Shown here piece after piece: positions 1-64,000 of a stretch of DNA of 64,000 nucleotides. The position numbers and the translations under genes are program-made. The notes below the pieces were generated by a model. That model was not told where the DNA came from. It worked only from the letters and a program-made list of their open reading frames with translations, and ran no database searches. Source of the stretch: Azolla caroliniana (Eukaryota > Plantae > Polypodiophyta); contig JBHGNT010000018.1 of NCBI GenBank assembly GCA_043228905.1, positions 15,872,001 to 15,936,000 of the forward strand, in the 5' to 3' direction. Within the stretch, counting starts at the first letter, position 1. Each line of letters begins with the position of its first letter.

Positions 1-12
1 CATGGTGGACAA

Positions 13-1515
13 GTGTTTCCAAATGTGTATACCACCACAACAATAAGTATATCTCAAGAAGTGGAACAAGTGAAGAGTGAACAAGATACAATGGCGTTGG
101 TGAATCGGCGCTTTGATGAAGTGATGGCCCACTTGCAACAATCCCAAGCAATTCGCAACACTATTCCCGATGGTGGTGGCTCTAGAGGGCATCACGGTGT
201 AATTTGTTATTCTTGTCAAGAGGAGGGACCCATCTCAACAAGATGTCCTCATCGACAACAAAGAGGTATGGAAAGAGACATGTATGAAGTGCAACGGAAT
301 GGACAACGACCTATCAACAATGGAGTCGAAGGAGGCGAATCCATAACACTTCCAATGACTCAGGTTCCTACAATTCCTCATAATGTGAATCTTCTTAATT
401 TTATTGATGATAGTGATAGTGCTTGTGAAGTAGCTCTTGTGAAAAGGACAAGAGCCTCGCAAAAGGAGAAAGAAGTTGAAGGAGAATCTAGTGACTCAAG
501 ACAAAAGAAGAAGTCTAAGGAGAATGAGAAAGAGGACAAATTGAGAAGGAGACACTCTAGAAGGAAGATAAAGATGGAGGATATTCCTATGGGAGAAGGT
601 GTAGAATCTTTCAATCGGAAGCATGAATTGATATCGAGTGGACCAAGGATAACATGGCCGCAACTTCTCCAATTATCATCCACATTACAAAATGAGTGGG
701 GGAGGCTTGTGAGTATTTGCCAAAGTCAAAAGACCGTGCATTACGTGGGGATCATGCGAGTAGAAGATCGAAAGGACATACGTCCAATCATCCCTGTCTC
801 CATCAAAGGGGTTCACATCAAAGATGCCTTGGGTGATAGTGGTGCTAGGGTAAGCTTGATTTCTGAATTTGTAGTAAACAAAGTAGGAATTCCTATTAGT
901 AGGTCATCTTCAACAAGGGTGGTTGTAGTAGATAGTGGAGTGGTGCATTGCACAAGCATAGTGGAGGATGTGTTCATCAAGTGTTTTGGAATAAGAGGAG
1001 AAGCTTGCAACAAATACCACATCAACTTGAAGGAAAGTGTATCAATTTCCCCAAAGCTTCGGCAATTGAGTGTTGAACAAAAGGAAGAATTTATGCAAGA
1101 GTTCAACGCATGGTTACAAGAAAGTTCCAATTATAAGATGGAAGATTTGAGGTGTGTGTCACCTATAGTTTTGGTTCCAAAGAAGAATGAGATCAATTTC
1201 AAAGCCTTGAATGATTCGACCAAACGAGATGAATTTTCACTTCCTTCTCGAGATGAGATTGTCGATAAAATGGTGGTTTATACAAAACAAGGTAGTGTGG
1301 ACAATATGTTGTGCCAAAAAGGATTTCATGTGGATGATTCAAAGATTAACATAATTACAAAGATGACAATTCCGACAAGTCTTGAAGCTTTGAAAGTATT
1401 TGTGCAAAAGGTGCGCTCGCTCGAAAGATTCATTTATATGTTGACATGCTTACTGCTATCAAGAGTGATGTATCCCATGGCCCTACTAGTCTTTGGAGCG
1501 TTAACGAAGACATAA
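13..1515 (+). CDS. gag: Gag-aspartic protease polyprotein with telescoped RT remnants (5'-partial; no YxDD core, RNase H or integrase)
   Basis: 500-codon uninterrupted ORF containing CCHC-like motif, ALGDSGA, VSPIVLVPKK, NFKALNDSTKRDEFSLP and GFHVDDSKINII. Confidence 0.75.
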   Translation: MFPNVYTTTTISISQEVEQVKSEQDTMALVNRRFDEVMAHLQQSQAIRNTIPDGGGSRGHHGVICYSCQEEGPISTRCPHRQQRGMERDMYEVQRNGQRPINNGVEGGESITLPMTQVPTIPHNVNLLNFIDDSDSACEVALVKRTRASQKEKEVEGESSDSRQKKKSKENEKEDKLRRRHSRRKIKMEDIPMGEGVESFNRKHELISSGPRITWPQLLQLSSTLQNEWGRLVSICQSQKTVHYVGIMRVEDRKDIRPIIPVSIKGVHIKDALGDSGARVSLISEFVVNKVGIPISRSSSTRVVVVDSGVVHCTSIVEDVFIKCFGIRGEACNKYHINLKESVSISPKLRQLSVEQKEEFMQEFNAWLQESSNYKMEDLRCVSPIVLVPKKNEINFKALNDSTKRDEFSLPSRDEIVDKMVVYTKQGSVDNMLCQKGFHVDDSKINIITKMTIPTSLEALKVFVQKVRSLERFIYMLTCLLLSRVMYPMALLVFGALTKT

Positions 1516-1775
1516 TGATTGTGGTAACCTCTTTCTTTGTGTTGACAAGGAGAAAGATGATGATGGAATTGTCAATGTGTGTGTGGGTGTGTCTAGGAGT
1601 GTGAGGTTTTTCCTACCGACTAGCGGGGGTTTTACTCACATAGTTTGTTTCTTTTTATTATATCTCTCTCATTTTCTATAGCCAAGAGATTGGCGAGAGA
1701 GCTTTTGTTTGTTAAGTACTGCCAATAAGTGCTTCGCCATAAATGGCTTAGCCTCTAACAAGGGGGAGGGCTAAA

Positions 1776-2526
1776 TGTGAAAGTGTTTTTAGAATCTAAG
1801 CCATTGAACATTAGGAGAATATAAAGTATAGATAATTCACCTTTTGAGGATAAGAACACGAACTAAGACCTTAGGGAAGAAGTCAAAAGTAAAAGTACGA
1901 GACCAAGAGAAAAGTAAAAAGAGAAAACGCAGACTATAAAAAACAGTAAAAATAGAATGGTCATAACTCCCTCGTTGTTTATCCAAATATCACGTTTAAA
2001 TATGGATTAGAAAGCTTGTAAAAAGAGCTTTCTATAGCTTTTTAAATCGCTTAATTTGGATTTCGGATGAGGGAGATATGACGATTAGAAGGTTGATGTG
2101 TCATAGCTAAAAATAGGGAGATAAAAAGCTTCTAAAAATAGCATGAACGTGGATAAGAAGAGGCAGGTTATAAAAGAAGAAGTAATATTAGTGAGAAGGG
2201 GGGCTAAGAGTGAAGGCCAAAGAGTGGATGAGGAGTGTTAGGAAGAAGTGTCTTTGTGGAAGAGGAAGTGTCTTAGAAGAGGAAGGTCTTTGGTTTTAGT
2301 TCAATGTGGAGTTTGTCTCCTTTGTATTCTCTTGATGTTGGAATATCAGAACATTCTTATTTCTTGCTCGCTTTCTCTATCTTTTTTCTTAGTTTCTTGA
2401 GTTATACTCTCCAATCATAATTACCTAGAGCTATATAATATATTATGATTTTCAACTCCATCTAATCGGTTTGGTCAAGCCCTCATATAGTGTATAACTA
2501 TCTATTATCTTATACACCCTATCACA
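1776..2526 (+). repeat. 3' LTR of G1 (~750 bp)
   Basis: Terminal inverted TGTGA/TCACA, preceded by PPT. TATA-like TATAAAA at ~2168. Internal inverted repeat ~1960-1988/2054-2082. Confidence 0.8.
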
Positions 2527-3780
2527 TAGTATATCTTGATGACATCTTGATCTACTCGAAAACTCAAGAAGAGCATGACATACATGTCCGCCAAGTCTTC
2601 CAATGCTTACGAGAATATGGGCTCTATGCCAAACTTGAGAAATGTAGCTTTGATCAAAACCACGTGGAGTTTTCGGGGTATGTGGTTTCACAACAAGGTA
2701 TATCTATAGATCCATCTAAGGTTCAGACAATTCTAAATTGCAACCACCTCGTCCAGTGTGTGATGTTCAATGTTTCTTAGGATTTGTGAATTTTACCGCA
2801 AATCTATCAAGAATTATTCAAACATTGTGATGCCTCTCACAGAGCTTACACAAGAGAACAAGTCATTCACATGGAGTTCTAGTCCAACCAAAGCTTTTGA
2901 AAGCCTAAAGAGCGCGTTCACTTCTGCTCCAATTCTACTTCATGTTGACCTAGAAAAACCGTTTATCATCGAGGCGGATGCATCTGATTTTGCACTGGGA
3001 AGTATCTTGTCACAGACAGGAGATGATGGGAAGCTACATCCAATTGCTTTCTATTCACGCAAATTAGAAGCCGTAGAGATCAATTACGAGATTCACGACA
3101 AAGAGCTTCCATCCATTATAGACTCGTTTGAACAGTGGAGACATTTCTTAGAAGGTTCTCCCCACCAAATCATTGTTTACAATGATCATAAAAACCTCAC
3201 ATACTTTCAAAGTGCTAGAGTCTTGAGTCACCGCCAAGCTCATTGGGCACAATTTTTAACATGTTTTGACTTCGTCATCACATATCGCCTAGGAGTACAA
3301 CGAGGAAAGGCAGATGCGCTCTCACGACGATCTTATTTGGCTCCACAACCAGGAGAGCCCACATTTGATCATCAAAAACAAATCATCTTGGGGCCTAATC
3401 AGTTACGACTATTAACTATTAATGCCTCTCAAGCATTTGAAGATTCAAGTCTTCTAGATTCAATCCGAACAAATATCATTTCTGATGAATTTGCTCAAGA
3501 TATATTGAATCATATAATTTCAGATCGCGCTTCTTCTTCAAGCTCCAAGAATCCTCATAAAGATTATAACCAGTTTAAATGGGATAATGGTTTACTTTTT
3601 CGCAACACTCTTTTGTATGTCCCAAATGGTTCATCTTGACTTCAAGTAATGCAATATTGTCACGACGACCCAATGGCCGGGCACTTTGGAATCCACAAAA
3701 CTTTGGAGCTAGTTTCTCAAAACTATTGGTGGCCTCACCTTCGAGAGTTTGTTGAAGATTATGTTCGTAGTTGTGATGTG
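2527..3780 (+). pseudogene. pol: Chromovirus CV1 pol fragment (RT C-half, RNase H, integrase H2C2 zinc finger)
   Basis: [43 protein letters not shown]. Frameshifts and stops present. Ends abruptly at 3780. Confidence 0.9.
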
Positions 3781-4890
3781 AACCTGGTGGTGACTCTCAA
3801 CACCTCGTGTCAAGAAGAGAACTTGTCTCTACAAGTGGTAAAGGCAAGCATCTTGAACTAGGAGACGAGAAGGAAGTACAAGAATGTCCTAGCCTAGTCG
3901 GAGTCAAACCTGACTCAACATTCTGGGAGAGGAAGGAACCGATCCAAAAGCCCACCAAGGAGAGAAAAGTCCCATGTTCGATCCAAGTCCAGAGGTAACC
4001 TAACATGCTTCTATTGTGGAAAGCCTGGATACTTTTAGAAGGACTACCAACACCTCAAGATGGACAAGAATGTCGACAATAACGTCGAACCCAGGAAGAT
4101 TCCTGAAGAAAAGGGCACATCTGCCATAGCCATGAGTGCATAGGAGATCTTGTTCATTTGTGAACAGGCAAGCACAAATCTTGCAAGTGAAGAGTGCACC
4201 TGGGTAATCGACTTGGGTGCATCATTCCACATAACTCCGTCAAGAGGGTGTTTTCGGACTTACATAGCCAGGGATCATGGCTATGTAAAGATGGGAGATC
4301 ATGGAGAGTGCAAGATAGCCGGCATTGGAAGCATGTTCCTGACGACATCGACAGTTGTCAACTGACGCTGAGGGAAGTTTGACATGTCCCCGATATCAGA
4401 TTGAATCTGATATTGATGGGAAGGTTGGATGACGAAGGCTACATTGGTAGCTTATGGAACGGCAAGTGGAAGTTTTGTCATGGAAACCTCATAGTGGCAC
4501 GAGTACAGAAAGAGGGCACACTGTATATAATGCATGCCCAACTGTGCAAGTCGAAGGTGAATGTGGCAACCAACTCGAGTGGAGAGTTATGGCATAAGAG
4601 GCTCGGCTACATGAGTGAAAGAGGAATCCACATTCTAGCCAACCACAAACTTCTCCTAGAAGTGAAAGGCGTACAATTGGAGAAGTGTGTCGATTGCTTA
4701 GTCGGAAAGCAGAACAAGGTAGCATTCCACACAAGACCACTAAGAAGAAGAGAAGTTGCATTGGACTAGTGCACACAGATGTGTGCTATGTAGATCCTCC
4801 ATCACATCGAGATGGACAATACTTCATGAAATTTATTGATGACCATAGTTAGAAGACATGGGCCTTCGTACTAAAGTCAAAGGATCAAGT

Positions 4891-7800
4891 TGTTGAGAAC
4901 CGAATCGTCAATCCACAAGAAGGAATGCACTGAAATACATAGTTTGCAAACACAGAAGAAAATGTACACAGATTTTATGTGGAAACCCTAAAGCGGGAGA
5001 AAACCACGAAGAACGGAGCTTCACTATACAATGGATATACAATAACGAGATTAGAGTACAACACTCTCTACACCGAGTGTATCAACCACACAGGGTTCTT
5101 GGCGTATGCCGTTATAGAACACAACTATGGCACCACTCACACATACTCACATCATGTTCTCACACTTCTCTATCATTAACTACAACAGAGGATCACACAC
5201 ACAGTTCTCACTCCACCCCACACTACGCAACTTGCCCTAAGGGTATTTATACTCATACCCTAAATGGGTTATTTACAAATGTAGCCACAACTATTTTCAT
5301 TCCTAGTATTATCTAATGTTAATAATAGTCTCACTAATCAACCGACTCATCTGATCAGTCGGCTGCTCCCTATCTTTGACTGTTGGCTCTCTCCGAACAG
5401 TCGGCTCCTCCCATTGGAGGGACATATAGCTATGTAACTCCCCCTTCACTCTTGTGGGATGGAGTCCGTTATTCCTGTCCTTTGTCAACCGACTCTAAGT
5501 CACTCCATCAGTATACATCGCCTTAGCCCAATAGGATTTATGCAGTTTAGCATGAGAGACCATGCTCCTTACTCTCTCCATGATTGTTCGATTCATCCTC
5601 TTTGCAAGCCCATTCAACTTAGGGGTCTTTGGTACGGTATATTTGATTCGAATACCCTGGCTTTGCAATATTCCTCAAACAAAGGATTCGGCCACCATTG
5701 TCGGTTCGGACAACCTTCAACTTCCAACCCGACTCCCGTTCAGCTCTTGCCTGGAACTCCTTGAAAAATGACAGTACTTGATCTTTTGACTTTAGTATGA
5801 AAGTGCACAACTTTCGACTATGGTCATCGATGAAAGTCACAAAGTATTGTCTGCCTCGATGCGACGGAGCATCTATATAACACACATCCGTGTGTACCAG
5901 TTCCAGTGCAACATCTCTTCTTCTTGGTGGCAGTGTGTGGAATGCTGCTCTGCTCTGCTTTCCGTCTAAGCAGTTGATGCACTTCTCTAGGTGCACTCCC
6001 TTTACTTCTGGTCGGCCAACAGATGTAGTCTCTTCTCACTCATGTGGCCTAGCCTCTTATGCCATATCTGTCCTGCCGAGTCGGCTGCCACATTCACTTC
6101 CGACTTGCATAGTCAAGCTTGCATCATATACAATGTGTCTTCTTTTTGTGCTCGGGCCACTATAAGATTTCCTCGATAGAACTTCCATTTCCTGTTTCAG
6201 AAGCTGCCATTGTAACCCTTGTCGTCCAGTCTTCTAGTCGATATCAGATTCAATCTGATGTCCGGGACATCCTTCAGAGTTAGCCGACACCCTGTCGACG
6301 TTGTCAAACAGACACTTCCGATTCCAGCTAACTTGCACTCCCCACTATCTCTCATCTTTACATAACCATGATCACCAGCTATGTAAGTCAAGAAATACTC
6401 TCGTGACGGAGTTATGTGGAAGGATGCACCGGAGTTGATCACCCAAATGCATTCTTCACTCACAAGGTTTGCACTTGTCTGTTCACAAATGAACAACAGT
6501 TCTTCATTGCTCATAGCAATGGCTGAAGTGCCCTTTTCATTAGGAATCTTCTTGGGTTCGACACTGTTAACGACACCTTTGTCCTTCCTCATGTGTCGGC
6601 AGTCCTTCTGGAAGTGTCCAGGTTTTCCACAATAGAAGCACACGAGCTTACCTCTAGATTTCGACCTAGCTTGAGACTTTTCTCTCCTTGGTGGACTTCT
6701 TTGCCGGTTCCTCCCTCTGTTGATGTGTTGAGTCAAATTTGACTTCGATTGGACTACGACACCCTTGTGCTTCCTTCTCACTTCCTCATTCAGGATACTT
6801 GTCTTCACTACTTGTAAAGACAGGTTCTATTCTTGACAGGAGGTGCTGAGAGTAACCACCAGGTTCTCCCAACTATCCGGCAGTGTGCACATCAGCAAGA
6901 TGGCCTACATGGCATCATCAAGGGGAAACTTGGTTGCATCAAGTTGATTTACATACCCCATGAATGTGCTGATGTGTTCGATAATGCTCTCACCGTCTCT
7001 GTATTTCAGCCGTATGATCTTTTTCATCGGTGAGGTTTTATTGGGGGTGTTCTTCCTCTCATATAGACCTGACAACTTCTGCCACATCTCGTGGGCATTT
7101 GTGTCATTCACCACATGCGAAAGGACACTTACATCGATGCACTGTTGGATGGTGGCCACCGCCTTTCTATTAAGAAGTTTCCATTCTAACTCTAATACCC
7201 CCATGGGTATTTTTGCTCTGTCAATCGACTCGTACAAGTCTTTGACTATGAGAAGGTCCTCCATCTTTATCTTCCAATCTGCATAGTTATGAGAGTTTAG
7301 AACTACCATCCCTGGGAAGCCACTCATACCTCCTTCCATGCTTGCACCTCAAGCTATGATACTAGTTTGTTGAGAACCGAATCGTCAATACATAAGAAGG
7401 AATGCGCTGAAATACACAATTCGGAAACACAGAAGAAAATGTACACAGATTTTACGTGGAAACCCTAAAGAGGGAGAAAACCATGGAGAACGGAGCTTCA
7501 CTCTATAGTGGATATAGAATAACGATATTAGAGTACAACACTCTCTACACCGAGTGTATCAGCCACACAAGGCTCTTGGCGTATATTGTTATAGAACACG
7601 ACTATGGTGCCGCTCACACAGACTTACATCACGTTCTCACACTTCTCTATCGTTAACTACAACAGAGGATCACACACACAGTTCTCACTCCACCCCACAC
7701 TACGCAAGTTTCCCTAAGTGTATTTATACTCATACCCTAAATGGGCTATTTACAAATGTAGCCACAACTATTGTCATTCCTATTATTATCTAATATTAAT

Positions 7801-7911
7801 AATAGTCTCACTAATCAACGACTCATCTGATCAGTCGGTTGCTCCTTGTCTTCGACTGTCGGCTCTCTCCGAATAGTCGGCTCCTCCCACTGGAGGGACA
7901 TATTCCTAACA
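4891..7911 (-). mobile_element. Copia family A deletion derivative A2 (LTR-gag-PR-IN-[RT deleted]-PPT-LTR), antisense inside A1 integrase
   Basis: Direct repeats 4891-5435 and 7368-7911. Decayed Met-PBS (TAGTATCATAGC, minus strand 7353-7364). PPT at 5436-5450. gag ORFs 6905-7339 and 6197-6808 with CFYCGKPGHFQKDC. IN joins directly to the RH end at ~5535. Confidence 0.9.
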
Positions 7912-8928
7912 CTGTCAATGTTCAAGGAGTTCCAGGCTATCCGTACCAACAATGGTGGCGAATATAAAGGGCAGTTTGAGGAATACTGCAAGGCCCAGGG
8001 TATTCGAATCGAAAACACGGTTCCAAAGACCCCTAAGTTGAATGGGCTTGCAGAGAGGATGAATCGAACAATCATGGAGAGAGTAAGGTGCATGCTCTCC
8101 CATGCTAAACTACCGAAATCGTATTGGGCTGAGGTGATGTACACAATTGTCTACCTAATAAATAGGTTCCCCTCAGTACCACTGAAAGGTGATGTCCCAC
8201 AAAAGGTGTGGATAGGAAAGGATGTCTCCTATCGACCCCTAAGGGTGTTCAGATGCTTAGTGTATATGCATGTGGCTAAGGATCAGAGGTCGAAGCTTGA
8301 CAGTAAGTCGAAACCTTGCATATTCATGGGATACTCGGAGGCCAAGTTCGGCCACAGGATGTGGGACCTAGTCAGCAAGAAGGAAGTGAGGAGTCGGGAT
8401 GTAGTCTTCTTGGAAGACAAGACAATAGAGAACTAGAAGCAACAGAAGTCTGAATCGACTTCCTAGTCTACACCCACTACTACCGACTTAAGGCCAAGGG
8501 AACCAACACAATCGGTTGTTCGGAGACAGCCAGTCGGCACAGCCGAATCCGAGTCAGTGGACTCAGAGCAACCAAAAAATACAGATGAGTCAGAGTAGGC
8601 TGACCTATTGAAGTTCATCGAAGAATAAAAGTCGGAATCAGCTAAACACCAACGATTGATCGACACATATGAATCCGGAAGAGACATCCGAACTAGAGCC
8701 GACAACGAGCGGAAGGAGATACCCACTTAGAGAAAGAAGAGCACTGATGACATATGCCAGTCAATACATCCTCTTGACTGATGAAGGTGAACCTAAGTGC
8801 TATGAAGACGCCATAGTGAATGAGCACAAGGAGAAATGGCTAAGTGCAATGCAAGAAGAGATGGACTCCTTGCATGAAAACTACACCTATAACCTGGTAG
8901 AACTACAGAAAGGTAAGAGAGCACTTAG

Positions 8929-11900
8929 TCTTGAGAATGTTTAAAAGTTATAACAGCTAGCCCAACAGCTAGTTAGTTTCAATAGCTAGTTAGCCCAACG
9001 GCCAGATCTTGGCCTTTATAAACATGGACTTTCTCCTCATGTAAATAGAAGAGATCTCTGTATTTTTCTCCCTCCTACCAATGTATATTACTGAACAAAT
9101 GTGCTTTCTCATATTTCTTTGTGGTATCAGAGCATGGATCCGCCCCTCTACAAAACCCTAGATCTGTCCTTTGCAGAACCCTAGATCTACCCTTCTGTTG
9201 GGATGACAATGATTGGAGCAACACTGTCCTAGCATTCAAGAGAGGAAAGGGGGATTTTTTTTTTGTTTCATTTGGGATGACATTGCTATGTGATTGAGAG
9301 GTGACTTGGGAAAAAAGTCAGAAGAGGAAAGTAGAGATAGGCCAACTTGACAAGATGGATGATGTGTTCTCAAAATTGAACGAAGATGAGGTGAAAACAT
9401 TGGTGAAATACATGAAACAGGCTGAGATTGTAGCATCTGGAGGTGTGACAGGAATACAACCACCACCCTGACTTGAACTCCTCCCAATTGAGTTCAAACA
9501 CGATGGACCAGCCACATACTTGTGCTGGTCGCGTCGGATTATAGGTGCCTTGGTAGGGAGAAGCCTTGACGGCTACCTTATGGGAGAAGAGAAAGAGCCT
9601 CCTATCAAAACAAGCAATGAATGGAAAGCATGGAGAGCTACCCACATGTCATTGTACATGTGGCTTCTCAACTCCATGATTCCATCAATCGCCACAACAG
9701 TTGATGGAATTTTAAGTGTGAAGGAGATATGGGAGAAATTGCAAAAGACGTATGCAGGGAGGGGAAACAACATGAGAGTATTTCAAATCAAGCAGGAGAT
9801 AGATGTTGTTTGCCAGGGAGATAGGATGATTCAGAAATATGCCATAGAGCTGGAGTGCCTATGGGCAGAATACGATCATTTTTCGCCTGTGACAGTGTGC
9901 AATGATCCTCAGTGTAAGAGCAAGGAAATTTTTGCTCAAAGAAGAACTATGCAATTTTTGAAACATCTCAACCCGTCATTTGATCAAAGAAGGGCAGTTC
10001 TTCTAGCCAAGGCTGAAATTCCTACACTTGATGAGGCAATCACGACTATGATACAAGAGGAGAGTAGAATGAAGCTGCTCTCTGACACTACCGGACTTCC
10101 AGGGGTGCGATCGGCACTAAGTGAAAATCGAAAATGCTACAATTGTGGTGAAGCTGGTCATTTTAAGATTGCTTGCCCTAAACCATCTAAGGAGAGAGAA
10201 TATGGAGGACGTGGACAAACTAGAGGTCATGGTCGAGGGGGCCGAAGAGGTGCAAGAGGAGGTTACCAAGCAAACTTGATGGTAGCAAAAGAAGAGGAAG
10301 GAACTAAGGTGGTGTTCACCGAAGAGGATCAAGCTCTCTTAGAAATACTTAGGAGGAAGCAAAGAGCCATAGATGATACTTCATTCATGTCAAGGGGTAA
10401 CACTGCCACTTATGCTTATTCGGCCACAAGTACTAGCAACACAAATACTCTTGCCTCTGCACCAGAATGGATAATTGATTCTGGTGCATCTAGGCATGTG
10501 ACGGGTAATGCTAGTGAATTCTCCTCGTATACTCACTTAGCAATGCCAGAAAGCATTCAAATTGCTGACGGTACTACACAACCTGTAGTGGGTATAGGTA
10601 CAGTAAAATGTACCGACTCTGTGACATTGTCTAATGTGTTGCATGCTCCTTCTTTCCCAGTAAACTTATTATCTATAAGTTCTATTATACACCAACTAAA
10701 ATGTGTTGTTTCTTTTGATATTCCCAAGGTGATATTCCAGGAGAAAGGGACAGGTCGGAGACTTGGGACTGGCACATGGCATAGTGGACTATGGTATTTG
10801 GATCGTGAAGGGTTGGATTCAGCATTAGCATCTATGGTAGAGGGAATAGATGTAAGGGGATCTAAAATGAGTTATGAGGACTTGGTAATACTTCACCACC
10901 AACGCATGGGACATGCCTCTTATGGCATTTTGAGTCAGGTGTATCCACACCTTTTTGAAAAGGTGGATAAAACAAAACGTGTTTGTGATGCATGTGAATT
11001 TGGTAAGCTTACTAAAAGTTCATATGCTAGTTCATGTCATAGGAGTTCCCATGCATTTGATGTAATACACTTCGATGTTTGGGGACCATGTCCCACAAGT
11101 TCTATTAATGGATATCGATATTTTGTCTCTTTCATTGACTGCTTCTCTCATGTGACATGATTATATTTGATGAGAAAAAAGAATGAAGTATTTGCTTGTT
11201 TTAAAGATTTTCATAGAGCAGTTCAAACTCAATATGGTGCAATAGTAAAAGTGTTGAGGTCTGATAATGGAACAGAGTATGCTAACATGACATTTAGGGC
11301 ATACCTCTCAGATCAAGGAATACAATATCAAACTACATGCCCATATACACCAGAACAAAATGGAGTAGCAAAGAGGAAGAATAGACATCTTCTAGAGGTA
11401 ACGAGAAGCATGATGATTTCTGTGAATGTCCCAAAGCAGTTGTGGGGACAGGCAGTTTTCACGGCTGCCACATTGATCAATAGAATGCCCTCTAGAGTAT
11501 TGGAGTGGAAGTCTCCATGTGAGTTGTTGCAAGGCAATAACTCTGGAATCCTTCCTTTGAAGGTGTTTGGATGTGTGTGTTTTGTAAAGGACAGTAGACC
11601 ATCTGTAGGAAAACTTGATCCTAAAGCTGTAAAATGTGTATTTGTGGGATACTCTGCCACACAAAAAGGCTATGTTTGTTGGAGTCCAGTAGAGAAGAGA
11701 TTATTTGTGAGCATGGATGTGCATTTCAAAGAGTCAGAGCCATATTATAAACAAGGGGTAACTTCACCCTTTGATGACTTAATTGAGACTGAAAATATGA
11801 GGGAAGGAGATATTGTGAGAGGTTGCTAAAAATAGGATCAATTCCTTTGGTGATCCCTACATCAACTGAGAAACAAGTGAGCGTAGGAGGTACAGAAGAA

Positions 11901-13991
11901 GAAGTAAACGAAGACAAGGAGCCTATATGTGTTGGGACTCAAGCTGAGGGGGAGCTAAAGGTGTATACAAGAAGAGGAGGCAGAAAGACAGAAATGTGAA
12001 CATGTCTTCAGCACCACATGTGCCATCAAGTTCCATGTCCCGACCTGCCTCGACTTCTGAAATACCTACAAAACTCCCGAACCTAGAAATCACAGGTGAT
12101 ATGATTTCCTCTCCTTCTCCTATCAAGATTAGGAGGACCTCTCGTAGTAATGCAAGGGTCCCTCCTGATCGTTATGGTTTTCCTCATGATATTGCTCAGT
12201 TTATCTCTTATTCTAACATATCAACTACACATAGAGCATTCATTGCATCATTAGACTCTGTCACTTTACCCAAGTGTTGGCAGGTTGCTAAAGAAGATCC
12301 AAAATGGAAAGCAGCCATGCAAGAAGAACTCGGAGCTCTTGAGAAGAACAAAACTTGGGAGATTGTGTCACTACCACCAGGAAAGAAGGAGGTTGGGTGG
12401 TTACAATAAAACAGACCCCAGAGGGAAAAATAGATCGATACAAGGCACGATTGGTGGCTAAAGGATATAGTCAGACATATGGCATTGACTATGATGAGAC
12501 TTTTGCACCTGTGGCGAAGATGAGCACTGTTAGAACACTTATTTCCTTAGCATTGAATAAGGATTGGAAATTACATCAATTAGATGTAAAAAATGCATTC
12601 CTTCATGGAGAGTTGATGGAGGAAGTGTACATGGATGTTCCCCCAGGTTTCGGTACAATTCAAACAATAGGTAAGGTTTGCAAACTTAGGAAGTCGCTTT
12701 ATGGACTGAAGCAATCTCCTCGAGCCTGGTTCGACAGGTTAAGAAGGGCTATGGTGGGTATGGGATACCAACAGACAAATGTAGACCATACAGTGTTCTT
12801 TCGACAACACAAGGAGCATACTACATTGCTTGTTGTGTATGTGGATGATATAATTATCACGGGTAACGATGAAGGAGAAATTGCCCAACTGAAGATACAA
12901 TTGGGTAAAGAGTTTGAGGTGAAGGATCTAGGATTGCTACGATACTTTCTTGGAATTGAGGTAGCTCATAGAGCAGAAGGAGTTGTTCTATCTCAGCGGA
13001 AATATGTACTAGATCTTCTCAAAGAAACTGGAATGTTGGGTTGTAGCCCTGTAGCTTCTCCAATCGACCAAAAGATCAAGCTAACTGAACTTGCAAGAGA
13101 GAAATTTGATCGTGAAAGGTATCAAAGATTGGTAGGTCGGCTGATTTATTTGACCTACACCCGTCCAGATATCTCATTTGTAGTAAGTGTGGTAAGTCGC
13201 TATATGCATGATCCGAGGAAAGATCATATGGATGTAGTGTACCATATTCTGAGATATCTCAAAGGTGCCCCGGGGAAGGGATTAATCTTCAGAAAACATG
13301 GCCATTTTAACATTGAGGGCTATTGTGATTCTGATTGGGCCAGTTGTGCTAATGACAGGAAATCCACATCAGGATAGTGCATGTTTGTTGGAGGCAATCT
13401 GGTCTCTTGGAAGAGTAGGAAACAATCAGTAGTAGCAAGGTCAACAGCCGAAGCAGAGTATAGAGCTATTGCTATAGGAGTTGCAGAGATGTTATGGCTG
13501 CGAACTCTCCTAGTAGAACTAAAGGTGAATCAATAAAATCAGATGATGTTGTGGTGTGACAATAAGTTAGCAATCAGCATTGCCAACAATCTGGTACATC
13601 ACGATAGGACCAAACACATCGAAATCAACAGGTTCTTTATCAAGGAAAATCTTGATAATGGAATATTAAAATTGATTCATGTTTCTACTGAACATCAAGT
13701 AGCAAATTGTCTTACAAAGGAACTTGGGCCAGTAAGTCTTACTAGATTGTGTGACAAGATGGGCTTAGTGGATATTTTTCGCCCATCTTGAGGGGGAGTG
13801 TTGAGAATGTTTAAAAGTTATAACGGCTAGCCCAACGGCTAGTTAGTTTCAACAGCTAGTTAGCCCAACGGCCAGATCTTGGCCTTTATAAAGAGGGACT
13901 TTCTCCTCACGTAAATAGAAGAGATCTCTGTATTTTTCTCCCTCCTACCAATGTATATTACTGAACAAATGTGCTTTCTCATATTTCTTTA
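8929..13991 (+). mobile_element. Full-length Ale/Retrofit-like Ty1/copia element with 193-bp LTRs, TSD CTTAG
   Basis: LTRs 8929-9121 and 13799-13991. PBS TGGTATCAGAGC at 9122-9133. PPT TTGAGGGGGAG at 13788-13798. CTTAG at 8924-8928 and 13992-13996. Host RT (KGKRAL|RNKW) is continuous across the insertion. Confidence 0.95.
9520..13791 (+). pseudogene. pol: gag-pol of the Ale-like element (CCHC, PR, IN, RT, RH) with several stops and frameshifts
   Basis: CYNCGEAGHFKIAC, WIIDSGAS, LRSDNGTEY, EQNGVAKRKNR, VYVDDIII, YCDSDWA, HDRTKHIE. Confidence 0.92.
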
Positions 13992-15930
13992 CTTAGGAAT
14001 AAATGGGTCTACAAGGTGAAGGCTAGAGAAGTCGACAACACACCCAAGTACAAAGCCCGCATTGTGGTTAAGGGGTTTCCATAGAAAAAGCATGTCGACT
14101 TCGACGAAATATTCACACCAGTCGTGAAGATGACATCAATTCGAATTGTCCTGAGCATAGCTGCGATATGGACCTGGAGATCGAACAGTTGGATGTCAAG
14201 ATAACATTCTTGCACGGGGAGTTGCGTGAAGAGATCTACATGCAGTAGTTTGGAGGCTTTGTGGAGAAAGGGAAAGAGAACCTGGTGTATCGACTGAAGA
14301 AAAGCTTGTATGGGTTGAAACAAGGTCCACACCAATGGTACAAGAAGTTTGAGTCTTTTAGGGTGGAACATAGGTTCTAGAAAACACAGGTTGATCATTG
14401 TGTGCTCGTCAAAAGGTATGATGAAGGTGACTTCTTAATTCTCTTGTTATATGTGGATGACATGTTGATAGTTGGACAAGACACAAAGAAGATTGTGAGC
14501 TTGAAGAAAGCACTAGGCAAGTCGTTTGTCATGAAAGATCTTGGACCGGCAAAGTAGATCTTAGGGATGCACATAGTTCGAGATAGAATGAATAAAGTGT
14601 TCTGGTTGTCACAAGAGAAATACGTGACGAAGATCCTAGAGAGATTCAACATGTTAGAGGAAAATCCAATCGTCTCTGTGTTGCCGACCAACCGCAAGCT
14701 AAATGCCAAGCAATGCCCGAGAGGAGAGAAAGAAAAGGCTGAGATGAAGAAAGTACCGTATGCCTCACCCATTGGTAGTTTAATGTATGTTATGGTATAT
14801 ATGAGACCATATATAGCATTTGTTGTTGGGGTAGTAAGCCGATATATGAGCAATCTAGGCAGAGAACATTGGGCAGTAGTAAAATGGATACTTAGGTACT
14901 TAAAACGCACCTTGGGTGTGTGCCTTAGGTATGGTGTCGGAAAATCCATGCTCGAAGGGTTTACTGACTGGGACATGTCGGGGGATGTAGACTCAAGTCG
15001 ATCCACTTCAAGGTACGTGATGACCTATGCAGGGGAGCAATGTCGTTGAAGTCACGAGTGCAAAAGTTTGTGGCCTTATTGACCACATAGGCAGAGTACA
15101 TGATAGCGATAGAGGCCGGTAGAGAGCTAATATGGATGAGAAATTTTCTCAGCGAGTTGGGGATGAAGCGAAGGGATTTGTTGCTTCATTGTGACATCTA
15201 GAGTGCCATACATCTAGCCAAGAGTGTTGCGTATCAATCCCAGACCAAACATATACAGAGGAGGTATCACCGGTTGTGGGAGAAGGTGGAAGAAGAAGAG
15301 TTTACCCATGTGAAGATCCATACTGACGACAATGGATCTGACATGCCAACAAAGAACCTACTGATGGACAGACTCAGAGTCTGTCGACAAGAGGACAAGA
15401 TTGACCAACTCCAGCCAAAGTAGTGAAGGGGGAGTTTGTTAGGAATATGCCCCTCCTATGGAACGAGACGACTGATCAGGTTAAGAGTCGACAGTCGAAG
15501 ATAAAGGGGAGTCGACAATATACAAAGTGATCCAGGTCGATGATACAACCGAGTAGTCGGGCCGACCAGATGGTCGAAGATAAGGCCGGCCAGTCAGGCT
15601 AACTAGATAGTCGACACAGGAGTCGGCTAGTCGAATCGACTAGTCGACTTGTCGGCTTATTAACTATTATCGTTATAATAGGAATGACAGTAGCAATGGC
15701 TACATTTGTAAATAGCTTGTTCAGTGTATACGTATAAATACACTTAGGGCAAACAAAGTTGTATATATAGAGAGAGAGAGTATAGAGCATAATAGTTGTT
15801 AGCCTCTGTTGTTAGAGTGCGATAGAGCAGTGAACAACACCATAATTGTGTGAGCTTAGAAGTCAACACCTCTGCGAGGTTGTTACACTCTTCTAAGAGA
15901 GAGAGTGTGTGTTATAATCTTGTTGTCTTG

Positions 15931-17176
15931 TGATGGGAATATGTCCCTCCAGTGGGAGGAGCTGACTGCTTGGGCCAAGAAGTGCCGACAGTCGAAGACA
16001 AGGAGGAGCCAGCTGTTCGGGCTGAGTGCGGATGGTTGAAGAGGTCGACTGCGAGAAAGTCGACTAGGTGAGTCGACAGGAAGGAGATCCAGATCGAAGA
16101 CACGACCGACTAGTCGGACCGACTAGACAATCGACACTAAAGTCACTGATGGCTACTAATTATTATAGATAATAATAGTAGTGATGTGTTGTAGGGGCTA
16201 CATTTGTAAATAGCACATTCAGTATATAAGTATAAATACAGTTAGGGCAATTTAGAGTGTGTGGGAGTAGAACAGAATAGTGGTTGTAGTGCAAGTGTGA
16301 GAGTGAGAAAGAGAACAACGCCATAGCTAAGTGAGCTTGAATGTCAAGAGCCCTGTGCAACTGATACACTCGATTTCAGAGTGTTGTGATCTCACCTTGT
16401 ACTTCTCTCTATATAGTGGAATCTCTCTTGCCATGGTTTTTCCCATGTAGCATTTCCACGTAAATCACTGTGTACTGTACATTTGTTGTTCCATGTGCGT
16501 TGTGTATTTTGAGTTAGTCTTTCTCACAAATCTGAGGTTTGATCCTCAATAAGTGGTATCAGAGCTGGAGGTGCAAGGCTAGAAGTAGGTGTGAGCAGCT
16601 TCCCAGGTATGATAGTTCTAAACTCACAAAACTATGAAGACTAGAAGATAAAGATGGAGGACCTTATCATAGTAGAAGACCTGTTCAAGCCGATCGACAG
16701 AGCAGAAAAAACCCACGGGGGTATTAGAGTCGGAATAAAAACTTCTTAACAGAAAGGCGGTGGTCACCATTCGACAGTGCGTCGATGTGAGTGTACTTCA
16801 GCATGTGGTGAATGACACGAATGCTCACAAGATTTGGCAGAAGCTATCAAGTCTATATGAGAGGAAGAACGCCCTCAATAAAACCTCATTGATGAGAAAG
16901 ATCGTACAGTTGAAATACAGAGACGGTGAGAGCCTCGTCGAACACATCAGCACATTCATGGGGTATGTAAATCAACTTGCTCCAACCAAGTTTCCCCTTG
17001 ATGATGGGTTGATGATGTGATGTAGGCCATCCTACTGATGTGCACACTGCCGGATAACTGGGAGAACCTGGTGGTTACTCTCAACACCTCGTGTCAAGAA
17101 GAGAACTTGTCTTTACAAGTGGTGAAGACAAGCATCCTGTATGAGCAAGAGAGAAGGAAGGACAGGGGTTTCCTCT
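15931..17176 (+). mobile_element. 5' end of copia family A element A3 (LTR 15931-16551, PBS, gag start), inserted in the A1 3' LTR
   Basis: TG start at 15931 interrupts the A1 LTR. TGGTATCAGAGC at 16554-16565. gag homologous to 6905-7339. Confidence 0.85.
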
Positions 17177-17398
17177 TGTTGGGAATTCGGTCCCTTAGGA
17201 TGGGATCCGGATGAGAACCTGAGGAGTCGGATCGCATGATGCCGAAGGAAGGAACCAAACTGAATGGATCCGGTGTGAACAAGATCCAGGGACATATCTG
17301 TAAATATGCTTCTAGTGTGCCTATCATGGCCATATTTGTAAATAGTCCTAAATTCATATAAGTATAAATATGACTTAGGGCAATCACATTATTATAAT
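17177..17398 (+). repeat. U3 fragment of a family D-like copia LTR inserted in A3 gag
   Basis: TGTTGGGAATTCGGTCCC start and ATTTGTAAATAG..TATAAATATGACTTAGGGCAA core, both similar to LTR 38733-39338. Confidence 0.75.
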
Positions 17399-18035
17399 TG
17401 TTGAGAGACAAGCTCAACATTGGGTGCATAACCCAATGCGTAGACTGGGTGCGTAAAACATATGCACAATATGGTCGTAGCGGTGTGTAAACTGAGAGGC
17501 CGTTGGAATGTTATTCCTCGTAAGGAATAATTTTGTGAGTAAGCGTAGGATGCTCATTATGAGCGGTCAAGTACTGTAAGTACTTGTGTTAGCCCAATAG
17601 TCAGGGCTTGTATAAAAGGTGCTCATTGAGCACGAAGTGTATATAGAGTGTTATCTTTTCTCGTATAGAATTGTCTTTCTGCTCTCTCTGTGTCTCCCTC
17701 TCCTTCTCTGTGATTTCTGCATTTTACCCAACTGTCGTAATTCCGAACCATGTACTCTGTGTCTTACGCGTATGCTTCCGCACACGTATTCTTTGACATG
17801 GTATCAGAGCGCGAGGGTTGAGACTCCTCTACAACCGACAGAAAAGGTTGCGATAAAGATATAGTTAAGTTATTGCTTTCGGAAAGGATAAGACAGCAAT
17901 ATGGACAGAGGAATGGGAAGCTCGCTACCGACTAAGAAGCTCGACAGGAGCAACTACGCATCTTGGTCGTACAAGAAGCTCGCTACCTGCTTGGTCATGG
18001 TTACTGGAGTTATGTTGAAGGAGCTAATGATACAA
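17399..18035 (+). mobile_element. 5' end of a copia family E element (LTR 17399-17798, Met-PBS, gag start)
   Basis: TGTTG..TGACA ends. TGGTATCAGAGC at 17799-17810. MDRGMGSSLPTKKLDRSNYASWSYK is homologous to 39565-39810. Confidence 0.85.
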
Positions 18036-19018
18036 TGTCAGGGTCAAAGTTAGGAACGAGTTTTAAAATGAAGAAGAGAATGAGACGCGAAAGATATGAG
18101 AGAGATAAGAAGAATTTGATAATGTATTAACAATGAGAGAAATGTTTACAAGAATATGCCGAAGACTGGCATTGAACCAGAATGGTTCATCAATAGTCAA
18201 ATACATGTTTATATAGCATGGTTTGGATACATGCATGCTCGCCACCTCCTAGGCACGCATGATCGCCACTTGGCATTCATGCAAGCATGCCCCTTGGCAA
18301 TCATGCATTAGCCTATGCAAGGTGGCGACATTTCAATAATGTTATTATATGTATTTCCTATTGATATAATAGAATTTATTATTTAATATATATAATATGA
18401 TGTATCCTGATGGATGGGGTTGTATGCTTTCTTTGAGAAGATCATGGGTTCGAATCACCATAAACCTTATTGGGTTTTGTATACACATGACACCATCCCT
18501 CTCCTTTGATGACGAGTTCCACGAGTCGTAATGCATGAATTCGGACTTGGCTTATCTGGATATTGGCGATGAAATTCAGCCACCAAGTTAGAGGCATTAT
18601 CAAGGTTCTCAACTGGCTCCAAGTACGATCATTTGGTGTATATCCTAACCAATCCACGAGATAATAAAGCTTTTTACATATTATCTTGGAGTCCAAAATA
18701 GCTTTGATTTCAAAATTTGGGCCATCAACAAGTTGAACTGGAGGTGGGGGTAGAACAACCCGATTTGGAATGGAACTACCAATGTAGGGTTCCAACAATG
18801 AGACATGAAATACCAGATGTAGATGCATTTGTGGAGGTAGATCAAGGCGGAATGCAACATCATTAATCTGATTGGAGATAATAAATGGACCAAGTCGTTG
18901 ATAATCGAGCTTGTCACAAGGTCTAGTAGTCTTCACATTACGTCGTATTAATCATACACAATCCCCAATTTGAAACTTCGGTTCCTTTGGTGAAGAGTCG
19001 AGACGGTGACGATTTGCG
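18036..19018 (-). mobile_element. 3' end of chromovirus CV1 (integrase C-terminus, chromodomain, PPT, 3' LTR 18036-18492)
   Basis: ORF 18442-18936: KLDYQRLGPF, VFHVSLLEPY, FEIKAILDSK..YLVDWLGY..TW. PPT AAAGGAGAGGGATGG. LTR with TGTCA/TGACA ends. Confidence 0.92.
18396..18478 (+). promoter_or_regulatory. tRNA-like Pol III type-2 cassette in CV1 LTR U3, antisense to the element
   Basis: A-box-like TATCCTGATGG at 18403 and B-box GGTTCGAATC at 18447 (44 nt apart). TTTT at 18475-18478. AT-rich sequence upstream. Confidence 0.55.
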
Positions 19019-20364
19019 GCACACAATAGGAGGATGGCCTGCATTGCATCTTCAAGGGGAACATAGTTGTTGCAAGCTGATTCACATACCCCATGAATGT
19101 GCTGATGTGTTCAACTACGCTTTCCCTGTCCCTGTATTTTAGCCTCATGGTCTTCTCATCAAGGATGTTTTGTTAAGGGCATTCTTCCTCTCATATAAGT
19201 GACAGCTTCTGCCCCATCTCATAGGCATTTGTGTTGTTCGACACATGTTGGAGGACACTTATATTGATGCATTGTTGGATGGTGGCAACAGCCTTTCTGT
19301 TAAGAAGTTTCCATTCCGACTATAATACCCCTGTGGGTATTTCTACTCTGTCGATTGGCTCGTACAAGTCTTCTTCCTCTCATATAAGCGACATCTTCTA
19401 CTACATCTCGTAGGCATTTGTGTCATTCGACACATGTTGGAGGACACTTACAGTGACGCATTGTCGGATGGTGGCAATAGCCTTTCTGTTAAGAAGTTTC
19501 CATTCCGACTCTAACACCCCCGTGGGTATTTCTGCTTTGTCGATTTGCTTGTACAGGACTTTGTCTATGAGAAGGTTATCCATCTTTATCTTCCAGTCGC
19601 ATAGTTCTGAGAGTTTAGAACTATAATGCCTGGGAAGCCGCTCACACCTCCTTCCATCTTCAACCAAGCTCTGATACCAGTTGGGATTCGTTCATTTCCG
19701 ATTCTGAGAAAGACCGACTGTGTAATTGACAATATCGTGGAAAAACAGAAACACACCAAATACACAAAATACACAATTTTACGTGGAAACCCTAAATGGG
19801 GAAAAACCACAGGAGAACAAATCTTCACTATACAATAGATATACAAGACAACGAGGTTACAACACTCTCTCTCGAAAGAGTGTAACAACATCACAGGTCT
19901 CTTCACGTCTAAGCTCATACAACTATGGCATCGTTCACTCTCGCTCCTACACACTCTCTTCTCTGTCACACTCTAGCAACAGGGGCTAACAACTATTATG
20001 TTCTATGCTCTCTCTCTTTCTCTATACAACTTTGTTTGCCCTAAGTGTATTTATAATTATACATTGAATGGGCTATTTACAAATGTAGTCACTGCTATTG
20101 TTATTCCTATTATAACGATAATAGTTAATCAACCGACTGGTCAACAAGTCAATTTGACTAGCCGACCCCTATGTCGATTGTCTCGTCGGCCTGACTGGTC
20201 GTCCTTATCTTCGACCATCTAGTCGGCCTGAATAGACGGTCATGTCTTCGACCTGGATCACTTTGTATATTGTCAACTCTCCATGTCGACTCCCCTTTGT
20301 CTTCAAATGTCGCTTCTCGGCCTGACTAGTCATCTCCTCACATAGCAGGGACATATCCCTAATA
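19019..20364 (-). mobile_element. 5' LTR (~19680-20364), Met-PBS and gag 5' half of a copia family A element, probably the missing 5' part of A1
   Basis: GCTCTGATACCA at 19668-19679. LTR is the reverse complement of 15437-15930. gag stops ~20 nt before the point where A1 begins at 3781. Confidence 0.85.
19183..19561. repeat. Tandem duplication of ~189 bp within gag
   Basis: TCTTCCTCTCATATAAG starts at both 19183 and 19372, and the following sequence is duplicated. Confidence 0.85.
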
Positions 20365-21566
20365 GATTTTGATGTCATCAACCTTCCGTGGCCCGGGTTG
20401 CTACTCGGATTTTCCATCTATGCCTCGTGTTGATTAGCCACTTCCCTTTGTTGTAGAAATCTCAAAGATCTGGGGTCGATCAATGCGACGACCAATTCCT
20501 TCACTTCTCCGATCCGGACCGGAGTCTCCATTGTAGCCCTCGCCCAGTGCGGCCGCATGTAGTGACTATCAATATAATCTTCTTCTCTTGCCACTTCGTC
20601 GAGTGTGCCGCTTTTACGTTGACCAATTTCTCATTTTCTAACTCCATCTAGCTTCTGCTTCACCAGGTCGATAATTGTATCGTGGAATTCTTTCTTGGAA
20701 ATGCCCAATACTTCTCACAATGTGAATTCCACCTACTATTGAGGATTCACTCCTCTAAGTCCTTCTGTAGGTTTGCCGACAGTCACTTCTCTATTTCTGA
20801 GCTCAATGGGAAGCTCATAAACTTTCCCTTTGCCTTCTCCTGTGGGTCAGCCAGACCACCATCACCCTTTTTCAACCCGCTTTGGGTCACGCACCTGCCC
20901 GAAGGTCCTGCCCCTCCAGCCTTACCGACCTGCTTGTCTTCAACTAGAACTTTGTAGTTCCAGCACGCAGCTTCCATAAAATTGGTCTTCTCCTCCACTA
21001 GGTCGTTCCACCCGGTGACCTCCTGGACCCGTCTCTCTACGCGGTCCGCCTCTTCCTTACTTAGCTTCTTTCTGGAGAAGCCCTCTAACACCACCAACCA
21101 AAATATGGTGTTGTTTCTTGTCCTGGCGCTCTTACCTACTCCAACCTCGATATCAATCGACGCTGAGTAATGGATGGCCTCTACATGTCACGCCACCACC
21201 TCCTCCATTATCCTCTTCATTCCACCCCGACTGGTGTTCATTTCTAGGGGCCTCCTCATCTCACTGGCATGTACTTGGCCATTCCCGAGATAGACGACAT
21301 TATTCTTCAGCTCCTCGGTGAAGTCGGTGCAGTCCCTTCGAATGTGGTTGATATTGTCGCACCACATGCACCTAAGGCCATTAGGCAGGCGTCGGTCACG
21401 AGATTGACCCCCACCATCCCTCTGGGCCTGAGCAATCTAGAGGTCATGCACCATCTTTGTGAGCTCCTCCAGCGATGCACCTCTTGACGATCCCACGACT
21501 ACATTGGTCGGAACTAGGCCCGACTCGACCCACCTTCTCGCCTCGTCTGACCGAGTCAGCACCTCC
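20365..21566 (-). pseudogene. gag: gag-protease fragment of non-chromovirus Ty3/gypsy element G2 (DUF4100-type gag)
   Basis: Minus-strand translation gives RCMWCDNINHIRRDC (zinc knuckle), VQEVTGWNDLVE and HWARATMETPVRIGEVKELVVALID (protease start). Confidence 0.6.
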
Positions 21567-21719
21567 TATCAGGAATAGTACACCGATTTGGTTCGAAACA
21601 ATGCCTTGTGCCTCCTTTTATTGTGTTCTCCTGAAGTTGCTAGAATGTTCTTGAGAGATCTATAATATACATCAATTTTCTATAGTAAAACTTAAATGAA
21701 AATAATATCCTTCTTATTA

Positions 21720-21790
21720 CAACATATAGTCTAATGGACAAGAGCTCGACCCATGTAACATAAGGTCATGGGTTCAAGTCTTACCATATC
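21720..21790 (+). promoter_or_regulatory. tRNA-like Pol III A/B-box cassette in CV2 3' LTR, antisense to the element
   Basis: TAGTCTAATGG at 21727 and GGTTCAAGTC at 21771 (44-nt spacing). Confidence 0.6.
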
Positions 21791-22030
21791 ATGACACTAT
21801 CTCCCCTTTAAAACGACGAGTGTCAAGAGCCGTTTTGGATTGAGGACCTGGTTTGTCTCGATATTGATGATGGAAGTCTTCAAGAAGAGCACGAGCATTG
21901 GTCACATTCTCTATTGGTTCCCAAGTATGCTCGTTGGGACTATATCCTAGCCAATCAACTAAATAGTAGAGCTTGTTGCGAACAATCTTGGAATCGAGGA
22001 TGGCGGCAACCTTGTACTCAGGTCTATCGT

Positions 22031-22420
22031 CAAGTTCGATTGGGGGTGGAGTTTGTTTAATACGACCTGGGATGGTGCTATCTTGATAGGGTTCGAGGAG
22101 AGAACTATGAAACACCGGATACACTATCTTCAAGTTCGATTGGGGTTGGAGGTTGTTTAATACGACCTGGGATGGTGCTATCTTGATAGGGTTCGAGGAG
22201 AGAACTATGAAACACCGGATACACTATCTTCAAGTTCGATTGGGGGTGGAGGTTGTTTAATACGACCTGGGATGGTGCTATCTTGATAGGGTACGAGGAG
22301 AGAACTATGAAACACCGGATACACTATCTTCAAGTTCGATTGGGGGTGGAGGTTGTTTAATACGACCTGGGATGGTGCTATCTTGATAGGGTTCGAGGAG
22401 AGAACTATGAAACACCGGAT
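22031..22420. repeat. Tandem array of a 100-bp unit, ~3.9 copies, in the integrase-chromodomain linker
   Basis: CAAGTTCGAT starts at 22031, 22131, 22231 and 22331. Confidence 0.95.
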
Positions 22421-23578
22421 GTATCCGAAGTTGTGGAGGTAGATCGAGACGAAAAGCGACATCATTAATTTTTCCGATAATACGGAAAGGACCTAATCAC
22501 CGATAATCCAACTTCTTGCATGGGTGAGTAGTCTTGATGTGTCGTCATAGTAGCCATACCCAATCTCCAATGTTAAAACTGGATGGAAGCCGATGACGAT
22601 CCGCATAAACCTAATGTTTTTGTTGAGCTTGTTGTCGATGAGTAGATAAATCTACTTGTATCTTGCGTAACCACTCCAAACGATCCTCTACGCAAGGATT
22701 TGTGGGTAACTCTGGGGTTTCAAATACACAGCATCGGGGCTGACAGCCCGTATAAGCATAAAATGGTGTAGCCTTTGTCGATGAGTAGACAGTTATTATA
22801 TGCAAATTCGGCGAAGTGGAGAATATCCACCCAATCATCTTGATGATAGCTTAGAAAGCACCGAAGATACTACTGCAATGTTTGATTTGTTCTTTCTGTT
22901 TGCAGGTGGTAGCCGGAGGAGAGGTTACACGTGACCTTGAGCATTTTAAAAAGGTGCTTCCAGAATTTCGAGATGAACTAGGGTCGACAATCACTGATGA
23001 TACTATCAAGAAGGCCATGATGCCAACATACTTCACGCATGCCAGTTTCGGTGGTTTCTTCACTGGAGATTTCCTTAGTACATGGCAGGAAATGGGTCAT
23101 CTTCATATATCGATCTACTACTATTAAGATCGCATCGAATCCCTTAGAGACTAGAAGATTTGTGATGAAATCTAGAGCAATGCATTGCCACGGCTTGCTT
23201 GGAATTGGTAATGGTTCTAATAAACCATATGGATGATGCCTTGGCATTTTTGCTCTGCAACATGTATCACAAGTCCAAACAAAATCTTCAACAAATTGTC
23301 GCATATGGGGCCACCAGAATGATCGTTGTACTAAATCTAATGTTTTAGTTTTATCAAAATGCCCAGATGTATATGTGTCATGATAGGTTTGGACTACTCG
23401 AAGGCGACAAGAACCATTAGAAACATACAAGCGTTTCTTAAAGAATAGTAATCCATCATGACATTCAAATTGTCGATAGTCCGTACCTGGTTGTTGGGAC
23501 TGTGAACAAGATGCTCGAGAGGGATCAATTTGTGCTAGAATGTCTTGGGCGAAAGCATCTGTCTTCAAGTCCTCACAT

Positions 23579-24056
23579 TGTCGTGAAGATTTCCGGCTTC
23601 AGTGTGAAACCGGGGTGGAATAGGGCAAGTTGGTGGTGTGCAACATGTGCACATGAATAGTAGGAAAATAGTGTATAGAATAAAGGGGGAGTATTAGTCC
23701 CACATTGTAACGTCTCTCCCTCCTTGGGCTATAAAAGGAAGGGAGGGGTCCCTTTTGAAGGGGTTGCCCATTTTGAGTCGTAAGGGTATACCATTTTGTA
23801 GAGGGTCATTTTATTAAGAGTTTTTAGGGTTAGTAACTTCTTCTCCTTCTTGGGAAGTTGGGCGCCGCGGCCATGGCGGCAAAGCTTGTTAGGGTTAACT
23901 TCTTTTCTTCTGAGCGTAGCCGGCTCGAAGCCGAGGTTGTATCTTTTCCCTTGTAATATATAAGTACTCGTATCAGTTTGTGCATATTAGTGTATTTGGT
24001 GGTGTCAAGAGCATAGCCCCTGGTTTCCTGTGCATAAAAGTCGGTGTCCCGCGCAT

Positions 24057-24088
<32 letters not shown>

Positions 24089-24201
24089 GTGTTCGGTTGC
24101 CTCCGGGACGTGTCCGGAGTCGGTTTCTCGGCATCCCTTCTCCCTCGTCTGAGACCCCCGTGGTCCTGCCCTTCTATACGCATGCGCGTAATATCGCGAC
24201 A
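23579..24201. mobile_element. Solo LTR (623 bp) with 4-bp TSD, inserted in CV2 pol
   Basis: TGTCGTGA..TCGCGACA ends. Flanks ACAT/ACGT. Removing the LTR and one TSD restores DTIREDLK. TATAAAAGG at ~23731 suggests + orientation. Confidence 0.88.
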
Positions 24202-25464
24202 ACGTATGGTATCGATAACATGGGAATCCAAGGGCATACTGAAGACCTGTGTTGCTTGCAGTCGTGTCGGTCCCAAGATTACTTGATTTTGGTTATCAAA
24301 AGCTGGATCGCCAAGACGTGGTGCTAGATACGAGTGTCGTGATAATGCATTTGCCTTCCCTTGTTGCTTCCCCGGACGATATGTAATTCTAAAGTCAAAA
24401 CGAGTGAGGAATTGGGCCCACCAAGCTTGATGTCGATTTAACACACAGGCATTCTGAAAGTAGGCAAGGTTTTTGTAATCACTAAATACGGTGACTTGAT
24501 GAGAAGATCCCTCTAGAAAATGCCTCCATTGCGTGAAAAAGTCCACTATTGCTAATAGCTCCTTATCATGAATTTCATAGTTGATTTCAGTGGCGTCAAA
24601 CTTGTGTGAGTGGAAAGCCACAAGCTGTAGCTTTTCATCATCGCCTTGTTGTGACAGAATGCTACCCAAGGCGAAATCTGACACGTCTGCTTCAATGATG
24701 AATGGTTTTTCCAGATCAACATGAGCTAGCATAAGAGCTGATGTAAATGCCTTCTTAAGACTCTCAAAAGCCATGTCTGCTTCTTCAGACCAAACCAACG
24801 ATTGTCCATTCCTGGTAAGTTGTGTGAGAGGCAGAACAAGCTTTGAGTAAACCTGTCTAAACTTGCGGTATAAATTGGCAAAGCCTAAAAAGCATTGCAC
24901 ATCTCACAACTAACGCGGAGTCTGCCACTCTATCACCGTTTTGTCCTTAGCTGGATCCATAGAGATGCCTTCCGAGGAAATGACATTGTTGTCCGCTGGA
25001 ATCGTAACCGATGGACAGAAGCGCAGAAATATTATAATATTATTAGTAAAAGCGTTAAGAAGCGCATGTAATGGTTCACGCTAGGTGCGTAACCGGTTAA
25101 AAGCCCTATGTATATAAGGGGCAGAAACCCTCTGAAAAGGGTAGCATGTAATTTTGAGTGCAAGATATTTTCTAATAGAATCCATCTTCTCTTATCTCTA
25201 TGCATATCTGTGTCTATCTATGTGACAGTCCATTGTTTCTCTGTTGCGTATTGTTTAATCGTAAGTGTGTGTAAGTGTAAGTGTGTATACTAGTGCACTT
25301 CCTGAGGAGTTTGGTTCTAGTCGTCTCCCTTATACGCTACCAGGATACGAGGTGGTATCCCATTACGATTTACGATAGGACGGTTCCATTCCTTGTAACA
25401 CGGTCACCTTGAGGTGTATCTCGAAGGACTGAGCGTAGACAGTGTTCCTAATCGATAACACGTT

Positions 25465-25475
25465 TGGCACGCCTG
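25465..25475 (+). promoter_or_regulatory. Primer-binding site of element T (tRNA-Arg type)
   Basis: TGGCACGCCTG lies 4 nt after the LTR CA. TGGCACGCC matches the 3' end I recall for plant tRNA-Arg (..GGCGTGCCA). Confidence 0.75.
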
Positions 25476-25739
25476 GTGATCTGTGATTTGTCACAGATGA
25501 ACAGCAAGGGATGGATGTCTAGCCATAGACGGCCAAGAGAACCAACCCGACAAGACCGACCACTCACGAGGTCCATCACACGCCAGACAGAGGAGCACGC
25601 AAGGCAAAAACCTCGCCTCAATGATATCTGTCCAGACCACAAAGTCGACTCCACGCTCACCCAACACCGTGACGTCAAGCAGGAAGTTCTGTCACCACAC
25701 GAGTACTGTGATCTTCCCCTGCCCACCATAGCGTCTGGA

Positions 25740-28700
25740 ATGGCCTTCTCCTGTCCACGCTTTAATGGCGAAACAGACGCCGCAAGCCACATATGGTTGT
25801 TCCTGAACGTTTGGAACGCGAATCACATGGCGTAGCAACTTCCAGAAGAGGAAGCGCACCAGTCAAAGATGACAGAGTTTGGTTTAACTCTGGATGGTAG
25901 ATCCGCATTTTGGCATTCGCAGATGGATCTACCAGCAATCAACACCTTCAACTAGTTGCAGTTAGCATTTTTGTGATTTTTTCATCGGAGGGTACCTCAA
26001 CGCGAAATCATTGGACAATTCTACACAATCAAGCAATTGCCAACAGAATCTATTGCAAACTTTAGCTTACGTTTCCAAAATCTACGGCAGAAATAAGAAC
26101 GAGCCCCAACAAATGACGAGGCTAGGGAGACATTTTGGCAGCCCTGCGGTGACCTATCAGGATGACGGTCAACACACATAGTGTGAAAGGGGAAACAGCC
26201 GACATGGTCATCAAGTGAGCATTACAGCTTGAGTTGGACAAAGAGGAGGAAGGATTTTCCATGTCCTCGTTACGACAGGCGTTGCCTCAAGACGAGGAAC
26301 GCCACTTTCGTCAGGCTATTCAGTGCACAATTTGCCTCAATTCCAGGCATTCCGCGGTGGAATGCAATATGCGAATTCACTACCCAATTTATCACTCAAA
26401 GGCACACACGGTCGAGTAGTGTGAATACAATATGTTGAACATACCTACGCCCACAGTACGACGCGTAGAACCACAACGACCACCTCGCCAAAATGATCAA
26501 AGGCGCCAAGAGGAACGACCCCGATATACGAATTGAAATCCACGCGACGATCAGCACTACCGTAATCACCGGAATAACAACGATTCTGATGAAAAGGAGC
26601 CGGAGGACGAAGAATATCGGGGCAACCACTAGTATAATAAAGGAGGGTGTCATTACGACAACCACCGTTCGACGAACAAGCGTGGTGGATTCAATGGGCC
26701 TCGCTCACAAGGAAAGCATCGACATTATAGGAACCAACGGCGTTACGACGAAAGTTCAGAGGATTACCGGCGCCAGAAGTCACGCAGGGACCAACCGCAA
26801 ACACCCCGAAATTCCAGGAGAATGCAACAAGACCAAGAGGAGCAAGCAACACTTGGGGATAGGAATATGCTGCCAGCTGTAGAGAAAGGAGAGTCCAGTG
26901 TACATTGTTTTGTCTGCCAACAGCCCGAACATTACGCAATTCAATGTCCACTACACAAGGGCAAAGGACCAGCCGTAAATAAGATTACGGCGGAAGTTCA
27001 GCAAGTCACGACACGGAAATAAACAAAGAATGTTGACTGGGTTGCACAAGATGAGGTACGCAAAGCGGCCCAAGCATGGGTAGAAAAAGCAAATGCGGCC
27101 AATACGGAGCGTATGCGGCAGGAGTCCGCAAACAATGTTGGGCTGATATAAGAAAACATAATATCCCCGGACCCCATATGGCAAGCACTAGCAGGCTATG
27201 AAATAACAATGACCATGGAAAAACTCCTTCAACTAGTTCCACGATTTCGGCAGGCCGTAGAAGATCGCATAACGGGCAGGCCTAGTATAAACGTCTCAGC
27301 AAATTTTGCCGAAACTACCGTCGGACCAACAATGGTGGATCACCACAATCCAGCCATTATGCTAGTACTACACGGGCAAGAAATAACATTTTGTATAATC
27401 GACAAAGGCTCTGGCGTTAATGTGATTAGTACAAAGACATGTGAACAGTTAGGAATTTCGGAATATACCCAATCTATCAGGCCCTTAGGGTTAATCCGGA
27501 AATTAGGCATCGTCATTGGCAGTCACCGCTTTGACATCTCGGCAGTGGTACTCGCACTCGACGCTCCGCGAGCATACCCAATACTGCTTGGCAGACCTTG
27601 GCTTCATTCGGCCAACATCAAACAGAGCTGGCAACATAATTGTATCAGTTTCAAACGAGGATGCAGCAAAGTTCCCATACCCACAAAAGAATGACACCAT
27701 TGTACACGAAAGACATAAATATGCTGGAAGGAGTGGATGATACAGAGCTGGAAGCATACCTGGATGAGCACCCGCGAATCATCCCGCTATTCGAAATTGA
27801 CGTAATAGAAACCGCGGCGGATTACGCTACTCCCACTAAACTTCACGAAGAGGCTAATGAACCGAACCCGAAGTCGATAATGGAATTAAGCTGAGCACGG
27901 GCCGTGTTCGAGAAAGAAATGGAAATTTCACGACGAGTCACTGCCTTAGAATTGGAAGAATTTAACGTAGGAATGACAGCGGATCCCTGATTACTCTCCA
28001 TCGCAAAAGACTTACTACCGGATCAAAAAGAGGCAATGTTAGCTCTACTCAAGGAATATAAAGATGTGTTCGCTTGGTCCCACGAAGACATGAAGGGATT
28101 GGATCCAAAATTCTACCAGCATAAGATCAACTTAGCTACCGACGCGAAACCTATTCAACAATGTCGATACCGAATGAATCCGAATTACGTGGCTCGTGTA
28201 AAAGAGGAAATTGACAAACTTCTCAAGGTTGGATTCATTCGACCAGTCAAGCAAGCTACGTGGTTGAGCCCGATAGTCGTAGTACCGAAGAAAAATGGAA
28301 AAATCTGCGTTTACATAGACTATCGGAAATTGAACGTCGTAACTATTACAGATGTGTTTCCTTGCGTACTTGACGTAGTCACAGGGCATGACATGTATAG
28401 TTTTATAGACGGCTTTAGTGGATACAATCAAGTACACATGCATCCTGACGACCAAGAGAAGACGGTGTTTGTCACCGACTGGGGAGTTATGTCGCGGTAG
28501 TCATGATGTTCGGGTTAAAGACGGCACCTGCTACATTCCAGCAGACAATTACGGAAATTTTTGAGGAATACATACCCGCCTTCATGCAACTCTTTCTAGA
28601 TGATTTCGTGGTGTATGGGACAACATCCGAACATCTGAGTCATTTACGACTGTGTCTGGAGCGCTGTCGGGCTTCACGCTTAAGCCTGAATCCAGCCAAA

Positions 28701-30802
28701 TGCGCGTTCGGCGTCACAAGCGGTGCCCTCTTCGGCCACATCGTCAGCAAGCAGGGGATAGCGGTGGATCCTAATAAAATTTCCGCAATCATTCAAGAAA
28801 AAACCGCCGACAAATGCCAAAGCACTCAGCCGTTTCCTGGGACAAATACGTTGGCATAGTCGTATGTTACGATAATTGGCGGATTTCACCACGCCTTTAC
28901 ACACCGTCGTCCACCGTACACCTTTCAAATGGATGGCTACTAAAGAAAAAGCGCACGACGCGCTTAAAATAATGCTGACTCAAGCACCAGTCGTACAACC
29001 ACCAGATTGGGGGAAACCATTTCACGTTTTTGTGGACACCTCAGATATAGCAATAGGTAGTGCGTTGATGGACCTCACAGAGCCAAATTGATACAGACCA
29101 GTGTACTACGCCAATAGGAAGCTATCAAAGGCTGAGCGTAACTACTCCACAAAGGAATGAGAAGCGTTGGGTATGATATACAACATCAATAAATTCCGAC
29201 ATTATCTATTGGGGCGGAAATTTACATTACACGTGGACCATACGGTGTTGCTATACCTGGTGGTGAAGCAGGCACTGACAGGAAAATTGGCTAGATGGAT
29301 GCTATTGCTCTAGGAGTTCAACTTTGTTATATAGCATCGACTTGGTACGCAACACGTTGTAGCGAATTTCTTAAGCAGGATAGATAATGGAGAAATGGTG
29401 CGAAAGGATGACGACGACTTTCCTGATGCGGACATCCTGCGGACCGCAACTATAGTGACACGAACGGAAAAAACTTTTCCAGATAGTTGGTTGATGGAGA
29501 TGACATACTTTTTGACCACGGGATTACCACCGCCACAATTAAGGACAGACGAGAAGAAACGATTGGCCGTCTGAAGTCGTAACTTCTGTTTGGTTGAAGG
29601 GGTCATGTATCACAAAGGCAGCGACAAAATCTGGCAACGCGGAATACACCAGGATGAGAAGGAAGTGGTTTTACGCGAAGCTCACTGTGGTACGGTAGGA
29701 GGACACTACGCGGGCGATGTTACGGCTCGTAAAGTTTGACAAGCAGGCCTATGGTGGCCGACTACACAAAAGGATGCAATGTATGAATATTGCAAACAAT
29801 GCGATCTGTGTCAACGGATGGGCCAGCCCACGGAGGTCGCAAGGATGCCACATCAACCAGTGTTGCCGTTGGATCCATTCTAGAAATGGGGTCTCAATTT
29901 CATGGGGCCATTTACACCGGCGGCAGCACGGACTGGCAATAAATATATAATGGTGGCTACTGATTATTGCACCAAGTGGGTGGAAGCGAAAGCACTACGA
30001 GAAAATACCGCGGCAGCAATGGCGAAATTTCTTTACGATTACATCTGGTGTTGTTTTGGCTGCCCCTATCAAGCTCATCAACGACCAAGGAAGCCACTTT
30101 CTGAATTCAGTCATCCGGGAACTAACATAACACTATGTCGTTGTCCACAAGAAGAGCACGTCGTATTATCCATAGGCGAATGGTTTAGCAGAATCCACGA
30201 ACAAAACGTTACAAACCATACTAAAAGACATTGTCAATGAGAACAGAACAGATTGGGATACCAAATTACACATCGCGTTATGGGCGTACCAAACCAGCTA
30301 TAAGACTAGCATACAATCCATGCCTTTCCAGCTAGCATTTGGGCTGGAGGCCATAATGCCAGTCGAATTTCAGGTACCCAGTCTGCGGATTCAGGTACGG
30401 GACCGGCTATCAGAAGACAAGTCTAAACAAATACGGTTACAAGAGCTGCTCGAACTAGGCGAGACACGGTTACGCAGCATGGCCATACTTGAACAAGAGC
30501 AACGTAGGCGTAAAGCATTCGTGGACCGGCATCAAAATGCGCGTGAAAAAGATTTTGCCGTCGGCAAAGCAGTCTTGGTCTTTCAAACACGAATGGGGAA
30601 AATGCCAGATAAATTAAGATTCCGCTGGACGGGGCCGTACTAGATAGTTGGAGTGGAAAACGGCACATTTCAATTAGGCACCCTAGCCAGAGAAGTGTTA
30701 CGACAAAAGGTGAATGGGTTTCGATTGAAACCCTACGTGGGACCTATGCCACCAAACCCGTTCCACGCTATAAAAGGCACAGCCGAAGAATACACGGATT
30801 AA
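25740..30802 (+). pseudogene. pol: gag-pol of element T
   Basis: CTICLNSRHSAVEC, CFVCQQPEHYAIQCP, IIDKGSGVN, DVFAWSHEDMKGLDP, WLSPIVVVPKKNG, LFLDDF, FVDTSDIAIG, DYCTKWVEAKAL. Many point stops. Confidence 0.9.
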
Positions 30803-31163
30803 TTAATGGGACCCACCTATATTATAGTGTAACATTAATATTGTACTTAATCGTTATAAAAGATAAGAGAGAGAGAGAGAGAGAGAGAGAAGATAGTGAT
30901 GCAATTAAAAGGACTTGATGCATGCACAAACTTCTAGAGCAAGAACACGCGGCACCACGATGGCACACAGGCCAATGAACCCTAGGCCACAAAAAGAGGA
31001 AAGCAGAAGGTTTTTTGCACAGTACAGAAAACTATCTTCAGCCCTTAGACCTCCTCGCTCTCGTCGCTCTCCTCACTCACCTCACTCCCCATCATACCAC
31101 AGAGCCCACGTCCGCCATAGCCAGCAAACCTCACCCACTACCCATGAGTCTCATCCACCTACG

Positions 31164-33731
31164 ATGTCGATCACTATTTTCGCCGCCTTGCGCAGATGGC
31201 TCCTCGAAAAGAGACTGGATGGATACATCAAAGTCATTGAGGCACCTGCTCACCCTGAAGCCCTAGAAATTGCCAAGAAGCTCAACATAGACACAGTCAC
31301 CAACGCTACCATCTAGAAGAAGCTTGACTTATCATCGATCGGGGAGAAACATTTCGACATCCCTCCTGCAGAAACCCTGCAAAAATATTTCGGGGAATAT
31401 TCGGTGTCCACCAAAGCATACAGGACGAAGGAAATCCCAGACCCCTTCTTTCGAGAAGTAGCCAAGTTCTTGCTGGAGGTAGGATGCGTGCACGTAAATG
31501 CCTATGGGATGCCAAAGCAGAAGTCAGGCATCATCATTGATACCTTCAAAGGGCGTGTCATCGATTGGGGGGTAATTACGAGACTAGCTTTATGGGAAGG
31601 CCTATATGCATATCAGGGCGGCAAAAAGCTAAGGCCAATCATACAACAGTATCTAACGATACTATTCTCACCCCGAGGTCTGCCAGCACCACAGCCCAGT
31701 AAACCCACACCGCCGCCACGTTCCACGAAACGGCGGTTAACAGAGTTGGCTACCACAGAATGGGAAGAAGAACCACAACCTTCCCAGCCCATCACGTAAA
31801 CAACGCAGGAAGAACGGACGGCAAGCAGGGAGGAAGCCACTCATGAGCAGGAAGTCGAGCAACGCCAGGAAAGCCCAAGGCCGAAACGGCATAGGTTGGA
31901 CCGGAAAGATGGGCGCGGACTGGTCAAAGACACAACCACGAACAAAGACACAACCTCGGACACAGACACGACCTCCTTGGTCGACAATTCCCTAGTTATG
32001 GAGCCCAACACCACTTTAGAAATAATCCGGGAACCACGGCCGATCATTACGGCCCAATCGCAGCGTGGGAAAGGCATACTCACGGCGGAAAGCGAAGTCC
32101 TAAAGTACCCAGATATCCCGGATACAACCCATGAGTTCGGTGCGCTACTACAATTTGGAACAACTTACGAACTCATGGAATTTTTGGCAACGCAGCAAAT
32201 TAAGGTATTGTAGAGAATGGCAGAGGAGCATGCAGAACAACAGACGATTGAGCATGCGCTCACACGCACAGTAGAAAGTGAGGATGAAGGGCCCCTCGCC
32301 AAACTCGATAGGAAGCGAAACGCAGGAGTCCGCCACGTAGGTATTGAGTTACCCCCACTAAATGCGGCCCTCATTGAAGTACACAGAGAACTGGTGAAGG
32401 TCAGTATGGGCGCCAAAGACATGGCGATTAAAAACAAAAACGTCTGGAAGGCGGTCAAGCAGACCCAAGCGGAGCTACAAAAGGCCAAGGAACGCATCGC
32501 GGAGTTGGAGTGCGGCGTAACTATGGCACAACGGAAATTTGGATCGACGGACAGCAATGCCGCGTCGCAAGCTCTAAGGGAGGAGATTGATGCATAGATC
32601 GCCATTGCCATAAAAGCAAAAAGGGTTGCCCAACTAGTAGAATCCGAGATAGACCGCCTCTGTGCAAAACTCTGCCAATCGTCTGACAGAGAAACGGACA
32701 TCCGGGCCAAGGGGCGTAAGGCAATAAAAGCACTGGAAGAGAAGCTCAGAGCGGAAACAACAACTCACACCGTCACCAAAGAAGAAAATAGCAAACTACG
32801 GGAGGAAGTCAGCAAGATGGAGGGGGTGAACACAGGACTCTGAGAGCTATTGCAAAAGAAGAAAGTATGGTACGATGAGCAGCTTTTACTAGAACAGGAG
32901 GCGACACATCAGATAGAAGTCTGCCTGAAAAACAAAATGGGCCGGATGGAGGAGCTACATTTAAAAGAATCCTAGATATGGGCAAAGATGAAGAGCCACT
33001 ATGAGGAGGCGATTGCGGTCAACAAGCGTAAAATTGAAAACCTCAAGAAGGCACTGGACGAAGCGCAAAACCACTCCCAAGCAAATACGGACAATGTGCA
33101 CATACATCTCCAAACAAATCGGGAGAAGTTTACGGCGCAACTAAAAACGGCGCTAGACAAAGGATGGACGACATGAGCAGCGCAAGCAGTAGAACTTCAT
33201 ACATATTGGGAGGATTGGGAAAACCGGCGAAAGGAAGGTTGAGGCTTCTACAAGCTCAATGACGACAGCATCGTGGTAGTACGAGAGGAGGTCGCACAAG
33301 ACTATCGCGCGCTTGCGGACCAGCACTCCGAGGAACTTGCGTAGCTACGGGAAGATTTCGGCGAAAGTCAGGAGGATATGTTTCACCGAATCATGAAGGT
33401 AGGCAGCACGCGGCTAAGAGCGGAGCCCATCGCGATACCAGATGGCGACTCCACCGAACAGGAGGAACCTCAACCCAATTCACCAGAGATGACAACTACG
33501 ACCGGCAACTCTAAGGATGATACAGACAGGACATAGCCTCAGCCTACCGCGAGCCCGCAGACGGAAGAGCCAGCCACAGTAGAAAGGAATGAGCCAGCAG
33601 AGCCGGGTTCAACCACACAAGGAGAAGTTGACACCATGGAAACCCCCACGACGACCAAGCAACGACGCGCCTATGGGCACTACGCCGTCCCCGGACCAGA
33701 ACGTACGAGCGGAACCAAACATCCTAGATAA
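31164..33731 (+). pseudogene. Extra sense ORF (~850 codons) downstream of pol: globular N-terminal domain, low-complexity linker, long coiled coil
   Basis: ORF pieces 30915-31316, 31404-31799, 31896-32213, 32217-32597 and 32988-33176 are all in one frame, separated only by point stops. Confidence 0.75.
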
Positions 33732-33781
33732 TCTGGAGGATGAATAGAGGGATGGGTTCGACGTGCCATGGCACTGTGCCA

Positions 33782-33792
33782 CAGGCGTGCCA
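33782..33792 (-). promoter_or_regulatory. Inverted PBS copy at the PPT position of element T
   Basis: CAGGCGTGCCA is the exact reverse complement of 25465-25475 and lies 2 nt before the 3' LTR TG. Confidence 0.8.
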
Positions 33793-35368
33793 GGTGTTGT
33801 CCGTCGGAATCGTAACTGATGGACAAAAAGCACAGAAATATTATAATATAGTAAAAGCATTAAGAAGCTCACGTAACGGTTCATGCTAGGAGTGTAACCG
33901 GTTAAAAGCCATGTGTATATAAGGGGCATAAACCCTTTGAAAAGGGTAGCGTGTAATTTTGAGTGCAGGACATTTTCTAATAGAATCCTATCTTCTTTGA
34001 TCTCTTTGCATAATCCATGAAGCAAGAATTAGCTCCGGAATCTAGGAGTGCTGAGACATGTACTAGAGAGGTACTTTTAGTACTAACTGTTACTTGGGCT
34101 AAGAACACATTGCTAACTTGATTAGAGGGAATGGAACCACTAATGGGCTGCACAGATCTAGGGTTGTTCAACCAAACGGCTCCTATTTTGGCTGGACTTA
34201 GTCGTTTAACTCTTCTTCTAACTAACTAAGGACACAAATTTCTTCGATAGATTTGGGCTATTAGTACTATTAGGACTATCAGATATTCCTATTGAAATAG
34301 ACTCGGGTTTAGTACAATTAGAACTATCAACTATTTGGTTTACCTGTCTTCTTGGCCTATGGGGATAGTTCACTACAATATGCTCTGGTCCACCGCAATA
34401 ACGACATAGTCGATTTGCTCGGCATCACTGCTTTTCTTCTTTCAATAATGGTCCGCGACGACATGTAGTGTCAATTTCCATCGGAGTTGGATTATTCACT
34501 GGAGACGCAATATGACTCCCTTGGAAAAGGTTTTGCTACCACTGAGGCGTAGGTGGGCTTTGATCTTGCCCTTAGCATCTAGAACTGACGTTCCGAACGT
34601 CGTTCAAAAAGACGGTTGTCGCATCTCACCACGCGACTGATTGCTTCTGTCAATGAATTTGGTTATTCGGGGAAAGTCAAGAGTAAATCCTTGACATCAT
34701 TACGTAGACCATAACGAAATTGCTCCATTAGTGCTTGGTCATCCTAGGGGATATTGGAGGCGAGTTGGCGGAAATCTGCAACATATGTGGAGTCTGGACG
34801 ATCACCTTGACGTAATCGTCGGATTTTGTTGATTGTTATCCTTATGTTGTCAGTATATCCAAAACAAGATTTAAACTCACTTAAAAACTCTTCAAAATTG
34901 TTTAGTAAAGGAGATTCCTTTTCTAACAACGGAGCGAACCATGCCAAAGCTGAGCCACTTAACAACGTGCCTACTAAACCCACTCGTGATGCATCGTTGG
35001 GATATCGGGAAGGATGCATTTGAATGACTAATCATACTTGATTAAGGAATCCTCTAAACTACGATCATGTTCCATCGAATATCATGGGAAGGCCGATCTT
35101 GGGTTCTTTATGAATCCCTTGCGTATTGGGTCCTTCTTGTTGCATCGCTACTATGGTTGCTTCGAGTTGTTGCACGCGTAACGCTAGTTCCCCATGTTGT
35201 TGTTGCATCTGCTACTTTTCTAAGGAGATTTTTTGAAGATCCCCCAACAACCGTTGATTTTCCTGTTCCAAAGCAAGGAACTTTTCTTTCAAGCATTGCA
35301 GCTCCAAGAAAACGGATTGATATTCTTGAGCGCTAACAATGGCCATAGGATGAGAGGAAAGAGATGAA

Positions 35369-35382
35369 AAATCGGTTTAAAC
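35369..35382 (-). promoter_or_regulatory. Self-priming-type PBS of CV2
   Basis: GTTTAAACCGATTT follows the LTR directly and has no TGG. It is complementary to AAATCGGTTCAAC (minus strand 35564-35552), 33 nt downstream of TATAAAA. Confidence 0.7.
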
Positions 35383-35704
35383 TGTCAGGAATAGTACTGA
35401 GACAGAGAGGAAATTAGTACTAAGAGGAAAAGAGGGTGTAGAACACTCGAGAGAAGGAGAGAGAGGGAGAGAGAGAGAGAGAGAATGATGATGACAGCGA
35501 TATATTATGTGAAAAGAATATACAAGGATGGCTAGGAGGCTTAAGACTGGCGTTGAACCGATTTGGTTCGAAATAATGCCTTGTGCCTTCTTTTATAGTG
35601 TTCTCAGGAGTACTCCTGAAGTTTCTAGAATGTTCCTGAGAAATTTGGAATATACATCAATTTTCTATAGTAAAAGTTAAATGAAAATAATATCTTTCGT
35701 ATTA

Positions 35705-35775
35705 CAACATATAGTCTAATAGTCAAGAGCTCGACCCATGAAACATAAGGTCATGGGTTCGAGTCTTTCCATAAT
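35705..35775 (+). promoter_or_regulatory. tRNA-like Pol III A/B-box cassette in CV2 5' LTR, pointing out of the element
   Basis: TAGTCTAATAG at 35712 and GGTTCGAGTC at 35756 (44-nt spacing). Confidence 0.6.
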
Positions 35776-35784
35776 ATCATGACA

Positions 35785-36668
35785 GTCTTCTCCCTTAGCA
35801 ATGAAGCCATCTCCTGGAGCAGCAAAAAGCAGCCAAGCATTGTTGAGCATCGAAGCCAAATACATGTGCACGGTCGGCGCCACATGTGGAAGCCATTTGG
35901 CTCAAGAGAATCTTGAAGGATTTGAGCATTCCTATCAAGGATCCGATTCTCCTCTATTGGGACAACATGAGCAGTATTCACCTCGCTCGGACTAAGCACA
36001 TTGAGGTGCACTACCATTTTATCTGGGAACATGTCCTAGCCAGAGATGTCGACCTGCAACACATCAACACGAATCTGCTAACGACCGACATCTTCACCAA
36101 GGCCCTAGGAGTCGACAAGTTGCAACAGTTCATGACGAACCTGGGTCTTTCGACCATCAACCAACCGAGCTTGAGGGGGAGCAAGGAATAGCAGGAGTGA
36201 ACCGGCCATTCGAAGCTGAAACCGAAGCCGGAGTCAACTCAAAGCCGACCCGAAGACCAGTCTGAACCAACCATCCGACGATTGGAAGTTGATTTTGAAG
36301 AGGAGTGATGAGAATCAAACTCAACTTCTCGTGTATGGGAAGTTACACACTCTAAGATACTCAAGTGTGTGTGACCACCCCACCTCCTTGTATATTAACT
36401 AGTGTGTCATAGAAGGTAATATCCTATGACATATTCTTGAAAATAGTTAAGACTCAACTTCTTTCCCAAGAGGCACCTCTAGTGAGAGAACCTAGAGAGA
36501 AGGTGACTACATAAGCACCTTCTCCTTCTCTTTTGTAATGTTGGTCATTCTTGTTTCCTTGTAATACAGTTTTCTGATTTTCCGTAACCTTGAGCTCTCT
36601 CTCTCTCTATCTCTCCACACAAACACACACAGTTCTTCTGCTGCATAGAATCCATCTTATTCGTTACA
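35785..36668 (+). mobile_element. 3' end of a copia family E-like element (RNase H, extension, PPT, 3' LTR 36306-36668)
   Basis: ISWSSKKQP, TKHIEVHYHF, DIFTKAL. GAAGAGGAG followed by TG at 36306 and ..TTACA at 36668. Confidence 0.75.
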
Positions 36669-37560
36669 CCTTTAAACCGCCAGATTCAAAACCAAACTGA
36701 ATAGAAACCAAACCGACCTAACACTTTTAAAACCAAACCAAAAGGTCTATTTATATTTGAACCAATAAACCATTAAGCCATGGTTTAATGGTTCGGCTCG
36801 ATTTGAGCCGAAATTGTGCCCATTGCTAGTAATAGGTGAGGGTATTCTTAGCATTTTAATATATTTATGGGGTGTGTGTGTGTGTGTCAAGGGTAGTTGT
36901 CAATTTTTTCATATGTTTTTATTAGTTGTAAAGTGTAAAGAGCAAGGTTGTTAGGTACGTTAGATAAGGTACGGATACCATACGTATATAACGTATTAAT
37001 ACGCTTATGTGCCCATTGCTAGTAATAGATGAGGGTATTCCTAGCATTTTAATATATTTATGGGGTGTGTGTGTGTGTCTTAAGGGTAGTTGTCAATTTT
37101 TTCATATGTTTTTATTAGTTATAAAGTGTAACACGCAAGGTTGTTAGGTACGTCAGATAAGGTACAGATACCATACATATATAACGTATTAATACGCGTA
37201 TAATACCTCCCAATTTAAAAATACGTTAAATACTTTTTTTATCTGTTAAATACTTATAAAATACATAAAATACGTATACTACGTTAAATACTTCTAGAAT
37301 TTGAAAATTATTTACCTTTCTAAAAAATATTTGTAATATTCTAAAAAGCATCTATGTTTACACAATTTTGTGATGTACATTATAGTTCTACATCCTTAAA
37401 GGCATATAAGACATTTGAACATTTCATATCCTAAAATACTTATAATATGGATGTTGACATTCACTTATTCTATAAATCAGTGTGAGTGTGTATCACGATG
37501 TTCTATTTCAAATTGTAATTATTTACGATTATGCCATCATAGATTGAGGAATCGTCTACA
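36669..37560. mobile_element. AT-rich DNA-transposon debris: hAT-like end with AACC(G) subterminal repeats, and a second element start CAAGGTTGTTA with AATACG repeats
   Basis: AAACCAAACCG repeats end in TGCCCATTGCTA at 36817-36828 (reverse complement TAGCAATGGGCA, hAT-like TIR). No ORF. Confidence 0.4.
36815..37200. repeat. Tandem duplication, 193-bp period
   Basis: TGTGCCCATTGCTAGTAATAG at 36815 and 37008. Confidence 0.9.
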
Positions 37561-37990
37561 ATTATCACACTCAGGATAGGTTTTTGTCTTCTTTTCTCTC
37601 TTCTTCATCATCTTTTCTTCTATCTTCTGTGATTATCACAGTCAGAGTCAGGACAAGTTTCTGTCTTCTTCTCTCTCTTCTTCTTCTTCTTCTTCTTCAT
37701 CGTCATCTCTTTTGTTCTTCTTTCTTCCTTCTGTTTGCTTCTGTTGAGCGGCAAGCTCAACCGGATCAGGATCGCCTGAATAAGCATGAGTCGAATCGTC
37801 ATCCAGAAGGATGAGTCAGATCGGTGAGCTAGTGAGCAAGTGAGCCGGTGAGCTAGGGGCCGGTTAGCGGAATCAAGCAGTAATCGGAAGCCTAGTAGCA
37901 GCCTAGACTACTAGGTAATTAATGTCTCGTAGTTAGTGTCAGACGCTCGTGTGAGCATTGAAGTACATTGTACCTCTGTCAATCCTCTTA

Positions 37991-38090
37991 GGACTCCAAA
38001 CTATCACTATCTCAAAAGAATACAACAGGGGGCACAGAAGCAACAACCTCGTGCTCACTCTCTTCGTCTGGCGGCGGTTACAACAAAGAA

Positions 38091-38138
<48 letters not shown>

Positions 38139-38272
38139 GCTTTGTACATTAGTTACACCAATAACTTTATACAAAATAATGACAACAACTCAATAATCAT
38201 CCTCAAGAGTTTGCCCTAGGTCATATTTATACTAATATGACTTTCGGGCTATTTACAGATATAGCCCCAGTG
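37991..38272 (-). repeat. Extra internal fragment of the family D LTR at an inversion breakpoint
   Basis: Near-identical to ~47674-47973 and inverted relative to ~38893-39148. Confidence 0.9.
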
Positions 38273-39338
38273 TCGGCTGATGCGGATACCAGCCAGTCAA
38301 CATCAGGATATGTTATGACATATGCAGGGGGAGCTATTTCGTGGCAATCAAGGCTACAGAAGACGGTTGCGTTGTCAACCACAAAAGCGGAGGACATGGC
38401 AGTTGTGGAAGCCCACAAGGAAATACTATGCATGAAGGACTTCATCGAAGAGCTAGGGATATGGCAAGAGGAATACCGGCTCTATTGCGACAATCAAAGT
38501 GCCATCCACCTTGCGAAGAACGCGACGTATCATTCTAGGACGAAGCACATCCCGCGGAGGTACCACTGGATCCGGGAGCGAGTTGAAGATCCAGAGTTCG
38601 TGATAACGAAGATCTCCACGGAGGAGAACAGGTCGGACATGCTGACCAAAGTGCTGACACCCGACAAGCTGGACGCATGCCGAAAGCGAATTGGACTAAC
38701 CAAACATCCCATGCCACAGTGAAGGGGGAGTTTGTTGGGATTTTGGTCCCTCCAGATGGGATGATGAAGGCCCAGTGAGAACCAGATGATGTGTACCCGG
38801 TAAGGAAGATCCGGTGAGAACCGGATGATGCAGGCCCGGTGAGACCCTCTCACCGGATGAAGGGACATATATGTAAATATGTTCCAGAGAGCCCACTGGG
38901 GCTATATCTGTAAATAGCCCGAAAGTCATATTAGTATAAATATGACCTAGGGCAAACTCTTGAGGATGATTATTGAGTTGTTGTCATTATTTTGTATAGA
39001 GTTATTGGTGTAACTGATGTACAGAGCATAACATAGAGAGAGAGAGTGATTCTTTGTTGTAACCACCGCCAGACGAAGAGAGTGAGCACGAGGTTGTTGC
39101 CTCTGTGCCCCCTGTTGTATTCTTTTGAGATAGTGATAGTTTGGAGTCCGTGGGCTCCCGTGGTTTTTCCCTCTCAGGGTTTTCCACGTTAACATCATGT
39201 GTACTCTCTTGCTCATATTGTTTGTGTGTACGTGCATTTACCTTCATTTCCCATTTCCTCTCTGGTTGTGATTCTAACGAAGTGATTGAACTCTCGGTTG
39301 TGGCCGAGATATATTCCGCACACGCATATTCCGCGTCA

Positions 39339-39825
39339 CTAGACCCCCAAGACAGATCTACACCATCTCATCTTCCTCTACAGTGACGTTGATAGAGGCA
39401 AGTGAGTCACAGATCTCTTTGATTCAGGCCGTGTAATTGGCTACCGACATGTCCTTCTGTCGGACATTGCTCAACTCCTGTTGGAGTTGCAGCTTCCAGG
39501 CCGTAGTACTTGCCGCAAAAACCTTCTTCAGGTTTCCCCAAGCTTCTTTTGGCGTCTTGGCATCTCAGACATCGCTCAGCAGCTGGTCTCCGACACTGGA
39601 CGCAAAGCAGTACATCACTCTGTTTGCCACTTGTTCCCACACTGGGAAGTCCTTGTGTGTTGTATTAGGTGTTGTGTCACTAGCTCCGTCAACATAGCTC
39701 CAGTAACCATGCCCAAGCAGGTACTGGTGCATCTTGTATGACCAAGATGCGTAGTTTGATCTGTCAAGCTTCTCCACCGGGAGCGAGCTAGTCATTCCTC
39801 TGTCCATCACTTCTCTTCCTGTTCT
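39339..39825 (-). pseudogene. gag: Inverted 5' gag fragment of the family E host element
   Basis: MDRGMTSSLPVEKLDRSNYASWSYKMHQYLLGHGYW..ICLGGL, which continues as LASKFKAIRTAV at 48135 on +. Confidence 0.85.
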
Positions 39826-41061
39826 TACCGGAGCTGAATCGGAGACACATACTTGAGGTTCCTTTCCAGTATCAGAGTATCCATTTTACCACATTCCAGT
39901 GCTCCTTGCCGGGATTGCTCATAAACCGGCTCAACACTCCGACTGCGTATCCGATATCCGTTCGGGTACACACCATTGCGTACATTAAGCTCCCGACGAC
40001 AAAGGCATATGGTATCTTCATCATATCCGCCTTCTCTAACTTCATCTTTGGGCTTTGCTTACCGGATAACCTACAGTTTGCCGGGAGTGTCGATCCGACC
40101 GCTTTCGCATCTGACATGTTGAACCGTTGAAGCACCTTTGTCACGTATTTCTCCTATGACAGCCACAATTGCTTCTTTGACTGGTCCCGGATGATATGCA
40201 TCCCCAGTATCTGTCTTGTCGGACCCAAGTCTTTCATTGAGAAGGTCCGGTTAAGGGCCTTCTTAAGCATCTGAATCTTCTCTTGGTCCTGTCTGACGAT
40301 CAACATGTCGTCCACATATAGAAGCAATATCAGGAAGTCTCCTCCGTCGAATTTCTTCACAAATACGCAGTGATCGGCCTGCGTCTTGTGGTACCCTTGA
40401 TCGGTCATGAAAGAGACAAATTTCTGGTACCATTGCTGAGAAGCCTGCTTCAAACCATAGAGGCTCTTCTTCAACCGGCAGACCAGGTGCTCCTTCCCTT
40501 TCTTCACAAATCCCTCCGGTTGCTGCATGTAGATCTCCTCTTCGAGGTCGCCGTGGAGGAACGTTGTCTTCACGTCTAACTGCTCTACCTCGAGGTCCAT
40601 GCTTGCCGCTATGCTCATCACTGTCGGGATTGAAGTCATCTTTACTACCGGGGCAAATATCTCGTCGAAGTCCACTCCCTTCTTCTACTAGAACCCCTTC
40701 ACCACAATCTTGGCTTTGTATCTTGGGGGGTTACCGGCATCTCCCGGTTTCAGCTTGTACACCCACTTGTTTCGGAGTGCCCTCTTTCCTTTCGGCAACT
40801 CCACCAATTCATACGTGTGGTTCTCATGAAGGGAATCCATCTCATCCTGCATGGCACTCAGCCACTTGCAACTATGGGTGTCATCCTTCACTTCTTCGAA
40901 GCTTTCCGGCTCCCCCTCATCGGTCAGCAACACATGCTCTGCATCCGGAAATCTTCGGGGGGCTCTTCTTTCCCGGAGAGGATATCTCCGTCTTTGGTTT
41001 TCAGTAACCGGCTCTTGCGTCTTGTTGGGAGACAGGTCCCTCCAGATGGGAAGGGAGAAGA

Positions 41062-41279
41062 ACGGTACGAGGAGCACCCGGCTACGGTGAGCCGGATGAT
41101 ACAGGCCCGGTATGAACCGGATGAGGAGTACCCGGCTACGGAGAGCCGGATGATAGAGGCCCGGTATGAACCGGATGAGGAGTACCCGGCTACGGAGAGC
41201 CGGATGATAGAGGCCCGGTATGAACCGGATGAGGAGTACTTGGCTACGGCGAGCCGGATGGTGCAGACCCGGTATGAAC
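41062..41279 (+). repeat. 54-bp U3 tandem array, 4 units (C1 5' LTR)
   Basis: Unit CGGATGAGGAGTACCCGGCTACGGAGAGCCGGATGATAGAGGCCCGGTATGAAC. Confidence 0.92.
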
Positions 41280-41778
41280 CAGAGGAACAGACATATTCGT
41301 AAATATGTTTCTTAGAGCCCATTGTGGCTATATTTGTAAATAGCCGGAAAGTCATATTAGTATAAATATGACTTAGGGCAAAACTAATGTTGTTGTCATT
41401 TTTCTTGTTGGTGCAAGAAGAAGAGATAGCACGTAACGTTGTACAGAGAGAGAGAGAGAGAGGTCGTTGCCTCTATTGTAACCACCGCCTGTGGCGAAGA
41501 GCGTGAGTCCGAGGTCATTGCCTCCGAGAACTCACTGTTTTGTACATTCATACATAGTGACAATTTGCAGCCTGTGGGCTGCCGTGGTTTTTCCCCTAGT
41601 TTGGGGTTTTTCCACGTAAACCTCCTGTGTAGTGTGTGTATATCTTCCTCTCCTTTGTGTCGTGCATTTTATTACCTATTTTTCTGTGTATGAAAAGAAG
41701 CTCGGTTGTGGCCGAGCATTGCCATAAGGAACGTCCAGTTCCCGTCAAGTGGTATCAGAGCGAAAATCGACACAGAAA

Positions 41779-44700
41779 ATGGACGAATCGTTTGGCGGCA
41801 TGTTCAAGCTCACCGGCTCCAACTATTCAGTGTGGAAGTTGAAGATGAGGGACACGCTCGTTGTTAAAGACCTCTGGTTGCCGGTTCAGTTCGGGGACAA
41901 GAGACCGGACAAAATCGACGTCGCGATATGGGAGGTGATGCACATGAAGACAACGGCGTACATACGGTGCTTCATTGACATGAGCCTATACAACAACTTG
42001 AATGAAGAGAACAAGGCTCATGAGCTCTGGGAGAAGATCGGCATAATGTTCCAGAACAAAAATGTTGTCAATCAGGTGTCGGTATTCCGGAAGCTAGTAA
42101 GACTCTGGTACCAAGATGGCTCCAGCATGGCGGAGCACATGAATGCCTTCCAGGGGCTGATACACCAGGTAACGTCATTGGAAGTACCTCTTGCCAACGA
42201 GGTACTAGCGCTACTCCTACTCGATTCCCTCCCGGATAGCTGGGAGACTTTGGTTGTCACTTTGGGCAACGCCGGGCCGGAAGGAAAACGGTTATCCCTA
42301 GCAAGAGTAAAGTCGAGCCTGCTAGATGAGGAGGCGCGTCGGAAAGACAAAGATACGAGCTCCGACTCCAAAGCGCTTCTTACCGAATCGGAACGTGGAA
42401 GACATAGAAACCGTAGTCCCCAGAACCGGGAGAAGTCGGGGACATGGACAAAGTCAAGGGGGAGGCCTACTTGCTTCTATTGCAGCAAGCCGGGACACTT
42501 CCAAAAGAACTGTCGGCATTTCCGTAAAGACAAGGAAACCGAGGGTACCGATTCGAAGAAAACCTCAGACTGAAATGGTAAAGACCGGAGGGGGCCGGAC
42601 CAGAAGGGAACGACGGCAATCGCGGCAAGTGAAGAAGAGTTGATGCTCATCACCGAGGAGTGTGAGATAAACCTTGCCGGCGACGAGATGACCTGGGTGG
42701 TAGACTCCGGAGCATCGTTCCACCTTACCCCGGACCGGAAATGCTTCTCATCCTACTCAGCCGGTGACCACGGCTATGTCCGGATGGGGAATGAACGTAC
42801 ATGCCGGATTATCGGCATAGGAGACGTGTGGTTGTCAACACCAACCGGATGCAAGTTGCTGCTGAAGGATGTCCGACACGTTCCGGAAGTTCGTTTGAAC
42901 CTGATATCAGCCGGTCGGTTAGATGATGAAGGCTACACAGGTAGCATCCGGAACGGTGTCATGAAATTCAGCAAAGGGAGCCTGATTGTGGCTCGGGCCC
43001 GGAAGGTAAACACACTATACCTGATGAATGCCCGGTTATGTCTGGAAGAAGTGAACGTGGCATCCGACACTGCCGGTGAGCTGTGGCACAAGAGGCTGTG
43101 TCATATGAGCGAGAAGGGGATGAAGAGGCTTGCAGATGACAACCTCATTCCAGTGAAGAACGTGCACTTAGAGAAGTGCACTGATTGTCTGGCCGGTAAG
43201 CAGAACCGGACCTCCTTCCGACCAAGGCCACCGATGAGACGTAATGCACCACTAGAGTTGGTGCATACGGATGTGTGTCAAGTAGACACGAAGTCACATG
43301 CCGGAGCGCAGTACTTCGTGACGTTCATAGATGACCACAGCCGGAAGCTGTGGCCCACACCACTGAAAACGAAGGATCAGGTGCTATCCGTCTTCAACGA
43401 GCTCCACACGAGAGTGGAAAGAGAAACCGGCCGGAAGCTAAAGGCGGTTCGAGCAGATAACGGAGGAGAGTACCGGGGGCAGTTCGAGGAGTACTGCCGC
43501 TCGAAGGGAATCCGGCTCGAATTTACCGTGCCAAAGACGCCGAAACTAAACGGACTGGCCGAGAGGATGAACCGGACCATAATGGAGAGGGTCCAAAGTA
43601 TGCTAGCGCACGCAAAACTACCCAAGAAGTTTTGGGCTGAGGCACTGTCGACGTCGACATATGTGATAAACAGATCACCCTCAGTACCCTTGGACGGAGA
43701 CACACCACAGAGAGTATGGACCGGTAAGGAAGTGCCCTACCGGCATCTGAGGGTATTCGGGTGTCTCACTTACGTGCATGTAGCTAAGGACCGGAGAGGT
43801 AAGTTAGATCCAAAGACCCGGCCATGCATATTCCTCGGTTACGGTGACGATGAGTTCGGCTACCGAGTGTGGGACCCGGTCGACAAGAAGGTATTCCGGA
43901 GTTGAGATATTATCTTCATGGAGGACAAGATGCTCGCCGACTGGGAGTCGGAGAAGAAGATAATGAACTCTGAGTCGACCGGTAAGGATATACTCTACGA
44001 TGAGCAGACCCAACCGGCAAGAGACCGGTTAGCACTCGAGGAACCAGCCGGTTACGGTGAGGATACCGAACCGGCAGAAGAAGAAGTAGAGGAAGTTGAG
44101 ACCGGAATCGGCCAAGACCCCGAATCGGATTCAGATGAAGAGCAAATGGAGGAGCCGGATACCGAAGCCCGAAGACGTAGATATCCTCACAAAGAGAGAA
44201 GGGCCCCCCGGAGATTTCCGGATGCAGAGCATGTCCTGCTGACCGATGAGGGGGAGCCGGAAAGCTTCAAAGAAATGAAGGAAGACACCCATAGCCGAAA
44301 ATGGTTAAGTGCCATGCAGGATGAGATGGATTCCCTGCATGAGAACCATATGTACGAATTGGTGGAGCTGCCGAAAGGAAAGCGGGCACTCCGAAACAAG
44401 TAGGTGTACAAGTTGAAACCGGGAGATGCCGTCAACCCCCCGAGATACAAAGCAAGGATCGTGGTGAAGGGGTTCCAGCAGAAGAAAGTCGTGGACTTCG
44501 ACGAGATATTCGCCCCGGTAGTAAAGATGACCTCCATCCGGACGGTGTTGTGTATAGCAGCAAGCATGGATCTCGAGGTAGAGCAGCTAGACGTGAAGAC
44601 GGCATTCCTTCATGGCGACCTCGAAGAGGAAATCTACATGCAGCAACCGGAAGGATTTGTGGAGAAACGGAAGGAGCACCTGGTATGGCGGTTGAAGAAG

Positions 44701-45825
44701 AGCCTGTACGGACTGAAGCAGGCTCCCCGGCAATGGTACCAGAAGTTCGACTCCTTCATGACCGATCAAGGGTACCATAAGACGCAGGCCGATCACTGTG
44801 TGTTTGTGAAGAAGTTCGAAGGAGGGGACTTCCTAATACTCCTCCTATACGTGGATGACATATTGATCGTCGGACGTGACCAAGTCAAAATACGGATGTT
44901 GAAGAAGGCTCTAAACCGGACCTTCTCAATGAAAGACTTAGATCCGGCAAGACAGATGTTGGGTATGCGCATCATTCGGGACCGGTCAGTGAAGCAATTA
45001 TGGCAGTCATTGGAGAAGTATGTGACAAAGGTGCTTCACCGGTTCAACATGTCAGAAGCGAAACCGGTCGGATCAACACTTCCAGCAAACTGCAGGCTAT
45101 CCGGCAAGCAAAGCCCGAAGACGAAAGCAAAGAAGGCGGATATGATGAAGATTCCATATGTCTCTGCCGTCGGGAGCTTGATGTACGCAATGGTTTGTAC
45201 TCGACCGGATATAGGATACGCAGTCGGAGTGGTGAGCCGGTTCATGAGTAATCCCGGCAAGGAGCATTGGAACGTGGTCAAATGGATACTCCGGCATTTG
45301 AAGGGCACTTCAAATATGTGTCTCCGATTCGGCTCTGGAAAACCTCAACTGGACGGTTTCACCGATTCGGACATGTCGGCTGATGTGGATACCAGCCGGT
45401 CTACATCCGGGTATGTAATGACATATGCAGGGGGAGCTGTTTCATGGTAGTCGAGGCTGCAGAAGACGGTTGCATTGTCAACCACGGAGGCGGAGTACAT
45501 GGCAGCTGTGGAAGCCGGCAAGGAAATCTTATGGATGAAGGACTTCATCGGTGAGCTCGATATACGGCAAGAGGAATACCGACTCTATTGCGACAGTCAA
45601 AGTGCCATCCACCTTGCTAAGAATGCGGCCTACCATTCCCGGATGAAGCATATCCAACGGAGGTATCACTGGATCTGGGAAAGAGTAGATGACCAGGAGT
45701 TCGCACTGACGAAGATCCACACGGCCGAGAACGGGTCAGATATGCTGACCAAAGTGCTGACTCTCGACAAGTTGGATGCATGCCGGAAGAGAATCGGACT
45801 GGAAAGACACCCTATGCCGGAGTGA
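41779..45825 (+). pseudogene. pol: C1 gag-pol, single reading frame with four premature stops
   Basis: ORFs starting at 41749, 42640, 43918, 44404 and 45475 share one frame. Motifs CFYCSKPGHFQKNC, WVVDSGAS, RADNGGEY, LLYVDDI, FTDSD. Confidence 0.95.
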
Positions 45826-45923
45826 AGGGGGAGTTTGTTGGGAGACAGGTCCCTCCGGATGGGAAGGGAGAAGAACAGTGCCGACAAACAAACTCGGCCG
45901 AGGCCGATAGATGGAAGCCGAAA

Positions 45924-46194
45924 CGGTATGAGGAGCACCCGGCTACGGTGAGCCGGATGATACAGGCCCGGTATGAACCGGATGAGGAGTACCCGGCTAC
46001 GGAGAGCCGGATGATAGAGGCCTGGTATGAACAGGATGAGGAGTACCCAGCTACGGAGAGCTGGATGATAGAGGCCCGGTATGAACCGGATGAGGAGTAC
46101 CCGGCTACGGAGAGCCGGATGATAGAGGCCCGGTATGAACCGGATGAGGAGTACCTAGCTACGGAGAGCCGGATGGTGCAGACCCGGTATGAAC
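45924..46194 (+). repeat. 54-bp U3 tandem array, 5 units (C1 3' LTR)
   Basis: Same unit, with an 18-aa periodic translation. Confidence 0.92.
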
Positions 46195-47773
46195 CAGAGG
46201 AACAGACATATTCGTAAATATGTTTCTGAGAGCCCATTGTGGCTATATTTGTAAATAGCCGGAAAGTCATATTAGTATAAATATGACTTAGGGCAAAACT
46301 AATGTTGTTGTCATTTTTCTTATTGGTGCAAGAAGAAGAGATAGCACGTAACGTTGTACAGAGAGAGAGAGAAAGAGGTCGTTGCCTCTGTTGTAACCGC
46401 TGCCTGTGGCGAAGAGCGTGAGTCCGAGGTCGTTGCCTCCGAGAACTCACTGTTTTGTACATTCATACATAGTGACAATTTGCAGCCTGTGGGCTGCCGT
46501 GGTTTTTCCCCTAGTTTGGGGTTTTTCCACGTAAACCTCCTGTGTAGTGTGTGTATATCTTCCTCTCCTTTGTGTCGTGCATTTTATTACCTGTTTTTCT
46601 GTGTAAGAAAAGAAGCTCGGTTGTGGCCGAGCATTGCGCATAAGGAACGTCCAGTTCCCGTCACGTTTGTTCTTCATCCGAATCTGATTCGGGGTCTTGT
46701 CCGGTTCCGGTTTTAGCTTCCTCTCCTTCTGGAAATGCCCCAGCTTCCCACAGTAGAAGCAAGTGGGCCTTCCTCTTGACTTTGATCGTGTCCCCGACTT
46801 TTCCCTGTTCTAGGAACTCTGGTTCCTTTGTCTTCCGCGTTCCGATTTAGTAAGGAGCGCTTTGGAGTTGGAGCTCATATCCTTGTCTTTCCGATGCGCC
46901 TCCTCATCTAGCAAGCTCGACTTCACTCTTGTTTGGGATAATTGTTTTCCTTCCGGTCCGGCGTTGCCCGATGTGACAACTAACGTCTCCCAACTATCCG
47001 GGAGGGAACCGAGCAGGAGGAGAGCAAGTACCTCATCGGCGAGAGGTACTTCCAACGAGGTTGCCTGGTGAATCAGCCCCTGGACGGCATTCATGTGCTC
47101 CACCATACTTGATTCATCTTGGTATCGAAGCCGCACTAGCTTCTGGAATAGTGAAACCTGATTTACAGCATTTTTGTTCTGAAACATAATGTCGATCTTC
47201 TCCCAGAGCTCATGAGCCTTGCTCTCTTCATTGAAGTTGTTGTACAGGCTCATGTCGATGAAGCACCGTATGTACGTCGTTATCTTCATGTGCATCACCT
47301 CCCATATCGTGGCATCGATCTTGTTCGGTCTTTTGTCCCCGAACTGAACCGGCAACAAAAGATCTTTAACCACGAGCATGTCCCTCATCTTCGACTTTCA
47401 CACTGAGTAATTGGAGCTAGTGAGCTTGAACATGCCTCCAAACGAATCTTCCATTTTCTGTGTCGTTGCTCTCTAATACCATATTGACGCGGAATATGTG
47501 TGTGCAGAATATATCTCGGCCACAACCGAGAGTTCAATCACTTCGTTAGAATCACAACCACAGAGGAAATGGGCAATGAAGGTAAATGCACGTACACACA
47601 AACAATATGAGCAAGAGAGTACACAGGATGTTAACGTGGAAAACCGTGAGAGGGAAAAACCACGGGAGCCCACGGACTCCAAACTATCACTATCTCAAAA
47701 GAATACAACAGGGGGCACAGAGACAACAACCTCGTGCTCACTCTCTTTGTCTGGCGGCAGTTACAACAAAGAA

Positions 47774-47774
<1 letters not shown>

Positions 47775-47836
<62 letters not shown>
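47775..47836. repeat. (CT)n microsatellite in the family D LTR
   Basis: Long CT run. The equivalent runs at ~38093-38134 and ~39034-39046 are shorter. Confidence 0.9.
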
Positions 47837-47839
<3 letters not shown>

Positions 47840-50800
47840 GCTCTGTACATCAGTTACACCAATAACTCTATACAAAATAATGACAACAACTCAATAATCA
47901 TCCTCAAGAGTTTGCGTTAGGTCATATTTATACTAATATGACTTTCGGGCTATTTACAGATATAGCCCCAGTGGGCTCTCTGGAACATATTTACATATAT
48001 GTCCCTTCATCCGGTGAGAGGGTCTCACCGGGCCTGCATCATGTGGTTCTCACCGGGTCTTCCTTACCAGGTACACATCATCCGGTTCTCACCTGGCCCT
48101 CATCATCCCATCCAGAGGGACCGAAATCCCAACACCTAGCGTCTAAGTTCAAAGCGATCCGAACGGCGGTATGTACAAGGGAGAATACGTCGTCATTTTA
48201 CGACTTACAGTCGATGCTCCTTGTAGAGGAGAACCACGCCGATGTCTCAACAAGTGCACCCACCGATAGCCAGTTGATGTATACCGAGGCGGATCGGCCC
48301 CGTGGGCGTGGTGGACGAGGTGGGTCGGCTCGCAATTGTAGCGAAGAGCAGGACTAAAGACACAGAGAACATGCCGACAGCAGTTCCGTACCCTCCACAA
48401 GCAGGGGGAGTCAAGGCGGCGCCGGAGGCTAGCAAGCAAAGGCCGACACGGAATGCTAGTACTGTGGTAAAAAGGGCCACAGAGAAAGCGAGTGTTGGAA
48501 GAAGCGCGCCGACTCGGACAGATCCGGATCCGGCAAGGCCGGTAGAGAGAACCAGCAACACTTGCACTACGCTGAAGGATCGGGAGGATCCAAAACTGGA
48601 AAATCCGGTAAAGGGCTAGTGTTGGTGATGAAACACGAGGCTAACTCAATGAAGAAGACCTCTTCCAAATTGGAGGAAGTTTGGTACGTTGATTCTGGTG
48701 CGTCGAATCACATGACAAACCACAAAGAGTGGTTCTCTTTCTTGGAGAAACTGGAACAACCGGGAGTCGTCGAAACTAGAGACGACACTCCTCACCCAAT
48801 CGTGCATGTCGGAGAAGTCCCTTTGAGCCACGTCGGACAGAGGGAGAAGTTGATGAACTTATTACACGTTCCGACTATCACGAAGAACCTAGTGTCAGTC
48901 GGTCAAATCATTGACCAAGGGATGCAGGTGCGGTTTACGGACCTTGGGTGCTTCATCAAGGAAGAGGGCCAAATTATTGCGCAAGGGCGCAAAGGTGGGA
49001 GGATGTTCATCCTCGACACCAATGACGTCGGCACCGCTTTGTTCGCCAAAAGACAGAAGATTGAATCGAATATTGATCTCTGGCACAAGTGGATCAGTCA
49101 CATCAATTACCAGAGGCTTCAAGACCTGCAAACGAAACAAGTTGTTTTTGGTTTGCCAAGGTTCAATGGCCGGAAGGTCCAAATATGTGAAGCTTACCAA
49201 CTCAAGAAGCAACACCGGCTTCCAATTCCCACCGAACGAAACCATAGTCGTAACAAGCTCGACCTTATTCATTCGGATGTATGGGGACCGACATAGAACG
49301 TTAGTCTTGGCAGGAGTTGATACTTCATCTCCTTCATTGACGACTACAGCCGGCACACATGGATCTACCTCATTGAGCGGAAGAGCGAAGTATTTGAGTG
49401 TTTTCGGAACCTGCAAAGCCTGGTTGAACGGGAAACTGAGAGGAAGATCAAGTGCATGCGGTGGGATGGCAAAAAAGAATATTTTTCCGGCCAATTCAAT
49501 AGTTATCTGCAGCAAAAAGGAATTCAGAGAGAGTTCAGTTGTAGATACACACCGGAGCAAAACGGTGTGGCTAAAAGGAAGAACCGGTCAATTGTAGACG
49601 CGGCAAGGGCAATGCCGGAGGAGAAGAGCATGCCCCATTTCTATTGGGATGAGGCAGTCCGGACAGCCGTCTACATCTAAAACCGGATCGGTGACAAGGT
49701 GTCTGCGTGTGAGCTGTATTTCAGGTGCAAGCCGAATTTGAGACACCTTCGGGTATTCGGTAGCATTGCATATGTGCGTGTGTCGAATGAGAAGCGAAGG
49801 AAGTTGGAGGCAAAGTCGGAGAAATGCATCCTAGTCGGTTACTCCCATAAGCAAAAGGGGTATAAGTGTTATAACCCCCGGATGAAGCAGGTCCGAGTTA
49901 GCCGGGATGTTAAGTTTGATGAGACGGCATCATGGTATGCCTTACCGGCTCCGACTTTTGACCCCAACCCAATACCGAAGGATGAGGCTAGTGAGCCTAA
50001 ACCGGTCCAGTTAGAAGACGAAGGGTTCGAGACTCTAGATGTAAGTTCGGAATCGTTTTGGTTGAGCGGGCCGAACGAGCAACTGAGTCGGGATGACCAA
50101 TCGGATGAGGAACCAGTGAGTAGTGGAGACTCTGTCGTGCTCTCCTCGCGCAAGGAACCGAAGAGACGGTTCACGCGCAAGGAAAGAGGGAAGAGGAAGA
50201 TGCCAGAGCACGAGACCAGCAATGGTGAGTCGGATTGGAGCGGGTCCAACTCCGAAAAAGAAGAAGGCGGATCTTCGGCAACGAAGACCGAACCAGCCAA
50301 GAAGGGCCTCAAACCGGGTAACGATAAGTTACGCTGGTCTTCCCGCTAGAAGAACCCCATGAAGCGGTACGGGTACAATGAGTACATGGCGCATCACTAT
50401 GCGTACATGATCAAGGTGGCGGAAGTGCATGAGCCGGAGAGCTACGCAGAAGCGGCAAAGGACGCAAATTGGCGTGCCGCTATGGAGGAAGAAATGCGGG
50501 CACTTGATGCCAACGAAACATGGGACCTAGTTGACCCTCCTTGACACTGTAAACCGATCAGATGTAAGTGGGTGTACAAGGTAAAGTACAATGCCGATGG
50601 TTCGGTTAACCGGTACAAGGCCCGGTTAGTGGCGAAGGGATACGCACAGACCCACGGAATCGACTACGACGAGACCTTCGTTCCGGTAGCGAAGATGACG
50701 ACGGTTCGTGTGGTGTTGGCGGTTGTTGCGGCCAGGGGGTGGCATCTTCACCATATGGACGTGAAGAATGCATTTCTTCAAGGCGATCTTGAAGAAGAGG

Positions 50801-51746
50801 TCATTATGACCCAACCCCCCGGTTTCCAGTCGGAGATGAACAAGTCGGCAGTATGCTAACTGAAGAAGTCACTTTATGGCCTGAAGCAAACCCCCCGAGC
50901 TTGGAATGCGAAGATCACGCACCGGTTGCGTAAGTTGGGGTTTGCGGCCTCCAAGTTCGACTCTTCGTTGTTCATCCCACAAGGTCTGGATGGTCCGGTT
51001 TGCATCTTGTTGTATGTTGATGATCTAGTCATCACCAGACCCGGACTCGATTAAATCAACCGAGTCAAGTCCCAGCTGTCAGACGCATTTGAGATGAAGG
51101 ACCTAGGGGACCTTCAGTATTTCCTTGGGATCGAGGTGATCTGAACCCCCGACGGCATATTGCTCTCACAAAAAACACTATGTGTTGAATATGTTGTACA
51201 AGTTCGGCATGACGGAATGCCAACCGATCTCCACACCCTTGGACCGGAACCAGAAGCTCTGTCCTGACTGACGGGAACTACACGTTCCTTATGCGCAACG
51301 CTCAGCCACAACCGAGCTTAGAATCATACATAGAAAAACGGTGAAAGAATGCACCACACAAAGAAGAGAAGAGTACGCAGGATGTTTACATGGAAAACCC
51401 AATCTAAGGGAAAAACTACGGCAGCCCACAGGCTGCAAACTATCACTATGTTAGAATGTACAACAGTGAGTTCACGGAGGCAATGACCTCGTGCTCACGA
51501 TCCTCGCCACAGGCGGCGGTTACAATAGAGGCAACGACCTCTTTCTCTCTCTCTCTCTCTCTCTGTACACAGTTACACGCTCACTCTCTCCTTACACCAA
51601 CAAGAATGACAACAACTCTACGCACAAAAAAGGTTTGCCCTAAGTCATATTTATACTAATATGACTTTTCGGTTATTTACAAATATAGCTACGATGGGCT
51701 CTCATATACATATTTACAAATATGTCTCTTCATCCGGTGACCACTC

Positions 51747-51960
51747 CTCACCGGGTATGCACCATCCGGCTCTCCGTAGTCGGGTACTCCTCATCCGGTT
51801 CTCACCGGGTCTGCATTATCCGGCTCTCCGAAGCCGGGTACTCCTCATCCGGTTCTCACCGGGTCTGCACCATCCGGCTCTCCGAAGCCGGGTACTCCTC
51901 ATCCGGTTCTCACCGGGTCTGCACCATACGGCTCTCCGAAGCCGGGTACTCCTCATCCGG
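51747..51960 (-). repeat. 54-bp U3 array, 4 units (C2 3' LTR)
   Basis: Reverse complement of the family C unit. Confidence 0.9.
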
Positions 51961-53596
51961 TTTGCTCATCAGCACTGTTCTTCTCCCTTCCCATCCAGAG
52001 GGACCAGTTTCCTAACAAACTCCCCCTTCACTCCGGCATGGGATGTCTTACTAGTCCGACTCGCTTCCGGCATGCATCCAGCTTGTCGGGTATCAGTGCT
52101 TTGGTCAGCATATCTGGCCAGTTCTCGGCCGTGTGGATCTTCGTTAGCGCGAACTCCTGGTCATCTACTCTTTCCTGGATCCAGTGATACCTTCGTTGAA
52201 TATGCTTCGTCCGGGAATGGTGGGCCGCATTCTTAGCAAGGTGGATGGCACTTTGACTGTCGCAATAGAGCCGGTATTCATCTTGCCGGATACCGAGCTC
52301 TCCGATGAAGTCCTTCATCTATAATATTTCCTTGCCGGCTTTCACAGCCGCCATGTACTCCGCCTCCGTGGTTGACAACGCAACCATCTTCTGTAGCCTC
52401 GACTGCCACGAAATAGCTCCCCCTGCATATGTCATTACATACCCGGATGTAGACCGGTTGGTGTCCACATCAGCCGACATGTCCGAATCGGTAAAACCGT
52501 CAAGTTGGGGTTTTCCATATCCGAATCGGAGACACATATTCGAAGTGCTCTTCAAGTACCGGAATATCCATTTGACCGCATTCCAGTGCTCCTTGCCGGG
52601 ATTGCTCATGAACCGGCTCACCACTTCGACTGCGTATCCTATATCCGGTCGGGTACACACCATTGCGTACATTAAGCTCCCGACGGCAAAGGCATATGGT
52701 ACCTTCGTCATATCAGCCTTCTCTGCTTTTGTCTTCGGACTTTGCTTACTGGATAACCTGCAGTTTACTGGGAGTGTCAATCCGACCGGTTTCGCATCTG
52801 ACATGTTGAACCGGTGAAGCACCTTTGTCACGTACTTCTCCTGTGACAGCCACAATTGCTTCATTGACCGGTTCCGGATAATATGCATCCCCAGCATCTA
52901 TCTTGCCGGACCCAAGTCTTTCATTGAGAAGGTCCGGTTTTCAGTTCGTACACGCTCTTCTTCAACCGGCATACCAAGTTCTCCTTCCCTTTCTCCACGA
53001 ATCCTTCCGGTTGCTACATGTAGATCTACTCTTCGAGGTCGCCGTGAAGGAATGTCGTCTTCACGTCCAGCTGCTCTACCTCGAGGTCCATGCTCGCCGC
53101 TATACTCAGCAACGTCCGGATGGAGGTCATCTTTACTACCGGGGCAAATATCTCGTTGAAGTCCACGCCCTTCTTCTATTGAAACCCCTCCACCACGATC
53201 CTGGCTTTGTATCTCGAGGGGTTGCCAGCATCTCCCAGTTTCAACTTGTAGACCCACTTATTTCGGAGTACCCGCTTTCCTTTCGGCAACTCCACCAATT
53301 CGTACGTATGGTTCTCATGCAGGGAATCCATCTCGTCCTGCATGGCACTTAACCATTTTCGGTTGTGGTTGTCATCCTTTGCTTCTTCGAAGCTTTCTAG
53401 CTCCCCCTCATCAGTTAACAGCACATGCTCTGCATCCGGAAATCTCCGGGGGGGCCTTCTCTCTCTGAGAGGATATCTCCGTCTTTGGACTTCGGTAACC
53501 GGCTCCCCTATTTGCTCTTCATCCGAATCCCATTCGGGGTCTTGGCCGGTTCCGGTTCGGCTTCCTCTACTTCTTCTTCTGCCGGTCCTATATCCT

Positions 53597-56500
53597 TGTT
53601 GGGAAACAGGTCCCTCCGGATGGGAAACCATATGAGGAGGACCCGGCTACGGAGAGCCGGATGGTGCAGGCCCGGTATGAACCGGATGAGGAGTACCCGG
53701 CTACGGAGAACCGGATGGTGCAGGCCCGGTATGAACCGGATGAGGAGTACCCGGCTACGGAGAGCCGGATGGTGCAGGCCCGGTATGAACTAGATGGGGA
53801 GTACCCAGCTACGAAGAGCCGGATGGTGCAGACCCAGTATGAACCGGACGAGGAGTACCCGGCTACGGAGAGCCGGATGGTTCAGGCCCGGTACGAACCG
53901 GATGAGGAGTACCGGGCTACGGAGAGCCGGATGGTGCAGACCCGGTATGAACTGGAGGAAGAGACATATTCGTAAATATGTTTCTGAGAGCCCATCGTGG
54001 CTATATTTGTAAATAGCCGAAAAGTCATTTTAGTATAAATATGACTTAGGGCAAACTAGTTTTTTTTTGTTGTTGTTATTTTTCCCTTGTTGGTGCAAGA
54101 AGAAGATAGAATGCATAACTGTACAGAGAGAGAGAGAGAGACAAGGTCGTTGCCTCTGTTGTAACCGCCGCCTATGGCGAAGATCGTGAGCACGAGGTCG
54201 TTGCCTCCGTGAACTCATTGTTTTGTACATTCTAACATAGTGACAGTTTGCAGCCTGTGGGCTGCCGTGGTTTTTTCCCCTAGTTTGGGGTTTTCCACGT
54301 TAACCTCCTGTGTATTCTTTCTCTCCTTTGTGTCGCGCTTGATTTCTCGTTTTTTGTGTATGAAAAGAATCTCGGTTGTGGCCGAGCGTTGGACATAAGC
54401 AGCTAGGAGTTCCCGTCAAGTGGTATCAGAGCGAAATCGACACAGAAAATAGACGAATCATTTGGCGGCATGTTCAAGCTCACCGGCTCCAACTATTTGG
54501 TATGGAATCGAAGATGAGGGACATGCTCGTTGTTAAAGAACTCTCGCTACCGGTTCAGTTCGGGGACAAGAGACCGGACAAAATCGACGCCGCGATATGG
54601 GAGGTGATGCACATGAAGAAAACGGCTTACATACGGTGCTTCATCGACATGAGCCTGTACAACAACTTCAAAGAACAGAGCAAGGCTCATGAGCTCTAGG
54701 AGAAGATCGGGGAATGAAGGTACATGCCGAATTATCAGCATAGGAGACGTGTGGCTATCAACACCAACCGGATGCAAGTTGCTGCTGAAGGATGTCCGAC
54801 ACGTTCCGGAAGTTCATCTGAACCTGATATCAGCCGGTCGGCTAGATGATGAAGGCTACATGCGTAGCATCCGGAACGGTGTCATGAAGTTCAGCAAAGG
54901 GAGCCTGATTGTGGCTCGGGCCCGGAAGTTCAACACGTTGTACCTGATGAATGCCTGGTTATGTCCGGAAGAAATGAACGTGGCATCCGACACAGCCGGT
55001 GAGTTGTGGCACAAGAGCCTGTGTCAGATGAGGAAGAAGGGGATGAAGAGGCTTGCAGACGACAACCTCATTCCAGTGAAGAACGTGCACTTAGAGAAGT
55101 GCATTGATTGTCTGGCCGGTAACCAGAACCGGACCTCCTTCCGACCAAGGCCACCGATAAGACGTATTGCACCACTGGAGTTGGTGCATACGGATATGTG
55201 TCAGGAAGACACGAAGTCACATACCGGAGCACAGTACTTCGTGACGTTCATAGATGACCACAGCCGGAAGCTGTGGGCCACACCGTTGAAGACGAAGGAT
55301 CAGGTGTTATCCATCTTCAAAGAGCTCCACGCGTGAGTGGAAAGAGAAATCGGCCGGAAGCTGAAGGTGGTTCGAGCAGATAACGGAGGAGAATACCGGG
55401 GGCAGTTTGAGGAGTACTGCCGCTCGAAGGTAATCCGGCTCGAATTTACCGTGCCGAAGACGCCGGAACTAAACGGACTCGTCGAGAGGATGAACCGAAC
55501 CATAATGGAGAGGGTCCGGAGTATGCTAGCGCATGCAAAACTACCCAAGAAGTTTTGGGCTGAGGCACTGTCGACGGCGACATACGTGATAAATAGATCA
55601 CCCTCAGTACCCTTGGACGGAGACACGCCACAGAGAGTGTGAACCGGTAAAGAAGTATCCTACCGGCATCTGAAGGTGTTCGGGTGTCTCGCTTACGTGC
55701 ATGTAGCTAAGGACCGGAGAGGTAAGTTAGATCCAAAGACCCGGCCATGCATATTCCTCGGTGACGGTGACGATGAGTTCGGCTACCGAGTGTGGGACCC
55801 GATCGACAAGAAGGTATTCCGGAGTCGAGATATTATCTTCATGGAGGACAAGACACTCGCCGACTGGGAGTCGGAGAAGAAGATAAAGAACTCCGAGTCG
55901 ACCGGTAACGATAGACTCTACGATGAGCAAACCCAACCGGCAAGAGACCGGTTAGCACTCGAGGAACCAGTCGGTTACGGTGAGGATCAGGTGTTATCCG
56001 TCTTCAACGAGCTCCACGCGAGAGTGGAAAGAGAAACCGGCCGGAAGCTGAAGGTGGTTCGAGCAGATAACGGAGGAGAATACCGAGGGCAGTTCGAGGA
56101 GTACTGCCGCTCAAAGGGAATCCGGCTCGAATTTACCGTGCCGAAGACGCCGGAACTAAACGGACTCGCCGAGAGGATGAACCGGACCATAATGGAGAGG
56201 GTCCGGAGTATGCTAGCGCATGCAAAACTACCCAAGAAGTTTTGGGCTGAGGCACTGTCGACGGCGACATACGTGATAAAGAGATCACCCTCAGTACCCT
56301 TGGACGGAGACACGCCACAGAGAGTGTGGACCGGTAAGGAAGTATCCTACCGGCATCTGAAGGTGTTCGGGTGTCTCGCTTACGTGCATGTAGCTAAGGA
56401 CCGGAGAGGTAAGTTAGATCGAAAGACCCGGCCATGCATATTCCTCGGTTACGGTGACGATGAGTTCGGCTACCGAGTGTGGGACCCGGTCGACAAGAAG

Positions 56501-59237
56501 GTATTCCGGAGTCGAGATATTATCTTCATGGAGGACAAGACGCTCGCCGACTGGGAGTCGGAGAAGAAGATACTGAACTCCAAGTCGACCGGTAACGATA
56601 GACCCTACGATCAGCAGACCCAACCGGCAAGAGACCGGTTAGCACTCAAGGAACCAGCCGGTTATGCTGAGAAAGCTGAGACCGGAACCGGCCAAGACCC
56701 CGAATCGGATTCGGATGAAGAGCAAATGGAGGAGCCGGTTACCGAAGCCCGAAGACGGAGATATCCTCTCAGAGAGAGAAGGGCCCCCCAGAGGTTTCCG
56801 GATGCAGAGCATGTTCTGCTGATCGATGAGGGGGAGCCGGAAAGCTTCGAAGAAGTGAAGGAAGATACCCACAGCCAAGAATGGTTAAGTGCCATGCAGG
56901 ACGAGATGGATTCCCGGCATGAGAACCATACATACGAATTGGTGGAGTTGCTGAAAGGAAAGCGGGTACTCCGAAACAAGTGGGTGTACAAGTTGAAACT
57001 GGGAGATGCCGGCAACACCCCGAGATACAAAGCCAGGATCGTGGTGAAGGGGTTCCAGCAGAAGAAGGGCGTGGACTTCGATGAGATATTTGCCCCGGTA
57101 ATAAAGATGACCTCCATCCGGACGGTGCTGAGTATAGCAGCAAGCATGGACCTCGAGGTAGAGCAGTTGGACGTGAAGACCGCATTCCTTCACGGCGATC
57201 TCGAAGAGGAGATCTACATGCAGCAACCGGAAGGATTTGTGGAGAAAGGGAAGGAGCACCTGGTATGCCGGTTGAAGAAGAGCCTGTACAGACTGAAGCA
57301 GGCTCCCCGACAATGGTACCGGAAGTTCGACTCCTTCATGACCAATCAAGGGTACCACAAGACCCAGGCCGATCACTGCGTGTTTGTGAAGAAGTTCGAA
57401 GGAGGAGACTTCCTGATACTCCTTCTGTACGTGGATGACATGTTGATCGTCGGACGGGACCAAGTCAAAATAGGGATGCTGAAGAAGGCTCTCAACCGGA
57501 CCTTCTCAATGAAAGACTTGGGTCCGGCAAGGCAGATGCTGGGGATGCACATCATCCGTAACCAGAAAGCGAAGCAATTATGGCAGTCACAGGAGAAGTA
57601 CGTGACAAAGGTGCTTCACCGGTTCAACATGTCAGATGCAAAACCGGTCGGATCGACATTTCCGGCAAACTGCAGGCTATCCGGCAAGCAAAGCCCGAAG
57701 ACGAAAGCAAAGAAGGCGGATATGATGAAGATTCCATATGCCTCTGCTGTCGGGAGCTTGATGTACGCTATGGTGTGTAACCGACCGGATATAGGATACG
57801 TAGTCGGAGTGGTGAGCCGGTTCATGAGTAATCCCGGCAAGGAGCATTGGAACGCGGTCAAATGGATACTCCGGTATTTGAAGGGCACTTCAAATATGTG
57901 TCTCCGACTCGGCTCCGGAAAACCTCAACTGGACGGTTTCACCGATTCGGACATGTCGGCTGATATGGATACCAGCCGGTCTACATCCGGATATGTGATG
58001 ACATATGCAGGGGGAGCTGTTTCGTGGCAGTCGAGGCTGCAGAAGACGGTTGCATTGTCAACCACAGAGGCGGAGTACATGGCGGCTGTGGAAGCCGGCA
58101 AGGAAATACTATGGATGAAGGACTTCATCGGAGAGCTCGGTATCCGGCAAGAGGAATACCGACTCTATTGCGACAGTCAAAGTGCCATCCACCTTGCTAA
58201 GAATGCGGCCTACCATTCCCGGACGAAGCATATCCAGCGGAGGTATCACTGGATCCGGGAAAGAGTAGATGACCAGGAGTTCGCACTGACGAAGATCCAC
58301 ACGACTGAGAACGGGTCAGATATGCTGACCAAAGTGTTGACACCCGACAAGTTGAGCGCATGCCGGAAGAAGATCGGGCTGGTAAGACACCCCATGCCGG
58401 AGTGAAGGGGGAGTTTGTTTGGAAACAGGTCCCTCCAGATGGGAAACCGTATGAGGAGGACCCGGCTACGGAGAGCCGGATGGTGCATGCCCGGTATGAA
58501 CCGGATGAGGAGTACCCGGCTACGGAGAACCAGAAGGTGCAGGCCCGGTATGAACCGGATGAGGAGTACCCGGCTACGGAGAGCCGGATGGTGCAGGCCC
58601 GGTATGAACCAGATGAGGAGTACCCGGCTACGGAGAGCCGGATGGTGCAGACCCAGTATGAACCGGATGAGGAGTACCCGGCTACGGAGAGCCGGATGGT
58701 TCAGGCCCGGTACAAACCGGATGAGGAGTACCCGGCTAAGGAGAGCCGGATGGTGCAGACCCGGTATGAACCGGAGGAAGAGACATATTCGTAAATATGT
58801 TTCTGAGAGCCCATCGTGGCTATATTTGTAAATAGCCGAAAAGTCATTTTAGTATAAATATGACTTAGGGCAAACTAGTTTTTTTTTGTTGTTGTTATTT
58901 TTCCCTTGTTGGTGCAAGAAGAAGATAGAGTGCGTAACTGTACAGAGAGCGAGAGAGAGACGAGGTCATTGCCTCTGTTGTAACCGCCGCCTGTGGCGAA
59001 GATCGTGAGTACGAGGTCGTTGCCTCCGTGAACTCATTGTTTTGTACATTCTTACATAGTGACAGTTTGTAGCATGTGGGCTGCCGTGGTTTTTTCCCCT
59101 AGTTTGGGGTTTTCCACGTTAACCTCCTGTGTATTCTTCCTCTCCTTTGTGTCGCTCTTCATTTCTCGTTTTCTGTGTATGAAAAGAATCTCGGTTGTGG
59201 CCGAGCGTTGGACATAAGGAGCTAGGAGTTCCCGTCA
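53597..59237 (+). mobile_element. Copia element C3 nested antisense in C2, perfect TSD ATCCT; gag/PR deletion and in-frame integrase duplication
   Basis: 822-bp LTRs 53597-54418 and 58416-59237, each with 6 array units. PBS at 54421-54432. ATCCT at 53592-53596 and 59238-59242. Confidence 0.96.
55676..58405 (+). CDS. pol: C3 pol remnant, open for 909 codons (IN C-terminus, duplicated IN core, RT, RNase H)
   Basis: RADNGGEY, NGLAERMNRT, LLYVDDML, FTDSD, YCDSQSAI, SDMLTK. Confidence 0.9.
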   Translation: MFGCLAYVHVAKDRRGKLDPKTRPCIFLGDGDDEFGYRVWDPIDKKVFRSRDIIFMEDKTLADWESEKKIKNSESTGNDRLYDEQTQPARDRLALEEPVGYGEDQVLSVFNELHARVERETGRKLKVVRADNGGEYRGQFEEYCRSKGIRLEFTVPKTPELNGLAERMNRTIMERVRSMLAHAKLPKKFWAEALSTATYVIKRSPSVPLDGDTPQRVWTGKEVSYRHLKVFGCLAYVHVAKDRRGKLDRKTRPCIFLGYGDDEFGYRVWDPVDKKVFRSRDIIFMEDKTLADWESEKKILNSKSTGNDRPYDQQTQPARDRLALKEPAGYAEKAETGTGQDPESDSDEEQMEEPVTEARRRRYPLRERRAPQRFPDAEHVLLIDEGEPESFEEVKEDTHSQEWLSAMQDEMDSRHENHTYELVELLKGKRVLRNKWVYKLKLGDAGNTPRYKARIVVKGFQQKKGVDFDEIFAPVIKMTSIRTVLSIAASMDLEVEQLDVKTAFLHGDLEEEIYMQQPEGFVEKGKEHLVCRLKKSLYRLKQAPRQWYRKFDSFMTNQGYHKTQADHCVFVKKFEGGDFLILLLYVDDMLIVGRDQVKIGMLKKALNRTFSMKDLGPARQMLGMHIIRNQKAKQLWQSQEKYVTKVLHRFNMSDAKPVGSTFPANCRLSGKQSPKTKAKKADMMKIPYASAVGSLMYAMVCNRPDIGYVVGVVSRFMSNPGKEHWNAVKWILRYLKGTSNMCLRLGSGKPQLDGFTDSDMSADMDTSRSTSGYVMTYAGGAVSWQSRLQKTVALSTTEAEYMAAVEAGKEILWMKDFIGELGIRQEEYRLYCDSQSAIHLAKNAAYHSRTKHIQRRYHWIRERVDDQEFALTKIHTTENGSDMLTKVLTPDKLSACRKKIGLVRHPMPE

Positions 59238-62028
59238 ATCCTCACCGTAACCGGCTGGTTCCTCGAGTGCTAACCGGTCTCTTGCCGGTTGGGTCTGATC
59301 ATCGTAGAATCGATCCTTACCGGTCGACTCGGAGTTCATTATCTTCTTCTCCGACTCCCAGTCGGCGAGCGTCTTGTCCTCCATGAAGATAATATCTCGA
59401 CTCGGGAATACCTTCTTGTCGACCAGGTCCCAAACTCGGTAGCCGAACTCATCGTTGTCGTAACCGAGGAATATGCATGGCCAGGTCTTTGGATCTAACT
59501 TTCCTCTCCCGTCCTTAGCTACATGCACGTACGCGAGACACCCGAATACCTTCAGATGCCGGTAGGACACATCCTCACCGGTCCATACTCTCTGTGACGT
59601 GTCTCCGTCCAAGGGTACTGAGGGTGATCTGTTTATCACATATGTCTCCGTCGACAGTGCCTCAGCCCAAAATTTCTTGGGTAGTTTTGCATGCGCTAGC
59701 ATACTCCGGACCCTCTCCATTATGGTCTGGTTCAGCCTCTCGGCTAGCCTGTTTAGTTCCGGCGTCTTTGGCACGGTAAATTCGAGCCGGATTCCCTTCG
59801 AGCGACAGTACTCCTCGAACTACCCCCAGTATTCACCTCCGTTATCTGCTCGAACCGCCTTCAGCTTCCGGCCGGTTTCTCTTTCCACTCTCGCGTGGAG
59901 CTCTTTGAAGACGGATAACACCTGATCTTTCGTCTTCAACGGTGTGGCCCACAGCTTCCAGTTGTGGTCATCTATGAACGTCACGAAGTACTGCGCTCCG
60001 GTATGTGACTTCGTGTCTACCTAACACACATCCGTATGCACCAACTCTAGTGGTGCAATACGTCTCATCGGTGGCCTTGGTCGGAAGGAGGTCCGGTTCT
60101 GCTTACCGGCCAGACAATCAGTGCACTTCTCTAAGTGCACGTTCTTCACTGGAATGAGGTTGTTGTCTGCAAGCCTCTTCATCCCCTTCTCACTCATGTG
60201 ACACAGCCTCTTGTGCCACAGCTCACCGGCTGTGTCGGATGCCACGTTCACTTCCTCCAGACATAACCGGGCATTCATCATGTACAGTGTGTTTACCTTC
60301 TGGGCCCGAGCCACAATTAGGCTCCCTTTGCTGAACTTCATGACACCATTTCAGATGCTACCCGTGTAGCCTTCATCATCTAGCCGACCGGCTGATATCA
60401 GGTTCAGACGAACCTCCAGAACGTGTCGGACATCCTTCAGCAGCAGCTTGCATCCGGTTGGTGTTGTCAGCCACACGTCTCCTATGCCAACAATTCGGCA
60501 TGTTCCTTTATTCCCCATCCAGACACAGCCGTGATCACCGGCTGAGTAGGATAAGAAGCATTTCCGGTCCGGGGTAAGGTGGAACAACACTCCGGAGTCT
60601 ACCACCCATGTCATCTCGTCGCCGGCAAGGTTTATCTCACTCTCCTCGGTGATGAGCATCAACTCTTCTTCACTTGCCACGATTGCCGTCGTCCCCTTCC
60701 GGTCCGTTCCCCTCCGGTCTGTACCGTTCCGGTCCGGTATCCGCTTTGAATCGGTAGCATCGGTTTCCTTGTCCTTTCGGAAATGCCGACAGTTCTTCTG
60801 GAAGTGTCCCGGCTTGCCGCAATAGAAGCAAGTAGGCCTCCCCCTTGACTTTGACCGTGTCCCCGACTTTTCCCAGTTCTGGGGACTACGGTTTCTATGT
60901 CTTCCGCGTTCCGATTCGGTAAGGAACGCTTTGGAGTCGGAGCTCATATCCTTATCTTTCCGATGCGCCTCCTCATCTAGCAAGCTCGACTTCACTCTTG
61001 CTAGGGATAACCGTTTTCCTTCCGGCCCGGCGTTGCCCAAGGTGACAACCAACGTCTCCCAGCTATCTAGGACGGAACCGAGCAGGAGTAGTGCTAGTAC
61101 CACGTCGGCGAGAGGTACTTCCAATGATGTTGCCTAGTGGATCAGCCCCTGGAAGGCATTCATGTGCTGCGCCATGCTTGAGCCATCTTGGTACCGGAGT
61201 CTTACTAGCTTCCGGAATACCGAAACCTGATTAACAGCATTCTTGTTTTGAAACATAATGTCGATCTTCTCCTAGAGCTCATGAGCCTTGCTCTCTTCAT
61301 TGAAGTTGTTGTATAGGCTCATGTTGATGAAGCACCGTATGTAAGCCGTTTTCTTCATGTGCATCACCTCCCATATCGTGGCGTCGATTTTGTCCGGTCT
61401 CTTGTCCCCAAACTGAACCGGCAACCAAAGATCTTTAACCACGAGCATGTCCCTCATCTTCGACTTCCATACCGAATAGTTGGAGCCGGTGAGTTTGAAC
61501 ATGCCTCCCAACGAATCGTCCATTTTTTGTGTCGTTTTGCTCTGATACCACTTGACGTGAACTACACGTTCCTTATGCGCAACGCTCGGCCACAACCGAG
61601 CTTAGAATCATACACAAAAAAACGGTGAAAGAATGCACGACCCGAAGAAGAGAAGAGTACGCAGGATGTTTACGTGGAAAACCCAATCTAAGGGGAAAAC
61701 CACAGCAACCCACATGCTGCAAACTATCACTATGTTAGAATGTACAACAATGAGTTCACGGAGGCAACGACCTCGTGCTCACGATCCTCGCCACAGGCGG
61801 CGGTTACAACAGAGGCAACGACGTCTTTCTCTCTCTCTCTCTCTCTGTACACAGTTACGCGCTCACTCTCTCCTTGCACCAACAAGAATGACATCAACTC
61901 TACGCACAAAAAAGGTTTACCCTAAGTCATATTTATACTAATATGACTTTTTAGCTATTTACAAATATAGCCACGATGGGCTCTCAGATACATATTTACG
62001 AATATGTCTCTTCATCCGGTGAGCACTC

Positions 62029-62190
62029 CTCACCGGGTCTGCACCATCCGGCTCTCCGTAGTCGGGTACTCCTCATTCGGTTCTCACCGGGTCTGCACCA
62101 TCCGGCTCTCCGAAGCCGGGTACTCCTCATCCGGTTCTCACCGGGTCTGCACCATCCGGCTCTCCGAAGCCAGGTACTCCTTATCCGGTT
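62029..62190 (-). repeat. 54-bp U3 array, 3 units (C2 5' LTR)
   Basis: Reverse complement of the family C unit. Confidence 0.9.
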
Positions 62191-63321
62191 TGCTCATCAG
62201 CATTGTTCTTCTCCCTTCCCATCCGGAGGGACCAATTTCCTAACACCGACTTCAGACCAGCCTGCGCTGAGAAGCGGTTCCGACAAATTGTCGGAAGCCT
62301 TATATATTTAACAATCACCCGACTCGACATCAGTTATCCGGTCGGCGTGATCAGCCAATATATGCAGAAGCCCACCGTGGAGCACCTTCTGTGCGCGCAT
62401 CGAATTTTGCGATATGTGAGCGGCACGAAGGACCGGGGACTGTTATACCGGCATGGTATAACCGAAGAGCTAGTCAGCTACACCAATGCCGACTGGGCCG
62501 GCGATGCATCGGATCGCCGATTCACCTCCGGCTATATGTTTTCCCTTGGTAGCGCGGTTGTTGCGTGGAGCAGCAAAAAACAGCCAACAGTGGCCCTTTC
62601 GAGCAGTGAGGCTGAATACCAGGGCGCTATCGTTGCCACCTGTGAAGCCATTTGGCTTCAACGGCTGTTGCAAGACCTGCGGATCGAGGTGTCGACCCCG
62701 ATCCTGATCTAGTATGACAACATCAGCAGCATGCAGCTCACCAAGAACCTCGTATTCCATGCTTGCACAAAGCACATAGAAGTGCACTACCACTTCGTGT
62801 GTGAGCATGTCCTGAGCGGTGAAGTCGAACTTCGGTATGTTCATATGGATCGGCAAGTTGCCGACATCTTCACCAAACCACTCGGATCGGACAAGTTGCA
62901 ACACTTCACTGAAATGCTTGGTGTTCAGCATCTCGACGTGCCACACTTGAGGGGGAGAACGGGCAAAGACACTAGAACGGGCAAAGGCAAAGAAATTGTT
63001 GATTGCGCCGATGAGGGAAGAACCGACAAAAGGGGAGACAAGAAGAAGAAAGGAGCTAAGTCGACAAAGGAAGTTGACACATCCAAACAAGACGGAACAA
63101 GCGGCAGCAGCGGCAGAGTCAAGAAGGACAGAGCCGACCAGAAGAAGAAGGCCAAGACTCGGACATGGTCCGATGTGGTGAAGGGCCTGGAACCGGAAGA
63201 CGAATCGGGAGCGACCGATTCGGACAAGAGCTGGAACGAATCGAAGACAGTTGATTCGGTTCAACAGACGGATTCGGAAGAACCAGACAGTTGTTCTACT
63301 CTTTCTTTGTCTCTCCTGCGT

Positions 63322-64000
63322 TGTCGAGGTATTCCTCGCGGATGCATGGAATGAGGCGGGACCTCGGGGGTCTTGTACTGAAGGGCAAGAGAGAAAGGAG
63401 AAGGGAGGGGACCCACTACGTGCGAGCGTAGATTCACAGGGACACGGCCCTTCGACACAAAGACGCGAGTGCGACACCGACACAGAGAGACACGAATGTA
63501 TGTAAATATATATATTAACAAGACAAACGACAAGAAGCACGAAGTCGGTTACAACCGAACAGGCCGGCGAACAGATGCTGATGCCTGTTCGTAAACGCAC
63601 AGAAAGAAAAGAGTAGGTTGGAGGTGCTGCCGGAAGCACTCGGGCATTCCTCAGAGCAGCGCGAGCCTCCCGAAACCTACACAGAAAGAAGCCACAGAGC
63701 TTGGGGGAGAGAGAGAGAAGCCTTCGCCCACAAACCGACAGCACTTCGTCCTCTTCTATCCGCCATTCCCCCTTTTCCCCCCTCTCGTCTCCCTCCTCTT
63801 ATAGGCAAGGAAGGAGCCGTTTCCCATTAACTTCCTACCTACTGAATCTACCTACCTAGGATCTTCTTTGTACCTAATTCTCTCTTATGTACAATATAAG
63901 GCGTACGTGCATGAAGAGCCGGTTCCTACGCTCCGGTGTACCGATTCTGCTTGTAGACGGTTTTCTTCACGACATCCGCCCCCACCTAACCGCGCATCCT
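63322..64000 (-). repeat. Probable LTR of another element, running off the window end
   Basis: Begins TGTCGAGG (minus-strand end ..CCTCGACA). Minus-strand CCTATAAGA at ~63798-63806 is followed by CT-rich U5-like sequence. Confidence 0.5.

Follow-up and report, generated by a model that had tools for sequence, protein, structure and literature searches.

Backward-facing tRNA-type A/B-box cassettes in the LTRs of coding Gypsy retrotransposons of Azolla caroliniana

Here, we report that coding retrotransposons from at least three Gypsy groups carry in their LTRs a backward-facing cassette of tRNA-type A and B boxes, a feature that is real and wider than a preliminary description of one copy had stated, and whose function is predicted from its sequence. 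In the reading we prefer, to which we give somewhat less than an even chance, this tRNA-derived module may act as TFIIIC-binding DNA that supports the Pol II promoter of the LTR, and not via a conserved 80-nt RNA.

All positions refer to the window, i.e., the whole 64-kb stretch of DNA that was analysed. Within it, 18036-19020 is the remnant of a 5'-truncated chromovirus copy of a family named CV1. On the minus strand, this remnant comprises a 457-bp 3' LTR (18036-18492, TGTCA...TGACA) that is 95% identical to both LTRs of a full-length copy with a 5-bp target site duplication (L034), a polypurine tract (PPT; 18493-18507) identical in family copies, and an integrase SH3 and chromodomain tail (18530-18978; identified by tblastn, and in family copy L017 by Pfam PF24626 and PF00385) that is interrupted near 18616-18619 by a stop and a frameshift. 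As the preliminary description had it, the cassette lies antisense in the U3 of this 3' LTR, with the box motifs TATCCTGATGG at 18403 and GGTTCGAATC at 18447 placed 44 nt apart and a TTTT run (T4) at 18475-18478. On the plus strand, the A box (T8...GG) covers 18403-18413, the B box covers 18447-18456, and G53 is 45 nt from T8, the range in short-arm host tRNAs being 43-46. tRNA positions 44-47 (18439-18442), which the scoring matrix leaves out, read AGAT in this copy versus AGGT in 23 of 27 representative cassettes. An A/T-rich flank upstream of the cassette (18356-18395, plus strand) is the presumed TFIIIB site. The TATA box of the LTR Pol II promoter (18209-18215, minus strand) is divergent to the cassette, 188 nt from T8, and is followed after 32 nt by a 5' R sequence (18172-18183, minus strand) that is complementary to the primer binding site (PBS) of full-length copies and suggests self-priming of the Tf1 type.

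Two LTRs of a second chromovirus family in the window, CV2, contain equally spaced cassettes on the plus strand, at 21727-21780 (3' LTR, 5' end at 21796) and 35712-35765 (LTR 5' end at 35784). CV1 and CV2 are 65% identical in protein, and their LTRs can be aligned only at the flank of the B box and at the self-priming R sequence. The earlier claim that only boxes and spacing are shared was too narrow, as the LTRs of both families also have in common the 12-mer AGGTCATGGGTT (tRNA positions 44-55). Elsewhere in the window, a 100-nt tandem repeat of approximately four copies (22024-22420, 97-98% identity) has arisen within the CV2 integrase tail, and an internal deletion in a CV2 LTR has brought its R start directly against its 3' end (21570-21582). 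The region 38000-64000 contains nested Copia-type elements and 54-nt tandem repeats, none with a cassette.

The scoring matrix was derived from 19 tRNAs found in this assembly, among them organelle-type tRNAs, and does not include the AGGT positions. A B box alone is at chance level in the window (three occurrences versus 2.47 expected). The A+B composite of the flagged LTR scores 20.5 when the A box is read at 18408, a value equalled by one of 300 shuffles of a stretch that took in 19 flanking bases. In a scan of the whole window, scores of 26.8 and 24.8 were obtained for the two CV2 copies and 14.9 for the flagged copy, and shuffled windows average 3.3 matches at 14 or above. Genome-wide, a strict form of the pattern (TRGYYYARYGG-N30-38-GGTTCRANYC) yields 4,332 matches versus none in a reversed control. 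Since the window score of the flagged copy is at shuffled level, the case is carried by family data. Among 30 CV1 copies, it is the sole carrier of A14>G (18409) and of G46>A (18441); with substitutions at two near-invariant positions it is a poor candidate for activity and is a decayed member of its family.

The CV1 family is multi-copy, and 40 candidates were scored in this genome; L034 scores 20.1 at a spacing of 45 nt. Full-length copies measure 5.7-6.5 kb, encode RT/RNase H and have paired LTRs of 96-99% identity. Their 5-bp target site duplications were exact in two of three checked copies and had one mismatch in the third. A chromodomain (PF00385, E 4.6e-11) is found on the integrase C-terminus of L017. 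The PBS region has no tRNA-type PBS and finds its complement at the R start, 32 nt past the TATA box, which is the criterion for self-priming (Neumann 2019, PMC6317226, in the accessible text). On the chromodomain and predicted self-priming alone, CV1 would fit the Tcn1 clade, which has been found in mosses and club-mosses (PMC6317226) and is described, as far as the accessible texts go, with the same chromodomain, predicted self-priming, ~450-bp LTR and 5-bp duplication (PMC6317226; Novikova 2010, PMC2864245). The idea that the cassette is the element's own primer was ruled out, as the CV1 PBS matches the R start rather than the cassette. In one copy (L002, C1:24087763-24088829), a 164-nt unit over the chromodomain end, PPT and LTR start is repeated several times.

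Seven chromovirus families of this genome contain the cassette, and so does one non-chromovirus Gypsy lineage. A Pfam chromodomain search, in which 150 of 6,462 candidates were scored and 90 retrieved, gave further families that have it antisense at the start of U3, as in CV1 and CV2, with family scores of 36.7 (CV3), 36.2 (CV4), 33.4 (CV8), 24.1 (CV2), 17.5 (CV5) and 15.0 (CV6); the A-B spacing in CV5 is 52 nt, and the cassette of CV7 (L125 and L167) is degenerate. CV5 is present in many near-identical copies with open frames of 1,199 aa. Within the first 25 nt of its LTR (L101-type), the B box forms part of a perfect 7-bp hairpin with the LTR terminus.

The strict pattern does not match CV1 itself. 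Among the first 100 matches listed for it, five were tRNA-Arg genes as judged by eye. Thirty of the 4,332 matches were retrieved and classified by their flanks as 13 chromovirus LTRs, 14 members of another repeat group, two tRNA genes and one unclassified sequence; 27 of these 30 had LTR-type flanks running on upstream, and no free SINE was found among them. As a Copia-type control, 15 distinct Met-PBS sites were examined over the 500 nt upstream, a distance that covers long LTRs in part; 14 had no cassette, and the one match (L233) was an adjacent CV2 cassette for which the locus had been chosen. Host tRNA genes themselves form single-isotype tandem arrays (Lys, Ile, Arg and Trp; L067, L084, L085, C8 17.80-17.82 Mb and C16 4.99-5.11 Mb), and the tRNA-Lys(TTT) arrays include variants with a GTT anticodon.

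The 14 matches outside the chromoviruses belong to a Gypsy lineage with paired LTRs of 0.9-1.2 kb (examples L317, L319 and L322). Its domain order is RT-RH-INT, Pfam found no chromodomain, its PBS matches the 3' end of host tRNA-Trp, and its RT is 24-27% identical to that of CV1. Like those of the chromoviruses, its cassettes are antisense in U3. L319 (C1 ~17.17 Mb), a young element (LTRs 99.8% identical), has three cassettes: two are antisense and in tandem, and the third is a sense A/B cassette ~75 nt past the TATA box. A separate U3 motif, GCCAARTGGC(G/A), is present in both CV1 and the non-chromovirus LTRs, amid CATGCA-rich repeats and 60-85 nt before the TATA box (window 18254-18274, minus strand; position 856 of the L317 LTR; position 348 of the L319 LTR); it hints at exchange of promoter modules or at a shared transcription-factor site.

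To extend the survey beyond this genome, metagenomes were scanned by integrase/chromodomain alignment, and the best 80 of 445 loci were taken; 59 had an LTR start, and 21 were dropped for want of an LTR start or of sufficient flank. LTR starts were called by a regular expression, and a few are doubtful (L254, L264 and L280). Of 42 protein-picked chromoviruses from related hosts, an assembly series that shares these families, 32 score at least 10 antisense and none reaches 10 on the sense strand (maximum 8.5); none of 17 chromoviruses from other metagenomes carries the cassette. These rows include near-duplicates and are related rather than independent. The T8-G53 distance is 44-46 in 29 of the 32 carriers within a search window of 38-56, so that the boxes stand at tRNA spacing. 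The other ten related-host loci score below 10 and include the closest relative of CV1 (L299, 5.8), which together with the degenerate CV7 indicates that the cassette can be lost. In trees that cover the retrieved loci (L310 was left out as too short), carriers fall into two clades, supported at 96/89 and 100/99, within which weak or absent rows are scattered. The two can join as one clade with support 86, a value at which a single origin for both is neither shown nor rejected.

What is conserved was examined in 27 de-duplicated representatives. T8, A14, the A-box GG, A44-G45-G46-T47, G52-C56, A58 and C61 are kept in 78-100% of them, and AGGT at positions 44-47, exact in 23 of 27, is exact in 6 of 17 host tRNAs. 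Mean pairwise identity is 0.63 in the A box, 0.82 at positions 44-48 and 0.81 in the B box, versus 0.32-0.36 in spacer, tail and flanks. As the box matrix served both to select and to anchor these representatives, the conservation of the boxes is partly circular; AGGT and the count of 32 of 42 are exempt. We infer purifying selection in replicating lineages; the earlier suggestion of selection on boxes and spacing is supported, over far more families than the two for which it was made. Within CV1, core positions are no better conserved than the remaining LTR (16 of 510 mismatches, 3.1%, versus 2.9-4.2%) in a comparison whose copies were the top BLAST matches; this is expected of copies that decay after insertion, and gives selection no support either.

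The same data bear on the notion that the cassette is a neutral relic of an old SINE or tRNA insertion, passed among families by descent and LTR exchange. The lack of extra conservation of the core within CV1, the occurrence of losses, the possible union of the two carrier clades and the shared U3 motif with its hint of exchange would all agree with such a history. However, neutral decay would be expected to erode all positions equally, and here the boxes, AGGT and the 44-46 spacing persist while spacer and flanks are at the background of 0.32-0.36; a neutral relic is therefore already disfavoured, and we regard it as very improbable.

The conservation does not extend to tRNA shape. In the tRNA register, covariation of no stem in the 27 representatives exceeds permutation (values as high in 239, 100, 426 and 177 of 500 permutations for the acceptor, D, anticodon and T stems); off-register, the acceptor stem shifted by +1 was reached by 7 of 500, one of 20 stem/shift tests. 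Folding of the 83-nt CV1 strand is no more stable than that of shuffled versions (z +0.81), 157 of 200 of which did as well. Of the two stems proposed earlier for this copy, ATGG/CCAT forms in the minimum free energy structure and TCCT/GGGG does not. ARAGORN reports no tRNA in the window, and the Rfam tRNA model has no match at E<=10 across 17500-22500. CV4 is the sole family that keeps a full 7-bp acceptor stem, and it reaches 25.2 bits on the Rfam tRNA model, whose gathering cut-off is 29; both features support a tRNA ancestry, and we infer that the module derives from a tRNA or from the head of a tRNA-derived SINE. A functional tRNA (RF00005) is ruled out by ARAGORN, by Rfam, by the position of CV4 below the gathering cut-off and by the lack of covariation.

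It might still be asked whether the cassette is a Pol III gene with a functional RNA product, be it the ~80-nt RNA of the preliminary description or a tRNA-like or small-RNA precursor comparable to those of foamy-virus LTRs. The tRNA-exact spacing, the A/T-rich upstream flank and the acceptor stem and Rfam score of CV4 speak for it, and AGGT at 44-47 could be a tertiary feature of an RNA. T4 is kept in 28 of 30 CV1 copies, so that this family may make an 83-nt RNA, and it is kept also in a sister family (L300). It is not general: within tRNA position 100, T4 is present in just 8 of the 27 representatives, and in two it lies between the boxes. Together with the absence of any stem above permutation, this leaves the ~80-nt RNA of the preliminary description unsupported as a conserved product. 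In addition, the B box of CV5 stops within a few bases of the LTR end. Assembled RNA contigs of one run, which cannot show strand, ends or level, include two on the CV5 LTR and none on 17900-22000, and speak neither for nor against an RNA; a search of runs with a CV5 query gave five, all of assembled contigs and none containing half of the query words. On balance, a role for the RNA seems unlikely.

Most families have a TATA-like box on the opposite strand, at a distance of 113-206 nt from T8 (188 nt in CV1) and pointing away from the cassette, and the flank between the two is 79% A+T (mean of the 27 representatives). The TATA expression, which is loose in A/T-rich DNA, has no match in a few LTRs (e.g., L242, L261 and L311). 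In L317, 743 nt separate the cassette from the LTR edge and 181 nt separate it from the TATA box, and the inner cassette of L319 is 178 nt from its TATA box. The L317 distances indicate that the cassette tracks the promoter and not the LTR end, and an edge insulator tied to that end is weakened as an explanation by a cassette 743 nt inside.

Motifs and spacing that are kept, an RNA shape and terminator that are not, and a promoter-tied position fit an element that binds TFIIIC/TFIIIB and acts on the LTR Pol II promoter. TFIIIC is predicted to bind the A and B boxes and to position TFIIIB on the A/T-rich flank, toward the TATA box; once assembled, such a complex would phase nucleosomes or form a barrier, which might keep the Pol II promoter usable within repeat-rich chromatin, and any Pol III RNA from the cassette would be a by-product. 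Yeast tDNA and ETC elements are the proposed model, as TFIIIC-bound DNA that affects adjoining Pol II promoters and chromatin. According to the accessible text of a paper on such complexes (PMC4228148), TFIIIC/Pol III complexes have product-independent effects on nucleosome phasing, barriers and insulation, and they also inhibit nearby Pol II promoters, so that the sign of the effect on the promoter is not fixed. The yeast elements are fixed chromosomal sites, whereas the predicted plant sites are mobile within LTRs and present in thousands of copies.

The module could instead restrain its carrier, if assembly of a Pol III complex, or antisense transcription that runs on from the 3' LTR into PPT and integrase sequence, dampened Pol II output or fed siRNA and thereby limited harm to the host. 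The antisense orientation, the absence in most families of a terminator before the LTR end and the yeast silencing of Pol II promoters adjacent to tRNA genes (PMC4228148, accessible part) are in line with this possibility. A self-silencer, on the other hand, would be expected to be lost through mutation, and the cassette is present in the youngest and most amplified families, such as CV5; we consider restraint quite unlikely. It is extremely improbable that the cassette serves Pol III-targeting retroelements as a landing pad or decoy, which would leave selection on the carrier unexplained: in the 120 nt that precede the A box, an interruption by foreign DNA was found in three of 97 aligned LTR copies (101 loci tried, four without alignment), at -31, -54 and -60, with no common site.

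Several known systems resemble this one in part. In Helenus/TRIMp3, tRNA-like sequence is likewise found inside the LTR; as given in the accessible text of Kojima 2024 (PMC10886601), it is conserved around the A and B boxes with tRNA structure mostly lost, and one family is from a lycophyte. Those elements are non-autonomous, measure 311-1,263 bp, and their boxes are proposed to drive their own transcription. The elements described here are different from such short, non-coding TRIMs in that they are 5-8 kb long, encode gag-pol and possess a TATA box, to which the cassette is antisense and divergent. Kojima argues that the autonomous partners use Pol II LTRs that are unlike TRIMp3 LTRs. The same text notes a resemblance to part of a tRNA in 'not a few' Repbase LTRs and pursues TRIMs alone, which suggests that Repbase may contain autonomous cases that have gone unnoticed. 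A Pol III promoter has also been captured in the LTR of Cassandra and Ajax TRIMs, but it is 5S-derived, the elements are non-autonomous, and it transcribes the element (PMC10886601, accessible text). The miRNA cassettes of foamy-virus LTRs are, as here, A/B units in the U3 of an autonomous reverse-transcribing element; their product, a hairpin RNA with terminator, was shown experimentally (PMC3993851, accessible text), whereas neither structure nor terminator is conserved here. The terms 'B box' and 'polymerase III' do not occur in the accessible text of Novikova 2010 (PMC2864245), and no autonomous carrier of such a cassette is mentioned in the accessible portions of that paper, PMC9033089, PMC13570524 and PMC12859917. 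A/B boxes in autonomous plant Gypsy LTRs were not found described in searches of the full-text literature, and Repbase, supplements and subscription papers may hold such descriptions.

Pol III promoters in plant LTRs have so far been described for small non-coding TRIMs, which need them for their own transcription, and a conserved antisense cassette in full-length coding elements points to a different use. If our preferred reading is true, the cassette would be a mobile element of chromatin and promoter support, and retrotransposons would have a route to activity in silenced regions. A bolder version, which we find possible but doubtful, is that, in this plant group, deeply diverged Gypsy lineages arrived by convergence or by exchange at a portable module of tDNA type, which would recruit TFIIIC/TFIIIB back-to-back with the Pol II promoter and so license transcription in silent chromatin; retrotransposons would then supply most of the tRNA-type promoter sites of the genome, in the thousands, and shape its chromatin boundaries. 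LTR cassettes may also inflate the annotation of tRNAs and SINEs in such genomes. As thousands of candidate TFIIIC sites, they would offer a natural setting in which tDNA-type barrier activity can be tested in plants.
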